DNA of 61,158 nt, the filler included. It is 7 parts of 7 records of this genome, joined end to end, with 100 filler letters (N's around TTAATTAATTAA, not from the genome) between each part and the next. Parts side by side here need not be neighbours in the genome. Positions count along the whole stretch, not along the records: positions 42,932 to 47,718 come from SRR20825010_5380; 6 more parts are not named here. The stretch is one strand, 5' to 3'. The translations under genes were made by a program, and so were the position numbers. Below the pieces are notes generated by a model. It was not told where the DNA came from. It saw only the letters and a list, made by a program, of their open reading frames with translations, and did no database searches. Below, in pieces: positions 1 to 61,158 of the stretch (position 1 is the first letter of the stretch; each line of letters starts with the position of its first letter).

Positions 1-1038
1 GTTGAGGGGGGATCCACAATTAACGTGGAAGCTGGATCACAGGTGACCATGGATGATAGAATGGATTTAATTGATTCTGATATGGTTATAGCCGGTACTA
101 TCGAAAGTACCGGAGTGAGTGATCTCAATCTGGAAGGAAGCAGCACTCTTACCATGGAGGATGGGGGGGAGGCCACTTTCAATGATATGGAGTTTGGAAC
201 TGGGGATGGTGTCACTCAATTCATCATGAATGGTGGGGCGTTTAATTTACTTGGAGAAGTTGATTTTAATGGCGGTACGGATGGTGATGCCATTGTTATC
301 AATGGCGGAGTGCTCGATGTTGGAAACGATCTGGAAATCGGGTCAACAGACGGAACAATTACAGTAAATCCCGGAGGTACGGTCAATGCTCCTTCGATTG
401 ATGATGTTGTTATTGACGATCCTGACGACCTTCCATCGAATATAATTATTAGTGGTGGCAACTTTAATATTGGTGGCTATGCCCTACCTGTTGAGTTAAT
501 TAGCTTCGAAGGGTCACTTTATGAAAGTCAGCAAGCAGCGCTTTTAGAATGGACTACCGCCACGGAAATTAACAACCGAGGATTTTTTATTGAAAAAAGT
601 GAAGATGGGAAAACATTCGAATCCTTAGGATTTGTTGATGGCAATGGTACCGCAACGGATCTGCATGAATATTCTTTTCTGGATTATAATTTGCGGTTGA
701 GTAGCTATTACCGATTGCGTCAGGTCGATTTTGATGGAGAATTTGAATACAGTAAAATAATCTTCTTATCTGTGATTTCGTCAGACACACCAAATCCAAT
801 AAAACTCTTTCCAAACCCGACTCAGGCTAAAATAAATGTGGATGGGTTGATCGATGAGGTTTATAATATACAGATTCGCGATGTTTCAGGTAAGCTGTTG
901 TTCGAAGGTGAGGCCATGAGTTTGTCTGATTCGGAAAGGCTTATCAATCAATCGCTTGCCATAAGTACTAATGGAATATTGTTTGTACGATTTAGTAACC
1001 CAGGGTATACACGTGTGATTCGAGTGGTGAAGCAATAG
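1..1038 (+). CDS. T9SS type A sorting-domain protein, 5'-truncated; Gly/Asp-rich beta-strand repeats, Ig-like domain and CTD
   Basis: Frame is open from base 1 (VEGGSTINV...). The LPVELISFEG...LEWTTATEINNRGFFIEKS...YYRLRQVDFDG Ig-like block and the C-terminal LFPNP...VIRVVKQ are typical of Bacteroidota T9SS cargo. Confidence 0.85.
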   Translation, partial: VEGGSTINVEAGSQVTMDDRMDLIDSDMVIAGTIESTGVSDLNLEGSSTLTMEDGGEATFNDMEFGTGDGVTQFIMNGGAFNLLGEVDFNGGTDGDAIVINGGVLDVGNDLEIGSTDGTITVNPGGTVNAPSIDDVVIDDPDDLPSNIIISGGNFNIGGYALPVELISFEGSLYESQQAALLEWTTATEINNRGFFIEKSEDGKTFESLGFVDGNGTATDLHEYSFLDYNLRLSSYYRLRQVDFDGEFEYSKIIFLSVISSDTPNPIKLFPNPTQAKINVDGLIDEVYNIQIRDVSGKLLFEGEAMSLSDSERLINQSLAISTNGILFVRFSNPGYTRVIRVVKQ

Positions 1039-1131
1039 ACATAGCGCAGTACCGCAAGACATTTAGAGTAATTGATTTCATTCAGATTAATTCGAAGCTT
1101 CTAGTGACCTAAATTTGCGAAGTAGCGTTGT

Positions 1132-3081
1132 TTAGCGAATCAAAAGCTTCTCTACATGTTTTTCGTTCTCCTGAATGATTTCCAGTAGGTACAATCCCTT
1201 GTTCATGTTTTGGATTTTATCCTGTAACGCTTCGATTACTAGATCCTTATTTCCAGTTGCCGAAAATACAATTTCGCTTCCTGAAATGCTGTAAACTCTA
1301 ATGGAGGTTTGCGCAGAAATGTTGGTAGTAATGTTAAGCTTTTGATTGGTCTGGTACGGGTTTGGCCCGATCGCCACCTCATAATGGATTTTTTCCTGTT
1401 TATTTTGTATAAACAGCGTTTTACTGTATTCATAGACATCATCCCAGTCCAGTTGTTTCAATCGATAATAACCGCTTTCAAAAAGAGGTTGAAAACTGTA
1501 TTGATAATTATGAACATCCGTAGTAGAACCATGGCCATTTACAAAGCCGATTTTTGTGAAGTCATTGCCATTTTCTGAACATTCTATTTCGAAACCTTTG
1601 TTGTCAATTTCGGAAGCAGTAGTCCACGCGAGTTTTATATTTCCGTCATCATGGTTTCCAACAAATCGGGTGAGTTTCACCGGCAATGCTGCACAGCCGG
1701 AACCACAGCAACCGGTGCTGCAATCGTCCCCGTTCGCGGAAACAAAACGTCCATTAGGATCATTTATAGTACCCCCAACGATTGCGGTTCCTCCGGATAG
1801 AATGGATACATCGGCATTGTCAGCATCATTATCGAGATCTCCACCAATATTTATTACCCCGCCATCATTCACTACTATATCGGCGTTTTTACCGTTCGTA
1901 AAGTCGTCTCCTACGATTAGGTTCCCATTGTCACCTAAGGTTATGTCGCCATTTTCTTCGCTGTTGTCAAAGTCTCCACCAACATTGAAATTTCCACCAC
2001 CTGTGGTTCCTATATCAATGGTTCCGTTTTTCCCATTTTCAAAGTTGTCAACAACGTCAAGTGTTCCGCCATTACTGATTACAATATCCCCATTCTCCTT
2101 ACTGTTGTCAAAATCACCACCCACGTTCATATCGGAATTGTCGAGGTTTACATTGCCGTTCTTTCCATTTTCGAAATCTTCACCCACGTTCAGCGAGCCA
2201 TTAGTGAACGTCAATTCTCCATTGTCGTTGCTATTATCGAAGTTGCCATCCACGGTCATGTCACTGTCTGTGAAAGTCACATCTGAGTTTTTTCCGTTTG
2301 TAAAGTCTTCGCCAACGGCCAAATCACTGCCATTGGAGGCTAAAATATCTGCTCCATCTTTGCTATTATCAAAATCGCCATCGACAGAAAGATCACTGTC
2401 ATTCAATGTGACCACTGAGTTTTTCCCGTTTTTGAAATCACCGGCGGCAGTGACCGAAGATCCATTGGTCATGGTGAGGTCCGCATTGTCCTTGTCATTC
2501 TCAAAGTCTCCTGACAGGGCAATTGAGCTATTGTCAAGAGAGGTTTGCGCATTTTTTCCGCTTTTAAAATTGACCGCTGTAATGGATGATCCATTGGTCA
2601 TGGTGAGATCCGCATCATCCTTGTCATTTTCAAAATCCCCAGTTAAAACCATGGTGCTATTGTTCATGACCATTTGAGAGTTTTTCCCACCCTTGAAATT
2701 CACTGCAGAAAGGCTGGCTCCATTTTGAAAGGTAACATCTGAATTGTCATCGTCACTGTCAAAATCTCCGTTGATCGTAATGGTGGTGCCATCAATTACA
2801 ATGAACCCATTTTGCTTGTTTTCGAATTTGTCCTGAATAATGATACTTCCAGCTCCATTTATTTGGGCCGTATTGTTACTATTTTGATCATTTATCAGTT
2901 TTCCAGTGATGGTAAGAACAACTCCAGGGTTGATAGTCAACACTCCCTCATCGATTGTGAGATCGCCAGCTACGGTACAATTGGAAGTAACTACGAACGA
3001 AGTAGTAAGGGTTCCTGAAGGACATTGAGCGTGTGCCCAAAGGTGTAAGCACGAAAGAAGTACAATTGAAAAATAGCGCAT
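1132..3081 (-). CDS. Secreted repeat (beta-solenoid-like) protein with T9SS type A sorting domain
   Basis: ATG at 3081 gives signal peptide MRYFSIVLLSCLHLWAHA-Q. About 7-8 tandem ~43-aa repeats (F-x-NGKN...GDFDN) follow, then the LPVKLTRF/YYRLKQLDWD Ig-like domain and a PNP...GLYLLEI...KLLIR CTD. Confidence 0.85.
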   Translation of the reverse strand: MRYFSIVLLSCLHLWAHAQCPSGTLTTSFVVTSNCTVAGDLTIDEGVLTINPGVVLTITGKLINDQNSNNTAQINGAGSIIIQDKFENKQNGFIVIDGTTITINGDFDSDDDNSDVTFQNGASLSAVNFKGGKNSQMVMNNSTMVLTGDFENDKDDADLTMTNGSSITAVNFKSGKNAQTSLDNSSIALSGDFENDKDNADLTMTNGSSVTAAGDFKNGKNSVVTLNDSDLSVDGDFDNSKDGADILASNGSDLAVGEDFTNGKNSDVTFTDSDMTVDGNFDNSNDNGELTFTNGSLNVGEDFENGKNGNVNLDNSDMNVGGDFDNSKENGDIVISNGGTLDVVDNFENGKNGTIDIGTTGGGNFNVGGDFDNSEENGDITLGDNGNLIVGDDFTNGKNADIVVNDGGVINIGGDLDNDADNADVSILSGGTAIVGGTINDPNGRFVSANGDDCSTGCCGSGCAALPVKLTRFVGNHDDGNIKLAWTTASEIDNKGFEIECSENGNDFTKIGFVNGHGSTTDVHNYQYSFQPLFESGYYRLKQLDWDDVYEYSKTLFIQNKQEKIHYEVAIGPNPYQTNQKLNITTNISAQTSIRVYSISGSEIVFSATGNKDLVIEALQDKIQNMNKGLYLLEIIQENEKHVEKLLIR

Positions 3082-3357
3082 TGAAATAATTACAGATAAT
3101 CTCAAAATTGTGTAAAGATAAATTTATGATATGAGTGATCCGCTTAAAGGCAGAGGTTTTAGTTCAACTAAACATTTTAAGGGATTAACGTAGCGTTTAA
3201 GGGTATTGGATTTTTTTATTTTCAAGAAAACTGAGTGGAAATCAGCTTCTCTGGTTTTAATACTTTTAGTTTAATATCATTCTTAAATTTCAGACCATTT
3301 CATTTTGATATTTCTAACAAAACAACTGAAATGTTAAAAATACAACCATAAACACCT

Positions 3358-3365
3358 TAAATTTG
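3358..3365 (+). promoter_or_regulatory. Bacteroidota sigma-A -7 promoter element (TAnnTTTG)
   Basis: TAAATTTG about 36 nt upstream of the ATG at 3402, in AT-rich intergenic DNA. Confidence 0.5.
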
Positions 3366-3401
3366 ATGAGGTTTTCCAGTTAACTATTTAACCAACCTTC
3401 C

Positions 3402-6400
3402 ATGTCAATAAAAGTCGCAGTACGCCATTATACCAAGTATTCATACGACAAACACATACAGCTCGGCCCTCAGGTCATTCGCCTGAGACCTGCGCCGCAT
3501 TCCCGGACATTTATCAAAGGGTATTCCTTAAATATCAAACCTGAAAACCATTTTATTAACTGGCAGCAAGACCCTTTTGGTAACTACCTGGCGCGTATCG
3601 TTTTTCCTGAAAAGGTGAACCATTTTGAAGTAGACGTAGAGGTGATAGCAGATATGGTTGTGCTGAATCCTTTTGACTTTTTCATTGAGGACTATGCACA
3701 GAAATTCCCCTTTAAATACGAGGAGGGGCTAAGAAAGCAGTTGCTTCCATACCTTGAAACGACAGAGCACGATGCGCTGCTGATGGATTTGGTGGAGGAA
3801 GCTAAAAAACTGATTACAAAGGACATTATTACTGTTGACCTATTGGTTGCAGTCAATCAATTGATCAACCGAAAACTGGCCTACAAGATTCGAATGGAGC
3901 CGGGTGTACAGTCCTGCGGGGAAACACTTGGTTTAGGTTCGGGATCATGTCGGGATTTTTCCTGGTTGATGGTCATGGTTTTTCGGCACATCGGTCTGGC
4001 ATCCAGATTCGCCTCTGGTTATTTGATTCAATTAAAATCGGATGAAAAATCCTTGGATGGCCCATCAGGACCGGAAGAAGATTTTACAGATCTTCACGCC
4101 TGGACGGAGGTATATGTGCCCGGAGCAGGTTGGATAGGACTCGATTCTACTTCGGGTTTATTCGCCGGTGAAGGACATATTCCATTGGCCTGTACACCTG
4201 ACCCTCAAAGTGCAGCGCCTATTTCTGGTTTGGTGGAGCCTGCTAAAACGGAATTTCAATTCGAAAATAAAGTAACACGGATTGAGGAAAAACCCCGTGT
4301 TACCAAACCCTATTCGGATGATCAATGGGAGGAAATCCTAGCTGTTGGTGATCAGGTAGATGCCGATTTGCTGGCAAACGATGTGAAGTTGACCATGGGT
4401 GGCGAACCGACTTTTGTGGCTATCGACAATCCCGATGCTGCAGAATGGAATTCCGCTGCAGATGGAGAACACAAACGAAAGCTTTCAAATGTTCTCTTCC
4501 ACAAGTTGAAGGGCGAATTTGGGAAAGGTGCTCTGATGCAATACGGACAGGGAAAATGGTATCCAGGCGAGCCCTTGCCTCGTTGGAAACTGGCCTGCTA
4601 TTGGCGTCTGGACGGCCATCCGATCTGGCGAAACGATCAGTTGATGGCTGATCTTTCTAAAGATTACAAACTGACGCATGCCGATGCGGATAAGTTTGTT
4701 CATGCTCTTGCTGGTGAACTACATGTTGATCAGGAAAATATTCGGCCTGCATACGAGGATCCCTTTTATTTTATATGGGAAGAAAGTAAGGTTCCTGTCA
4801 ATGTAGATCCATTGAAAGTGGATTTGAAATCCTCTTTGGAGCGCCAGAAATTGGCCGAACTCCTTAATCAGGGTTTAGATAAACCCGTCGGTTTTGCTGT
4901 GCCATTGAGCTGGGATTACAAAGCGTCGGATTGGCAAAGTTGTAGTTGGTCATTCAGAAGAAATAGTTTGTTTTTGGTTCCGGGAAATTCGCCTGCGGGT
5001 TTGCGCTTGCCGCTGGATTCCATTCAGCACATTGATCCGGACAAAGAGGAAGTGCGGCCTGTTAAGGACTTGTTTTCAGAAGACGATGCACTTCCAAAGA
5101 TTGATGATGCTGCTTCGCTGAAACCTCAAAGCAAGAATTTCAATAACACCAAAGAGATTTTCAAAACAAGTCTGATAGTTGAGGTAAGGAAGGGGAAATT
5201 GTTCGTGTTCTTTCCGCCGGTTGAGTATTTGGAACATTACCTCGATCTGGTAGGAGCTGTGGAGCGTGTAGCTGAAAAACTTCAAATCCCAATTTTGATC
5301 GAAGGGTACGATCCACCGTCAGACAATCGGGTTCAAAAATTTATGATTACACCAGATCCTGGTGTAATCGAGGTAAACATTCATCCTTCTAAAACCTGGA
5401 GGGAACTACAGTTTAATTACGAAACGCTTTACGAAAAAGCCAGAGAGTCGCGGCTGACAAGTGAAAAATTCAATCTGGATGGTAAACATACTGGAACGGG
5501 GGGAGGAAACCACGTCACTTTAGGAGGGCAGAAACCTTCGGAAAGCCCGATCCTTCGCCGACCCGATGTACTTAAAAGTTTCATCACCTATTGGCAACAT
5601 CATCCGTCACTTTCTTATCTCTTTTCGACACAATTTATCGGCCCTACAAGTCAGGCTCCACGAGTAGATGAAGGACGCGACGATATTCTCTATGAGTTGG
5701 AACTGGCCTTTCAACAAGTGCCAAAAGATCTGAAAGAAAATGAAGTTCCTTTCTGGCTCGTGGACCGCTTATTCAGGAATTTGCTTATTGATATTACCGG
5801 AAACACCCACCGAGCAGAGTTTTGCATCGACAAATTGTATTCTCCGGATTCGAGCACCGGGCGTTTAGGTATTCTGGAGTTTCGTGGTTTCGATATGCCG
5901 CCGCATTACCGCATGAGCATGGTTCAGATGTTGCTTATCCGTGGGCTGTTGAGTTGGTTTTGGCAAAAGCCGTACGATCACAAATTGGTGCGTTGGGGCA
6001 CATCGCTACACGATCGTTTCCTGCTTCCTCATTATTCTTACAAGGATTTGAGTGAGGTAGTCAATGACCTGAGAACAGCAGGATATGCTTTTGATATTTC
6101 CTGGTTCGATCCGTTTTTCAGCTTCCGGTTTCCGTTTTTGGGAGAGTTGCAAGTAGATGATATTCACATCGAATTGAAGATGGCCATTGAGCCGTGGCAT
6201 GTGCTTGGTGAGGAAATCTCCAGTTCTGGAACTGCCCGTTTTGTGGACTCTTCGCTCGAGCGCCTGCAGGTAAAAATCTCTGGTTTGACTGATTCCCGTT
6301 ATCATTTACTTTGCAATGGCCTGCGTATTCCGCTGAAAAACACAGGCGTTCAGGGAGAATATGTGACGGGTGTTCGTTACCGCGCGTGGCAGCCACCATC

Positions 6401-6749
6401 AGCCCTTCATCCTACTTTGGGAGTGGACACGCCGTTGACGTTCGATTTGTTTGATACCTGGACGAAAAAATCCGTTGCGGCATGTAAGTATCATGTCACC
6501 CATCCTGGTGGCAGGAGTTACGACACGTTCCCGGTGAATAGTTATGAGGCTGAGTCAAGAAGGATTTCACGATTCTTCGATTTTGGGCATTCTGTCAATT
6601 TAGTGGAACCGACCGTCAGTCAGCCAACCGCTGTTGGTCGGTTTGTGACGAAGGTGAACCTTGTTACCAATTATGAGGCGACCGGAGAAGCATTCAATCC
6701 GGACTTTCCTCATACCATGGATTTGAGAAGATATAAACGTCCTCAATAA
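3402..6749 (+). CDS. Transglutaminase-like domain fused to DUF2126 putative amidoligase
   Basis: N-terminal H-x-T-x-Y-x-Y...LGPQVIRLRPAPH; catalytic triad motifs GSCRDF, DLHAWTEV and GLDSTSG; C-terminal TMGGEPTFV, TPDPGVIEVN, GTGGGNH and LEFRGFDMPP motifs of DUF2126. Confidence 0.9.
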   Translation: MSIKVAVRHYTKYSYDKHIQLGPQVIRLRPAPHSRTFIKGYSLNIKPENHFINWQQDPFGNYLARIVFPEKVNHFEVDVEVIADMVVLNPFDFFIEDYAQKFPFKYEEGLRKQLLPYLETTEHDALLMDLVEEAKKLITKDIITVDLLVAVNQLINRKLAYKIRMEPGVQSCGETLGLGSGSCRDFSWLMVMVFRHIGLASRFASGYLIQLKSDEKSLDGPSGPEEDFTDLHAWTEVYVPGAGWIGLDSTSGLFAGEGHIPLACTPDPQSAAPISGLVEPAKTEFQFENKVTRIEEKPRVTKPYSDDQWEEILAVGDQVDADLLANDVKLTMGGEPTFVAIDNPDAAEWNSAADGEHKRKLSNVLFHKLKGEFGKGALMQYGQGKWYPGEPLPRWKLACYWRLDGHPIWRNDQLMADLSKDYKLTHADADKFVHALAGELHVDQENIRPAYEDPFYFIWEESKVPVNVDPLKVDLKSSLERQKLAELLNQGLDKPVGFAVPLSWDYKASDWQSCSWSFRRNSLFLVPGNSPAGLRLPLDSIQHIDPDKEEVRPVKDLFSEDDALPKIDDAASLKPQSKNFNNTKEIFKTSLIVEVRKGKLFVFFPPVEYLEHYLDLVGAVERVAEKLQIPILIEGYDPPSDNRVQKFMITPDPGVIEVNIHPSKTWRELQFNYETLYEKARESRLTSEKFNLDGKHTGTGGGNHVTLGGQKPSESPILRRPDVLKSFITYWQHHPSLSYLFSTQFIGPTSQAPRVDEGRDDILYELELAFQQVPKDLKENEVPFWLVDRLFRNLLIDITGNTHRAEFCIDKLYSPDSSTGRLGILEFRGFDMPPHYRMSMVQMLLIRGLLSWFWQKPYDHKLVRWGTSLHDRFLLPHYSYKDLSEVVNDLRTAGYAFDISWFDPFFSFRFPFLGELQVDDIHIELKMAIEPWHVLGEEISSSGTARFVDSSLERLQVKISGLTDSRYHLLCNGLRIPLKNTGVQGEYVTGVRYRAWQPPSALHPTLGVDTPLTFDLFDTWTKKSVAACKYHVTHPGGRSYDTFPVNSYEAESRRISRFFDFGHSVNLVEPTVSQPTAVGRFVTKVNLVTNYEATGEAFNPDFPHTMDLRRYKRPQ

Positions 6750-6784
6750 GCGTATATTCGTAGCAAAAAGATCAATTTTACCCC

Positions 6785-6939
6785 ATGATTGAATCATACC
6801 TTGTTGACCGGATGTTCAACAACACACCGTTTCTGGACGAATTAGCTACTCCAAACGGCAGCTTGTCTCCCCAATGGGAAAAACTTGCTCGTTATTACGG
6901 AAAGCTCACGCCGGATAAAATGAGCCAGTTTCACGATGA
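6785..6939 (+). CDS. Probable circularly permuted type 2 ATP-grasp protein, N-terminal fragment cut by contig end
   Basis: FLDELATPNGSLSPQWEKL resembles the YDEM...G..RPHW..L N-terminus of this family, which is the usual downstream partner of DUF2126 transglutaminases. Only ~51 codons are visible. Confidence 0.55.
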
Positions 6940-7039
6940 NNNNNNNNNNNNNNNNNNNNNNNNNNNNNNNNNNNNNNNNNNNNTTAATTAATTAANNNNN
7001 NNNNNNNNNNNNNNNNNNNNNNNNNNNNNNNNNNNNNNN
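6940..7039. other. Artificial contig spacer
   Basis: 44 N + TTAATTAATTAA (stops in all six frames) + 44 N. Confidence 0.98.
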
Positions 7040-7461
7040 GGGTTACACCCCATGCTGGCGCCAGCTTGCAAATCACGCAGTGAATCGCCCACGCAGGGTA
7101 CGCCGCCCAGATCAAAGCCAGTTCTGGCCTGAATTTCCTGAAACAGGCCCGACTTGGGTTTGCGGCAGTTGCATTTGTCATCGGGACCATGCGGGCAGAA
7201 GAAAATACCTTCAATGTGTGCGCCTACCACGCCAGCCAGGTCATGCATTTTTTTGTGCATGGCTGAAAGTGTTTCCAGGTCGAACAAGCCGCGCGAAATG
7301 CCACTTTGGTTGGTTGCCACTACGACGCGGTAACCGCCGCGGTTCAGGCGTGCAATGGCTTCCATGCTGCCTGGAATGGGGGTCCATTCATCGACCGATT
7401 TGATGTATTCATCCGAATCTTCGTTGATGACACCATCACGATCCAGCACGATGAGTTTCAT
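7040..7461 (-). CDS. gmhB: D-glycero-beta-D-manno-heptose 1,7-bisphosphate 7-phosphatase, 3'-truncated
   Basis: HAD motif LDRDGVIN, VATNQSG, zinc motif CPH...CNCRKPK and VGDSLRDL; lies downstream of glyS as is usual in betaproteobacteria. Confidence 0.93.
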
Positions 7462-7488
7462 GGGCTTGTCCTTGCTCGGTGTCTTGGC

Positions 7489-9573
7489 TTAAGCCGCGAG
7501 TTGTGAAATGTCGGCAACGCGGTTCATTAGACCATGCATGTGTTTCAACAAAGCAAGGCGGTTGTTTTTCAGGGCTTCGTTGTTGTCCATCACCATCACG
7601 TTCTCGAAAAACGAGTCCACATTTGCTTTCAGTGGTGCAAGCACCAGCAAGGCTTGCTGATAGTCACCTTGCTCAAAGGCTTTTGTGGCGAGTGGTTCAA
7701 CTTCTTTCACTTGCGCAGCCAGTGCCTTTTCAGCATCCACTTGCAGCAGGCTTGCGTCGACTTCAGACGAACCCACTTCCGTTTTCTTCAGAATGTTGGT
7801 GATGCGTTTGTTGGCTGCGGCCAGGGCTTGCGATTCTGGCAATTGCGAGAACGCGCGCACGGCTTCAAGGCGTTTGGGCAGGTCGGCGAACTGGCTTGGG
7901 TTTTGGCTTAGTACCGATTCAACTTCGGCGGTGGAATAGCCTTGGTCTTTCAGGTAACCACGCAGGCGGTCCTGAATAAAGCCGGCAATGCCTTCGACGC
8001 TGTGTTTGAAATCGGGGAAGGCTGTGAACAGGCTGCTTGCTTTGTTCAGCGCATCGATCAAATCCAGTTTCAGGTTTTTCTCGATCACCATGCGGATCAC
8101 ACCCAGTGCGTGGCGGCGCAAGGCGAAGGGGTCTTTGTCGCCAGTGGGCACCAAGCCAATGCTGTAAATGCCCACCATGGTTTCCAGCTTGTCGGCCAAT
8201 GCAGCAGCAACACCCACTGGGTTACGGGGCAATTGGTCGCCTGCAAAACGGGGGCTGTAGTGGTCGGCAATGGCTTGCGCCACATCGGCGTGTTCACCAT
8301 CGTGGCGGGCGTAATGTTCGCCCATATTGCCTTGCAGTTCCGGGAATTCACCCACCATGTCGGTCAGCAAATCAGCCTTGCACAGCAGGGCTGCACGCTT
8401 GGCCTGTTCAATATCAGCACCGCACACCGGGGCAAGTGCTGCCGCCAGTTCAACCAAGCGACCATTGCGGTCTTTCTGGGTGCCCAGCTTGTTGTGGTAC
8501 ACCACATTGGCCAGGCCGGGCAGGCGACTTTCCAGGGTTTTTTTGCGGTCCTGGTCGAAGAAGAATTTTGCATCGGCCAGGCGTGCGCGAAGCACGCGTT
8601 CGTTGCCAGTGGTGATCAGTTCGGGGGTGTGCGTCAGCAGGTTTGAAACCAGCAAGAAGCGGTTTTTCATCTTGCCATTCTGGTCGGTAATCGCAAAATA
8701 CTTCTGGTTGGCTTGCATGGTTAAAATCAAGCATTCCTGCGGCACTTCCAGAAATTCTTTTTCGAAACCGGCTTCATACACCACAGGCCATTCAACCAGT
8801 GCGCACACTTCGTCAATCAACTCTTCAGGTTGCACCACTTTGTCGCCAGTAGCTTGATCGGCCAGGGCTTTCACAATGGCTGCTTTGCGCTTCCCGAAAC
8901 TTGCAATCACTTTGCCTTCTGTTTCAAGTTGCGCTTCGTAGCTGTCAGCACTGGCAATGTTCACCACGCCGGTACTTAAAAAGCGGTGGCCCAGTGTAAT
9001 GCGGTCGCTTTCCAGGCCCAATACTTGAGCTGGCACTACTTTGTCGCCGTGCAGGCAAATCAGTCGGTGGGCAGGGCGCACAAAGTGCACGGTACTGCCA
9101 TTGGGGCGTTGGTAGCTCATTACTTTCGGAATGGGCAGCTTGGTGGTGGCTGCGTCCAGTGCTTTGTTCAGCGACTCTTCAAGCGCTTTGCCTGCTTGGG
9201 TGCGCGAAATGTGCAACACATCCTGTTTGCCGTCGTTGATGGTTTCAAGTTGATCCACGCCAATTGTGCCCAGCCCCAGGGAATCGAGTTTTTTCTGCAG
9301 GGGTGGGGTGGGTTGGCCATTGGCATCCAGACCAATTTTGGCTGGCAGCAAACGTTCCTGAATTTTTTTCTCGGGGCTGATGGCTGCCACATTGGTGATG
9401 CGACAAGCCAAACGGCGTGGGCTTGCAAAATTTTCCACCGCGCTGTTGTCTGCCAAATGGCCTTCATCGCGCAGGGTTTTGCTCAGTAGTTCGGAAAAGG
9501 CGTTGCCCAGTGTTTGCAGTGCCTTGGGTGGGAGCTCTTCGGTAAACAGCTCAACCAGTAGTGTTGAATTCAT
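7489..9573 (-). CDS. glyS: Glycine-tRNA ligase beta subunit
   Basis: LLVELFTEELPP, FVRPAH, GNERVLRARLADAKFF, EFPELQG, KDPFALRR and NRLALL motifs. Start is ATG 9573 (alternative 9582). Confidence 0.97.
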   Translation of the reverse strand: MNSTLLVELFTEELPPKALQTLGNAFSELLSKTLRDEGHLADNSAVENFASPRRLACRITNVAAISPEKKIQERLLPAKIGLDANGQPTPPLQKKLDSLGLGTIGVDQLETINDGKQDVLHISRTQAGKALEESLNKALDAATTKLPIPKVMSYQRPNGSTVHFVRPAHRLICLHGDKVVPAQVLGLESDRITLGHRFLSTGVVNIASADSYEAQLETEGKVIASFGKRKAAIVKALADQATGDKVVQPEELIDEVCALVEWPVVYEAGFEKEFLEVPQECLILTMQANQKYFAITDQNGKMKNRFLLVSNLLTHTPELITTGNERVLRARLADAKFFFDQDRKKTLESRLPGLANVVYHNKLGTQKDRNGRLVELAAALAPVCGADIEQAKRAALLCKADLLTDMVGEFPELQGNMGEHYARHDGEHADVAQAIADHYSPRFAGDQLPRNPVGVAAALADKLETMVGIYSIGLVPTGDKDPFALRRHALGVIRMVIEKNLKLDLIDALNKASSLFTAFPDFKHSVEGIAGFIQDRLRGYLKDQGYSTAEVESVLSQNPSQFADLPKRLEAVRAFSQLPESQALAAANKRITNILKKTEVGSSEVDASLLQVDAEKALAAQVKEVEPLATKAFEQGDYQQALLVLAPLKANVDSFFENVMVMDNNEALKNNRLALLKHMHGLMNRVADISQLAA

Positions 9574-9587
9574 GGGTCTCATGTGTT

Positions 9588-10514
9588 TTAGGCAGCTTGT
9601 GTATTGGGGGTACCGCACATCGGGAAGCCCAGCTTTTCGCGGGAATCGAAATAAGCTTGCGCCACGGCGCGCGACAAATTGCGGATTCGGCCAATGTAGG
9701 CTGCGCGCTCGGTCACGGAGATGGCACCGCGTGCGTCCAGCAGGTTGAAGGTGTGTGCAGCTTTCAAAATCATTTCGTAGGCGGGTAGCGCAAGGCCCAC
9801 TTCAATCAGGTGTTTGGCTTCTGTTTCGTACTCGCCGAAATGGCGGAACAACATGTCGGCATTGCTGTGCTCGAAGTTGTAGGTGGATTGTTCCACTTCG
9901 TTTTGATGAAACACATCGCCATAAGTCAGCGTTTTCATCACGCCTTTTTCTTCGCGCTCGGTCCAAACCAGGTCGTACACATTTTCCTTGCCTTGCAGGT
10001 ACATGGTCAGGCGTTCAATGCCGTAGGTGATCTCGCCCAAAATAGGAGCGCAATCAATCCCGCCCACTTGCTGGAAATAGGTGAACTGCGTCACTTCCAT
10101 GCCGTTCAGCCACACTTCCCAGCCCAGGCCCCATGCGCCCAGTGTTGGGTTTTCCCAGTTGTCTTCCACAAAACGAATGTCGTTCTGTTGGGTGTCAATG
10201 CCCAGGGCTTCAAGGCTGCCAAGGTACAGGTCGATGATGTTTTCTGGCGATGGTTTCAGCACGACCTGGAACTGGTAGTAGTGCTGCATGCGGTTGGGGT
10301 TTTCGCCGTAGCGGCCGTCTTTGGGGCGGCGCGAGGGCTGCACATAAGCTGCATTCCAGGGTTCAGGGCCCAGGGCACGCAGGAAGGTGGCGGTGTGGCT
10401 TGTGCCTGCGCCCACTTCCATGTCGAAAGGTTGCAGCAGGGCGCAACCTTGGTGGTCCCAATAGTTTTGCAGGGTCAAAATGGCCTGTTGAAACGTCAGC
10501 GGTTTCTTGTGCAT
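9588..10514 (-). CDS. glyQ: Glycine-tRNA ligase alpha subunit
   Basis: [41 protein letters not shown] and EITYGIERL motifs. Confidence 0.98.
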
Positions 10515-10592
10515 GTGCGCCGGTGTCCTTCGTGATTCAATTTTTTGTACGTCGATTGCCCAGTATTGTAATGGTTACCGGGGCTTTCGAAC

Positions 10593-12083
10593 TTAAAGCG
10601 TGCCAATGCACAGGTACTTCATTTCCAGGAACTCTTCGATACCCCACACCGAGCCTTCGCGCCCAAGCCCCGACTGCTTCACGCCACCAAAAGGCCCCAC
10701 TTCATTGGAGAAAACGCCCACATTAATACCCACCATGCCGTATTCCAGCGCACGGCCTACCCGGAAAGTGCGTGCCGAGTTTTCGGTGTAGAAGTACGCA
10801 GCAAGGCCGTAGGGTGTGTTGTTGGCGTAATTAATCGCCTGTTCTTCGGTGTCGAAGGGGAAAATCGCGGCCAGCGGGCCAAAGGTTTCCTCTTGGGCCA
10901 CCAGCATGCGGTGGTCTGCATTGTCGATCAGGGTCGGTTCGAAAAAGCGGCCACCCAAGGCGTGGGGCTTGCCGCCGTGCAGCAGTTTTGCGCCTTTTTC
11001 CAGTGCGTCGTCTACATGTTTTTGAACCTTGGCAATGGCCTGGTCGTCAATCATGGGGCCGATGCTTGCTTTGGTCTTGATGCCGTCGCCCACGTCCAGC
11101 TTGGCCACCCTGGCCTGCAGTTTCTCGGCAAAAGCCTGTTGTACGCTGCGTTGAACGTAAATGCGGTTGGTGCACACGCAGGTTTGGCCCGCATTGCGAA
11201 ATTTTGATGCAATCAAACCATCCACGGCTTTGTTCAGGTCGGCGTCTTCAAACACAATAAAAGGTGCATGGCCACCCAGTTCAAGGCTCAGTTTTTTGAT
11301 GGTGGGGGCACATTGTTGCATCAGGATTCGGCCCACTTCGGTGCTGCCTGTGAAGGTAAGTTTGCGAACCACTTCGCTTTCACACAGAACTTTGCCAATT
11401 TCAATCGAGCGTTCTGCGTCGCCGGTGATGACGTTCAACACGCCTGCCGGGAAGCCTGCCTGTCGCGCCAGCTCAGCCAGGGCCAGTGCGCTTAATGGTG
11501 TTTGTTCCGCAGGTTTGATAACAACCGTGCAGCCTGCGGCCAGCGCCGGGGCTACTTTGCGGGTAATCATGGCAATCGGGAAATTCCACGGCGTAATGGC
11601 GGCACACACGCCTATGCCCTGTTTCAACACCAGCAATTCCCGACCCAGTTGGGGCGATTCCAGTACGCTACCCTCGATTCGTTTGGCCTGCTCGGCAAAC
11701 CATTCCACGAAACTTGCGCCGTACACCACTTCGCCTTTGGCCTCTGCAAGCGGCTTGCCTTGTTCCAAGGTCATCAAAAATGCCAGGTCGTCGGTGTTGT
11801 CGATGATCAAATCAAACCACTTGCGCAGCATTTGTGCGCGGCTTTTGGCGGTGGTGTTGCGCCAACTCACCAATGCTTTTTCAGCACACAGAATGGCGTC
11901 GTGGGCCAAGGCTATCGAGGTGTTGCCAACTTGGGCGATGGTTTCGCCCGTGGCGGGGTTGTCCACCGGAAAGTCTTTTTCGCATTCGTGAAAGCTGCCG
12001 TACACAAACGGATTGGTTTGCAACAGGCTTGGGTTTTTGAATTGGAACTGATTGTTCACCTCATTGCTTACATTACTGCTCAT
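10593..12083 (-). CDS. gabD: NAD(P)-dependent succinate-semialdehyde dehydrogenase
   Basis: ITPWNFP, FTGSTEVG, LELGG, FRNAGQTCVC, EETFGP and PFGGVKQSGLGREGS motifs of GabD-type aldehyde dehydrogenases. Confidence 0.9.
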   Translation of the reverse strand: MSSNVSNEVNNQFQFKNPSLLQTNPFVYGSFHECEKDFPVDNPATGETIAQVGNTSIALAHDAILCAEKALVSWRNTTAKSRAQMLRKWFDLIIDNTDDLAFLMTLEQGKPLAEAKGEVVYGASFVEWFAEQAKRIEGSVLESPQLGRELLVLKQGIGVCAAITPWNFPIAMITRKVAPALAAGCTVVIKPAEQTPLSALALAELARQAGFPAGVLNVITGDAERSIEIGKVLCESEVVRKLTFTGSTEVGRILMQQCAPTIKKLSLELGGHAPFIVFEDADLNKAVDGLIASKFRNAGQTCVCTNRIYVQRSVQQAFAEKLQARVAKLDVGDGIKTKASIGPMIDDQAIAKVQKHVDDALEKGAKLLHGGKPHALGGRFFEPTLIDNADHRMLVAQEETFGPLAAIFPFDTEEQAINYANNTPYGLAAYFYTENSARTFRVGRALEYGMVGINVGVFSNEVGPFGGVKQSGLGREGSVWGIEEFLEMKYLCIGTL

Positions 12084-12100
12084 GTCTGTCTCTCTTGTTG

Positions 12101-12877
12101 TCAGTTTGCTTCAAGGTTCAGCAGGGCTGTCAGCTGGGCTGTGCAGGCCACTGCGAATGTTTCGGTTCGCAACACGCGTCGCGAAAAATTCAGGGGCAGG
12201 GCACCCAGTTCCGTTGCCGTGTCGGTTTCCTCGGGTGACCAGCCGCCTTCGGGGCCTACACAAATGATCAACGGTTCACCCGGCTTTGCGCAGGGTGCCC
12301 AGTTTCTCAGCGATTCCCCGGCTTGCGGTGTAAACCACAGCACCTGCGCATTGGGCCAGGCTTGCGAAACGTGTTCCAGTGCGCCCTGAAGTGTTTTTAC
12401 GGGTTCGACCCTGGGCAGGCGGCCGCGTTCACTTTGCAGGCTGGCCGCCAGTACAACACGTTCCCAATGGGTTTGCCGCTTGTTGGCGCGCTCCCCTTCC
12501 AGTTTAACCACGCTGCGGCGGGCCTGAACGGGATGAAAGCCGACAACGCCCAATTCAGTGCATTTTTCAAGTATCCAGTCCATTTTGTCGCCTTCTGGCA
12601 GGGCTTGAAGCACGTGCACGGGTCTGTTCAATTCGGTGTCCAGAACTTCCAGTTGCTCGACAATATGCACTTGAGCCATTTTTTTGGACACGTATTGCAC
12701 CGTGGCCTGGTATTCACAACCGCGACCGTTCCAGACCCGCAACGATTCGCCCTCGCGCAAGCGCAAAACCCGGGAGGCGTAATGCATCAAGTCGTCTGAC
12801 AGATCAAGCACTTGGCCCACGCTGTTGCAGTGTTCTAGCAGGAAGCGGGGTAAGCGCTTGCCTTTGTCTTGTTTCAT
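12101..12877 (-). CDS. rsmE: 16S rRNA m3U1498 methyltransferase
   Basis: HYASRVLRL, KMDWILEKCTELGV, VGPEGG and RVLRTET motifs. Confidence 0.94.
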   Translation of the reverse strand: MKQDKGKRLPRFLLEHCNSVGQVLDLSDDLMHYASRVLRLREGESLRVWNGRGCEYQATVQYVSKKMAQVHIVEQLEVLDTELNRPVHVLQALPEGDKMDWILEKCTELGVVGFHPVQARRSVVKLEGERANKRQTHWERVVLAASLQSERGRLPRVEPVKTLQGALEHVSQAWPNAQVLWFTPQAGESLRNWAPCAKPGEPLIICVGPEGGWSPEETDTATELGALPLNFSRRVLRTETFAVACTAQLTALLNLEAN

Positions 12878-12993
12878 GTTTGCCTGTCTTTATTCAGTGG
12901 TTTGTCCGCGAGGGGGCACTTTATTCGGATAGCTTTGATAAAATTCATGTTTTTCCAACTTTGCCACAGGCATAACCCTCAATCCCCATACCT

Positions 12994-13534
12994 ATGTCCT
13001 CTTCGTCAAAGAACATGGCCAACGCGATTCGCGCGCTCGCCATGGATGCAGTTCAAGCCGCCAAGTCCGGTCACCCCGGCATGCCAATGGGCATGGCCGA
13101 GATCGCTGTTGCCCTGTGGGCACGCCACCTGAAGCACAACCCGCAGAATCCGCTTTGGGCGGATCGCGACCGCTTTGTGTTGTCCAATGGCCACGGCTCC
13201 ATGCTGCTGTATGCGCTGCTGCACCTGACCGGTTACGACCTGCCGATCGAGGAATTGAAGAATTTCCGCCAGCTGCATTCTAAAACACCGGGCCACCCCG
13301 AAGTAGACATTACCCCCGGTATTGAAACCACCACGGGCCCCTTGGGGCAGGGTATTGCCAATGCGGTTGGTTTTGCCTTGGCCGAAAAACTGCTGGCCGC
13401 TGAATTCAATGAAGCTGGCTTTCCGGTGGTAGACCACAACACGTATGTGTTTTTGGGCGACGGCTGCCTGATGGAAGGTATTTCCCACGAGGCATGTTCA
13501 CTGGCGGGCACCCTGGGCTTGTCCAAGCTGATCG
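12994..13534 (+). CDS. tkt: Transketolase, 3'-truncated
   Basis: [30 protein letters not shown] and GDGCLMEG motifs. Confidence 0.96.
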
Positions 13535-13634
13535 NNNNNNNNNNNNNNNNNNNNNNNNNNNNNNNNNNNNNNNNNNNNTTAATTAATTAANNNNNNNNNN
13601 NNNNNNNNNNNNNNNNNNNNNNNNNNNNNNNNNN
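13535..13634. other. Artificial contig spacer
   Basis: N44-TTAATTAATTAA-N44. Confidence 0.98.
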
Positions 13635-14084
13635 GGCGAGACGATCAACACGCCCTCCATGCTCGCGGTCGAGGATGTGCTCGACGCGCTGAAATGGGCG
13701 GAAGGGATTGGCGGACTGAAAGCCATGATCGCCCGTTCCGAAGCCAATCTCGCGGCGGTCTCTGCCTGGGTCGAAAAAAGCGACTGGGCAGGCTTCCTCG
13801 CGGCCGATCCGGCTGTCCGCTCCAGCACCTCCATCTGCATCTCCGCCTCTGATCCATGGTTCGACGGCCTGTCCGAGGATGATCAGCGGGCGGCGATGAA
13901 ACAGATCGACGCTCTGCTCGAAGCCGAAGGCGTTGCTTTCGACATCAACGGATATCGCGACGCGCCTGCCGGTCTCCGGCTCTGGGGCGGGGCGACCGTC
14001 GAGGCTGCCGATATGGAAGCTCTCCTGCCGTGGCTCGACTGGGCGTATGGCCAGGTGAAGCAGTCCAAGTCAGAGGCTGCCTGA
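13635..14084 (+). CDS. serC: Phosphoserine aminotransferase (alphaproteobacterial type), 5'-truncated
   Basis: [14 protein letters not shown]...RSSTSIC...[21 protein letters not shown]; directly upstream of serA. Confidence 0.93.
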
Positions 14085-14164
14085 TCGAAAAATGCTCCCG
14101 GCAAACGGCCGGGAGCGTCTTTCCCGAGACTGCAGAATAAATACGAGCGCACGAGGAGCATGCC

Positions 14165-15742
14165 GTGCCCAAAGTCCTTATTTCAGACAAGCTGAGCCCC
14201 GCCGCCGTGGAAATCTTCCGCGCGCGTGGCCTCGAAACCGACTTCAAACCGGGCCTTTCCGCCGAGGATTTGCTCGACATTATCGGTGATTACGATGGCC
14301 TCGCCATACGGTCTGCGACCAAGGTGACGAAAGAGGTTCTGGCCAAGGCGCCGAACTTGAAGGTCGTCGGCCGGGCCGGCATCGGCGTCGACAATGTCGA
14401 TACCGCCGCCGCGACGGCCGCCGGTGTGGTGGTGATGAACACCCCCTTCGGTAATGCCATCACGACAGCGGAACATGCCATTGCGATGATGTTCGCGCTG
14501 GCCCGCCAGATCCCCGCCGCCGACCGCTCCACCCAGGAAGGCAAGTGGGAGAAGTCCAGATTCATGGGCGTCGAGCTGACCGGCAAGCGCCTCGGCCTGA
14601 TCGGGTGCGGCAATATCGGCGCCATCGTCGCCGAGCGCGCGCGCGGCCTGAAAATGCGGGTTGCCGCCTATGATCCGTATCTCAGTGACGAGCGGGCGGC
14701 GCAGCTCGGTGTCACCAAGGTCGAGCTTGATCAGCTCTTCGCCGAGGCGGACATCATCACCCTGCATACGCCGATGACCGATGCCACGCGCAACATCATC
14801 GACGCGGGCGCAATCCAGAAGATGAAAGCCGGTGTCCGGATCATCAACTGCGCACGTGGCGGTCTGGTGGACGAGGTGGCCCTGCGCGGCGCGCTGGAGA
14901 CCGGTCACGTCGCCGGTGCTGCCTTTGACGTTTTCGTCGAGGAGCCGGCCAAGGAGAACGTGCTGTTCGGCGCGCCGAACTTCATCGCCACGCCGCATCT
15001 GGGGGCTTCCACCAGCGAAGCGCAGGAGAAGGTGGCCCTGCAGGTGGCGGAGCAGATGTCCGACTATCTGCTGACAGGTGCCGTGACCAACGCGGTCAAC
15101 ATGCCGTCGGTCACGGCGGAAGAGGCGCCGTTGCTGAAGCCCTACATGAAGCTGGCGGAAAATCTCGGAGCCTTCTCTGGGCAGGTGATCGGCAGTGCGA
15201 TCAAGTCGATCTCCATCGAGTTCGAGGGGCTGGCGGCGGAAATAAACCCGGCGCCGGTCGTGGCCGCTGCCCTGACCGGCGTGCTGAAGCCGACGCTGAC
15301 GTCTGTCAACATGGTCAGTGCCCCGGCGGAAGCGCAGGCGCGCGGTATCGCCGTGACCACAATCAAGCATGATCGCCCGTGTGACTATCAGACCATGCTG
15401 CGGGTGACTGTCGAGACCGGAGAACGCACCCGGACGGTTGCGGGAACACTCTTTGCCGAGAATCTGCCGCGTCTGGTGGACGTGCAGGGTATCGCCATCG
15501 AGGCCGAGTTCGGCGCGCACATGCTCTATGTTCGCAACTACGACAAGCCGGGCTTCATCGGCTCGCTGGGGTCCGCCCTTGGCGATGCCGGGGTCAATAT
15601 CGCCACCTTCCATCTCGGCCGCCGGGAAGAGGGCGGCGAGGCGGTGGCCCTTGTCGAAGTGGACAGCGCGGTGGGTGAGGATCTGCTGAAAGCGGTGAAG
15701 GCATTGCCGAATGTCGCACGGGTGGATGCCCTGAACTTCTAA
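14165..15742 (+). CDS. serA: D-3-phosphoglycerate dehydrogenase (with ASB/ACT domains)
   Basis: GRAGIGVDNVD, NTPFGNAITTAEHA, GCGNIG, NCARGG, TPHLGAST and a C-terminal ACT domain (DKPGFIG...NIATFHLGR). Confidence 0.97.
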   Translation: MPKVLISDKLSPAAVEIFRARGLETDFKPGLSAEDLLDIIGDYDGLAIRSATKVTKEVLAKAPNLKVVGRAGIGVDNVDTAAATAAGVVVMNTPFGNAITTAEHAIAMMFALARQIPAADRSTQEGKWEKSRFMGVELTGKRLGLIGCGNIGAIVAERARGLKMRVAAYDPYLSDERAAQLGVTKVELDQLFAEADIITLHTPMTDATRNIIDAGAIQKMKAGVRIINCARGGLVDEVALRGALETGHVAGAAFDVFVEEPAKENVLFGAPNFIATPHLGASTSEAQEKVALQVAEQMSDYLLTGAVTNAVNMPSVTAEEAPLLKPYMKLAENLGAFSGQVIGSAIKSISIEFEGLAAEINPAPVVAAALTGVLKPTLTSVNMVSAPAEAQARGIAVTTIKHDRPCDYQTMLRVTVETGERTRTVAGTLFAENLPRLVDVQGIAIEAEFGAHMLYVRNYDKPGFIGSLGSALGDAGVNIATFHLGRREEGGEAVALVEVDSAVGEDLLKAVKALPNVARVDALNF

Positions 15743-15749
15743 ACATCAC

Positions 15750-15833
15750 CGTCATCCCCAACCCGATCGGGGACCCAGAGATCATATGGCTGAACATGCC
15801 TTCCCCTGGGTCCCCTCGTGCGAGGGGATGACG
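15750..15833. repeat. Palindromic extragenic element (CGTCAT...ATGACG REP/RPE-like)
   Basis: CGTCATCCCC (15750-59) pairs with GGGGATGACG (15824-33). Inner GGGGACCCAG (15769-78) pairs with CTGGGTCCCC (15806-15). Confidence 0.7.
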
Positions 15834-15889
15834 AATTTGGGCGGATATCGCGCGAGTATCTCCAACGCCTCACGAGTATCTCCGATACC

Positions 15890-16555
15890 TCACATATCGG
15901 CGAAAATCTGTTCCCGGATTTTTCGCGAGCCCCCCAGTCGCTGCTCGGCCAGGGCCCTGGCTCCGGCGGGAGCAGTCTCGGGTGTTCCGCTGTTGAAGGG
16001 CGGTTGCGGAGCATATTCGATCCCGAGCTGTACGGCCTCGGCTTCTTCCTGTCCGAACAGCTCGGCAATCATCACCAGCCCGAAATCGATGCCTGACGTG
16101 ATCCCGCCCGCGGTAATCAGATTGCCGTCGCGCACGACACGTCCCGGCGTGTAAATGGCGCCGAACTTCTCCAGAAAATCGACGGCATACCAGTGCGACG
16201 TTGCCTTCTTGCCCTTCAGCAGTCCCGCGGCACCGAGTAGCAGGGAGCCGGTGCAGACGGAAGTGATGTAGCGGGCGCCCCCGGCCTGTTTCCGGATGAA
16301 GGACAGGGTGCCTTCGTCGCGTAGCAGTGGATTGACGCCGGCGCCGCCCGGCACGCAGATCACGTCGAGTTGCGGGCAGTCATCGAACGAGGTCGTCGGC
16401 TGGAGGGGAAGGCCGCAGGAGGCGGTAAGGGGCTGCATGTCCGCACCGATAAGAAGTGTCTCCGCCTCGGGCGTGGCTTTGAAGGTTTCATAGGGACCGA
16501 CGAAGTCCAGTAACTGGACGCCGGGAAACAGAAGAAGACCGATTTTGACTGTCAT
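15890..16555 (-). CDS. DJ-1/PfpI family protein (isonitrile hydratase InhA-like)
   Basis: LDFVGP, DVICVPGG, nucleophile motif SVCTGSLLLGAAGLLKG, and C-terminal QLGIEYAPQPPF. Confidence 0.9.
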   Translation of the reverse strand: MTVKIGLLLFPGVQLLDFVGPYETFKATPEAETLLIGADMQPLTASCGLPLQPTTSFDDCPQLDVICVPGGAGVNPLLRDEGTLSFIRKQAGGARYITSVCTGSLLLGAAGLLKGKKATSHWYAVDFLEKFGAIYTPGRVVRDGNLITAGGITSGIDFGLVMIAELFGQEEAEAVQLGIEYAPQPPFNSGTPETAPAGARALAEQRLGGSRKIREQIFADM

Positions 16556-16637
16556 GTGAGTGCTCCTGGTTGACTGTGGAGAGCTTAGGGCCAATTATTT
16601 TGGCCGTACTGCCAAAGACCCAACATATCAGGCCAAA

Positions 16638-17591
16638 ATGACTCGTCATATCGAGATACTGGGATTCCCGGACTGCCAACTGCTCGATATCGCGGGCCCG
16701 TTGCAGGTGTTCTCCACGGCCAACGATCAGGCGCGCTCGGATGGCAGCGCGGCGCCTTATTTGCCTGTCGTCGTCGGACGCGGACCCGATGTGAAAACCA
16801 GTGCTGGCCTGTCTCTTTCAGTAGAGCCAATGGGGGCGCCGGATAGGCCTGTCGATACTTTCATCGCCGCTGGTGGCGTGGGCGTCAATGCCGCTTGCGA
16901 GGATGCGGAGCTGGTGACGTGGCTGCGCGATCGGGCTGGATCGGCGCGCCGGACGGCGTCGGTCTGCAGTGGCGCGTTTCTGCTCGCGACGGCCGGATTG
17001 CTCGACGGCCGCCGGGCGGTGACGCACTGGCAGCGCTGCGAGGAGTTCACCTTGCGCTTTCCCAAAGTCCGTCTCGAGATGGACCCGATCTTCGTGCGTG
17101 ACGGTGATATCTGGACCTCGGCCGGTGTCACGGCGGGGATCGATCTGGCACTGGCCATGGTGGAGGCCGATCTCGGCCGGGAGATGGCATTGAGCGTGGC
17201 CCGGCAACTGGTCGTGTTTCTGAAGCGTCCGGGAGGTCAGTCGCAATTCAGTACAATTCTTGGGTTGCAGGGCAGGGAGGGACGGTTCGACGAGTTGCAC
17301 GCGTGGATGCAGCAGAACCTTGGTGGCCGGCTTTCAATTGACGATCTCGCCGCCCGGGCTGGGATGAGCGTCCGGAGTTTTTCCCGGCATTACCGGAGCG
17401 CAACGGGCCGGACCCCGGCAAATGCACTCGAGGACATGCGCCTGGAAACCGCCCGCCGCCTGCTTGAGCAGAACGGGTCTGTCTCGCGGGTTGCCCAACA
17501 GTGCGGGTTCGGGACGGAGGAAACCATGCGCCGCGTCTTCCGGCGCCGCCTCGGCTCAAGCCCGCAGGAGTATCGCGAGCGGTTCGTCTGA
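16638..17591 (+). CDS. GlxA-family transcriptional regulator (DJ-1 domain + AraC HTH)
   Basis: LLDIAGP, SVCSGAF, TSAGVTAGIDL and KRPGGQSQFS, then an AraC HTH. Divergent from the DJ-1 gene. Confidence 0.92.
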   Translation: MTRHIEILGFPDCQLLDIAGPLQVFSTANDQARSDGSAAPYLPVVVGRGPDVKTSAGLSLSVEPMGAPDRPVDTFIAAGGVGVNAACEDAELVTWLRDRAGSARRTASVCSGAFLLATAGLLDGRRAVTHWQRCEEFTLRFPKVRLEMDPIFVRDGDIWTSAGVTAGIDLALAMVEADLGREMALSVARQLVVFLKRPGGQSQFSTILGLQGREGRFDELHAWMQQNLGGRLSIDDLAARAGMSVRSFSRHYRSATGRTPANALEDMRLETARRLLEQNGSVSRVAQQCGFGTEETMRRVFRRRLGSSPQEYRERFV

Positions 17592-17596
17592 TCCGC

Positions 17597-18184
17597 TCAT
17601 GCACCGTCCAGCCGCTTTCGCATGATCGGCCGTGTTTCGGAGCGTCGCGCGGCTTCCTTGAAACCGGCGTCGCGGAAAGCGCCGATGAACCCTGTCCAGG
17701 CATAGACGGCCGGATAGCTCTTCTTCGGGCTGTCGACGGGATAGCCTTCCAGGATTGTCGCGCCGCGATCCCGGGCGAAGTCGCATGCGGCCTCAAGCAG
17801 CTTTAGCGAGAGGCCTTGCTTGCGGAAGCGTTTGTCGACAAGGAAGCAGGAAATGCTCCAGACGGGCTGTTGATCCAGAGGCTTCAGCACGCGGGAAGAG
17901 GCAAGGCGCGGAAAGGCGTTTCGTTCATCGACCTGGATCCAGCCAACGGCTTCGTCCGCCCGCCAGGCAACGAGGCCCGGTATGTGCCCTCTGTCAAACA
18001 GCGCTTTCATGGCCGCGCGATTACCATCACCCATGCCCGCATCCATTTCTTTCTTCGGCAATCGCCAGAGCATGCACCAGCATCCGCCGCAGCCGCCTTT
18101 CTCTCCCATGACAGATTCAAAACCCTGCCAGTCGGCGGGACGGATATCGAATTCATTCCCCGTTTCCGGATTGTTGCCGGCCAT
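17597..18184 (-). CDS. GNAT-family N-acetyltransferase
   Basis: GCWCM, WSISCFLVDKRFRKQG acetyl-CoA motif, LEGYPVD and F..AGF. Confidence 0.85.
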   Translation of the reverse strand: MAGNNPETGNEFDIRPADWQGFESVMGEKGGCGGCWCMLWRLPKKEMDAGMGDGNRAAMKALFDRGHIPGLVAWRADEAVGWIQVDERNAFPRLASSRVLKPLDQQPVWSISCFLVDKRFRKQGLSLKLLEAACDFARDRGATILEGYPVDSPKKSYPAVYAWTGFIGAFRDAGFKEAARRSETRPIMRKRLDGA

Positions 18185-18337
18185 TGCCTTCCTGCCCCGT
18201 TCATCGTTCACGGCGGTGCGGATCGTCGCCAATTACAGCCGGAGCGACAAGGCCCGGCCGGACTCCCTTGGTAATCAGGCACTGCTGACAGCGTTGTGTC
18301 AGCAGCCTGGTGCATCCGTGTGAATCGGTCTTGATCA

Positions 18338-18357
18338 ATTAGGGCAATTGTCCTAAT
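18338..18357. promoter_or_regulatory. Probable TetR operator (20-bp palindrome)
   Basis: ATTAGGGCAATTGTCCTAAT is self-complementary except for one pair and lies 27 nt before the TetR start. Confidence 0.7.
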
Positions 18358-18384
18358 GATGTTTTGCTCAATCGGGGACAGGAA

Positions 18385-18987
18385 ATGCAAGACGGTAAGA
18401 CTGCAGATCGGATTGTCGATTGCGCCGACGATCTGTTCTACCGGCAAGGCTTCGAGGCGACATCTTTCGCGGACATTGCCGCTGCTGTCGGTATCTCCCG
18501 GGGCAATTTCTATTACCATTACAAGGCCAAGGACGATTTGCTGGAGGCCGTGATCGCGCGCCGGATGGCAAACACGACGGCCATGCTGCGGGACTGGGAG
18601 ATCGCCGGGGAAGGTCCGGCAGAGCGCATCCGCAGCTTTATCGATATTCTGATCCGCAACCGGGACAAGATCGAACAGTACGGCTGCCCCGTCGGCTCTC
18701 TCAGCACCGAACTCGCCAAGCTCAATCATACTGCCCAGGACGAGGCGGCCCGGATTTTCACGCTGTTCCGGGTCTGGCTTCGCCGGCAGTTCGAGAAGCT
18801 TGGCCGGGCATCCGACGCTGACGCGCTCGCCATGCATCTTCTGGTGCGCAGCCAGGGTGTCGCCACATTGTCCGCCGCCTATCGGGATGCGGCCTTTGTC
18901 GAGCGCGAAGTCACGTCCATGTGCGCTTGGCTGTCCGCCATAACAGAGCCGGGCGCTTCCGCCCCTTCATTCACACAGCAGCACTGA
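18385..18987 (+). CDS. TetR/AcrR family regulator (NemR/LmrA-like)
   Basis: HTH ADDLFYRQGFEATSFADIAAAVGISRGNFYYHY and the GCPVGSL motif. Confidence 0.92.
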   Translation: MQDGKTADRIVDCADDLFYRQGFEATSFADIAAAVGISRGNFYYHYKAKDDLLEAVIARRMANTTAMLRDWEIAGEGPAERIRSFIDILIRNRDKIEQYGCPVGSLSTELAKLNHTAQDEAARIFTLFRVWLRRQFEKLGRASDADALAMHLLVRSQGVATLSAAYRDAAFVEREVTSMCAWLSAITEPGASAPSFTQQH

Positions 18988-19002
18988 CCGGAGATCGATC
19001 CG

Positions 19003-19290
19003 ATGTTTATCGCCTTGCTTAAATTCTCTGACCATAAAGACCGCGCCGGTGACTTCATGGACGGGCACAAGGCCTGGCTGAAACGTGGTTTTGAGGACGG
19101 TGTTTTCCTTCTGGCTGGAAGCCTGCCGCCGGGTGCGGGCGGGGGCATTCTGGCGCATAATCTCGATCGGGAGGCTTTGGAGACTCGGCTGGCTGAGGAT
19201 CCGTTCGTCGCCGAAGACGTGGTCCGTCCTGAAATTATCGAGATCGATCCGGCCATGACGGACTCGCGCCTCGATTTTCTCGCCGCCTGA
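19003..19290 (+). CDS. YciI family protein
   Basis: H..WL..G...G.FLLAG and EDPF motifs; 95 aa. Confidence 0.85.
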   Translation: MFIALLKFSDHKDRAGDFMDGHKAWLKRGFEDGVFLLAGSLPPGAGGGILAHNLDREALETRLAEDPFVAEDVVRPEIIEIDPAMTDSRLDFLAA

Positions 19291-19303
19291 GGAGCCAGCT
19301 ACC

Positions 19304-19819
19304 ATGAGTGATCCTTTCATCGCACCGGATAGCAAGCCGCGTTGCCGCTGGTGTGGCGGTGCGCCGGAATTCCTGCCCTATCACGACACGGAATGGGGCT
19401 TTCCAGTCGCCGACGATCGGCGATTGTTCGAGAAACTCTGCCTTGAAAGCTTCCAGTCAGGCCTGAGCTGGCGGACCATTCTGGCGAAGCGGGAAAATTT
19501 CCGTGCCACGTTCCACAATTTCGAATTCGCGGAGGTCGCCGTTTTCACGGAGAAGGACGTCGAACGGCTGCTCGGCAATGCCGGTATCGTCCGTCACCGG
19601 GGGAAGATAGAAGCGGTGATCAATAACGCGGCCCGGGCGGTGGAGATGGTCGCCCGGGAAGGCTCCCTCGCGGCCTTCTTCTGGAGCTATGAGCCGGGCG
19701 CGGCGGACCTTGCCATCCCGCAAACGGCCTCAACCTCTGAGGTGTCGGTCACGATTTCCAAAGAGTTGAAAAAGCGCGGCTGGAAATTCGTCGGCCCGAC
19801 CACGGTCTATGCCTTCATG
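19304..19819 (+). CDS. tag: DNA-3-methyladenine glycosylase I, 3'-truncated
   Basis: RCRW, YHDTEWG, LFEKLCLESFQSGLSW, IVRHRGKIEA and FVGPTTVYAFM motifs. Confidence 0.95.
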
Positions 19820-19919
19820 NNNNNNNNNNNNNNNNNNNNNNNNNNNNNNNNNNNNNNNNNNNNTTAATTAATTAANNNNNNNNNNNNNNNNNNNNNNNNN
19901 NNNNNNNNNNNNNNNNNNN
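19820..19919. other. Artificial contig spacer
   Basis: N44-TTAATTAATTAA-N44. Confidence 0.98.
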
Positions 19920-20174
19920 CGCATCCTCTGCATTGGATTCATCTATTTCGTCCAAATGATCATTGGATTCATCGTTTTTGGCACTCGTTTCCTCATCCTT
20001 GGTTTCGGAAGAAGTTTCCTTTTCAGGTTGTTTTTCCTCTTCATTTTTAGGTGCAGTCTGCTCGGACACTTTTGCTTCGGCCTGTTCGGTCTCTTCCAAA
20101 TGTGTTTTTGAACTCTCTGTTATTTCCTCTTTGCCACCTTCAGCTTGCTGAAGTTTACGATCATTTTCCTGCAT
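19920..20174 (-). CDS. Acidic N-terminus of a probable DUF349 protein, truncated
   Basis: Glu-rich low-complexity start ending in LDEIDESNAEDA. Its position after aroE matches the usual Flavobacteriaceae order (inference). Confidence 0.55.
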
Positions 20175-20317
20175 TCGTTGCTTGTTTACCTAATTGATTG
20201 ATGAAAGTTATAGCCAATTTAACAACTTAATTGTCTAATAGCAAAAGTATTGATTCTTCTTTTGCTTTAATATAATCGTTGTACATGTTGGTGGAATCGC
20301 TATATCAATAGCCGATT

Positions 20318-21049
20318 TTATACATTATTCCAGATTTCCCAAGCCTTTTCAGCTTGTCCTTTCAACATTTTTAGCCCATTGCAAATAGCGGCTCCATTGG
20401 ATTCGCCCATAGAAAGAAAACTTGTTTTTTCGGGATTGTAGATTAAGTCGTAAAGCAGGTGCTGCGTGCCGATGTGCTGGTAGGGAATTTCAGGTTTGTC
20501 CTCGACGTTGGGATGGGTTCCAAGGGGCGTGCAATTAATGATCAAGGTGTTTTTTTGAATAATACCCCTGTCCAGTTCTTCATAGGTATATTGCCCGCCT
20601 TTCTTGCTTCGCGAGACGTACGTATTGGATATTCCAAGTTCGTTGAGCACATATTGAACAGCTTTGGAGGCGCCTCCTGTTCCCAAAATCAATGCGCTTT
20701 TGTGATGAGGCTTTAAGTAGGGTTCCAGTGATTTTTGAAAACCGTGGGCATCCGTATTGAATCCCTTTAGCTTATTTCCTGAAAATTGAACGGTGTTAAC
20801 GGCACCGATTTTCTCTGCTATGGAATCTAGCTCATCCAAAAAAGGAATAATTTCCTGCTTATATGGAATGGTGACATTGAGCCCTCGGATATTTTCCTGT
20901 TTAATTATATCTTGGACTTCTTCAATTTTTTGAAGGTCAAAATTCTCGTAACTGTGGTCCTTTAGTCCTAAATCTTGGAACTTTTGGGTAAAATAACCTT
21001 GAGAAAAGGAGTAAGAGATGTTTTTACCGAGAAGGCCGTATCTGTTCAT
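20318..21049 (-). CDS. aroE: Shikimate dehydrogenase
   Basis: SYSFS, GLNVTIPYK, IGAVNT, NTD, LGTGGA, INCTPLG and YDLIYNP motifs. Confidence 0.95.
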   Translation of the reverse strand: MNRYGLLGKNISYSFSQGYFTQKFQDLGLKDHSYENFDLQKIEEVQDIIKQENIRGLNVTIPYKQEIIPFLDELDSIAEKIGAVNTVQFSGNKLKGFNTDAHGFQKSLEPYLKPHHKSALILGTGGASKAVQYVLNELGISNTYVSRSKKGGQYTYEELDRGIIQKNTLIINCTPLGTHPNVEDKPEIPYQHIGTQHLLYDLIYNPEKTSFLSMGESNGAAICNGLKMLKGQAEKAWEIWNNV

Positions 21050-22061
21050 TCTTTTTTCTGTTTTTGCCATACCAATCCAAAATTAATAATACCAAAATCC
21101 CCATTAAAATAAAAAGTATGGCCCACCATGTTTCAGCCTTCGCCATATCGGGGAAATAGCGGGTATAGTTTAGGATTATTTTATTTCCATTGGTATCCAA
21201 AATTGGATGATTGGCCGGATCCAACTTGAATATGGTTTTTTTCCAAGGCCATAAAACACCTAAGGAACCAGTAATGAAACCTAGTAAAACAGCTGTAGTG
21301 GTGGATTTGTAATGTTTTAATAAATAGCTCAACAAATGTGAAAATGTGACCAAGCCAGTAATTGATCCTAAGGTAAAAACTGCCAGAATTTTTAGGGTTC
21401 TGAGACGTTCGGCATTATTTAAAAAAGTGAAATCACCTGAGAATACCTCTGAAAATGTATCGTACAGGGCATTGACGGAATCTACTAAAAGCAACACGTA
21501 ATTCCCCATCAATATCAAAATAAAGGAACCGGAAAGGCCTGGAAGCGTCATTCCGGATACGCTCACGATACCGCAAAAAAAGATGAATAAAAGATTGTCA
21601 TTTTCTTTTGCAGGGTTTAAAAAACTGATGGAAATACCAATAATAAGTCCAATGAGACCGGCAGGAATGGTGCGTTTGTTCCATGGGGAAAAGTCTTTTC
21701 CGATATGATAAATGGAACCGATGACCATGCCAAAAAACGTGGCCCAAACAAAAAGTTCGTTATGCTTTAAAAAGTAATCCAAAATTCGTGACACGCTAAA
21801 GTAGCTGACCAACATGCCGAAAATCAAAAGTCCCAGAAATTTAGCGTTGATATACCGGAAAAAACTCCTAAACCTTCCGTTGAAGAAAAGTTTTAGGGCC
21901 TTTGAGTTCAGTTTTTGAAGGGAATAGATAAATTCCTCGTAAAAACCGGCAACAAAAGCAACGATGCCACCGGAAACCCCTGGAACCTTGTTTGCAGCTC
22001 CCATACATAGGCCTTTGATGACCAAGAAGAAGTTGTCCAGATATGTTCTAGGTTGCTGCAT
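21024..22061 (-). CDS. DUF368 family membrane protein
   Basis: KGLCMGAANKVPGVSGG and MTLPGLSGSFILI repeats; multiple TM helices. Confidence 0.9.
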   Translation of the reverse strand: MQQPRTYLDNFFLVIKGLCMGAANKVPGVSGGIVAFVAGFYEEFIYSLQKLNSKALKLFFNGRFRSFFRYINAKFLGLLIFGMLVSYFSVSRILDYFLKHNELFVWATFFGMVIGSIYHIGKDFSPWNKRTIPAGLIGLIIGISISFLNPAKENDNLLFIFFCGIVSVSGMTLPGLSGSFILILMGNYVLLLVDSVNALYDTFSEVFSGDFTFLNNAERLRTLKILAVFTLGSITGLVTFSHLLSYLLKHYKSTTTAVLLGFITGSLGVLWPWKKTIFKLDPANHPILDTNGNKIILNYTRYFPDMAKAETWWAILFILMGILVLLILDWYGKNRKKNEQIRPSR

Positions 22062-22080
22062 GTGCCTATATAGGTTTTCC

Positions 22081-22998
22081 TTATTTTTTGGAAGCTAATC
22101 TTTCCAGGATAAAAATAAGTGAAAAACCTAGGATGGCTAATACAATGGCGAGCATTAATTTGCTATCTCCCTCAAAAGCACCGGGGAGTACGTTCATATC
22201 GTCCACAACAATAATCTTTTCGCCAAAAGTCTTGGTCTCCAGAACTTTTTTCCATGGCCAAATTTTGTTTAAAGAACCCAGAATGAACCCTGTCAACAAT
22301 GCCAATGTGATGTTTTTATAGTGGTTGAACATCCATTTGAGGAGTCGGGCAAAGCTCAACAGGCCGAAAATCGCACCCAGTCCGACGGTCAAGATAATTT
22401 TGATGTCGCGTTCGTGAACGGCGTCCAAAATGGTTTTGTAGGACCCTAACAGCACCAAGATAAAAGCTCCGGAAATACCAGGAAGAATCATGGCGCAAAT
22501 GGCCAAAGCGCCTGATAGGAACAGATAGGGGAGGTTGTCGGTGTTATCGCTTGCGGGCAATTCGGTTATAAAAAATGCAAGGACAGCGCCCAGAATCAAA
22601 ACAACAACTGAACCGATGGTCCATCTTTTGATTTCCTTGCCCACCAAAAATATGGAAGCTACTACCAATCCAAAGAAAAAGGACCAGAGAAGAATGGGTT
22701 CGTTCTCCAAGAGCCAGCTCAGGAACTTTGCCAAAGAGAGCACGCTGATGAAAATTCCTAGGAACAGGGCCAATAAAAAGTTGCCGTTTACCTTGTTCCA
22801 AACAGCCTTTATCCCTTCTTTTCTTAAAATAGGAACTAGGGAAAGGTTGATGTTGTTGATGGAGGTGATAAGCTCTTCATAAATGCCCGAAATAAAGGCG
22901 ATGGTACCTCCGGAGACACCCGGCACCACATCGGCAGCACCCATGGCCATTCCTTTAAGGGTTATGAATACGTATTGCAGTATACTACGTTCTTGCAT
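22081..22998 (-). CDS. DUF368 family membrane protein (undecaprenyl-phosphate translocase family)
   Basis: KGMAMGAADVVPGVSGGTIA and AMILPGISGAFILVLLG motifs. Confidence 0.92.
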   Translation of the reverse strand: MQERSILQYVFITLKGMAMGAADVVPGVSGGTIAFISGIYEELITSINNINLSLVPILRKEGIKAVWNKVNGNFLLALFLGIFISVLSLAKFLSWLLENEPILLWSFFFGLVVASIFLVGKEIKRWTIGSVVVLILGAVLAFFITELPASDNTDNLPYLFLSGALAICAMILPGISGAFILVLLGSYKTILDAVHERDIKIILTVGLGAIFGLLSFARLLKWMFNHYKNITLALLTGFILGSLNKIWPWKKVLETKTFGEKIIVVDDMNVLPGAFEGDSKLMLAIVLAILGFSLIFILERLASKK

Positions 22999-23020
22999 GG
23001 ATTTGGATAAAATGTACCGG

Positions 23021-24421
23021 CTACTTAGCTGTTTTCCTAATTTTTGAAACCAGCGCTTTCACCCAATCTACTTCAGTGAATTCCGGGAATTCTTTTTCAA
23101 ACTGTCGCAATTTACCAATATCCAGTTTCATGGCCTTGGATAAAATCTGTTTTGATTCGGCCAAGTCATCATTTTTTAAATGTAAGCCCGCCAATTTATA
23201 GGTGAGTTCGCAATTGTCGGGGTAAAACTCCAATCCTTGGATCAGCACTTGGATGGCGGAATTATAATCTCCAATTTTGTTAAGGACCTCGCCCCAGTTT
23301 TTCCATGTGGAGAGTTCGTAGTTCCCTAGGTCCACAGCTTGCTTATAGGCAAAATCAGCTTCGTCCCAGTTTTTGAGGGCGGCATAGATCTTACCGGATT
23401 TTTTCCAATACTTTGGGTTTTCACCATCAATATTTATGGCCTTGTTGATATAATACAGGGCTTTTTCATAATTTTTTTGTCCAAAATGAAAATCTGTAAT
23501 GGCCAACCAACCCTTGTCCAGCAAAGGGTCCTCATGAACGGTGTGATAGTAATAGTATTTTGCCAGATCGTAGTTCCCCAGTTTTTCATGACACTTTCCA
23601 AGTCGCAAGAATGCGTAGGAGGTAGGATCTTCGATGGATATTGTGGATTCATAATTTTCGATGGCCTCATTGTACCTGCCCAATTTTTCCAAAACCTTGC
23701 CTTTTTCAAAATAGGCCCCGATAAAGGAATCATCAGAAATCACGGCAAAATCAAAAGCGGTCAACGCTTCGATATACAATTGTTTTGCAAGGTACATTTT
23801 GCCCAGTTGATGCCAAGCAACCTCACAATAGGGGTTTCTGTCCAAATAATCGTTCAGGTAATAGATGCTTCCATCAAAATCTTCCAAAAACTCAAAGCAG
23901 TACACCACGTTGTAAAGGGATGAATAGTCTTCGTCATCAATTTCCACACAGCGCATAAAGCTGAGCTTTGCTTGCTCATAATTATCCATGAACAGGTATT
24001 CCATGCCTAAAAGCGAGTGGATGTCAAAAGAGTGGTCCGTGATGTCCAAAGCCTCCAATAGTAAGTTGACTGCTTCTTGGTGCTTGTCTTGCTTGGAACG
24101 GATGTTCGCCCGTTGGATATAGACTTCCTCGTTGTCTGCGTTTATGTTCTGAATCTCGTCCAGAAGTGTTTCGGCAGCTTCAAATTTGTCCTCGAAAGCC
24201 AAGACCTCCACTTGTAAAAGTTTCAATTCCATGGAATTTGGATGTTGCTCCAAACCAATCTGGATGGCTTTTTTGCCCAAGGAGATTTTACCGTTGTTCA
24301 GGTAGTGGTGAATGATTTCCTCAAAGTCCTCCGCATCAAAGAAATAGACGTCATCCGTCTTGAGCATGGACTCAAACTTACTAATGGATTTGTCTGGATA
24401 TTCGTTAGATTCTAACGCCAT
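23021..24421 (-). CDS. Tetratricopeptide repeat protein
   Basis: Successive TPR-like helices (AWHQLG...A...FD.A; AYFEKG..LE.LG.Y.EA). Confidence 0.88.
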   Translation of the reverse strand: MALESNEYPDKSISKFESMLKTDDVYFFDAEDFEEIIHHYLNNGKISLGKKAIQIGLEQHPNSMELKLLQVEVLAFEDKFEAAETLLDEIQNINADNEEVYIQRANIRSKQDKHQEAVNLLLEALDITDHSFDIHSLLGMEYLFMDNYEQAKLSFMRCVEIDDEDYSSLYNVVYCFEFLEDFDGSIYYLNDYLDRNPYCEVAWHQLGKMYLAKQLYIEALTAFDFAVISDDSFIGAYFEKGKVLEKLGRYNEAIENYESTISIEDPTSYAFLRLGKCHEKLGNYDLAKYYYYHTVHEDPLLDKGWLAITDFHFGQKNYEKALYYINKAINIDGENPKYWKKSGKIYAALKNWDEADFAYKQAVDLGNYELSTWKNWGEVLNKIGDYNSAIQVLIQGLEFYPDNCELTYKLAGLHLKNDDLAESKQILSKAMKLDIGKLRQFEKEFPEFTEVDWVKALVSKIRKTAK

Positions 24422-24507
24422 AGGAACGTTTTTGGTTGAACTATGGACTTAAAATTAACCCTTTGAGCTACTCTTAAAGTCCATTTTAGGGGTATGTTAT
24501 CAACAAA

Positions 24508-25704
24508 TTAGTTAACAGTATCGGATTTATAGTTGTTTAAAATCCCAAGGATTTGGTCGCATCCTTCCTCTATTTCTTTCATGGAAATGGTTAGGGGAGG
24601 GGAGATTCTCACAGCTTTTGGCTCAAATAACAGCCAGAAAAGGATGAGTCCTTTTTTTGCGGCCTCGAGGACCAAATAGTCAGCTATTTCCTTGCTCTCC
24701 ATAATCGGAGCGAGCATTAAACCTTTACCGCGTATTTCTTTTATTAGTGGATGTTGCAATAGTTTACGGAACAGTTTTTCCTTTTCCAGGGTTTGTGGGA
24801 TAAGGTCTGTTTCGGTGATTTCTTTTAGGGTCGCCAAGCTTGCGGCTGCAATTACAGGATTGCCACCAAAAGTTGTGATGTGTCCAAATTTCGGGTTTTC
24901 TTTTAAATCGGCCATTAACTCGTGGGATGCCACAAAAGCTCCAACGGGAAGGCCCGATGCCATGCCTTTTCCAATGACCAAGATATCTGGCGGACAATCA
25001 AAGTGCTCAAAAGCGAACAATTTACCGGTACGGCCGAAGCCGGGCTGTATTTCGTCCAGAATCAACAATGCCCCCACTTCGTCGCAGCGTTTTCGTATTT
25101 TTTCCAGATATCCATTTTCGGGCAAAATAAAGCCTGCACCACCTTGGATGGTTTCCAAGACCACAGCAGCAGTTTTTTCGGAGATGTTCTTAATTTCTTC
25201 TTCAGCATTGAACTGAATAAAACGAATATCGGGAATCAAAGGTCGAAAAGCACTTTTGCGTTCTTCCAGTCCCATAAGGCTTAAACTCCCCATGGTGTTG
25301 CCATGATAGGCATTTTTTGCGGAGATTACCTGAGAACGTCCAGTATGCCTTCGTGCCAATTTAATGGCTCCTTCCATGGCTTCCGTGCCCGAATTGACCA
25401 AATAGGTGGTATTTAAGTTTTCGGGAAGATGGGAGGCCAATAGTTTGGAGAATTCCACGGCAGGTCGTTGAATATACTCGCCATAGACCATAACATGCAT
25501 ATACTGGTCCACCTGTGTTTTGATGGCGTCCACTACCTTGGGGTGGCCGTGTCCCAAACTGCAAGCCGATACACCTGCCACAAAATCCAAATGGGCGTTC
25601 CCATCCACGTCGTAGATGTAGCTCCCCTTGGCGTGAGAAACCTCCAAGGCCAATGGATGTGGGGAGGTTTGGGCTTGGTATGTGAAAAAATCTTTTTTGG
25701 ACAT
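24508..25704 (-). CDS. Class III PLP aminotransferase (ArgD/ornithine aminotransferase-like)
   Basis: LDFVAG, NSGTEA, YHGNT, LILDEIQPGFGRTG, PDIL..GKG and TTFGGNP motifs. Confidence 0.9.
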   Translation of the reverse strand: MSKKDFFTYQAQTSPHPLALEVSHAKGSYIYDVDGNAHLDFVAGVSACSLGHGHPKVVDAIKTQVDQYMHVMVYGEYIQRPAVEFSKLLASHLPENLNTTYLVNSGTEAMEGAIKLARRHTGRSQVISAKNAYHGNTMGSLSLMGLEERKSAFRPLIPDIRFIQFNAEEEIKNISEKTAAVVLETIQGGAGFILPENGYLEKIRKRCDEVGALLILDEIQPGFGRTGKLFAFEHFDCPPDILVIGKGMASGLPVGAFVASHELMADLKENPKFGHITTFGGNPVIAAASLATLKEITETDLIPQTLEKEKLFRKLLQHPLIKEIRGKGLMLAPIMESKEIADYLVLEAAKKGLILFWLLFEPKAVRISPPLTISMKEIEEGCDQILGILNNYKSDTVN

Positions 25705-27407
25705 TATGGTGTCTGCGCTTTCTTTTGAACAGCGGTTTTTTTGGGTTTTACCGCTTTGGTGTTGGGTGCGTTGATGGGGTCGTTCTGGTTGTTTTGTCGC
25801 TCGTTTTCCTCGGCATCAATATCTATAGGGTTGTCTATGCCCCTAATTTTTACCAGTTCGATATTGTTGTCGTCTTCATCAAAAATTTCTTCTTTTGACC
25901 TTATCCGTTCATCGCCCCGCCAAACAAATCCTTTTAGTTTTCTGCTCTCTACGGGCAAATCGGTCTCAGGAAAGATATCTCCATCGGGATTTACAAAAAA
26001 GGTGATGTCCTCAATATCGTTGTTTGCCATGAGCAACCGTATTTTGCTACAAATGGTCTTATCGATTCCGATCAGCTCTTCGTCATCGTTGTAGACGTAG
26101 TAAATCACCTCGGTGTTTTGGACCAAATCAATGATTTTCAATTCATTTTCTATGAACTTGCCAAAGAGATTTTTACCCTTGGCCTGATTATACCCAGTTT
26201 TGCTAATGGTGTCCAAAGAAATAATGAATGCATTTTCTATGACTTTTAGGGAATCCAGTTTATCGGTTTCCATATCGGATATCAAATGGATGCTATCTCC
26301 GGTAATCTGGTTGTCCACGTTCCATAAAATAGGATTGGTAATCAATTGGGTGATTCCTGTTCTTTCCTCAAAATGGATGGAATCGCACTTGCCGCTCAAG
26401 TCGGTTTTATAGAATTTGGCATTTCTGAAGGCCCTGAGAACACGTTCCTCTTCTTTGCCGGTAACCATTAAGGTGTCGCCATGCATGTAGAGCGAATCTT
26501 TTTCCACCAAGCTAATAGAGACCGCTCTTTTGGTAGCAAAAACAGAATCCTTGGCCTTGTGCACCTCTGCATAGTGAGCACGAATAACCCCATTATTGAT
26601 GGTGTCCGTAATCTGAATATTGTTCGTGGCCGAAGCAAATTCAGAAGCTTTGTCGAAATAAAGGCTGTCGCCCTCGATTATTTTATTGTCGTAATCGATA
26701 CGGGTGTTCTTAATGCCATATCCTTGTTCGATAGTAGTGTCATAAAAACCCCGCTCGCAATAGATTTTGTACTCCTCTCCGGTAATAGTAGAAGGTCCGT
26801 ACATGTAGGCGTTCTTGGAGGTGGTGTAATAGTCTAACTGCTCCGAATCAATAATGTAATCGGGATTGTCTATGTGTACGTTACGCTGGAACTGGTACTT
26901 TTTGGGCGTCATAAAATAGGTGCCCACTTTGCTGGTAAGCACATTGGCCGAGTCTACCACTTTACCTCCGGAACGGTAATAGGCTTCTTGTTTTTCCCTA
27001 TCAAAATAGAGGGTATCGGTGGTCAACCGCATTTGCCCGTTTGTGAGGTCCACTTTTTCCCATGCCTTGGCTAACTTAGTGTTTCCATCATAATCCATTT
27101 TTCCACTGTTCATTTCAATGGAGTCTCCTTGTTGCAAGCGAATGTTGCCAATGGCTTTCAAGCGGTTCTCTTCGGCATAAAAAATAGCAATATCGCACCA
27201 AAGGTCTGCACCTTGGTGTTCAAACTGTACCTGTCGCTCATCGTCCTTGCTAAAAATGGATGCCCCTGGGAACTGAGCTTCGTCCTTGGTGAAATTGGCC
27301 CCATATACGATGTTAATCTGTCGACCGCCTTGTGGTTGTTGGTCCTGGGCAAAAACGCTAAAAGCGAAAAGTGATAGAATGAGAAATGAAATGCTTTTCA
27401 AGTCCAT
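25704..27407 (-). CDS. OstA/LptA-like beta-jellyroll envelope protein
   Basis: Signal peptide, then repeated xDSL/xDTLY beta-strand motifs typical of Bacteroidota OstA-like proteins. A TACTTTTG -7 element at 27419-27426 (minus) supports a start near 27407. Confidence 0.8.
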   Translation of the reverse strand: MDLKSISFLILSLFAFSVFAQDQQPQGGRQINIVYGANFTKDEAQFPGASIFSKDDERQVQFEHQGADLWCDIAIFYAEENRLKAIGNIRLQQGDSIEMNSGKMDYDGNTKLAKAWEKVDLTNGQMRLTTDTLYFDREKQEAYYRSGGKVVDSANVLTSKVGTYFMTPKKYQFQRNVHIDNPDYIIDSEQLDYYTTSKNAYMYGPSTITGEEYKIYCERGFYDTTIEQGYGIKNTRIDYDNKIIEGDSLYFDKASEFASATNNIQITDTINNGVIRAHYAEVHKAKDSVFATKRAVSISLVEKDSLYMHGDTLMVTGKEEERVLRAFRNAKFYKTDLSGKCDSIHFEERTGITQLITNPILWNVDNQITGDSIHLISDMETDKLDSLKVIENAFIISLDTISKTGYNQAKGKNLFGKFIENELKIIDLVQNTEVIYYVYNDDEELIGIDKTICSKIRLLMANNDIEDITFFVNPDGDIFPETDLPVESRKLKGFVWRGDERIRSKEEIFDEDDNNIELVKIRGIDNPIDIDAEENERQNNQNDPINAPNTKAVKPKKTAVQKKAQTP

Positions 27408-27502
27408 AAAATTTTGCCCAAAAGTAGGGTTTTTAACGGAAGTGGCATGCATCGTTTAGAAAGCTTTGGGATTTCTCTGCCAAACGTTTACGGCGCTGTA
27501 TT

Positions 27503-27943
27503 TTATTTTCCTCGTTTGAGAGTCAGGGTGATTTGTCCGCAATGGTAAGTTGTGTGATATAAAATATGCCCTAACAACCTGACCCTGGAAATGGGTCCGA
27601 AAAAAGGAGTGTCCAAGGTTTCTCTCCATTGGTCTTCAGAAAGATTTTCAACAAGGCCGTACAATACTTGGTAGCCGTCATCAATAAGTTGTTGACTTTC
27701 TTTCTTGTCGTAGACTTTCCCCGAGTCTGTTTGGCCCATGGTTGTGTTTTCAACATCTGTGGGAATCCCAAAAAATTGTGAGAGCAGATGTATTATTTCT
27801 CCAATATGACGTTAAATGAATCCAACGGATGCGGTATCATCATTTAATTTTAGCACGCTGTTTTCTTGAGTGATCTCAACGAACGTATAATCACAGGTTT
27901 TTTTGTTCTGCGCGATTAAATCCTTAAGAATGTCTTTGGTCAT
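27503..27943 (-). pseudogene. DinB-family protein interrupted by an in-frame TAA at codon 44
   Basis: ATG 27943 reads MTKDILKDLIAQN...ASVGFI*RHIGE... and continues in frame into the 78-aa ORF that ends with the DinB motif HILYHTTYHCGQI. Confidence 0.8.
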
Positions 27944-27948
27944 ATAAG

Positions 27949-28428
27949 TTATTGATTGAGGTATGCCGAGTACATCCAAATCAGTTTTTCCTGCTCGCGG
28001 ATGTAGTCGCTCATCAATGCATTGGTGCCTTCATCATTGGACTCGCCTGACAGTTCTAAAAGTTCTCTTTCCAAAGGCAATAGCACTTCATATCCTTTTA
28101 ATATCAGCTGAATGGCCTCGGTGCCATTCGATATATTTTTGGCGACCTTTATTTTTGACAGCTCTATATAATCCCCAAAGGTATGTGGGGGAGTAAAGCC
28201 CAAAGTCAAGATTCGTTCAGCAATTTCATCAATTTTAACCAATGAATCGTTATAGAGTTCTTCGAACTTAAGGTGGAGTTCAAAAAACTTCTCACCTTTA
28301 ATGTTCCAATGAAATCCACGGGCATTCATGTAGAATATCTGATAATTGGCCAGCAACTCATTTAGTTTATCTGCCAAGTCATTGGAAGCTGTTCTATCGA
28401 GTCCTATTTGATTTAGATTTTGTTTCAT
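27949..28428 (-). CDS. dps: Dps DNA-binding ferritin-like protein
   Basis: FHWNIKG..FFELHLKFEELY, DEIAERILTLG and EQEKLIWM motifs. Confidence 0.95.
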   Translation of the reverse strand: MKQNLNQIGLDRTASNDLADKLNELLANYQIFYMNARGFHWNIKGEKFFELHLKFEELYNDSLVKIDEIAERILTLGFTPPHTFGDYIELSKIKVAKNISNGTEAIQLILKGYEVLLPLERELLELSGESNDEGTNALMSDYIREQEKLIWMYSAYLNQ

Positions 28429-28526
28429 TTCGCTTCAATTTTAAATCTATTTAAAGGTAAAGTAAACGAACGTTCCTTAAAGTGACATTGGTCACATAAA
28501 GCTAATCTGACACAAATAAAATAGGT

Positions 28527-29795
28527 CTACCGATGAATGGTCTGGAGCCTGTCCGGACCTACCGATACAATCTTAATTGGAACGTTCAGTTGTTCTTCCA
28601 AAAAGGCGATGTAATCATTCAAAGTAGCCGGTAAATCCTCCGCTTTGGAAAGTTGGGTTAAATCTTGCGACCATCCCTTCATTTCCTTGTAGATAGGGGT
28701 GACATATTCCTCTTCTATGCTGTATGGAAGGTGCTTAATTTCCTCTCCTTTGTACTTGTAAGCGGTACATACCTTGATGGTGTCAAAACCACTAAGCACA
28801 TCGGCTTTCATCATCATCAATTCTGTTACACCGTTAATTTGAACGGCGTATTTCAAGGCAACCAAATCCAACCAACCACAACGTCGGGGTCTTCCTGTTG
28901 TTGCACCAAATTCGTTTCCGACTTTGGCCATGGTAGCACCGTCTTCATCAAATAATTCGGTAGGGAAGGGGCCGCTTCCCACTCTGGTGGTATAGGCCTT
29001 GAAAATTCCCAACACATTTTTGATATTGTTAGGAGCAACGCCTAAACCGGTACAGGCACCGGCAGCGGTAGTGTTTGACGATGTTACGAATGGATAGGTT
29101 CCAAAATCAATGTCCAAAAGAGAGCCTTGTGCTCCCTCTGCCAATATTTTTTTGCCTTCGGTCTGTGCCTTGAAGATATATTCCTCACTATCAATGAAGG
29201 TTAATTTTTTCAATGTTTCCACACCTTCGCAGAACTCGGCTTCTAATTCATCAAGGTTGTATTGGATGTCCACATTGTAAAAATCAATCATGGCTTCGTG
29301 TTTGTCGGCAAGGGCTCGGTATTTTGTTTTCCAGTCGTCGAACTCCAAATCACCTACTCGCATACCGTTACGGCCAGTTTTGTCCATATAGGTGGGGCCG
29401 ATACCCTTTAGGGTAGAACCGATTTTTGCTTTTCCTTTGGAAGCCTCAGAAGCCGCATCTAACAATCGGTGTGTTGGTAAAATCAAATGAGCTTTACGTG
29501 AAATAAAGAGCTTGGTTTCGATGTCTATATTGAATTTCTCCAAGTTATCGAGCTCCTTTTTAAATATTACGGGGTCGATTACGACTCCGTTACCTACCAC
29601 ATTGATGGCATTTTTGTGAAATATTCCGGAGGGAATGGTGTGCAAAACGTGTTTTATACCATCAAATTCCAAAGTGTGCCCTGCATTTGGACCTCCTTGA
29701 AATCTGGCGATAATATCGTATTCCTTGGTCAGTACATCAACAATTTTTCCTTTTCCTTCGTCTCCCCATTGGAGTCCAAGCAATAAATCTACCAT
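28527..29795 (-). CDS. purA: Adenylosuccinate synthetase
   Basis: QWGDEGKGK, GGPNAGHT, EGAQG, GTYPFVTSS and GATTGRPRRCGW motifs. Confidence 0.98.
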   Translation of the reverse strand: MVDLLLGLQWGDEGKGKIVDVLTKEYDIIARFQGGPNAGHTLEFDGIKHVLHTIPSGIFHKNAINVVGNGVVIDPVIFKKELDNLEKFNIDIETKLFISRKAHLILPTHRLLDAASEASKGKAKIGSTLKGIGPTYMDKTGRNGMRVGDLEFDDWKTKYRALADKHEAMIDFYNVDIQYNLDELEAEFCEGVETLKKLTFIDSEEYIFKAQTEGKKILAEGAQGSLLDIDFGTYPFVTSSNTTAAGACTGLGVAPNNIKNVLGIFKAYTTRVGSGPFPTELFDEDGATMAKVGNEFGATTGRPRRCGWLDLVALKYAVQINGVTELMMMKADVLSGFDTIKVCTAYKYKGEEIKHLPYSIEEEYVTPIYKEMKGWSQDLTQLSKAEDLPATLNDYIAFLEEQLNVPIKIVSVGPDRLQTIHR

Positions 29796-29807
29796 GTAAT
29801 ATGTGGG

Positions 29808-30263
29808 TTATTCAGTTAGGTTTTTTTCTTTGTTTCGGGTTCCGTAGAAGTATAATGAGTGGTTACTGATTTTTATGTCAAAGACCTCCTCAATGGTTTT
29901 TTTGATGGATTGAATGCGTGGGTCACAAAATTCTACCACCTCTCCGGTATCGGTCAGTATCACATGGTCGTGCTGACGGTCAAAATAGGATTTCTCGTAC
30001 TGTGCCTGATTTTTTCCGAATTGGTGCTTTCTGACCAATTTACATTCCAATAAAAGTTCGATGGTATTGTAAAGCGTTGCACGACTCACCCTATAATTCT
30101 TGGTTTTCATTTTAATGTAAAGGGATTCTACGTCAAAATGATCGTCACTTTCATAAATTTCCTGTAAAATGGCGTAGCGTTCAGGTGTTTTGCGGTGTCC
30201 TTTTTCCTCAAGAAAGGCCGTGAACACGTTTTTTACAATTTCCTGATTTTTATTATTTCCCAT
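29808..30263 (-). CDS. fur: Fur-family transcriptional regulator
   Basis: [20 protein letters not shown] and QHDH motifs. Confidence 0.9.
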
Positions 30264-30286
30264 GGCTTTCTACCTATGCTAATGCA

Positions 30287-30294
30287 CAAAGGTA
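30287..30294 (-). promoter_or_regulatory. Bacteroidota -7 promoter element for fur-purA
   Basis: TACCTTTG on the minus strand, about 24 nt before the fur ATG. Confidence 0.55.
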
Positions 30295-30304
30295 CAGTTA
30301 AAAT

Positions 30305-32509
30305 TTAAATTCTGGTCACTTTATCTATACCTTCGACCTGCTTTAAATTGTTCATCAGCCGTTGTAGGATATTATTGTTTTTTACCACGAGCGTAATTTT
30401 TCCCTTGAAGGTTCCGCCATCTGCACTAAAATTGAGGTTCCTCATATTTACGTGCATATTTTCCGAAATAATTTTGGTGATATCCTTTACCAGACCCATG
30501 TTGTCGATGCCCGTGATTTGGATGTCGACGGAAAATTCTTCTTGAGATGAATCTATCCATTTTGCACTAATGATGCGGTAGGCATAGTTGGACTGAAGTG
30601 AAATAGCATTGGGACAGTTCTTTTTATGAACTTTAATGCCATCGTTTACACTTACGAAGCCAAATACCTCGTCCCCAGGTATGGGGTTGCAGCATTGTGA
30701 CAATTTATAGTTGAGCCTTTCTTCCTCTTTACCAAAAACAAGCAGATCGTATTTGGTGGTAATCTCATTTCTGTCAACATCTTTTGGGGTAGGACTTTTA
30801 CGTATCCTGTTTTTGAAGAAATTGATAAATGCGTTGTGATAGGACGAAGAGAAATCTTTCAACTTGTCGTTGTCAATGACCCCTATGCCGACCCGGTAGA
30901 AAAGGTCCAAACTGGTTTTTAGTTTGAAAAAGGTCACCAATTTGTTCACGGTGTCCTCGTTCAGGTTAATTTTCTGTGCCTTGAGTTTGCGGCGTAGAAT
31001 TTCCTTCCCTTCTTCGGCGACTTCTTTTTTCTCCTCGCTTAGCGATGATTTGATTTTGGAACGTGCGCGGGCCGTTTCGGCATAGTCCAACCATGTTTGT
31101 GTAGGTTTGGCACTTTCGGAGGTGATGATCTCAACCTGATCGCCACTTCTTAGTTTTGTTCCCAGCGGAACCAATTTTCCATTGACCTTGGCACCACGGG
31201 TCTTCATCCCAATTTCCGTATGGATATTGAAAGCGAAATCCAAAGCCGTCGCCCCTTTCGGCATGGATTTTAAATCTCCTTTGGGAGTGAATACGAATAT
31301 TTCTTTGGAGTAAAGGTTGAGCTTAAATTCCTCCACAAAATCAACCGCGTTGCCATTGGCGCTTTCCAATGCTTCCTGTAATTTGTTCAGCCACTCCTCG
31401 ATACCTTGCTCTTTTTGCGCTCCGTGCTTGTATTTAAAGTGGGCGGCATATCCTTTTTCGGCAATCTCGTGCATGCGCTCACTTCGAATCTGTACTTCTA
31501 CCCATTTGCCCTTGGGGCCCATAACGGTAATGTGAAGTGCTTCGTAACCCGTAGATTTTGGTGAGGTAATCCAGTCGCGTAAACGGATAGGGTTGGGAGT
31601 AAAGTGATCGGTAACTATGGAGTAAATTTTCCAGGCAAGGAACTTTTCGTTTTTCTTGTCCGATTTATAGATGATACGGATTGCGAATTTGTCATATACT
31701 TCATCAAAGGTGACGTTTTGTGTCTTCATCTTTTTACGGATGGAGAAAATGGACTTCATCCTGCCCTTGATAAAATAATTGAGTCCCTCTTTATCCAAAG
31801 ATGTCCTGATCACATTGGAAAAATCCTCGATATAGGCCAAGCTCTCTTCTTCGGTGTCCTCTATTTTGGCATAAATGTCGTTGTAGACCTCTGGTTCCGT
31901 ATACTTTAGGGAAAGGTCCTCCAAATGGGTTTTGATGTTGTACAGCCCAATTCTATGGGCCAGTGGCGCATAGATGTAGAGGGTTTCCGACGCAATCTTC
32001 ACTTGTTTGTGCTCCGGCATGGAATCCATGGTGAGCATATTGTGGTAACGGTCGGCTATCTTGATGATGATTACCCGAACGTCATCATGCAGGGTCAGCA
32101 GCATTTTACGGAAGTTTTCCGCTTGCTGACTTATATCCTTGTCCTTTTTAAGGTGAGCAATTTTGGTGAGTCCATCCACAATCCGGGCAACCGTCTCACC
32201 GAACATCCGCTCAATATCGGCCAATGTATAGGCGGTATCCTCAACTACATCGTGCAGCAGGGCAGAGGAAATGGAAACGGCATCCAGGCCTATTTCCGAA
32301 GCTACGATCTTAGCCACGGCAATGGGGTGGAAGATGTAGGCTTCCCCGGATTTTCTTCGCTGGTCCTTGTGGGCGTCAACGGCCACATCAAAGGCGGAAC
32401 GAATCAACTTCTTGTCCTCGTCCGTCAATGTTTGGTAGCTTATGCGAAGTAATTCCTTGTACTGCTTCGCAATCTCCTTGTTCTCTTTTTCAATAGCAGC
32501 CTCTGTCAT
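30305..32509 (-). CDS. spoT: Bifunctional (p)ppGpp synthetase/hydrolase (RelA/SpoT family)
   Basis: Intact HD motif LLHDVVED, RKSGEAYIFHP, synthetase GYEALH...EVQIRS, TGS domain (FTPKG) and C-terminal ACT domain. Confidence 0.93.
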   Translation of the reverse strand: MTEAAIEKENKEIAKQYKELLRISYQTLTDEDKKLIRSAFDVAVDAHKDQRRKSGEAYIFHPIAVAKIVASEIGLDAVSISSALLHDVVEDTAYTLADIERMFGETVARIVDGLTKIAHLKKDKDISQQAENFRKMLLTLHDDVRVIIIKIADRYHNMLTMDSMPEHKQVKIASETLYIYAPLAHRIGLYNIKTHLEDLSLKYTEPEVYNDIYAKIEDTEEESLAYIEDFSNVIRTSLDKEGLNYFIKGRMKSIFSIRKKMKTQNVTFDEVYDKFAIRIIYKSDKKNEKFLAWKIYSIVTDHFTPNPIRLRDWITSPKSTGYEALHITVMGPKGKWVEVQIRSERMHEIAEKGYAAHFKYKHGAQKEQGIEEWLNKLQEALESANGNAVDFVEEFKLNLYSKEIFVFTPKGDLKSMPKGATALDFAFNIHTEIGMKTRGAKVNGKLVPLGTKLRSGDQVEIITSESAKPTQTWLDYAETARARSKIKSSLSEEKKEVAEEGKEILRRKLKAQKINLNEDTVNKLVTFFKLKTSLDLFYRVGIGVIDNDKLKDFSSSYHNAFINFFKNRIRKSPTPKDVDRNEITTKYDLLVFGKEEERLNYKLSQCCNPIPGDEVFGFVSVNDGIKVHKKNCPNAISLQSNYAYRIISAKWIDSSQEEFSVDIQITGIDNMGLVKDITKIISENMHVNMRNLNFSADGGTFKGKITLVVKNNNILQRLMNNLKQVEGIDKVTRI

Positions 32510-32553
32510 AGTATATTAAATTTACTATAATCTTATTATCTAAACAACAAAAA

Positions 32554-33786
32554 CTATGCCTTTAGGTTTCGGATACGTTCCACTAAAGGGGGGTGCGAAT
32601 AGTGCACAAATACGTAAGCTGGGTGAGGTGTTAAATTGCTCAAACTCTTTTTGGACAACTTTTTTAAGGAAGAGACCAAAGGGGTTGCCGCAAAAGTATT
32701 TTTCGCAAAGTCATCCGCCTGAAATTCGAATTTTCGAGATAAATAGTTCATAATCAATCCAGTGACTTCGGATATTGGACTGTATAACAATGCAAACCCG
32801 ACCAATGCCGCATGGAAACTTGGTGTGGAGACCCCAATGGCCAAGGATATTTCTGGATGGTTGATGAACAATGAAAGAACGAACAACGTCAAACCTGTGG
32901 TCAATAGCGAAACTACAAGATTTACAATAATATGGTTGCGTTTATAGTGACCTACTTCGTGAGCTAATACAGCCACAATTTCATCTTCGCTAAGGTCGTT
33001 GATCAAGGTGTCGAACAAAGTGATTCTTTTCTCTTTTCCAAATCCTGAAAAATAGGCATTTGCTTTTGTGGATCGCTTGGAACCATCGATCACAAATATA
33101 TTTTGAAGCTCGAACCCGACTTTTTGCGCATAATTTTCAATGGAACTTTTTAGACTACCATCTTCAAGCGGTGTCTGTTTGTTGAAGATGGGAACAATCA
33201 ATCGGCTATAAAATAGGTTGATAAACAAAATGAAGATTCCAACGGCAATCCATGCGTAGATCCAAAAATATTGCCCTGTGGATTGATAGAACAACATGAA
33301 CAATGTCAAAATCCCTCCTCCAAGAACAACGGTTAGAATGCTGCCCTTAATTTTATCGGTGAAAAAAGTGGATTTTGTTGTTTTGTTGAACCCATATTCT
33401 TCCTCGATCACAAATGTTCGGTAATAAGAGAATGGAAGTCCCAAAATGGCACTTCCCAGCATAACGATTCCAAAGAAAATCAATGCCATCGGAATGGGTT
33501 TTTCAGTGATGGAACGCGTGAGTTGGTCCACCCATTCAAAACCTCCTAAAGCAAGAAAGCAGATGGTCAGAATCAATGAAAAGCCATCCGAAATGACTCC
33601 AAATTTATAATTGATTTTCTTGTATTGTTGCGATTTTTGATATTCCTGTTCATCAAACACATCGGCAAGTTCTGGTGGCAAAGCCGATTTGAAACGCTTG
33701 GCATTCAAGTGTTCCAAATACTGGTGAGCCAGGTATTGGACCACAAGTATGGCCAGAATGATATAAAAGAGTACATTTTTTTCCAT
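32554..33786 (-). CDS. M48 family (Ste24/HtpX-like) membrane metallopeptidase
   Basis: DGSKRSTKANAYF, AHEVGH zinc motif, EFQAD and HYSHPP. Confidence 0.93.
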   Translation of the reverse strand: MEKNVLFYIILAILVVQYLAHQYLEHLNAKRFKSALPPELADVFDEQEYQKSQQYKKINYKFGVISDGFSLILTICFLALGGFEWVDQLTRSITEKPIPMALIFFGIVMLGSAILGLPFSYYRTFVIEEEYGFNKTTKSTFFTDKIKGSILTVVLGGGILTLFMLFYQSTGQYFWIYAWIAVGIFILFINLFYSRLIVPIFNKQTPLEDGSLKSSIENYAQKVGFELQNIFVIDGSKRSTKANAYFSGFGKEKRITLFDTLINDLSEDEIVAVLAHEVGHYKRNHIIVNLVVSLLTTGLTLFVLSLFINHPEISLAIGVSTPSFHAALVGFALLYSPISEVTGLIMNYLSRKFEFQADDFAKNTFAATPLVSSLKKLSKKSLSNLTPHPAYVFVHYSHPPLVERIRNLKA

Positions 33787-33789
33787 AGC

Positions 33790-34590
33790 TTAAAATCCGC
33801 GCTGGCGCTTCGCCTCAAATATAAGTATTGCAGCGGATACCGAAACATTCATGGAGTCTATTTCTCCTTGCATCGGTATAATTATGTTTTGGTCGGAATT
33901 TTGAAGCCATTTTTCTGTCAATCCAGTAGCTTCCGTACCCATTACAAGGGCAGAAGCGGCTTTAAAATCGCACTCCACATAATTTTTGGAAGCGGTGAGG
34001 GCGGCACAGTAGATTTTGATTTGGTTGGTTTGTAAAAAATCAATGATTTCGTCCGTTGTTCCTACGCCAATCTGATTGGTAAACAGGCAGCCCACGCTGG
34101 AACGGATAATATTCGGACTATATAGGTCTGATTTGGGGTTTGCTATTAAAACGGCATCCACGGCTGCGGCATCCGCAGTGCGCAAAAGCGCGCCGATGTT
34201 TCCTGGTTTTTCTGTGGCTTCGGCCACCAGTACCAAAGGTGTTTCATCTTTGAAAACGATGTTTGCCAGCGTATGGTCTTTGGAACGCATCAAGCCCATG
34301 ATGCCTTCGGTGGTCCCCCGATGGGCAATTTTACCGTAAACACTTTCGGAAACTTGGATAATTTCTTGGTCGGAAGTCTTGGTAAAAGCTTCAACGGAGC
34401 TGGAACCCATCAGTTCTGGACAATAGAGAAGCGTTTGCAAAACATAGCCTCCCTTTTGCGCCAATTCAATCTCCCGTTGGCCTTCTACCACAAAAACTCC
34501 TGCTTTTCTTCGTTCACGGGACTTTTCTTTGAGTTGCAGAATCTTTTTTACCAAGGGATTCTGGGCACTGCTGATGAATTTAGCTTCCAT
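33790..34590 (-). CDS. TrmH/SpoU family RNA methyltransferase
   Basis: EKPGNIGALLRTADA, MGTEATGL and IPMQGEIDSMNVSVSAAI motifs. Confidence 0.93.
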   Translation of the reverse strand: MEAKFISSAQNPLVKKILQLKEKSRERRKAGVFVVEGQREIELAQKGGYVLQTLLYCPELMGSSSVEAFTKTSDQEIIQVSESVYGKIAHRGTTEGIMGLMRSKDHTLANIVFKDETPLVLVAEATEKPGNIGALLRTADAAAVDAVLIANPKSDLYSPNIIRSSVGCLFTNQIGVGTTDEIIDFLQTNQIKIYCAALTASKNYVECDFKAASALVMGTEATGLTEKWLQNSDQNIIIPMQGEIDSMNVSVSAAILIFEAKRQRGF

Positions 34591-34658
34591 AGGGGGTAAA
34601 AATAGCCATTCCTGTAATTATAAAAAGGGCTTTTCGACCAACTGGTAAAATTTAATCC

Positions 34659-34934
34659 ATGAACAAATTAACCATCCTATTACTTTTTATTGGCCTAACC
34701 GCCTGTAAACAAAATCTCAAAACAGAAAAAAATGAAACGCCAGTTCAGCAGGAACTGCTTGTTGATGAAGCTGTTTACCCTGATGCCTTGACGAAAGTTT
34801 TTGATGCACATGGAGGTTTGAAACAATGGAAGTCGCAACGAACAATATCCTTTGTGCTGCCAAAACCAAACCAGTCCGAAACCCATACCATTGATTTATG
34901 GTCCCGAAAGGATAGAATTGACACGGAACAATTT
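34659..34934 (+). CDS. Lipoprotein (DUF6503-like), truncated
   Basis: Lipobox LTAC and the AHGGLKQW motif. Confidence 0.6.
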
Positions 34935-35034
34935 NNNNNNNNNNNNNNNNNNNNNNNNNNNNNNNNNNNNNNNNNNNNTTAATTAATTAANNNNNNNNNN
35001 NNNNNNNNNNNNNNNNNNNNNNNNNNNNNNNNNN
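34935..35034. other. Artificial contig spacer
   Basis: N44-TTAATTAATTAA-N44. Confidence 0.98.
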
Positions 35035-35490
35035 CGCTCGACAAATTGGGTCGGTTCTGTTTCGGATGGTACCGAGATATGGTACTACCCCTATAAGTAC
35101 AAAGTAAATACCAATACGGCCACCACGGAGGAGTGCTCCATTCTTTTTCGTTTGGCAGAACTCCATTTGATTGCAGCCGAGGCCGCCGTACAATCAGGGG
35201 ATATGGAATTGGCCATGGAATATATCAATATGCTACGGGAAAGGGCAGGTCTCTCCATGATCTCATCGACGGATCGAGCCAGCTTATTGGATGCCATTCA
35301 GAGGGAACGACAGGTGGAGCTCTTTACGGAACAGGGCCATCGTTTTTTCGACTTAAAGCGAACAGGAAGAATAGATGGGACACTTGCCCCAATAAAGCCC
35401 AATTGGCAGCATACGGATGCACTATTGCCCATACCGGAATCAGAATTATTGCTCAACCCCAACCTAGAGCCCCAGAATGAAGGATATTGA
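35035..35490 (+). CDS. RagB/SusD family outer-membrane protein, C-terminal part
   Basis: Frame is open from the contig start: LFRLAELHLIAAEA...ERQVELFTEQGHRFFDLKRTG...LPIPESE...NPNL..QNEGY. Confidence 0.92.
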   Translation, partial: RSTNWVGSVSDGTEIWYYPYKYKVNTNTATTEECSILFRLAELHLIAAEAAVQSGDMELAMEYINMLRERAGLSMISSTDRASLLDAIQRERQVELFTEQGHRFFDLKRTGRIDGTLAPIKPNWQHTDALLPIPESELLLNPNLEPQNEGY

Positions 35491-37777
35491 TAGAAATACA
35501 AACGGATTGTTGTTTAACAAGGTAAAACAGGTACTTGTAATATATAACAGGAATGTTTTGTTTTCTGTGATTGTTTGGCTAGTGGTCTGTCCCATCATGG
35601 GGCAGACCGATTCCAAACTAAGGGGACATTTAGAAGGAGAGCGACTTATAATGACCTTGGACGAAAACACACTGGGAAAACCGATGCTATTAGTCAAGCA
35701 TGGGGCATCGGACCAATACCAGGTCAGATGGTCCAAGAAAGCTGACTACCTAGTATTGGAGGCTCCTCCAGTATATTCCCTTGCCGGGGTGCTGATTCCA
35801 CAAGGAGCGAATGGAACAACCCCAATTTTGGGACGGTTTCCGATAGAATCCAGTATACGCCAAAAGGGCTACCTACAAGTGGATTTGACCGATTTTGTCC
35901 TTCTGGCCTCGATTTCGTGGCAGGGCAACGGTCAAGAATCAGTGGATAGACAACGATCCTATGTTGATGGAGTGTATAATTTGGACAAGGAAGTGGTCAT
36001 CAGTACAAAAAGAACAATACTAAAAAATGGTAAGCGCATCAGCACAGTGGCGGATTTCAGTTTTTATTTGTTGCCCGAGCCCATGAAGCCCAGATTGTTT
36101 GACCATCGTATGGGCTTTTTTGGTGAATACATAACGGATGTCCTGAACCATAATCCAAAGCCTGCAGTAGCGAGTATCATGCGTTGGCGTTTGGAAAAGA
36201 AAGACAAAACCCAAAAGATGTGTGAGCCTGAAAGACCCATTGTCTTCTATTTGGATAGGGCCATCCCCGAAAAATGGAAACCCTATATACGTGCTGGTAT
36301 ATTGGAATGGGAGCCGGCCTTTGAAGCTGCTGGTTTCAAGAATGCTTTGGTCATTAAGGAGCTAGGTTCAAAGGATACCCTCATTCCTGACAACGCTATG
36401 GCTCGATCGATGATACGATGGAATATGGATGAAGGCATACGAAAGGAGCGGCGATCCAGCTCCACCGTTCACCAAATCACGGATTTTCGGACAGGAGAGA
36501 TTCTCAAAGCCGACATTATTTTGGCAGGCACTTTAGCCTATTTGGTAGATCAGTATTTCATCCGTTGTGCGCCTTTGGACCCCAGGGCCCGACAATACCT
36601 GGTACCAGATAGCCTTAAGGGGGAACTATTACAATATATCACCGCTCATGAAGCCGGTCATGCCTTTGGTATCAAGGATGCCAATTTTGGAGAGTACGCC
36701 TATCCTATTGAAAAAACAAGGGATAGGGATTGGCTCAAGACCATGGGACATACCCCGAGTATTATGGGTTATGCACGCCACAATTATGTGGTCCAGCCCG
36801 AGGATGGAATCCCCCCTTCATTGCTTATCCAAAAAGTAGGTCCCATGGATCAATACCACATTCAATGGGGATACCGGGAAATTCAAAATGTTCGGCGGTC
36901 GAGCGATGAGCTTCCCATACTGGAACACTTGGTACGGCAACAGGACAGTGTACCCTGGTACCGATACAATCTCAATCAATATGAAAGGGTCGGACCAGGA
37001 ACCCTAAATAATGTGATGGACAATGACAATCCTATTGAAAGTACGCGTTTGGGCCTTAAGAATATGGAACGAGTGATGAAAATACTGGATGAAATGTACC
37101 ACAGTGGAAAAATGGATAGGTCAGTTCTGGAAAGAAGGTATACAGCGACATTGGAACTATGGTATGGGGAGATGCAACATGTTTTGAGCTTGGTTGGCGG
37201 TTATTCGATTCAGTACAGGTCCCTTGGACAACAAGGGAGAGTGTACAACCCCATTGATAGGGAGGACCAAGAGCAAGCATTGTCTTTTTTTATAGAACAT
37301 GTGATTAACCCACCACATTGGTTGACACATCCCAATTTCCTTATTGGTAATCGGTTTTCCACTCATCCAGATGAATTGATGGATTACCAACAAAAGCTTG
37401 TACTGAAACTGTTCGGACCGCACCGAATGAAACGATTGGAGTGGATGGAGGAAGCCCTGGGTTTTAGGGATTTGACCGAACAGGTTTTAATGGGTTTTCA
37501 AACAACGCTTTTCCAAACAAAAGGTATCAACGACCGTCGACGTCAAGCGCTACAAAAAGGATTTATTGCCCTATTGGTCAAGGTAATTGGGGAAGGGATG
37601 GGCCACTCGGACAAACTGGGCAACTTTGGATATTCTGAACGGGTCAAGGGATTTTTTATGAAAGCCTATACCACATTGAAAACTGATTTGGAACTTTCCC
37701 TGGAGCGTAATTCATTTTCCCGCAATGCAGGTCATTTAAGACATTGTCTCCTGATTATGGAGCAAGCGTTCCCCTAG
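35477..37777 (+). CDS. Zinc-dependent metalloprotease (DUF5117/DUF4953, metzincin-like)
   Basis: PMKPRLFDHRMGFF, RWRLEKKD, G..EW..AFE.AGF, AHEAGHAFG zinc motif and SIMGY Met-turn. Exact start uncertain. Confidence 0.85.
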   Translation: MKDIDRNTNGLLFNKVKQVLVIYNRNVLFSVIVWLVVCPIMGQTDSKLRGHLEGERLIMTLDENTLGKPMLLVKHGASDQYQVRWSKKADYLVLEAPPVYSLAGVLIPQGANGTTPILGRFPIESSIRQKGYLQVDLTDFVLLASISWQGNGQESVDRQRSYVDGVYNLDKEVVISTKRTILKNGKRISTVADFSFYLLPEPMKPRLFDHRMGFFGEYITDVLNHNPKPAVASIMRWRLEKKDKTQKMCEPERPIVFYLDRAIPEKWKPYIRAGILEWEPAFEAAGFKNALVIKELGSKDTLIPDNAMARSMIRWNMDEGIRKERRSSSTVHQITDFRTGEILKADIILAGTLAYLVDQYFIRCAPLDPRARQYLVPDSLKGELLQYITAHEAGHAFGIKDANFGEYAYPIEKTRDRDWLKTMGHTPSIMGYARHNYVVQPEDGIPPSLLIQKVGPMDQYHIQWGYREIQNVRRSSDELPILEHLVRQQDSVPWYRYNLNQYERVGPGTLNNVMDNDNPIESTRLGLKNMERVMKILDEMYHSGKMDRSVLERRYTATLELWYGEMQHVLSLVGGYSIQYRSLGQQGRVYNPIDREDQEQALSFFIEHVINPPHWLTHPNFLIGNRFSTHPDELMDYQQKLVLKLFGPHRMKRLEWMEEALGFRDLTEQVLMGFQTTLFQTKGINDRRRQALQKGFIALLVKVIGEGMGHSDKLGNFGYSERVKGFFMKAYTTLKTDLELSLERNSFSRNAGHLRHCLLIMEQAFP

Positions 37778-37795
37778 ATTTTTGAATTAGTCAAA

Positions 37796-37823
37796 GAAAA
37801 GGAGCCATTATCGGCTCCTTTTC
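37796..37823. terminator. Bidirectional intrinsic terminator between convergent genes
   Basis: GAAAAGGAGCC-ATTATC-GGCTCCTTTTC inverted repeat with A/T tracts on both sides. Confidence 0.8.
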
Positions 37824-37845
37824 CCAATTCTACCATGAAAACAAA

Positions 37846-38097
37846 CTATTGTCTGTAAAGAGGTGTTGTACATGAGGTCCCATTTTTGGCAAAAACGTAT
37901 TCATCATTTTCTGTAGTACATTCTTGCGTACCTTGCGGGGTACATTGTTCATCAACCTTTTGGCATGGGGCCGGGCTATTGATGTAATTTTGGACAAAAG
38001 ATTCATCTACTGTATCGTTTGTCGTAAAGGCGCTGGCTGCGACAGCAAGTACTACAGCCAACCCTGGAATCAGAAATTTTGTTTTACTAAACTTCAT
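37846..38097 (-). CDS. Small secreted 4-cysteine protein (DUF6520-like)
   Basis: Signal peptide MKFSKTKFLIPGLAVVLAVAASA-F; ~60-aa mature part with Cys45, Cys52, Cys60 and Cys76. Confidence 0.8.
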   Translation of the reverse strand: MKFSKTKFLIPGLAVVLAVAASAFTTNDTVDESFVQNYINSPAPCQKVDEQCTPQGTQECTTENDEYVFAKNGTSCTTPLYRQ

Positions 38098-38161
38098 AAT
38101 GATAACATTTAAATTAATACTATGATCTACTCTCTTTTACGGGTTTTCGATCGCATTCCCG

Positions 38162-39262
38162 TTACTGGCCAGTAATATTTTCTTGTTCCCCATAGGGAGT
38201 GTGGTCCACAAACCCTTCCCTAAAATTGTAGACAGAGAGTGCATTGTCAATCAAGGCCACTAGACGGCCATCATTTACACTGAACCCATGGACCTTTTCC
38301 TTTCCCATATGATAGAGGTAGAAGCTATATCTATAGGTAGCATCACTCCAGTTATAAACATCGATGATGGAAGCGACCTTTAGAATTTCCCGATTCTCAT
38401 TTTTACCGAGTCTATCCGATGCTATGAACATAAAGTTTTTGTACATGGTCGCCCTGGTATTGACCACGAGGGGTGGCGATTTCATTTTGGATGTTTTGGA
38501 TCGATCGAGTTGGGCAATCTCAATTCGGGCTTTTTTGACGGTGTCAATCGTCTGTTGTCGTTTCAAGGTTTTTAACCGGGAATCCATGGTCATGAACTGG
38601 TTACGATAGAAGTAAACATATCCCAATCTGGTTTTATCAGGGGTCGTTAGCATGATGCCATCGACATCGAAAACTCCATCAATCTGTCTTTGTAGAATCT
38701 CAGGATGCAGCTCAACAGAGAAATGATCCCTTTTTTCAAGGAGGCCCAATGTGACCGTTCTTGTATCGTTTTGCATGGTTTTTATGTAAATCCTGTTACT
38801 GTCGAGAACCAAGGATTTCGTAAAATAAGCTTCGTTACGCATCCAGGGCCCAGCCACCCAGTTGTTGGTCGAACCACGGAATATATAAGGAATCGAACCG
38901 TCCAACACAAAGAAAAAAGGCGGTTGTACTTGAACATGGACGTTTTTAAAAGGAAGGTCCATATTCGACAATTTTAATTTAACATGTGCCGTATCCCTTG
39001 TGGCCAGATTGATTTTCAAGAGGTGGAGAGGGGCTGTGGAATTACCAAGGTATACCATATCTTTCCCAAGACCTGCGACATAATAGGAATTGAACCCTAG
39101 GTCTATGTCATATTCCTTGATGACAGGATGTGGAGGGAATCTTCGAATGAAAGCATTGTTGCGGTGCACCTGTTCTTCTGAAGAAAGGAACAGGATTACC
39201 ATAAGGCCGATGCTCATTACAATGGTTCCCAGTAGTTTTATGTAAACATTGTTCAACATCAT
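38162..39262 (-). CDS. Membrane-anchored exported protein, beta-rich; partner of the MauE/DoxX protein
   Basis: Single N-terminal TM helix, then N.F.R.FP, FDVDG and SIIDVY...Y.YSFY motifs. Translationally coupled to the MauE gene by an ATGA overlap. Confidence 0.7.
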   Translation of the reverse strand: MMLNNVYIKLLGTIVMSIGLMVILFLSSEEQVHRNNAFIRRFPPHPVIKEYDIDLGFNSYYVAGLGKDMVYLGNSTAPLHLLKINLATRDTAHVKLKLSNMDLPFKNVHVQVQPPFFFVLDGSIPYIFRGSTNNWVAGPWMRNEAYFTKSLVLDSNRIYIKTMQNDTRTVTLGLLEKRDHFSVELHPEILQRQIDGVFDVDGIMLTTPDKTRLGYVYFYRNQFMTMDSRLKTLKRQQTIDTVKKARIEIAQLDRSKTSKMKSPPLVVNTRATMYKNFMFIASDRLGKNENREILKVASIIDVYNWSDATYRYSFYLYHMGKEKVHGFSVNDGRLVALIDNALSVYNFREGFVDHTPYGEQENITGQ

Positions 39263-39711
39263 ATTGAGATTGGTTTACGGGTTGAATAGTTTGTCAATTG
39301 TAGGATGGCAATAATGGAAAGCACCCAAAAGAACAGATTAAATACAATGTGCTCCGTCCATCCTAAATCTTCCAGAACTCCCCCACAGGAGCAAGGGATG
39401 TAGTCACTTAAGTTCAGCACCAATATGATATAGGTTGTGAACATAGTCATCAGGCCCAATGTCATAAAAAGAGCCTTATATCGGGTGGATTTCATTGATA
39501 ATAGTATGGCCAGCATATATTCAGCAAGTGGAACAAGCCATGCCACCCAATTTGCGTATGCTGTCAATATTGGAGATTGCCCCAATTGTACCCTGAACTG
39601 TTCAAAGTCCATCAGTTTGCTTGTGGCCGCATATACAAAAAGCAAAACATATAGGAAGCATATCAGCTCTACGATGACTCCCTTAGCTTTTATGTTTTTT
39701 ACACTGTACAT
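39259..39711 (-). CDS. MauE/DoxX family redox-associated membrane protein
   Basis: LFVYAATSKL.DF..F..QL.QSP, four TM helices and the PCSCGGVL...W..H..FN motif. Confidence 0.9.
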   Translation of the reverse strand: MYSVKNIKAKGVIVELICFLYVLLFVYAATSKLMDFEQFRVQLGQSPILTAYANWVAWLVPLAEYMLAILLSMKSTRYKALFMTLGLMTMFTTYIILVLNLSDYIPCSCGGVLEDLGWTEHIVFNLFFWVLSIIAILQLTNYSTRKPISI

Positions 39712-39787
39712 TGTAACTATCTGATTTACAATGTAAAATTAAGAAGTGTGATGGATCCCTAAGGGATTATTTTGGCTCTGAGAAGGA

Positions 39788-40750
39788 TTATTTTGACGAT
39801 TTTCTCAATGCTGTGGGACTATATCCATACTTTTTTTTGAACTCTCGGGCTAAATGGTTACCCTTTTTAAATCCTACCATTTTTGCGATGGAACCGATGG
39901 TCTTATTGGAGTGTTCTATCAAAACATGGGCTCTTCTGAGTCGCTCATTTTTTTGATATTGAAAGGGGGTCATAGCATATAATTCCTTGAACCCCCTCTT
40001 GAATTTGTATTCGTTGGTCCAGCATAATTGGGCAAGGGTTTTTATTGATGGCAAGGTTTCGTCCAAATTGTCCAGAATATAATCCTTTACCCTTCTTAGG
40101 TTATCAAAGTCGACCATATTGAGGAGAGGCTCTTCTTTGTCCATCTTTTTAGATAGAAGTTTATGATCCTGCAGTTGTAGCTCTACCTTCTTTTTTATCT
40201 TTCTTTCCTTAATTCCTTTATTTTGGACCATATCAAAACTGGTTATGATGGTTCTTTCTTTATTATTTGTATTATTCAGAAAACGAATGATATGGCAATG
40301 AGCAGGTAGCTCCAACCCCGATTGTTCCATAAAGGTCAGGTTTACGGTCATTTCCGAAATAGAGGAACGGTTCAATTCCTTCAATAATTTTTTCCATCCT
40401 TTTCGGGAATCATTGGTCAATAGATTAATGAATGGAGTATCAAGCAAGGCCGTTTTATCATATCCTAGCAATTCTTCCACTTTATAGTTCGTTTTTATTA
40501 TCTGGCCACTATCGTTGATTTCAAAGAACATTTGAACGACTAAGTGGTAGGAATTGTGAAGGTTGACGAATGCTTGGTGCCTAAAGGCATCCTTTATTTC
40601 TTCGCTGGCACTGTTGGTCAAAAAGGTCAAAGCTTCCAAGATATCATCATTGTCCGACCGATTGATCTGATACGAGAAATTCCCATTGGAGATTTTGACC
40701 AATTGGGAGAAAATGTCTTCCAGTCTTTTTTTGTTTTCCGGTCGGTCCAT
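39788..40750 (-). CDS. AraC-family regulator with N-terminal HAMP-like and PAS-like segments
   Basis: C-terminal LPSIKTLA...NEYKFKRGFK...IAKMVGF...FKKKYGYSP AraC HTH; central G.I...N....ELLGY PAS signature. Confidence 0.85.
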   Translation of the reverse strand: MDRPENKKRLEDIFSQLVKISNGNFSYQINRSDNDDILEALTFLTNSASEEIKDAFRHQAFVNLHNSYHLVVQMFFEINDSGQIIKTNYKVEELLGYDKTALLDTPFINLLTNDSRKGWKKLLKELNRSSISEMTVNLTFMEQSGLELPAHCHIIRFLNNTNNKERTIITSFDMVQNKGIKERKIKKKVELQLQDHKLLSKKMDKEEPLLNMVDFDNLRRVKDYILDNLDETLPSIKTLAQLCWTNEYKFKRGFKELYAMTPFQYQKNERLRRAHVLIEHSNKTIGSIAKMVGFKKGNHLAREFKKKYGYSPTALRKSSK

Positions 40751-40789
40751 GATTAAAATTTTATATTGATACTATTTAGATTTTGCGCT

Positions 40790-41161
40790 TTAGAGATTGT
40801 GAACAATAAACCGCTCAGCTTCTTTTATATCCTCGAACACTTGAGTTGACACAGTCGATATTTTGGTAATGATAAATTTGGAGAATGCCTGCTCCAAAGG
40901 GGTGGTTGCAACTAGCACGAGACATTTGATCAATCCTGTCCCCTCATTTGCCAAGTATCGCCAAGCATCCTTGTCCACATTTTTAAGACCTTTCAAACTG
41001 CACAAAATGTGATAGGGCTTTCCTTGTTGTAACCTTATTCTTTGTGCGACGACTTTTTTTGCACCAGAAAGATCTATATACGCTTGTTCTTTCCAAATGA
41101 AGAATAGTATATCCTTTTCTATCCACATGGTCGCAATTTCGGTTTCCACAAATCTTTTCAT
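40790..41161 (-). CDS. Small STAS/SEC14-like protein (DUF7793-type)
   Basis: 123-aa alpha/beta protein with IDL..AK..V..R, D.DA..YLA and a C-terminal VF....EA..F pattern. Family assigned by pattern recall only. Confidence 0.55.
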   Translation of the reverse strand: MKRFVETEIATMWIEKDILFFIWKEQAYIDLSGAKKVVAQRIRLQQGKPYHILCSLKGLKNVDKDAWRYLANEGTGLIKCLVLVATTPLEQAFSKFIITKISTVSTQVFEDIKEAERFIVHNL

Positions 41162-41522
41162 GCCCTTCCAGTTTCAAAATGGTCTTTTAAAGTAAAAATT
41201 TTTAAAATGAATAATTAACAAGAAAAATCTGATTTTTAACAGAGTTGGCTCTAAAATGTAAAAAAGTGGATCTGTAAAGGATTTTTTTGACCCGAACAAG
41301 CTTGTGAAATACAACACCCCATTGATTTTGATTAGTTTAAAACAGTTTTGTTTGAATGATAAAAATGGATGTTAGCATAGCTTTATGATTAAAATTTAGT
41401 TCAATTTGAGTTTAATTCCACTCTTTGTAGGGGAAACCACAAGAGTTCATAAAAACCAAAGACCAGGTCTATGTCCAACCTATGAAAGTTACAAATGGCT
41501 CACGGGGTACTTTTTAAAGATT

Positions 41523-41785
41523 ATGGACATGAAATATCAAAAACTGCTGTCGGAATTTGAAGGCCAATTGGATCAACTGGATCATGGTGGAGGAGATATT
41601 TTATTTAGGGCCGAAAAGGGGATTGTTCTGGTGGAAAAAGTATCCGAGCGTTACAAAAGAAGGTGGCGGAGAAGCCATTTCCTTCGAAGGAGGATGAAAT
41701 CTATTTCTTCAAACATGTCAAGCCCCAGATCTTTAGTAAACTGATATATTACATCAAGTTGTTCAATATTGAGAGCAAACGTCCA
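41523..41785 (+). pseudogene. rteC: RteC-domain regulator remnant (frameshifted and truncated)
   Basis: MDMKYQKLL...LVEK, a frameshift near 41640, then IRALQKKV...EDEIYFFKHVKPQIFSKLIYYIKLFNIESKRP (RteC hallmark), after which homology ends. Confidence 0.8.
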
Positions 41786-41786
41786 C

Positions 41787-41905
41787 TCAGGTCCAGATCA
41801 TCAGGGTAATCCAGTAATTGATAAAACTCTTTATTGTCCTTGGGATGCAATTGTTCTACCTTTCCGTTGAGTTGTGGCCTTCTCGGCTTTATGTAACGGC
41901 ATGCC
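41787..41905 (-). mobile_element. IS481-like transposase fragment
   Basis: RYIKPRRPQLNGKVEQLH..D.KEFYQLL resembles the integrase-core P..PQ.NGKVER motif. No complete ORF is present. Confidence 0.65.
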
Positions 41906-42006
41906 GGATAACTTCCATAGGAGAGTTTTTCTTTTTTTGAACCCATTGGCTTTTAAAGTAATTCCAGCCCCCCTTCAGAAATAGCTTCATTTTTTTATCC
42001 CAAACC

Positions 42007-42033
42007 TTTATTGTAACAGAATGTTACAATAAA
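42007..42033. promoter_or_regulatory. Perfect 12-bp inverted repeat, candidate operator upstream of the esterase
   Basis: TTTATTGTAACA-GAA-TGTTACAATAAA. Confidence 0.55.
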
Positions 42034-42159
42034 AAATACCATATCTTAGTGATATCATTCACAGGGATGATTTGATTTTTACTAGGCTGACCGTAACGGA
42101 TGTAAGTAAAAATCAACCCAATAACAATAACACATAAACAACAACTAAACAAAATCAGG

Positions 42160-42831
42160 ATGAAAAAAGCAGTAAACAAACTAGGTAGGTTCCGCATTCA
42201 ATTGATGTTGGTAATCTTGACCCTGCCATTAGCGGCCATTGGTCAAGAAGTCGGTTCCATGGAGCGACTGGTCTCTCCCGAAATTGCCGATGACAACACG
42301 GTAACGTTTAGAATTAAGGCGCCCAAGGCGGAAAAGGTGGTCTTATCCGGCAATTGGATGCCAATGGTAGGCGAGGGAATGGCCATGACCCGAAAGACCG
42401 TAGCGCTGACCAAAGGTGAAAACGGTGTCTGGTCCACCACGGTCGGACCGTTGGAGCCAGAACTTTATGGCTACACTTTTGTCGTAGATGACGTCAATAC
42501 GTTGGATACCGCCAATTTGATGGTTGCCCGTGACGGCACATTCCGAACAGAAAACGTGTTGTACATTCCTGGGAAAGCCTCCGAACTTTATTGGGTCAAA
42601 ACAGGGTCCAAAGGCACAGTTCACCAAGTTTGGTACGAGTCCCCGACCTTGGATCTAACCCGTAGAATGTATGTGTACACACCACCGGGGTATGCCGACA
42701 GCAACGAGAACTACCCTGTTCTGTACCTATTGCACGGTGGAGGTGGAGACGAAGAGGCATGGCCAACCCTTGGGGTTGCCAACCATATCTTGGACAATTT
42801 GATCAACTCAGGAAAAGCCAAACCTATGATC
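42160..42831 (+). CDS. Secreted carbohydrate esterase (CBM48-like + CE1-type alpha/beta hydrolase), 3'-truncated
   Basis: Signal peptide, SPEI..D.TVTFR..AP.A, RRMYVYTPPGY and YPVLYLLHGGGGDEEAW motifs. Confidence 0.88.
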
Positions 42832-42931
42832 NNNNNNNNNNNNNNNNNNNNNNNNNNNNNNNNNNNNNNNNNNNNTTAATTAATTAANNNNNNNNNNNNN
42901 NNNNNNNNNNNNNNNNNNNNNNNNNNNNNNN
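42832..42931. other. Artificial contig spacer
   Basis: N44-TTAATTAATTAA-N44. Confidence 0.98.
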
Positions 42932-43227
42932 GATCCATCGCGGACAACCGGCTGGGTGGATGGTACAGCTACCGCGCTGCCAAGGCGGGGGTGAACCAAT
43001 TGATCCACACTTCAGCAGTCGAACTGGCACGGACACATCCACAATTGGCCTGCGTCTGTCTGCATCCCGGCACCGTCGAAACGCCCTTTACCGCGAAATA
43101 CGCCGCCCGCCACCCGACGGTCACAGCAGAGCATGCAGCAGAGAGGTTGGTGGCGGTGATGTCGGGGCTACTGGCCAAGGACACCGGAAAATTCCTAGAT
43201 TATGCTGGTCAGGAAATCCCGTGGTGA
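42932..43227 (+). CDS. SDR oxidoreductase (CsgA/C-factor-like), 5'-truncated
   Basis: SIADNRLGGWYSYRAAKAG (YxxxK), LHPGTVET and a C-terminal G.FLDY.G.EIPW. Confidence 0.9.
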
Positions 43228-44747
43228 GCCGCCTGATTTTGGTCTTGGGCGACCAGTTGAGTGAAGGACTTGCTGCGCTCAAGGCGGCTGACAAGGCGCG
43301 CGATGTGGTGGTTATGGCCGAAGTCGCGGATGAAGCGGGCTATGTCCCGCACCACCCCAAGAAGATCGCACTGATCTTTGCCGCGATGCGCAAGTTCGCG
43401 GCGCAGTTGCGGAACGATGGCTGGGATGTGCGGTACGCTAAACTGGACGACACTGGAAACGCCAGGTCCATCTGCGGCGAACTTTTGCGCCGCGCTGAGG
43501 AGACAGGCGCGACCGAGGTCATTGCCACAGAGCCCGGAGAATGGCGTCTGATCAATGCCCTACAGCATTGCCCACTAAAGGTGCGGATGCTGGAGGATGA
43601 CAGGTTCATTGCCTCTCACGCCGAGTTCGACAACTGGGCAGACGGGCGCAAGGCGCTCCGGATGGAGTATTTCTATCGCGACATGCGGCGCAAGACGGGG
43701 CTGCTGATGGAGGGGGACAAGCCGGTGGGCGGCCAGTGGAACTATGACCACGATAACCGCAAACCGGCTCCGGATGAAGTGACGCATGCCCCCCTCTGGT
43801 TTGAGCCGGATGAGGAAATCAAAGAGGTTCTGGACCTTGTCGAGGCCCGCTTTGCCGACAACTTCGGGGCCTTGCGGCCGTTTGGGTTTGCCACGGACCG
43901 AGAGCAGGCGTTGCGCGCGCTTGGGCATTTTGTGGACCATGCCCTGCCGCGTTTCGGCGACTATCAGGACGCGATACAGGACCGGAACAGGTTTCTTTAT
44001 CACTCGCTCTTGTCGGCTTACATCAACATTGGACTTCTGGATGCGCTGGAAGTGTGCCAAGCAGTTGAAAAAGCGTATGAAAATGGGGGTGTCCCGATCA
44101 ACGCCGCAGAAGGGTTCATCCGGCAGATCATCGGCTGGCGGGAGTACATGCGTGGCATCTATTTTCGCGAGGGGCCAGAGTATCCATCGCGCAACGTGTT
44201 GAAACATAGCCGGACGTTGCCAGCCCTTTACTGGGGTGCTGAGACGGATATGCGATGTATGGCCAAGGCGGTCGAGCAGACGCGCGATGAGGCATACGCC
44301 CATCACATCCAACGGCTGATGGTGACGGGTAATTTCGGTCTTCTGGCGGGCATTGATCCGGGCGCGCTGCACGAATGGTATTTAAGCGTCTATGTTGATG
44401 CGTTTGAGTGGGTCGAGGCACCAAACACCGTAGGAATGAGCCAATTCGCCGATGGTGGTCTGGTCGCGTCAAAGCCTTATGTGTCTTCGGGAAATTACAT
44501 CAACAAAATGTCGGACCACTGTAAGGTTTGCGCCTATTCGGTGACGAAAAAGACGGGTGAGGGGGCTTGTCCGTTCAATCTGCTGTACTGGCATTTTATG
44601 GACCGGCACCGCGAAAGGTTTGAGGGCAATCCACGCATGGCTCAAATGTACCGTACCTTTGATCGTATGGACTCCGACAAGCGGGAAACTGTGCTGAATG
44701 AGGCGCAGGGTTTTCTCGACCGGATGGATGCCGGAGAAAGGGTCTGA
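43224..44747 (+). CDS. cryB: Fe-S bacterial cryptochrome/(6-4) photolyase (CryB/PhrB family)
   Basis: GTG start overlaps the SDR stop. LILVLGDQL, HHPKKI, RMEYFYR, WNYDHDNR, YAHHIQRLM and four Cys (MRCM, HCKVC, ACPF) for a 4Fe-4S cluster. Confidence 0.92.
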   Translation: MSRLILVLGDQLSEGLAALKAADKARDVVVMAEVADEAGYVPHHPKKIALIFAAMRKFAAQLRNDGWDVRYAKLDDTGNARSICGELLRRAEETGATEVIATEPGEWRLINALQHCPLKVRMLEDDRFIASHAEFDNWADGRKALRMEYFYRDMRRKTGLLMEGDKPVGGQWNYDHDNRKPAPDEVTHAPLWFEPDEEIKEVLDLVEARFADNFGALRPFGFATDREQALRALGHFVDHALPRFGDYQDAIQDRNRFLYHSLLSAYINIGLLDALEVCQAVEKAYENGGVPINAAEGFIRQIIGWREYMRGIYFREGPEYPSRNVLKHSRTLPALYWGAETDMRCMAKAVEQTRDEAYAHHIQRLMVTGNFGLLAGIDPGALHEWYLSVYVDAFEWVEAPNTVGMSQFADGGLVASKPYVSSGNYINKMSDHCKVCAYSVTKKTGEGACPFNLLYWHFMDRHRERFEGNPRMAQMYRTFDRMDSDKRETVLNEAQGFLDRMDAGERV

Positions 44748-44813
44748 CGCCGCTCTGATACGACGGGTTCTGCGGCGCGCCACCGCCTATAACAGGCGAT
44801 GGCGCAACGCTGC

Positions 44814-45272
44814 TTATGGCTTGATGTAGGTATAGCCTTCTTGCTGCAGCTTCGACAGCTCGGCCACGCCCGACGGCACGATATCATCCTCCCACACGTC
44901 GTAGAGGTCGTCGGAGTAGTTGATGTTGCGTCCGGTGAGGGTGTTATTGCAGACGTGAAATTTTACGTTCTGAGATTTCAACCCGCCGATAACTGTCTGT
45001 AGACCGTCGTCTGCCATGGCCGATTGCAGCATGCTGATGCCGTTACCGTGCAGCACAACCTTGATATCCATGTTCTCGACGCCGACGGCATTGATGTGGT
45101 TCTGAATGTTGCGCATAGCGCCGCGATAGGCTTTGGAGTTCTCCCCACCAAGATAATTGATGTGATAGACGACTTTCTGTTTGCCATACCCTTCGGCAAA
45201 CGACGCGTTCGGTGTCGCAAAAAGCGCGATGGCAAGCCCGATGATGGCAGCAAGGCGGATGAAGTGAGTCAT
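44814..45272 (-). CDS. Exported DsrE/DsrF-like family protein
   Basis: Signal peptide, QKVVYHIN, NIQNH, VVLHGNG, conserved VCNNTL cysteine and VPSGVAEL..LQ..GY.YIKP; RBS before ATG 45272. Confidence 0.85.
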   Translation of the reverse strand: MTHFIRLAAIIGLAIALFATPNASFAEGYGKQKVVYHINYLGGENSKAYRGAMRNIQNHINAVGVENMDIKVVLHGNGISMLQSAMADDGLQTVIGGLKSQNVKFHVCNNTLTGRNINYSDDLYDVWEDDIVPSGVAELSKLQQEGYTYIKP

Positions 45273-45399
45273 TGTTCTGGTCTCCTCCCAAAAGGGCGGG
45301 CTGACCGTGCCCGCCAAAGACCAGAATGCCGCATGGGCACTGCCGCCGCACACCCCGCAAAACCCCGTGTTTCATGCGGGTTTGGTCCCCGGGAATACC

Positions 45400-46665
45400 C
45401 TAGGTTTCCGGAATCGCCTCTGATTCCTGCTGTCCGGCGCGGGCGATAAGCTGGGCGGAACTGCGGGCCTCGAACTTGCGCAGCAGGTTGGCGCGGTGAA
45501 ACTCGACCGTCTTGGGGCTGATGCCTAATTGCGCGGCGATTTCCTTTGTCGATTTGCCTGCGCCGATCTGCGCCAGCACCTGCGTCTCTCGCCGGGTCAG
45601 CGAAACGGTGTCCTGATCCCTTGTTGGCTTGGCTCCCCGGGTCGGGCCGCCGCGCCGCACCCGTATAACGACCAGGCCACCTCCAAGACCAAGCACACCA
45701 GCAGCGCCGACAAACAGCCAGAGCACAAACGTGGTGCCGGGGTTGCCGACATCCGTTGTGGGTGACGACCGGCCCGCAAAGGCAGCGACCAGTGCATGCG
45801 CGTCATGGTAGCTGACCGGCGCGCCCCAGGGGTCTGGCAGACCACGATCCGTGCTTTGCAGCAGGGCCAGCGCCACCGCGTCGCGCATTGCAGCATCGGT
45901 TCCAGCCAGCGCCAGAAATGGCCATTCCGGGTAAAGGCGTGTGCTGACCGCCTCAGGGTGGGTGTAGGTGACATTGGCATTGAGCGCGCGAAGGCTATCG
46001 CTGGGCACAGTGCCTTCGATTACCAACCGTTCCAGCAGGCCACTGCGTACAATGCCTGCGTCCAGTTTGCCCGACAGAACGTCCGCGACAATCGCGTCCT
46101 GCGGAAAGCCGTAAAAGACAAGGTCGGCGGGATCGTCGAAAAGATCGACACCCTGGGCGCGTGCCTCGAACCAAGTCATTTGGAACCCGCCAAAGGCCTG
46201 CGGAGCCACCGCCCCGACCCGCGCGCCGCGCAGATCGGCAAAGGTGGTCAATTGGCTGTCCGTCCGCACCAGCACCGCCGAGCCGAATTGCAGCGTATGT
46301 GCGCCATCCGCCAGAGAACGCTTACGCGTGGCCAGCACGCTCATCGGATACTGCCCGGCAAGGTCGATGTAGTGGCCGGGGTTGGTTATGAGAAAGTCCA
46401 GCCCGCCCGCATTAATCAACGGCCCGGCAGAGGTCAGCGTGACCGGGACAAACCGCACCACATGGGCGGGCAGGGCCTCTTGCAGATAGGTGGCAAGCCG
46501 GGACCACTGCGACTCTCCCGCGTTCCAGCCGCGATGCGCCAGAACTCCGACGCGGACGATTGGACGTTCGATGTCCTGCGCGCGCGAGGGGATGGCGCAC
46601 AGGCACGACAGCAGGAGGCACAGCAGGAGTGCGCGCGCGCCGCCTAATCCATCGGCACGGATCAT
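45400..46665 (-). CDS. PhnD/TtrS-like periplasmic binding domain + TM helix + LuxR/FixJ-type HTH (one-component regulator)
   Basis: Signal peptide; VRVGVLAHRG, DFLITNPGHY, AFGGF, DAGIVRSGLLE and STRLYPEWPF sensor motifs; TM FVLWLFVGAAGVLGLGGGLVVI-RVRR; LTRRETQVL...GKSTKEIAAQLGISPKTVEFHRANL HTH. Confidence 0.85.
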   Translation of the reverse strand: MIRADGLGGARALLLCLLLSCLCAIPSRAQDIERPIVRVGVLAHRGWNAGESQWSRLATYLQEALPAHVVRFVPVTLTSAGPLINAGGLDFLITNPGHYIDLAGQYPMSVLATRKRSLADGAHTLQFGSAVLVRTDSQLTTFADLRGARVGAVAPQAFGGFQMTWFEARAQGVDLFDDPADLVFYGFPQDAIVADVLSGKLDAGIVRSGLLERLVIEGTVPSDSLRALNANVTYTHPEAVSTRLYPEWPFLALAGTDAAMRDAVALALLQSTDRGLPDPWGAPVSYHDAHALVAAFAGRSSPTTDVGNPGTTFVLWLFVGAAGVLGLGGGLVVIRVRRGGPTRGAKPTRDQDTVSLTRRETQVLAQIGAGKSTKEIAAQLGISPKTVEFHRANLLRKFEARSSAQLIARAGQQESEAIPET

Positions 46666-46706
46666 CCGCCAATAATACGATGTGTCGTCGCGGTTGGCGC
46701 GGCCGT

Positions 46707-47718
46707 TCAATTGTCCGCCGGTGCGGGGACAGGGGCGGGATCTGGCGCGGCTTGTGGTTCAGGTGCGGGGGCCGGCGGAACGGCGCGCAGGGCGCCGCCA
46801 ACCCAATCGCCTGACGCCTCTTCGCCGGTGGCGTATTTCATCGTGCCCTGACCTTGGCGTTTGCCGTCCTTGAACGTGCCCTGATAAATGTCGCCGTTGG
46901 CGTAGACGGCGATGCCCTCGCCGTTGATTTCACCGCGCACCCATGTGCCCTCGTAGCGAAAGCCAGAGGCCATTTCGATAACGCCTTTGCCGTGGCGCTG
47001 GCCCTCACGGAACTGGCCATCGTAAACGGTGCCGTCGGGATAGGTCGCCTTGCCCTCTCCATGACGTTGGCCGTTCTGCCAATTGCCCTCATAGCGGTAG
47101 CCGTCGGGGTACGTCATGACGCCAAACCCGTCATTGCGGGCATTTTCAAAGCTGCCCTCATAGACCAGCCCGTTGGGATAGGTCGCACGGCCCTTGCCCT
47201 GAATCACGCCGTTGACCCACTCGCCGGAATAGGTTGCGCCATCGGGATAGGTGATCGTGCCAATGCCATTGGCAAGGTCGCCCTTGAACTGGCCTTCGTA
47301 GACAGAACCGTCGGGATAAGTGACCTTGCCCTTGCCCTCGATCTGGCCGGTGATCCAGTTGCCATCGTAGCGATAGCCGTCCTTGCCGACAAAGCTGCCG
47401 GTGCCGTGGCGCTGGTCATTGTTGAACTGGCCTTCGTAGATATCGCCGTTCTCGTAGATGACCTTGCCCTTGCCCTCACGCCGACCATCGACAAGCTGGC
47501 CCTCATATACGTCACCATTGGGCTGGATCAGCTTGCCTTCGCCGTCGATCTGCCCTTCACGCCATGTGCCTTCGTAGATCAGGCCATCGGGCATCGTCAG
47601 CTTGCCAAAGCCGTCGCGTTCACCATCGGCGACGCGGCCATCGTAGATCGACTTGTCGGGGTAGGTGACTTTGGCAACGCCTTCCTTGACGCCGTTCACC
47701 CATTGGCCGTCATAGACG
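46707..47718 (-). CDS. MORN-repeat protein, 5'-truncated
   Basis: Repeated YEG.W..G...G.G..TYPDG 23-aa units and a Pro-rich tail. Confidence 0.92.
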
Positions 47719-47818
47719 NNNNNNNNNNNNNNNNNNNNNNNNNNNNNNNNNNNNNNNNNNNNTTAATTAATTAANNNNNNNNNNNNNNNNNNNNNNNNNN
47801 NNNNNNNNNNNNNNNNNN
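47719..47818. other. Artificial contig spacer
   Basis: N44-TTAATTAATTAA-N44. Confidence 0.98.
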
Positions 47819-47819
47819 T

Positions 47820-48533
47820 TCTTCTGCAAAAGACGATGCTGCTACCTTCGCTATCGCGCAAAAACTGCGTGGTGACGTTGCTGGTTTGAACGCTGTTAAG
47901 TCTTCACTTGACCGTGCGACATCCACAGTTGACGTTGCTATTGCAGCGGGTGAAGCTGTGTCTGACCTTCTTATTGAACTCAAAGAGAAGGCAGTTGCAG
48001 CGAAAGATAGCGGCCTTGATACAGCAAGCCGTACGTCGCTCAACAACGACTTTTCCCAACTTCGTTCGCAGATCACGTCGATCGTGTCGAACGCTGAGTT
48101 CAACGGCTCCAACGTTGTGAACTCAAGCGGTGATGCTGTTGTTGCGATCACGAACGATACTGGTTCAAACGTGATCTCGATCGCGGCACAGGACCTCTCC
48201 GTAGGTGGTGCAAACGTAACACTGACAGGCACACAGTCTATCGGCACAGAAACTGCTGCCGCATTGGTTGTAACAGCAATCGAGTCCTCTATCGCTAACG
48301 TAAACGATGCTCTGTCTGCACTGGGTTCCGGTGCGAAACGGATTGAGCTTCAGCGTTCGTTTGTGGACAAACTTTCTGACACTATCGAAGTGGGTATCGG
48401 TAACCTCGTGGACGCCGACCTCGCCAAAGAATCTGCCAATCTGCAAGCTCTGCAGGTTAAACAGCAACTTGGCTTGCAAGCACTTTCGATCGCCAACCAG
48501 GCGCCATCGACAGTACTTGGCCTCTTCCGTTAA
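47820..48533 (+). CDS. Flagellin (alphaproteobacterial type), 5'-truncated
   Basis: SSAKDDAATFAIAQ, NAEFNG and GNLVDADLAKESANLQALQVKQQLGLQALSIANQAP motifs. Confidence 0.96.
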   Translation, partial: SSAKDDAATFAIAQKLRGDVAGLNAVKSSLDRATSTVDVAIAAGEAVSDLLIELKEKAVAAKDSGLDTASRTSLNNDFSQLRSQITSIVSNAEFNGSNVVNSSGDAVVAITNDTGSNVISIAAQDLSVGGANVTLTGTQSIGTETAAALVVTAIESSIANVNDALSALGSGAKRIELQRSFVDKLSDTIEVGIGNLVDADLAKESANLQALQVKQQLGLQALSIANQAPSTVLGLFR

Positions 48534-48541
48534 TAGGTATT

Positions 48542-48572
48542 CGGGTGAGCCTCCTGGCTCACCCGCCCTTTA
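48542..48572 (+). terminator. Hairpin after flagellin (terminator or transcript stabiliser)
   Basis: CGGGTGAGCC-TCCT-GGCTCACCCG, followed by only a short T run. Confidence 0.6.
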
Positions 48573-48626
48573 ACGAAGAGAACGTCCAGGCAATTGTGAA
48601 GCAATTTCTTCGCACGGAGTGAACCG

Positions 48627-49043
48627 ATGACCGAGATAGGAAATACAAATGGCAGCGCACAGGTCCTGGACCTGCGTTCTCCGCGCGCCAGTACTTCCGC
48701 ATCAGCGGGTGTCGATCGCTTTTCAGGCTCTTCAGGAACAGAGAAAAGCGGAGCACCCTCCGCAGAAGCACTAGCGCAAAACAAGGGTAAGGAAGAAAGC
48801 GTTCCCCTTGGTTCGCCTTTAGAAAAGGCGGCCAAAGCGCTTGAACAGTTTATTCCCGAAAATGAACAGATACCTAATACCCGGCTGCGTATTGACCGTG
48901 ATGACGAGACAGGTCGTTTCGTCTACTTGAACATCGACAATGAATCTGGTGAGATCGTTAAACAATTCCCACCAGAAAGCATCCTTGAATTCTTGTCCTA
49001 CTACCGCGAGGTAGCTGGGCTCACGGTAGATGATGAAGCTTAG
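48627..49043 (+). CDS. flaG: Flagellar protein FlaG
   Basis: RLRIDRDDETGRFVY...DNESGEIVKQFPPE...GLTVD; directly downstream of flagellin. Confidence 0.85.
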   Translation: MTEIGNTNGSAQVLDLRSPRASTSASAGVDRFSGSSGTEKSGAPSAEALAQNKGKEESVPLGSPLEKAAKALEQFIPENEQIPNTRLRIDRDDETGRFVYLNIDNESGEIVKQFPPESILEFLSYYREVAGLTVDDEA

Positions 49044-49303
49044 GTTTGGTGTGTAACAGCGTATAGCGAAGCACCAAACCTTCGCTGTTTAGATTATTTT
49101 CACCTGTATCTGTGCGAAAGATGGGCCGCACGGAACGGGTTTTTTGTGCTTCTTTTTCAGGTAGCCCGCATTCAGTTTTATCGCTGGACATTTTCCTCTC
49201 ACGCGCTAGCTAACAGACTGAAAAGTAATAGGCGCAGCCAGCTGGCCCAACCGGTGGCGGCCGATACATCAATTTATCAAAATGAGTTGTGGAGATTTGA
49301 CTG

Positions 49304-50149
49304 ATGAAGTTTGCAGGCACCGAGAATTATGTCGCCACAGACGACCTTAAAATTGCGGTAAACGCAGCGGCGACACTACGGCGCCCTCTTCTGATCAAGG
49401 GTGAACCCGGCACCGGTAAAACCGTGCTGGCACAAGAAGTAGCCGACGCCTTTGGCCTAAAGCTCATTGAGTGGCACATCAAATCCACCACAAAAGCCCA
49501 ACAAGGCCTCTATGAGTATGATGCGGTATCCCGCCTGCGCGATAGCCAGCTTGGTGATGAAAAGGTTCAGGATATCAAGAACTACATCAAGCGCGGCAAG
49601 CTTTGGGAAGCTTTTGAAAGCGATGAGACCCCTGTGCTTCTGATCGACGAGATCGACAAGGCAGACATCGAGTTTCCAAACGACCTTCTGCTTGAGCTCG
49701 ACCGGATGGAGTTTCATGTCTACGAGACAGGTGAAACCATCAAGGCCAACAACCGCCCGATTGTGATCATCACCTCCAACAATGAGAAAGAACTGCCCGA
49801 CGCCTTCCTGCGCCGCTGTTTCTTCCACTTCATCAAGTTCCCTGACAAGGACACCATGAAAGATATCATCAAGGTTCATTACCCCGATATCCAGCAAGCA
49901 CTGGTGCGCGAAGCCCTCAGCATCTTTTTTGATATGCGCGAGGTGCCGGGGTTGAAGAAAAAACCGTCCACCAGCGAACTGCTGGATTGGCTCAAGCTTC
50001 TGATGGCGGAAGACCTGCCGCTTGATGTACTGAAATCAAAAGACCCAAGCAAGCTGATCCCACCGCTTCACGGGGCGCTGCTTAAAAACGAGCAGGATGT
50101 GCACCTTTTTGAACGTCTGGCCTTCATGAACCGCCGTCAATCGAGCTGA
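49304..50149 (+). CDS. MoxR-family AAA+ ATPase
   Basis: Walker A GEPGTGKT, Walker B LLIDEIDKAD, TSNNEKELPDAFLRRC and KKPSTSE. Confidence 0.93.
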   Translation: MKFAGTENYVATDDLKIAVNAAATLRRPLLIKGEPGTGKTVLAQEVADAFGLKLIEWHIKSTTKAQQGLYEYDAVSRLRDSQLGDEKVQDIKNYIKRGKLWEAFESDETPVLLIDEIDKADIEFPNDLLLELDRMEFHVYETGETIKANNRPIVIITSNNEKELPDAFLRRCFFHFIKFPDKDTMKDIIKVHYPDIQQALVREALSIFFDMREVPGLKKKPSTSELLDWLKLLMAEDLPLDVLKSKDPSKLIPPLHGALLKNEQDVHLFERLAFMNRRQSS

Positions 50150-50156
50150 TAAGTCC

Positions 50157-51326
50157 ATGTTCACAGACTTCTTCTATAGCCTCAAAGACGGTGGTGTGCC
50201 TGTCAGCATCAAGGAATACCTGATGCTGATGGAAGCGATGCAGGCTGGCTGCGCCAATTATAGCGTGGATGACTTTTATTTCCTGTCGCGCGCAACCTTT
50301 GTCAAAGACGAAAAAAATCTGGATAAATTTGACCGTGTGTTTGGCAAAGTCTTTGAAGGTGTTGAGTTTATCGGCGAAGAGACGGTAGACGTGCCCGAAG
50401 AGTGGCTGCGCAAGATGGCCGAGCTGTATCTGAGTAAAGAAGAGATGGACAAGATCAATTCCCTCGGTTCGTGGGATGAGATCATGGAGACACTCAAAAA
50501 GCGACTTGAAGAGCAGGAAGCCCGGCACCAGGGCGGCAACAAATGGGTCGGCACCGCGGGCACCAGCCCCTTTGGCGCGTATGGCTATAATCCTGAAGGC
50601 GTGCGCATCGGCCAAAAGGAAGGTCGTCATGGCCGCGCCATCAAGGTTTGGGACAAACGCGAATACCGCAACCTCGATGATACGGTCGAGCTGGGCACGC
50701 GCAACATCAAGGTCGCCCTCAGAAAGTTACGCCAGTTCGCCCGCGAAGGTGAAGCAACAGAGCTGGACCTTGACGGCACCATCAAAGCCACCGCCCATAA
50801 TGGCTTTCTGGATATCAAGATGGTGCCAGAACGCCATAACGCCGTGAAGATATTGCTGTTTCTGGATGTCGGCGGCTCTATGGACCCCCATATCAAAGTG
50901 TGTGAAGAGCTATTTTCCGCCGCGCGGACCGAGTTCAAGCACTTAGAGTTTTTCTACTTCCACAACTGCCTTTATGAGCGGGTTTGGAAAGACAACAGCC
51001 GCCGTTTTGGCGACACCACACCAACCATGGATCTGCTGCACACTTTCCCGCACGATTATAAAGTGATCTTCATTGGTGATGCTTCCATGAGTCCCTATGA
51101 GATCACCTACCCGGGCGGTTCGGTCGAGCACTGGAATGAAGAAGCTGGCGAAGTGTGGATGCGGCGTCTGACCGATATCTACCAAAAAGCTGTATGGCTT
51201 AACCCGATACCCGACACGCACTGGGAGTATTCGCATTCGATCCAGATCATGAAAACACTGATGGAAGACCGTATGTTCCCACTCACCATCGGTGGCATTG
51301 AAAGTGCGATAAAGGCATTGCGGTAA
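50157..51326 (+). CDS. VWA-domain protein (CoxE-like), MoxR partner
   Basis: GGNKWVGTAGTSPFG, MIDAS-like DVGGSM, YFHNC, GDASMSPYE and WLNP motifs. Confidence 0.9.
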   Translation: MFTDFFYSLKDGGVPVSIKEYLMLMEAMQAGCANYSVDDFYFLSRATFVKDEKNLDKFDRVFGKVFEGVEFIGEETVDVPEEWLRKMAELYLSKEEMDKINSLGSWDEIMETLKKRLEEQEARHQGGNKWVGTAGTSPFGAYGYNPEGVRIGQKEGRHGRAIKVWDKREYRNLDDTVELGTRNIKVALRKLRQFAREGEATELDLDGTIKATAHNGFLDIKMVPERHNAVKILLFLDVGGSMDPHIKVCEELFSAARTEFKHLEFFYFHNCLYERVWKDNSRRFGDTTPTMDLLHTFPHDYKVIFIGDASMSPYEITYPGGSVEHWNEEAGEVWMRRLTDIYQKAVWLNPIPDTHWEYSHSIQIMKTLMEDRMFPLTIGGIESAIKALR

Positions 51327-51381
51327 GGCACCTCCCCTCTATAGTCTTGAATGTATTAATCATTTGAGCACGGGGTATGGA

Positions 51382-53181
51382 ATGGCCAGCGCAACCGAAA
51401 TCCTTGAAAAGCTGAAAGCACAGGAAGCAGCGGCATCAGACAATGCCGCGCTTCAGGAAGTGGAAGCTTCATACGAAGACCTCGCGCCCTCATGGCAGCA
51501 TGACGCTGATTTCCTCATTCAGCGCAACAGTTTCCGTGTCCAGTATGCCGCCTTGATGGCTATCCCACGCCCCAAGGTGTTACTTGGCCTGATCAACGGC
51601 AATGCCTATCCCAATTTCCATACCATGCCGCTGCTCCGTATCGCAGACGTGGCTTCACTGTCTTTTGATGGAAAAGATGAACGACCCGACCGCATCCCTT
51701 TCAATATTATCACTGATACAATGGACGATATTATCGGAAAGCTACCCCGTGGCTTCCAACCCGATATATTCTGGGACCCGCAGGCCTGCGGGGGCTCCAC
51801 CACACCACGAGGGCTTTCTTCTCCGCCCTTCATGACCATTGCTGGCTTCCATGAACACCACCGCGCAGTAGAGCTCTATAATCTGGCTTACAGCTATGAT
51901 GCTATATGCCCTCTCTCCACCACCTTTGCAGACGTTTTCAAGTCCTGCTTCCCTGACAAGGAAGTCTTCGACCTGCCATTTGGCGTGAACTGGGGATCGT
52001 TCCACCATTTCATTCCCGCAGGCCCGGCGCCAGCCGAACGGGAGATTGACATTCTGCTAACTTTTGATGATGCCTACGCCCCAGCATACGGCCAGTACCG
52101 AGCGAAAGTTCATGAGGCTTTCCAGGCGTTTAAAGACAAATATGGGGACAAATACCGGCTCGAGTTCCAGCATGACCTTAGCCCCACGGACTATCTTGGT
52201 TACCTGCAGCGCAGCAAGATTGTGCTGAATGTTGTTGGCCTGCACGGCCCCTACAACCACCGGCTATGTGAAGCGATGAATGCGGGTGCCGTATTGATGC
52301 AGATCGATGCGCAATATGCGACCGGCGACCAGAAAATCGGTTCCTATTTCAAGGAAGGTGAAGAATTCATCCTGTTCGATGAAACCAACTTTGAGGAAAA
52401 AGCCCTCTCCCTTCTTGAAGACCCGGACAAACTCGCGAGCGTTGCTGCGGCAGGCAAGGCACGACTTGAAACTGAATATTCCTATGAAATGCTGTACCTG
52501 AAACTCCTCCAGACCGTGCAGGAGGCCGTTGTTGCCAAGGGCGGAAAGTTGAACCGCCTGCCGCAGGAAACGGCTTCTGCAACACGCGCGCTTGCCATGT
52601 TCCACTCCAATCGGCCAGAGAAGCAGATAACCGCGCTCCTGGACCTACCCACCGCTGCCGCACAAATGAACATGCAGTTTGAAAGCGCGCTGCTCCCTCA
52701 CCTGAAATGTTATACATCCATGGTGACGCCGGAAAATCTCGCCAACCTGTTTGGGGACCATGAAGCCCTTCAGAAATTCCCCGAAAATGCGGTTGAAGGC
52801 TATAAAGCCTGTTTTGACATGATCGAAAAACCTTCGCTAATCGATCGCTGGAACCTGGCCGTACTGTGCTTTGAAGCTGGAGACCGCGAAACAGTTCGTC
52901 TCCTTGGCCTGTTTCAGGAACTTCTGAAAGCCGAGGCAGGCGAGTTCAGTGCCATGAGCTTTTTCACAACCGGCTTTCAAATTGAAGGTTTTGACGAGCA
53001 GTTCCATGCCGAGGCTCGCGTTAACCTGCTGAACCTTGGCGTGCTGACATCTCTTGGCGATGGTGAGCGCAACAGCCGCGCCATTCAGGGGTTTATGCTC
53101 TTTTGGGTCTGTATTCTGCTCGCGCATGCAGGCGATACGTCTGCAGATTGGCAAGCTCGAGCCAACGCCTTTCTCGGCTAG
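51382..53181 (+). CDS. Glycosyltransferase (GT-B, CgeB/Glyco_trans_1_2-like) with helical C-terminal extension
   Basis: PDIFW, REIDI, YLQRSKIVLN, N.RLCEAMNAGA, F..GEEFI.F and A.AG..R motifs. Confidence 0.75.
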   Translation: MASATEILEKLKAQEAAASDNAALQEVEASYEDLAPSWQHDADFLIQRNSFRVQYAALMAIPRPKVLLGLINGNAYPNFHTMPLLRIADVASLSFDGKDERPDRIPFNIITDTMDDIIGKLPRGFQPDIFWDPQACGGSTTPRGLSSPPFMTIAGFHEHHRAVELYNLAYSYDAICPLSTTFADVFKSCFPDKEVFDLPFGVNWGSFHHFIPAGPAPAEREIDILLTFDDAYAPAYGQYRAKVHEAFQAFKDKYGDKYRLEFQHDLSPTDYLGYLQRSKIVLNVVGLHGPYNHRLCEAMNAGAVLMQIDAQYATGDQKIGSYFKEGEEFILFDETNFEEKALSLLEDPDKLASVAAAGKARLETEYSYEMLYLKLLQTVQEAVVAKGGKLNRLPQETASATRALAMFHSNRPEKQITALLDLPTAAAQMNMQFESALLPHLKCYTSMVTPENLANLFGDHEALQKFPENAVEGYKACFDMIEKPSLIDRWNLAVLCFEAGDRETVRLLGLFQELLKAEAGEFSAMSFFTTGFQIEGFDEQFHAEARVNLLNLGVLTSLGDGERNSRAIQGFMLFWVCILLAHAGDTSADWQARANAFLG

Positions 53182-53213
53182 GTTGCTAAGACTTCTGGGC
53201 CCCCACACCGCAA

Positions 53214-53242
53214 AAGCCCCGCAGCCGATGGCTCCGGGGCTT
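53214..53242. terminator. Hairpin between convergent genes, likely bidirectional terminator
   Basis: AAGCCCCG-C-AGCC-GAT-GGCT-C-CGGGGCTT. Confidence 0.65.
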
Positions 53243-53264
53243 CCGTTTTGAAACTAAAGGTCGG

Positions 53265-53756
53265 TTAGTCCGCGTTTGCATCCAGAATCTGGATGCTAGC
53301 GCTCACAGGACCTCGTGCCCGGGCAATTTCACGGCTCGTAACGCGGGCATCACGCGTCAAAGCGCGCTCTTCGTCACCCGAAGCTGCAATCGCATAGTTG
53401 AGATGCAGCGCAAAGCTCAATTGCTCACCACGATAATCCGCCGGAAGTGCAGGAAAATCTGCATTCTTGACCACACGGCGGGCCGCAGCGTTAATCAAAC
53501 CGTTTTTGGCAGCCACCACATTATCGGTGCCCACAACATTGCCCTCGCGGTCAATGGTCACGTTGAAAGTGGCAAAGCCTTCAGCATTCTGGCGAACGGC
53601 CATGGCAGGATACTTCATTTTCGCGTCCACCGACGCACCCGCCGCTTTCGACCATGCTTTCAAGCCATCGCTCTCACCTGCTTGCGCAGATGCACCAAAT
53701 GCCATTGCGCCCAGGGATGCTGCAACCAAAAGACCTTTTGCAAAATTCGTATTCAT
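53265..53756 (-). CDS. Exported TonB C-terminal-domain protein
   Basis: Signal peptide ending AQA; YP..A.R...EG......IDR.G.V...AA...V..A.FP TonB_C pattern. Confidence 0.8.
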   Translation of the reverse strand: MNTNFAKGLLVAASLGAMAFGASAQAGESDGLKAWSKAAGASVDAKMKYPAMAVRQNAEGFATFNVTIDREGNVVGTDNVVAAKNGLINAAARRVVKNADFPALPADYRGEQLSFALHLNYAIAASGDEERALTRDARVTSREIARARGPVSASIQILDANAD

Positions 53757-54091
53757 AGATTTACTCCTCGCTAAGTCGCTGTGTGTGTTTTTTTGTTATC
53801 GCCGCAGCTTTTGCCGCTGACCCTTCATACATATGAACTCATTGATTTTTTTTAAGGGGCGATGCGACAAAGCGTTCTTTTTATGCGGTTCGCCGCTAAA
53901 CTTATGATCGGAAGTCATATACCCCTTTCCTGGGATCTTTAGCGCCAAGTATTTTGCCGTGGAATTTGGCAGAAAAAGGCGCAGTGACTCCAATCCGTCA
54001 AAATCCCCTTTTATTAAGGCAGCATACTTTGCTAAAGCTTGTGCCCTATTGGCGCCCAATACCAACGACTATCCTTTGAAAGGGGAGACTG

Positions 54092-55570
54092 ATGAAAATC
54101 GGGGTAATTAGCAGCTTTATACTCGCAGCTGCGCTCAGCGGCGCCACTCTGGCCGCAGATACAGATACAATTGGCACATTGGAAAGCTGGACAGAGGGTG
54201 GTGAGAAAGCCATCGCAGACCGTGTTGCCGTAAAGGTCAATGAGAAACGCGCCAAAAACGTTATCCTGTTTGTGGGCGATGGTATGGGCATATCGACACT
54301 GACAGCCGCACGCATCCTTGAAGGTCAGCTTCGCGGTGAAAGCGGTGAGGAAAATTACCTGAGCTTTGAACGCTTCCCGTACACTGCGCTTGTAAAAACC
54401 TATAACGTTGATGCTCAGGTTGCCGATTCTGCCGGCACCGCTTCAGCGTTTAACACTGGCACCAAAACCCGTATCGGCGTGATCAACACGCCGCCAACAC
54501 AACACCAGAAGGAATGCGCGGCAGACACCTTTACCGCAGTTACCCCGCTTGCCTATTATGCCGAAAAAGTCGGCATGGCTACGGGTATCGTGAGTACAGC
54601 ACGCCTCACCCACGCCACACCAGCAGCCGTATTCGCCCACAGCCCTTCGCGGGACTGGGAAGCGGACAGCGAGGTGCCCGAGGAAGCCAAAGCTGCCGGT
54701 TGCCGTGACATTGCACAGCAGATACTGGACCCTATGATGGGTAACGGTCTTGAAGTTGCCCTTGGTGGTGGTCGCCGCAATTTTGTGCCTGAGGGTGAGC
54801 GTAAAGGTAAACGCACCGATGGCCGCGACATCACGGCTGAATGGACAAAAAGCGCCGACAACGCCCGTTATATTGAGACCGCAGAAGAGCTCAAAAACGT
54901 TGACCTCGCAAACACGTCCCGTCTCTTAGGCCTTTTCAGCAGTTCACACATGGATTTCCACGCTGACCATAGCGCGAACCAGCCTGAACTGGCCGAGATG
55001 ACCGAAACCGCCATCAACATGCTCAGCAAAAACGAGAACGGCTTTTACCTGATGGTTGAGGCGGGGCGCATCGACCACGGTCACCACGGCGGCAGCGCCT
55101 ATAACGCACTTAACGACACCGTGGCCTTGTCTGCAGCAGTTCGCAAAGCGGCCGAGATGGTTGACCTCGATGAGACCCTTATTCTCGTGACCGCTGACCA
55201 TAGCCACGTCTTCACGATCGCGGGCTACCCACAGCGTGGCAACCCCATCTTCGGTATCGTAAAAGAGCCAGTGACCGGCGAAGTTTCCCTGATGGGCGAC
55301 GATAAACCATACACCACGCTCGGCTACAACAACGGCCCAGGCGCCGTACCAGGTGACCGCCCTGTGCTGACGGATGAGATCACAACGGACCCCAAGTTTC
55401 TCCAGCAGTCTCTTATTCCGCGCTCAAGCGAAACACATGGTGGTGAGGATGTGGCACTGTTTGGTGTCGGCCCGTGGGCGCATCTGGTGCGTGGTACAAT
55501 GGAACAGAATGTGATTTTCCATATTATGGATCATGCGCTGGGCTTGCGGGAACGCGCAGCGGCCCAATAA
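54092..55570 (+). CDS. phoA: Alkaline phosphatase (PhoA family)
   Basis: NVILFVGDGMG, active-site ADSAGTA, THATPA, VEAGRIDHGHH, VTADHSH and ETHGGEDV motifs. Confidence 0.95.
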   Translation: MKIGVISSFILAAALSGATLAADTDTIGTLESWTEGGEKAIADRVAVKVNEKRAKNVILFVGDGMGISTLTAARILEGQLRGESGEENYLSFERFPYTALVKTYNVDAQVADSAGTASAFNTGTKTRIGVINTPPTQHQKECAADTFTAVTPLAYYAEKVGMATGIVSTARLTHATPAAVFAHSPSRDWEADSEVPEEAKAAGCRDIAQQILDPMMGNGLEVALGGGRRNFVPEGERKGKRTDGRDITAEWTKSADNARYIETAEELKNVDLANTSRLLGLFSSSHMDFHADHSANQPELAEMTETAINMLSKNENGFYLMVEAGRIDHGHHGGSAYNALNDTVALSAAVRKAAEMVDLDETLILVTADHSHVFTIAGYPQRGNPIFGIVKEPVTGEVSLMGDDKPYTTLGYNNGPGAVPGDRPVLTDEITTDPKFLQQSLIPRSSETHGGEDVALFGVGPWAHLVRGTMEQNVIFHIMDHALGLRERAAAQ

Positions 55571-55587
55571 TCCGTATAGGCAGAACC

Positions 55588-55617
55588 AACAAAGGGGACC
55601 GCTCGGTCCCCTTTGTT
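55588..55617. terminator. Bidirectional intrinsic terminator
   Basis: Perfect inverted repeat AACAAAGGGGACC-GCTC-GGTCCCCTTTGTT between convergent genes. Confidence 0.85.
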
Positions 55618-55638
55618 ATTGATGGCTAACTGGTGAGG

Positions 55639-56136
55639 TTAAGCGCTGTATTTTTGGATGGCGTTATTGAGGCTATCGGTCAATTTCTCCCCGATCTCCC
55701 CCCCCGTACCGCTTACCCGCCCACGAATGACAGCCCGCATCGCATCAAGGTGCGCCTTGATTAGTTCAACCTGCCCATCCGATATCTCATCGCGCTTGTA
55801 GGTGAAGCCATATAGAGAATCAGCAAAGGTTGTGATGAGCGGATACCCAAACGTGCCGCCCTGCCCCTTCATATCATGGGCAATGCGGTGAATTTCTTCA
55901 AAACAGTCACGCCGCGATTCTGGTGTATCTACACAGCGACCATGCTGTTCCTGCAGTTTCACCACTAGGCCAGACACCCAATCCGGGTAATCTTCCGCCA
56001 TCTTTGTGAGAGCTTTTTCCGCTGCCTCAAGTGCCTCAGGCGATATGCTCACCTTGCCCGGCGCAAGCCCTGCGGTTTTTTCCTTCAGGCGGTTCTTAAA
56101 GCGATAGAAGCGTACAATGACCGGTTTTTTATCCAC
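55639..56136 (-). CDS. Hpt-like domain protein
   Basis: IAHDMKGQGGTFGYPL motif; overlaps the upstream receiver gene. Confidence 0.8.
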   Translation of the reverse strand: MDKKPVIVRFYRFKNRLKEKTAGLAPGKVSISPEALEAAEKALTKMAEDYPDWVSGLVVKLQEQHGRCVDTPESRRDCFEEIHRIAHDMKGQGGTFGYPLITTFADSLYGFTYKRDEISDGQVELIKAHLDAMRAVIRGRVSGTGGEIGEKLTDSLNNAIQKYSA

Positions 56137-56680
56137 GGATAATCTCCACGCCTTCGCTCTTGTCTGTCAGCACCCTGCGCTCTGGCCCGCCATGATCCAG
56201 CTTTTGCCGTCTGCGGTCAGGCCCGAAGAAGTCTTTTGTATGCACAAACTGGCGCGGTCGCTCGATGATCGAGATCAGCTTCTCACCAATATTTTTAATG
56301 GTAAAGGGCTTGGCCAACATGTCGGTCACGCCCATCTCACGTGCCTGCAAAACCCGTTCAGGCTCAGTATAGCTCGTGATCATGACAAAAGGCACAAACC
56401 TGTCCGGGCTGTCCTTATGGCGCCGCACCCAACGCAGAAACATCATGCCGTCGATCGGGTGCATATCCCAGTTGGAGATGACGATATCGATTTGCTGGAC
56501 ACCAACACGCATGGGCTCGTTTTTAACCCGCTGCAGGAAATGAATGGCGTCACCACCGTGTTCCACAGCAAACACATTGCCAACACCGAGAACCTTGAGG
56601 GAGTTGACAAGCAATGAACGGATAAAGGGGCTATCCTCTGCCAGCAAAACATTTACCCGGTCAAAATCATAATCGCTCAT
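56129..56680 (-). CDS. CheY-like receiver with Arg-rich C-terminal tail (Cle-like c-di-GMP effector)
   Basis: LLAEDS, VISNWDM, MITS and AKPF receiver motifs; tail FFGPDRRR...HGGPERR. Confidence 0.8.
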   Translation of the reverse strand: MSDYDFDRVNVLLAEDSPFIRSLLVNSLKVLGVGNVFAVEHGGDAIHFLQRVKNEPMRVGVQQIDIVISNWDMHPIDGMMFLRWVRRHKDSPDRFVPFVMITSYTEPERVLQAREMGVTDMLAKPFTIKNIGEKLISIIERPRQFVHTKDFFGPDRRRQKLDHGGPERRVLTDKSEGVEIIRG

Positions 56681-56763
56681 ATAGTGGCCCTATATTTCCG
56701 GCTTCTCGTAAACCTTTGATTTCTTTGTAACGCTTGATTTTATACGCGGTCAATCATTTCGGT

Positions 56764-57132
56764 TTAACCTGCCTCACACCCACGTTCTTTAATAGCATCC
56801 AGAAGCTGCTGCAGCCGGGTGTTCAACTCACGCAACACCTCCGCCTTGCGCGCGTCGTCATCATGGACATCATCTTGATGTTCTGCCCGTTCAGCTTGGC
56901 GTGCCAACCGCCACGCACCGATGCTGCGCGCGGCGCCCTTCAGCTTATGGGCATATGAGCGCCAGCTTGAAGCATCGGCCCCGGCAAGGTCGACAAGATA
57001 GTCCGGTGCCTTTTCAGCAAAAACACCAAGTATCTGAGCTTCAAAATCCGTATCTCCGCCCGAGAACCCGCGCAGGTGTTCCGGATCAAGCACAACATCC
57101 TCATCCCAATTGGACTCGGCCACGCCCATCAT
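56764..57132 (-). CDS. Hpt domain protein
   Basis: LDPEHL...GGD..F...IL..F and AHKLKGAARSIGA motifs; ATGA overlap with the upstream gene. Confidence 0.85.
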   Translation of the reverse strand: MMGVAESNWDEDVVLDPEHLRGFSGGDTDFEAQILGVFAEKAPDYLVDLAGADASSWRSYAHKLKGAARSIGAWRLARQAERAEHQDDVHDDDARKAEVLRELNTRLQQLLDAIKERGCEAG

Positions 57133-57386
57133 TCCCCCAGCACTTTGCGCCCGGCGGGTGTCAATTTGCACACTAGCCAGTCAGGCTTAATGGGGTTACG
57201 ACGCCATGGTTCACACCAGCCGTTGGAGAGGCAAGAGCGTACCGTCTGATCATTGATGCGTTGGCCCTGCCGGTCAAAGAGCGGCAGTTTACCCCCAGGC
57301 TCATTCAGACCACGTTCAAGGTAGCGCTTTTGCGCCGCACTTGGCTTTATTGCCCCCGTGGTCTTCACGATCGTCAAATCGGCCAT
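57129..57386 (-). CDS. Small hypothetical protein (alphaproteobacterial type)
   Basis: 85 aa with PGGKLPLFD..GQ...C...GW.EPW..NPIKPDWLVCKLT..G; RBS upstream; coupled to the Hpt gene. Confidence 0.7.
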   Translation of the reverse strand: MADLTIVKTTGAIKPSAAQKRYLERGLNEPGGKLPLFDRQGQRINDQTVRSCLSNGWCEPWRRNPIKPDWLVCKLTPAGRKVLGE

Positions 57387-57561
57387 ACCAGCCCTTCCTG
57401 AAAAACGTGAAACCTTTTCCCGACCTCAATGATGCCATAACTTCGTAACAAAATACCAGCCATCACGTAAAAACCTCAGCCCAAGCCATTGACGGAGGGC
57501 ATGTAATCGTAAACTGTAACACAGGCGCCATGGGCGCGTGGGGAAGATCATTGAGGGCACA

Positions 57562-60384
57562 ATGTCAAAAGCGGAAATGAATTTTCCTGAACCTGATCAG
57601 GAAAATGACCTAGGCAAAGAACGAGATACCAACCAGCCGGACGAGGCTGAGCAGAAAGCCGTGGCGGCGCGAAACACAAGGCGCATGCTGCCGTTCATTC
57701 TGGCATGTTCTTTTACCGCATTGTGGCTTGCTGGTGCAGGGTATTATCTTTGGTCCACCCCGGCACTCATCGAAATTCAAGCCTCCGCCACTGCGCTTTC
57801 AAGCTTCACTGGTGGCCTTACCACGCCGATCGCAATTTTCTGGTTGGTGGCTCTTGCGTTCCAGCGCACCGACCCGCTTCTGGAACGGCGGCTCGCCATG
57901 GCACAAAGCCTTCATAAGGCCGTCGCCCCAGTGGAAGTAGCAGAACAGCGCCTTAGTCAGCTAAATAAAACTCTCAATAAAGAACTTCAAAACATTGAAG
58001 CTGTTGCTGATTTAGCATCAGATAGAATTAGCAATCTGGAAAAACGCTTCCAGGAACAAATCAGCAATCTATTCTCTGCGACCGCAGACACGGAAGCCCG
58101 CACGTCGTCGATCCGTGACCTGCTGGAGCGCGAACGCCAATCAATGGGCGACACAACCAAAGAGATCGAAGACCGCTTCAATAACCTTGAGATGATGATC
58201 AGCACGATGGCCTCAAGGCTTGCTGGGGCTGGCGAGCATGCGGCGGGCACAGCCGATACCGCACGCGGGAAAATTGACACCAGCCTTGATGCCCTTGCCG
58301 GCGCAACCGAAGCCATGGAAGCGCGGCTTGGCAAAGCCAGCGTCCATGTGGGCAAGAAGGCCAGCGAAGTGCAGGACATTGTGGTGGATGTCGAGCTACG
58401 GCTTCAGTCTGTGACAGAGAATGTGCTCTCGGGCATGGACCGCTTCCGTCATGATGTGGAGGGGCTTGAGGGTCGCTCCGCCGAACTTTCAGAACATATG
58501 CGAACACAAGCCACCGTTCTGGCTGAGCTCGCACAACTGGCCGCGCAAGAGTCTGCCAAGATCGAACAATCACTTAAAAGCCATGTCGGTGAAGTGCATA
58601 CCGCAGCCACGGAAGCACTTGAACGCACGAATGAGGTCTCCAGCATCTTCTCTGAGCGCACTCAGGCCATGTCAACGCAGGCGATCGAAACCGTGGAGCG
58701 CGCCAAGAGCCTGCTTGAAGAAGCTGGTAAATCGCTCGAGGATCACTGCGCTTCCGCTTTGTCGACCAGTGAACAGGTCAACCGCAAAACCCTCGAGACC
58801 ACTGAAGCCACAGGTAAAGCAGTACTCGAACACGCGGAAAAGGTTGACCGTGTACTCGACGAAGGCCTTGAACGCGCACGCCATGCCCTTGAAGAAACAA
58901 TGGCCGCCATTTCTGGCCATAGCGACGAAGCCGTCAGCAAGGCGGAAGACGCGGCTGAGCGTACGCTCCAGCATATCCGCCAGCTTCGCGCAGGCGTAGA
59001 AGAGCAACTGGAAGAACTTGCTCGTGCCGGTGAAGAAAGTGGCAACTCGCTTAGCGAAACAGCAGATAAGCTGAGCGAAAAGGCCGCGTCGCTGACCAGA
59101 GAGATGGGCGAAAACGCAGAACAGCTGGCTGAAAAAGCAGGCAGTGCAAATGAAGAGCTTACCAACGTGCGGGAGCAGATGAGCCTGCAAACCGGTGTGC
59201 TCTCGGGCGTGCTGAATGAAACCCGCATGAAACTTGCGCGCCTTGAAGAAGACCTCACATCGCAGCGTGATGCGCTCAACGAAGCTTCAACGGAAGCCGC
59301 GGACCGGGTGATTGAAGCTGCGGAGCGCTTCCGTGATCAAAGCCGCGCGTTGCAGGACACCGCCTCCCTCGCGCAGGAAGACATTGCAGGCCGCTCCGGC
59401 GAGCTTGTTTCGATGATGGACCAGATGAAAGCCGCAGGCAAAGGCACGCGCGATGAGCTTGAAGGCGCTTCTGATGCGCTGTCAGAAAAAACCGCCTCGC
59501 TTAGGAGCGAACTGGCTGAATCTCGTGAAGCACTGGGTTCGGCAGCCGATGCCTTCGCAGGCGAACGTGACCGTATTGGCCATGATACCGAAGAGGTTAT
59601 CAAAAAGCTCAATCAGGCTTCAGACAGCATGAGCAAAGAGGTAGAGAACTTCGCCCTTGGCTCCATGGAAGCCGCGACAAGGCTGGACGCGGCCAGCCAG
59701 TCCCTGATGGACCAGACCGAACGGGCACAGGGCGATATGAAGCGTGCTGTCGAGGATACCCGCAGCGAGCTGACCGCCAGCATGGACGATATCGCCAACC
59801 GCGCAGCAGAGCGTATCACCTTCCTGCAGGAAGAAATGCAAACCACCCTCGCCCGCGTGCTGAAGGAATATCAGGAAACCGCAGACCAGGCCGAGAAAGA
59901 AAGCGCGCTTCTCGCCATGCGCATTGGTAATGAAGCCGAAAAAGTGGCGCAGCGGGCTGAACATTTCATTGAAAAGACATCCGAGATCGAAAAACGCATT
60001 GCGGGTGCGACCAAAAATGACTTCGCCCGCACCTCCCAGCTTTTGATGGAAAGCCTGCAGTCTACCTCAATCGACATCAACAAGGCCCTTTCGCATGACC
60101 TGCCTGACGATGTGTGGGAAGCTTATCTCTCAGGTGACAGGTCAGTGTTCATGCGGCGTTCGGTCCGCAATGCAGACCGCAAAACCAAAAAAGCCATTGC
60201 CGACAAGTTCCAGACCGATTCCGAGTTCCGGGAAGCCGTGGCGCGCTACTGCCGCGACTTTGAGGGCATGATGGAACGCGCAATGATGGGAGACCGAGGC
60301 AGCGCACTCTCCGTCACCCTTGTATCTTCTGACATGGGCAAGCTATACATCCTTCTGGGTCAGGCGCTGAAAAAATTCAGCTGA
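57562..60384 (+). CDS. Membrane-anchored coiled-coil polarity scaffold (TipN/GPR/RgsE-like)
   Basis: Two N-terminal TM helices, a long Ala/Glu-rich apolipoprotein-like helical region, and C-terminal ESLQSTSIDI...W..Y..GDRSVF...FR.AV.RY..DFE...SDMGKLY.LL. Confidence 0.72.
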   Translation: MSKAEMNFPEPDQENDLGKERDTNQPDEAEQKAVAARNTRRMLPFILACSFTALWLAGAGYYLWSTPALIEIQASATALSSFTGGLTTPIAIFWLVALAFQRTDPLLERRLAMAQSLHKAVAPVEVAEQRLSQLNKTLNKELQNIEAVADLASDRISNLEKRFQEQISNLFSATADTEARTSSIRDLLERERQSMGDTTKEIEDRFNNLEMMISTMASRLAGAGEHAAGTADTARGKIDTSLDALAGATEAMEARLGKASVHVGKKASEVQDIVVDVELRLQSVTENVLSGMDRFRHDVEGLEGRSAELSEHMRTQATVLAELAQLAAQESAKIEQSLKSHVGEVHTAATEALERTNEVSSIFSERTQAMSTQAIETVERAKSLLEEAGKSLEDHCASALSTSEQVNRKTLETTEATGKAVLEHAEKVDRVLDEGLERARHALEETMAAISGHSDEAVSKAEDAAERTLQHIRQLRAGVEEQLEELARAGEESGNSLSETADKLSEKAASLTREMGENAEQLAEKAGSANEELTNVREQMSLQTGVLSGVLNETRMKLARLEEDLTSQRDALNEASTEAADRVIEAAERFRDQSRALQDTASLAQEDIAGRSGELVSMMDQMKAAGKGTRDELEGASDALSEKTASLRSELAESREALGSAADAFAGERDRIGHDTEEVIKKLNQASDSMSKEVENFALGSMEAATRLDAASQSLMDQTERAQGDMKRAVEDTRSELTASMDDIANRAAERITFLQEEMQTTLARVLKEYQETADQAEKESALLAMRIGNEAEKVAQRAEHFIEKTSEIEKRIAGATKNDFARTSQLLMESLQSTSIDINKALSHDLPDDVWEAYLSGDRSVFMRRSVRNADRKTKKAIADKFQTDSEFREAVARYCRDFEGMMERAMMGDRGSALSVTLVSSDMGKLYILLGQALKKFS

Positions 60385-60422
60385 CGATAGTCTCAGGTAG
60401 GACGCAACGAGGGGGGAAGCTC

Positions 60423-61158
60423 ATGCGACCGGTCAACGTCGCTGCAATAGCAGCGCTCAGCATGCTGGCGGCATGTTCAGGCGAAAAGGAAAATTCAGAA
60501 GCCGTGCATCAGGTTGGTGAACCTGTTGAGTGGCGGATGACAAGCACCTACCCCTCAACTCTCATCCAGCTTGGCACCTTGGGCAAACGGCTGGAAACAG
60601 AGGTTGCCAAAGTCTCAGGCGGATCGGTGAAGCTCAAGTTTTATGAGCCCGGCGTTCTGGCACCACCTTTTGAGACATTTGATGCGGTTAGCTACGGTGC
60701 CGTTGAAGCTGGCTGGTCGACCCCCGGTTACTGGGCGGGCAAAGATGCTGCCCTGCAGCTTTTCTCGAGCGTGCCATTTGGGCCATCAGCGCCAGAATAT
60801 TTGGCGTGGTTTGACTATGGTGGCGGCAAGGAACTGTTTGAGGAAACTTACCACAAACACAATATCCACGGCATTATCTGTGGCATGACCCCGCCTGAAG
60901 CGTCTGGCTGGTTTAAGAAAGAAATCAACAGTGTTGAGGACCTTAAAGGCCTGAAGATCCGCTTTTTTGGCCTTGGCGCCAAGGTGATGGAAGAAGTCGG
61001 CGCGGCCCCTCAACTGATTGCGGGCGGCGAGATATACCAGGCGCTGGAGCTTGGCACCATTGACGCGACAGAGTACGCCATGCCTGCTGTGGATTACCGC
61101 ATGGGCTTTTATGAGGTTGCCAAACATTATTACTTCCCCGGCTGGCACCAGCAGTCCA
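60423..61158 (+). CDS. dctP: TRAP transporter substrate-binding protein (DctP/TakP-like), runs off the window end; absent from the ORF track
   Basis: ATG 60423 after a G-rich RBS: MRPVNVAAIAALSMLAAC...WRMTSTYP...FDAVSYGAVEAGW...YWAGK...VPFGP...GWFKKEINSVEDLKGLKIR...YYFPGWHQQS. Confidence 0.9.
   Translation, partial: MRPVNVAAIAALSMLAACSGEKENSEAVHQVGEPVEWRMTSTYPSTLIQLGTLGKRLETEVAKVSGGSVKLKFYEPGVLAPPFETFDAVSYGAVEAGWSTPGYWAGKDAALQLFSSVPFGPSAPEYLAWFDYGGGKELFEETYHKHNIHGIICGMTPPEASGWFKKEINSVEDLKGLKIRFFGLGAKVMEEVGAAPQLIAGGEIYQALELGTIDATEYAMPAVDYRMGFYEVAKHYYFPGWHQQS

Follow-up and report, generated by a model that had tools for sequence, protein, structure and literature searches.

Membrane-tethered transcription factors are known mostly from ToxR and CadC. 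In these proteins and in TcpP, a single-pass protein stays in the membrane as it binds DNA, sensing takes place in the periplasm and no phosphotransfer is involved; the N-terminal part is a cytoplasmic winged-helix domain (OmpR-type), the C-terminal part is periplasmic (the class is surveyed in PMC10269533, whose main text names neither LuxR/GerE nor Phosphonate-bd). Tethered regulators of the reverse topology, in which a kinase-type sensor sits on a GerE helix-turn-helix (HTH), entered the literature only recently, as glycan sensors of Bacteroidota: in the accessible part of a preprint (10.64898/2026.01.10.698779), BguR of Formosa agariphila and SusR of Bacteroides are presented as membrane-spanning one-component regulators with a signal peptide, a periplasmic sensor, a single transmembrane (TM) helix, a short linker and, at the C-terminal end, a GerE HTH, but no phosphorelay. 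According to that part, sensors of their type otherwise belong to two-component kinases, and the regulated genes adjoin the regulators, with a conserved motif upstream.

The sensor kinases TtrS and ThsS carry a periplasmic PF12974 domain and act through TtrR and ThsR, with an output of the LuxR/FixJ class. The same binding-protein fold is used for signalling, with an oxyanion as ligand, in AioX/AioS and ArrX/ArrS, where the binding protein is free and its partners, a kinase and a response regulator, are proteins of their own.

The locus described here, on one of seven contigs joined by N's to a window of 61,158 nucleotides (the whole stretch of DNA analysed), covalently joins such a binding-protein domain to a DNA-binding output. 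The contig covers positions 42932-47718 (4787 bp, GC 0.60); the window as a whole is a mosaic, in which GC ranges from 0.42 to 0.62 among the seven contigs. Both genes of the pair are situated on the minus strand, the regulator being followed by a DsrE-like gene:

45400..46665, minus strand: regulator gene, 421 aa from ATG, with signal peptide, PF12974 domain, one TM helix and GerE HTH
46579..46665, minus strand: predicted signal peptide or signal anchor, residues 1-29 (...AIPSRA/QD), at a hydropathy peak
45766..46566, minus strand: periplasmic class-II binding-protein domain of the PF12974 sensor class, residues ~34-300
45655..45741, minus strand: single TM helix followed by RVRR, residues ~309-337 (helix 309-337 of the structure model, and hydropathy)
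45436..45603, minus strand: cytoplasmic GerE/LuxR-type HTH (PF00196), residues ~355-410
44814..45272, minus strand: exported DsrE-fold protein of the MTH1491/ST0148 subfamily, 152 aa, PF02635; likely target gene

The organization is most similar to that of BguR and SusR, with which the regulator shares the sequence of signal peptide, sensor, TM helix and C-terminal HTH without a phosphorelay. Going by the same part of the preprint, there are nevertheless clear differences: BguR (940 aa, Bacteroidota) senses glycans with a tandem beta-propeller plus Y_Y_Y (PF07495), whereas the present regulator (421 aa, Alphaproteobacteria) uses a PF12974 domain of ~270 aa; and the target in BguR and SusR is a polysaccharide utilisation locus, whereas here it would be one small periplasmic protein. 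The sequence-only reading knew of no characterised example of this architecture, which, in the literature searched, holds for a PF12974-type sensor but not for logic and topology, as both are shared with BguR and SusR in the accessible part of the preprint. In a literature search, covering mostly main texts outside subscription journals, no work turned up on a PF12974-TM-GerE protein, nor on a DsrE protein of the MTH1491 type that is exported. New here are the conserved pairing with a DsrE-like or binding-protein gene at 52 loci and the palindrome linked to the regulator; the same design occurs with another sensor class (an oxyanion-binding periplasmic protein), in another phylum and in several orders.

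Organization of the regulator

The regulator gene is read from ATG, but an in-frame upstream TTG start would extend the open reading frame to 45400..46710 (436 aa). The N-terminus reaches a hydropathy peak of 2.19 in a 19-residue scan, and a similar peak is found in 19 of 26 aligned homologues; the putative cleavage site of the signal peptide was placed by inference. Several of the homologues without this peak begin later in the alignment. The sensor domain is recognised as Phosphonate-bd (PF12974, E 2.1e-31) and contains the motifs TNPGH, FGG.Q, GFP.D and PEW.F, invariant among the aligned homologues. The sole internal hydropathy peak (2.08, residues ~316-334) recurs in all 26 of them, and its 15-residue flanks hold on average 3.2 K+R after the helix versus 1.8 before it. 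Between RVRR and the HTH there is a linker of ~17-20 residues.

Concerning the HTH, the match to GerE (PF00196) reaches E 8.8e-21 and 73.7 bits against a gathering threshold of 23.5, such that the domain belongs to this family. Its predicted helices (358-368, 373-380, 384-397 and 403-413; pLDDT 94-97) form a four-helix bundle, its sequence matches in the PDB are FixJ, EsrB, NarL and GerE, and the motif SPKTVE.HR.NLL is invariant in 26 sequences. The model of the whole regulator is moderately confident (pLDDT 68, pTM 0.38).

A Pfam search of the regulator at E <= 0.01 returned no HisKA, HATPase_c or Response_reg domain; signalling therefore cannot use phosphotransfer. Trans_reg_C, which is N-terminal in ToxR and CadC, and Y_Y_Y (PF07495) were likewise without a Pfam match in the protein. 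Every feature that had been listed from the letters of this stretch, including the gene pair itself, is confirmed: the architecture (signal peptide, binding domain, one TM helix with RVRR, a linker of ~20 aa, HTH), the absence of phosphotransfer domains, and the topology reverse to that of ToxR and CadC, with a C-terminal HTH of the GerE type, on which hydropathy and K/R bias agree. In public records the protein is annotated either as "PhnD/SsuA/transferrin family substrate-binding protein" or as "sensor histidine kinase TtrS". Both current names mislead.

Occurrence of the fusion

Among the 120 best homologues listed, 118 combine PF00196 with PF12974, and the full-length fusion is encoded at 54 of the 80 loci kept from public genome contigs. 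As public records, these 54 loci span several alphaproteobacterial orders (Rhodobacteraceae/Paracoccaceae, Hoeflea, Oricola, Roseibium, Kiloniellaceae, Methyloligellaceae, and records of Rhodospirillales and Hyphomicrobiales); within one family, 10 of 301 sampled genomes carry the regulator. Culturable carriers include Antarctobacter heliothermus DSM 11445, whose orthologue (L003) is 90% identical, and Mameliella sediminis. The fusion is thus a real and widespread sensor type of marine Alphaproteobacteria. A merger of two genes by a frameshift or in a chimeric contig might be suspected in a window built of seven contigs of diverging GC, the more so as the nearest genome searched (G001) lacks the regulator gene and gives weak, HTH-only matches. 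However, the fusion junction lies inside a single contig, the same open frame is found at 54 independent loci, and DNA contigs from two studies span 45087-46760 and 45156-46760 with 0 differences; moreover, at least half of the sampled words of the stretch were found in 17 sequencing runs of ~9 studies. An assembly or annotation artefact is thereby refuted.

Downstream genes

The match of the downstream protein to DsrE (PF02635; E 3.8e-13, 50.1 bits versus a threshold of 22.7), together with its fold and conserved Cys, places it in this family. Its N-terminus is hydrophobic and ends in AEG. Cys108 (codon 44949-44951, in the motif VCNNTL) is invariant in 24 of 24 sequences, lies at a strand-helix junction of the DsrE fold model (pLDDT 87.7) and corresponds in alignment to the Cys found in MTH1491 and ST0148. 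An exported DsrE-like gene with this Cys, next on the same strand, had been recognised from the letters, and is borne out. Sequence matches in the PDB are 1l1s and 2pd2, which are also matched in fold (TM 0.87 and 0.90), as are YchN, DsrEFH and TusBCD.

With DsrE, TusD and DsrE3A the protein thus shares the DsrE fold, but it differs from the DsrE/Tus systems in being exported and encoded by a single gene without DsrF/H or TusB/C partners; DsrEFH and TusBCD are cytoplasmic hetero-hexamers, made from three paralogous genes lying side by side and biochemically proven in sulfur transfer, whereas here there is a signal peptide and no adjacent paralogue. Since its closest solved relatives (1l1s, 2pd2) are without assigned function, a role in sulfur transfer would follow from the superfamily. 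For DsrE3A, conversion by tetrathionate to a Cys-S-thiosulfonate is described in the accessible part of PMC4175335.

A DsrE-like and/or an orphan ModA/CysP-like gene lies directly downstream of the regulator at all 52 loci with enough DNA. Over the 54 loci, the downstream classes are as follows:

DsrE type 1 directly after the regulator: 45 loci
DsrE type 2 directly after the regulator: 1 locus
SBP_bac_11 gene, then DsrE type 2: 3 loci
SBP_bac_11 gene alone: 3 loci (L026, L047, L049)
contig edge reached: 2 loci

No DsrE-like gene is found within 2.5 kb downstream at the three loci with SBP_bac_11 alone; at L049, a DsrE-like match is situated upstream of the regulator on the other strand. The best models for the variant SBP_bac_11 protein are those of molybdate-binding ModA, followed by sulfate/thiosulfate binders, all below their cut-offs. 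Apart from these genes, no neighbour of the regulator is conserved beyond close relatives at the 54 loci. Hence, the DsrE-like gene proposed as partner is a conserved one.

A close orthologue of DsrE type 1 occurs in 22 of the 301 genomes, beside the regulator in 7 and stand-alone in 15. Dependence thus runs from the regulator to this kind of gene, not the other way round. A rhodanese gene adjoins 2 of the 15 stand-alone genes. Eight distant DsrE-like paralogues showed no consistent sulfur cluster (an aldo/keto reductase lies beside 2 and a sulfate permease beside 1). A complex predicted from the periplasmic domain (residues 32-300) and the mature DsrE-like protein (28-152) scored 0.01 (mark 0.34), a value that, without controls, counts neither for nor against contact.

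Palindrome and intergenic region

The region between the two genes contains several conserved elements, as found in an alignment of 35 such regions:

45387..45404, no strand assigned: 18-bp imperfect palindrome CCTAGGGTATTCCCGGGG, including the regulator stop codon 45400-45402; candidate operator
45273..45399, minus strand: intergenic region with conserved blocks, 127 bp
45352-45372, minus strand: conserved half-site-like block
45322-45334, minus strand: conserved TG-containing block resembling a -10 element; putative promoter part
45295-45315, minus strand: conserved stem-loop (mean z -1.66; z < -1.5 in 24 of 45)
45282-45289, minus strand: Shine-Dalgarno GGGAGGAG, its GGGAG invariant in the 35 regions

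The consensus of the palindrome is CCTAGGG-N4-CCCTAGG. In the 61-kb window it is the sole match to the position weight matrix of at least 12 bits (27.5 bits). It lies at most 80 bp from the regulator stop at 47 of 54 loci, with 3 other matches in 763 kb. At held-out loci, on which the matrix had not been trained, 15 of 17 score at least 14 bits, compared with a background maximum of 13.7 in 400 windows; the two low-scoring ones are L033, with little contig left beyond the regulator gene, and L039. The palindrome is also present at the SBP_bac_11 variant loci and at 3 of 4 further regulator loci, and it occurs exactly once per genome, allowing at most one mismatch, in all 5 genomes searched. 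By contrast, the 15 DsrE-like genes that stand alone all lack it upstream. At one regulator locus, L098, no box reaches 15 bits, and no DsrE or SBP gene is recognisable downstream of the regulator.

The palindrome thus tracks the regulator and not the DsrE gene. It is placed ~113-136 nt ahead of the downstream start codon, even where the stop codon of the regulator, which it overlaps in 21 of 46 cases, sits elsewhere. The residues of the recognition helix are invariant, like the GGG/CCC core of the palindrome. This co-occurrence points to the palindrome as the probable binding site of the regulator.

Within 45200-45480, a consensus scan found no sigma-70 promoter, so that the region between palindrome and gene leaves room for more than one promoter layout, and for an activating as well as a repressing regulator. 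The same interval holds one weak terminator-like site (0.3 expected in shuffles), and no Rfam family matches 44700-46900 at E <= 1. The stem-loop was considered as an intrinsic terminator and rejected: the T-run that comes after it in the window is missing at most loci, and the stem-loop is therefore recorded as a conserved structure only. Two contigs from RNA libraries cover the edges of the pair (46479-46760 and 44760-44968) at a depth of 2.6-5, which is too thin to indicate transcription, its strand or its start site.

Sensor class and ancestry

Of the curated models, that of TtrS (NF040750) matches the regulator best (E 1.7e-49, 168.8 bits, profile positions 8-261 of 555), whereas the transport PhnD model (TIGR03431) reaches E 3.7e-5 and 23.3 bits against a cut-off of 261.1, and PhnD and phosphate-family models altogether score far below TtrS. 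The sensor continues into a TM helix and an HTH, and no ABC transporter genes are conserved nearby, whereas PhnD is soluble and its gene lies next to those of the permease and the ATPase. The search of the periplasmic domain against both groups, proposed along with the original claim, hence places it nearer to the sensor kinases than to the transport proteins.

The label "TtrS-like", however, holds only at the level of the domain class, as far as profile scores go. The periplasmic PF12974 (PhnD-like) sensor domain is shared with TtrS and ThsS, but the whole-protein score of 168.8 bits stays far below 750, the curated cut-off, the protein lacks both kinase core and receiver, no kinase or response regulator is a conserved neighbour at the place of TtrR, and no phs or ttrBCA genes are conserved near the regulator at the 54 loci, where only DsrE-like or SBP_bac_11 neighbours are. 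Among the 50 nearest kinase-type relatives scanned with NF040750, none reached 750 bits; they scored 200-360 bits or fell below the reporting threshold. Since no bona fide TtrS above the cut-off was found in 14 control genomes or in a further genome (G002) either, the family cannot be placed relative to proven TtrS and ThsS.

In a tree of the sensor domain, rooted at midpoint only, the short fusions form two to three old, diversified clades, separate from a clade with SH-aLRT 99 that gathers 97 of the 100 rows lacking GerE (kinases, GGDEF proteins and the like) together with 11 of 12 long GerE rows. The idea that a TtrS/TtrR pair had recently collapsed into one protein is thus unsupported.

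The ligand is poorly constrained, because neither the regulator nor its nearest kinase relatives reach the TtrS cut-off. The best fold matches of the sensor (model pLDDT 68) are binders of phosphite (PtxB), arsenate (the sensor ArrX), arsenite (the sensor AioX), phosphonate (PhnD) or sulfonate (SsuA); the structures of the sensor-type matches include 6esk, 6eu7 and 6xl2. In the accessible part of PMC5408782, a non-redundant set of 154 PhnD-type sensor kinases includes only 13 plus 18 that adjoin thiosulfate or tetrathionate genes.

SoxB is encoded in 10 of the 10 regulator genomes and in 21 of the 22 genomes with DsrE type 1, versus 178 among all 301 (p 0.005 and 1e-4 in Fisher tests, both uncorrected for phylogeny and genome completeness). 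In four genomes with both genes on one contig, the regulator lies 73-820 kb from soxB. A survey of linkage to dsrE, sox and tsd genes had been suggested; it singled out the dsrE-like genes as conserved partner, but sox, ttr and tsd genes are not conserved neighbours at the 54 loci.

Proposed mode of action

The pair most probably (at roughly 0.7) constitutes a self-contained two-gene module, consisting of a phosphorylation-independent, membrane-tethered one-component regulator and one local target. A small periplasmic anion would close the PF12974 binding domain, and closure would alter the pairing or orientation of the TM helices within a dimer; the tethered pair of HTHs would then bind, or shift its grip on, the single 18-bp palindrome, which, ~125 bp ahead of the start of the second gene, would set, up or down, transcription of the exported DsrE-fold protein. 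In the variant modules the target would be the orphan ModA/CysP-like binding protein, with or without the second DsrE-like type. That the regulator acts as a dimer is our inference.

If so, one regulator, one genome-unique palindrome and one small target gene provide an unusually clean experimental system, in which it becomes testable how ligand binding outside reaches an HTH ~20 residues from the membrane, what role function-unknown DsrE proteins of the MTH1491 type have in the periplasm, and whether such modules can serve as single-protein biosensors.

Concerning the signal, a sulfur oxyanion is plausible, and our best, tentative guess is a sulfur oxyanion (thiosulfate, tetrathionate) or a sulfane-sulfur species. 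The fuller version, a minimal, ATP-independent sensor of sulfur oxyanions or sulfane sulfur that would switch on the first periplasmic carrier of the DsrE family alongside Sox, is speculative and rather doubtful. In that version, an operator located where the regulator gene ends would spare a tethered protein its target search, as co-translational insertion would hold the site near the membrane, and the regulator with its 18-bp box would amount to a portable one-protein biosensor. The same wiring might instead answer to an anion without sulfur (phosphite/phosphonate, arsenate/arsenite, molybdate/tungstate, selenate or similar), in which case its periplasmic handling would fall to the DsrE-fold and ModA-like proteins. 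Most PhnD-type kinases in the accessible part of PMC5408782 do not lie beside sulfur genes, which fits such a signal, as do the top folds of the sensor (PtxB, ArrX, AioX, PhnD, SsuA), the nearest kinase relatives, which are not TtrS, the variant downstream protein, closest to molybdate ModA models although below the cut-off, and the lack of a known function in the MTH1491/ST0148 subfamily. However, transporter and enzyme genes of the phn, ptx, ars, aio or mod kinds are not conserved beside the regulator at the 54 loci, and the PhnD and phosphate-family models trail that of TtrS. Furthermore, DsrE superfamily proteins with an invariant Cys are known for sulfur transfer, and SoxB accompanies every regulator genome and nearly every genome with DsrE type 1. 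A non-sulfur signal is possible on this evidence, if somewhat doubtful.

The module as proposed treats the DsrE-like protein as target, but it could also act as co-sensor that binds or modifies the periplasmic domain, e.g., by delivering Cys-bound sulfur, and so closes a feedback loop. Free binding proteins working with kinases are known (AioX, TorT, LuxP), and ToxS works with ToxR; here both proteins are periplasmic, their genes are adjacent at 45 of 54 loci, and across the same loci conservation is stronger in the DsrE-like protein (59-89% identity) than in the regulator (~36-90%). Against this, the orthologue stands alone in 15 of 22 genomes, L026, L047 and L049 carry an unrelated binding-protein gene instead, and a target relation is the simpler account of a regulator-linked palindrome ahead of the gene, all of which makes a co-sensor unlikely. 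Still less probable is an HTH that is inactive while tethered, the regulator being a latent factor that regulated proteolysis sets free, or a sink in the membrane that does no more than sequester the HTH, and the palindrome serving another protein or working as terminator or roadblock where the regulator gene ends. The short linker (~17-25 residues), which forces DNA near the membrane, would suit such a protein, and a palindrome so often placed over the stop codon fits a role at the transcript 3' end too. On the other hand, no protease gene is a conserved neighbour at the 54 loci, regulators of the ToxR/CadC type act while tethered, as is proposed for BguR as well, and the palindrome, as DNA, suits a GerE dimer in size and symmetry and keeps its distance to the downstream start codon though the stop codon moves.

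Gene order of the locus

The regulator is situated in a segment of 4787 bp (positions 42932-47718, GC content 0.60), which contains four genes.

Features of the segment (genes from ORFs and Pfam; palindrome from alignment and weight matrix)
42960-44747, plus strand, photolyase-related DPRP gene
44814-45272, minus strand, DsrE-like gene
45295-45315, minus strand, stem-loop 6-20 nt upstream of GGGAGGA, structure kept while the sequence varies
45387-45404, strand not applicable, palindrome (window copy)
45400-46665, minus strand, regulator
46707-47699, minus strand, MORN-repeat gene

With its alternative TTG start, the regulator gene would overlap the end of the MORN-repeat gene by 4 bp, and the DPRP gene is convergent with the DsrE-like gene. 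This four-gene order is limited to the group of Antarctobacter, Mameliella, Salipiger, and Marimonas (loci L003-L016), among which the MORN-repeat gene is found in 12 loci and the DPRP gene in 9. The contig itself looks Antarctobacter-like (identity to A. heliothermus 90% for the regulator and 97.6% for the MORN protein), and near-identical copies occur in algae and marine metagenome runs. Over the seven contigs of the window, GC content ranges from 0.42 to 0.62; runs of N lie at 6940, 13535, 19820, 34935, 42832, and 47719, among others, the spacers being paired 44-N. The nearest genome compared shares 44% of the sampled words of the window and lacks the regulator. The assembly from which the window was taken is probably either a mixed bin or that of a culture containing associated bacteria.

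Architecture and distribution of the regulator

The sequence-only reading had described a signal peptide, a PhnD-type domain, a transmembrane helix ending in RVRR, and a LuxR-type HTH without kinase or receiver domain, and Pfam, hydropathy, and AlphaFold2 results prove it right in every detail. The regulator, 421 aa long when read from the ATG, contains PF12974 (Phosphonate-bd, E 2.1e-31) and PF00196 (GerE, E 8.8e-21), and the Pfam scan found no kinase or receiver domain in it. In the hydropathy scan, a signal-like peak marks the N-terminus and a single helix lies inside the protein, at about 316-334, with RVRR behind it; this helix is common to 26 of 26 homologues, with 3.2 K/R after it vs 1.8 before. 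In the AlphaFold2 model (mean pLDDT 68), an alternating beta/alpha domain is followed by a long helix (309-337), and the HTH consists of four confidently modelled helices.

Both PF00196 and PF12974 are found in 118 among the 120 best matches listed, the named sources of which are Antarctobacter, Maliponia, Mameliella, Salipiger, Marimonas, Marivita, Sulfitobacter, Neptunicoccus, and others. In public records they go by the name of 'PhnD/SsuA/transferrin family substrate-binding protein' or, incorrectly, 'sensor histidine kinase TtrS'. Of the 80 loci retained from a scan of species-representative genomes, 54 encode the full-length fusion, including records of Hoeflea, Oricola, Roseibium, Kiloniellaceae, Methyloligellaceae, Rhodospirillales, and Hyphomicrobiales. 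In an even sample of 301 genomes of the family to which Mameliella belongs, nine have a near-full-length match and a tenth (G245) has two pieces in one frame. In genome G268, one of these, the otherwise full-length match (G268:C1:953374-954636) contains an in-frame TAG and may be a pseudogene; the DsrE-like gene beside it is intact.

The fusion is thus borne out in other genomes and by sequencing data: the whole gene is covered by DNA contigs from two studies with 0 differences, which, together with the 54 full-length loci elsewhere, excludes a misassembly. At least half of the sampled words of the stretch were found in 17 runs from about nine studies. In run X3, a second contig, about four times as deep, matches two short pieces, 45156-45185 and 45463-45522; it differs at 9 of 60 letters and has 262 other letters separating the pieces. 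Its probable source is a related strain or species in which the locus has diverged.

Downstream partner genes

Directly downstream of the 54 full-length fusions, a close orthologue of the DsrE-like gene (DsrE type 1) is found on the same strand in 45 loci, a distant DsrE-like type (type 2) in one, an SBP_bac_11 gene followed by type 2 in three (among them L035, the entry of which was re-read from the individual matches), and an SBP_bac_11 gene alone in three; in two loci the contig ends after the regulator. Right behind the regulator, 52 of 52 evaluable loci therefore have a gene for an exported DsrE-like protein, for an orphan binding protein, or for both. All-against-all ORF clustering of the 54 loci found no other neighbour kept beyond close relatives, the remaining large clusters being antisense ORFs over the DsrE-like and SBP_bac_11 genes.

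Variant modules with an orphan exported SBP_bac_11 protein directly behind the regulator are those of loci L026, L035, L041, L047, L049, L052, and L101. These proteins are 320-350 aa long and ModA/CysP-like, with no permease alongside; ModA is their best match, followed by sulfate and thiosulfate binders, all under cut-off. The palindrome described below is kept in the variants, three of which continue with the distant DsrE-like type.

The relation between regulator and DsrE-like gene is asymmetric: a close type 1 orthologue (E <= 1e-50) is found in 22 of the 301 genomes, in only 7 of these beside the regulator. Contexts of the 15 stand-alone type 1 genes, for which 62 of 119 listed neighbouring ORFs were scanned with Pfam, are varied, with a rhodanese adjoining in two and a sulphur-transport protein nearby in one.

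By sequence, the nearest solved relatives of the DsrE-like protein are MTH1491 (1l1s, E 1.8e-7) and ST0148 (2pd2), neither with known function, and Cys108 aligns with the Cys of both. Its confident model (pLDDT 87.7) superposes on 1l1s with TM 0.87 and on 2pd2 with TM 0.90, followed by YchN, DsrEFH, and TusBCD. Cys108, at a strand-helix junction of the model, is invariant in 24 of 24 sequences, type 2 included, as are H37, N55, Q57, N58, N110, T111, and S134. Since all DsrE-like sequences aligned have hydrophobic N-termini, the protein is predicted to be exported.

A palindrome at the end of the regulator gene

When the DNA from the stop codon of the regulator to the start codon of the DsrE-like gene was aligned, a palindrome, CCTAGGG-N4-CCCTAGG, emerged. 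Its distance to the downstream start codon is almost constant (about 113-136 nt for the core), and the stop codon TAG belongs to it in 21 of 46 cases, that of the window included. A weight matrix built from 38 sites finds one match of at least 12 bits in the 61-kb window (27.5 bits). Matches of at least 15 bits lie within 80 bp of the stop codon in 47 of the 54 loci, and only three others exist in 763 kb (both strands). Among 17 loci outside the training set, 15 score at least 14 bits and 12 at least 15, whereas the best of 400 random windows of 180 bp drawn from these loci reaches 13.7 bits (mean -1.7); the six SBP_bac_11 variants belong to the positives. In four further, independently fetched loci, the palindrome follows the stop codon in three, L098 being the one without it. 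It was found upstream of 0 of 15 stand-alone DsrE-like genes, one of which has a match 3 kb away, and 25 kinase-type loci gave three weak matches in two loci. Allowing up to one mismatch, the 18-mer occurs exactly once, at this locus, in each of five genomes (4.1-5.0 Mb). These counts indicate that the site travels with the regulator, whatever gene lies downstream, and is unique in the genome.

A dedicated local regulator whose GerE HTH is dimeric would be expected to have such a single, linked site as its operator, and it is fairly probable that the palindrome is the operator of this regulator. The invariance of the DNA-contacting helix (SPKTVE.HR.NLL) among the homologues is in keeping with that of the GGG/CCC core.

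Downstream of the palindrome, a half-site-like block and a TG-containing, -10-like block are conserved, and an invariant strong Shine-Dalgarno sequence (GGGAGGA) precedes the DsrE-like gene. The stem-loop has a mean z of -1.66 over 45 loci (z < -1.5 in 24); it may stabilise the 5' end of the mRNA as a hairpin, or act as a partial terminator behind the regulator gene. No consensus sigma-70 promoter was found between the two genes, and no Rfam family at the locus.

Proposed design and known systems

In the design that we favour (probability roughly 0.7), a periplasmic oxyanion would be sensed by a phosphorylation-independent, membrane-tethered LuxR-type regulator, which, acting on the single palindrome where its own gene ends, would govern one gene, either that of an exported DsrE-like protein or that of a binding protein.

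Closest in design among characterised systems are BguR and SusR, glycan-sensing regulators of Bacteroidota. According to the preprint (10.64898/2026.01.10.698779), they equally combine a signal peptide, a periplasmic sensor, a single transmembrane helix, a linker, and GerE without phosphorelay, and their sensor type is otherwise found on hybrid two-component systems. Transmembrane transcription regulators have been surveyed as a class (PMC10269533), the main text mentioning neither LuxR/GerE nor Phosphonate-bd, and our literature searches found no paper on a PF12974-TM-GerE protein. Within these searches, the remark that no characterised example is known holds for this sensor type, but not for the design, which BguR and SusR share. 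The principle is already known; novelty lies in the sensor class and the phylum, and in the putative target and operator.

Relatives and origin of the fusion

Among 1.84 billion representatives searched, 757 proteins matched at E <= 1e-30; the best 150 of these were sorted, with the query, by an HMM of the HTH of the family. Short GerE forms number 27 (some of them fragments), mid-length forms 3, and long forms 13, one of these a multi-GerE giant without binding domain; the 108 without GerE are, by Pfam, histidine and hybrid kinases along with PAS-GGDEF-EAL proteins. Long forms (about 595-650 aa) consist of binding domain, transmembrane helix, coiled coil, an unannotated stretch of about 250 residues, and GerE.

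The tree of the binding domain comprises 138 rows, 13 having been left out as fragments or because they hold more or fewer than one domain. Short forms make up two to three clades (19 rows including the query, 8 rows, and a pair), all outside the clade (SH-aLRT 99) that holds 97 of 100 non-GerE rows and 11 of 12 long GerE rows; the other three non-GerE rows (269-353 aa) fall inside the clade of the query and are probably fragments. The long forms are a clade of their own, nested among kinase forms. The tree indicates that direct PF12974-GerE fusion arose at least twice and that the short family is old and diversified. Being rooted only at its midpoint, it is compatible with either direction, kinase to fusion or fusion to kinase, and it lends no support to a recent event of the kind proposed, the collapse of a TtrS/TtrR pair.

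Members of the long-form clade (595-632 aa), a second and independent clade of PF12974-TM-GerE proteins, are P0150, P0154, P0156, P0163, P0165, P0169, P0171, P0174, P0189, P0191, and P0197; P0157 from a Thiolinea MAG (495 aa) groups with them. To the eye, their cytoplasmic stretch between membrane and HTH is GAF-like.

Ligand class and the question of sulfur

Set against curated NCBIfam models, the sensor matches best the N-terminal half of TtrS (NF040750, E 1.7e-49, 168.8 bits), far ahead of PhnD (TIGR03431, E 3.7e-5) and the phosphate/phosphonate subfamily (TIGR01098, E 3.5e-8). By these E-values, the binding domain appears to be of the sensor class of PF12974 rather than the transport class. 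The label 'TtrS-like' is apt in this sense, but TtrS membership is not upheld, as the cut-off of NF040750 is 750 bits; 0 of the 50 nearest kinase-type relatives reach it either, scoring 200-360 bits or under the reporting threshold. The original interpretation is borne out in part: a phosphorylation-independent tethered regulator is the likely reading, but neither TtrS membership nor a recent collapse is upheld.

A fold search with the regulator model found PtxB, ArrX, AioX, PhnD, and SsuA, which bind phosphite, phosphonate, arsenate, arsenite, or sulfonate, at a high rmsd owing to the modest model. Judging from sequence and model, the ligand class is best given as 'small oxyanion'.

A sulfur oxyanion or sulfane sulfur is plausible as the signal, but less probable than not. 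In its favour, SoxB (TIGR04486; 178 of the 301 genomes) is present in 10 of 10 regulator genomes (Fisher one-sided p 0.005) and in 21 of 22 DsrE type 1 genomes (p 1e-4), both values uncorrected for phylogeny and completeness; the DsrE homologue DsrE3A is reported to accept thiosulfate from tetrathionate at its Cys (PMC4175335), and the sox cluster of Cupriavidus pinatubonensis includes a 'DsrE family protein' gene of unspecified subfamily (PMC13122954). The module does not adjoin soxB. The TtrS score below cut-off, the fold matches, the ModA-like variant partner, and the kinase contexts argue against a sulfur signal: Daeffler et al. report 838 PhnD-type sensor kinases, and of 154 non-redundant ones 13 adjoin thiosulfate and 18 tetrathionate genes (PMC5408782).

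The search of representatives also yielded P0131, a protein of 3279 aa with eight PF12974 stretches, Ephrin_rec_like repeats, and a 7tm_3 (class C GPCR) domain; this composition suggests a further role for PhnD-type domains, that of receptor modules in a eukaryote-like protein.
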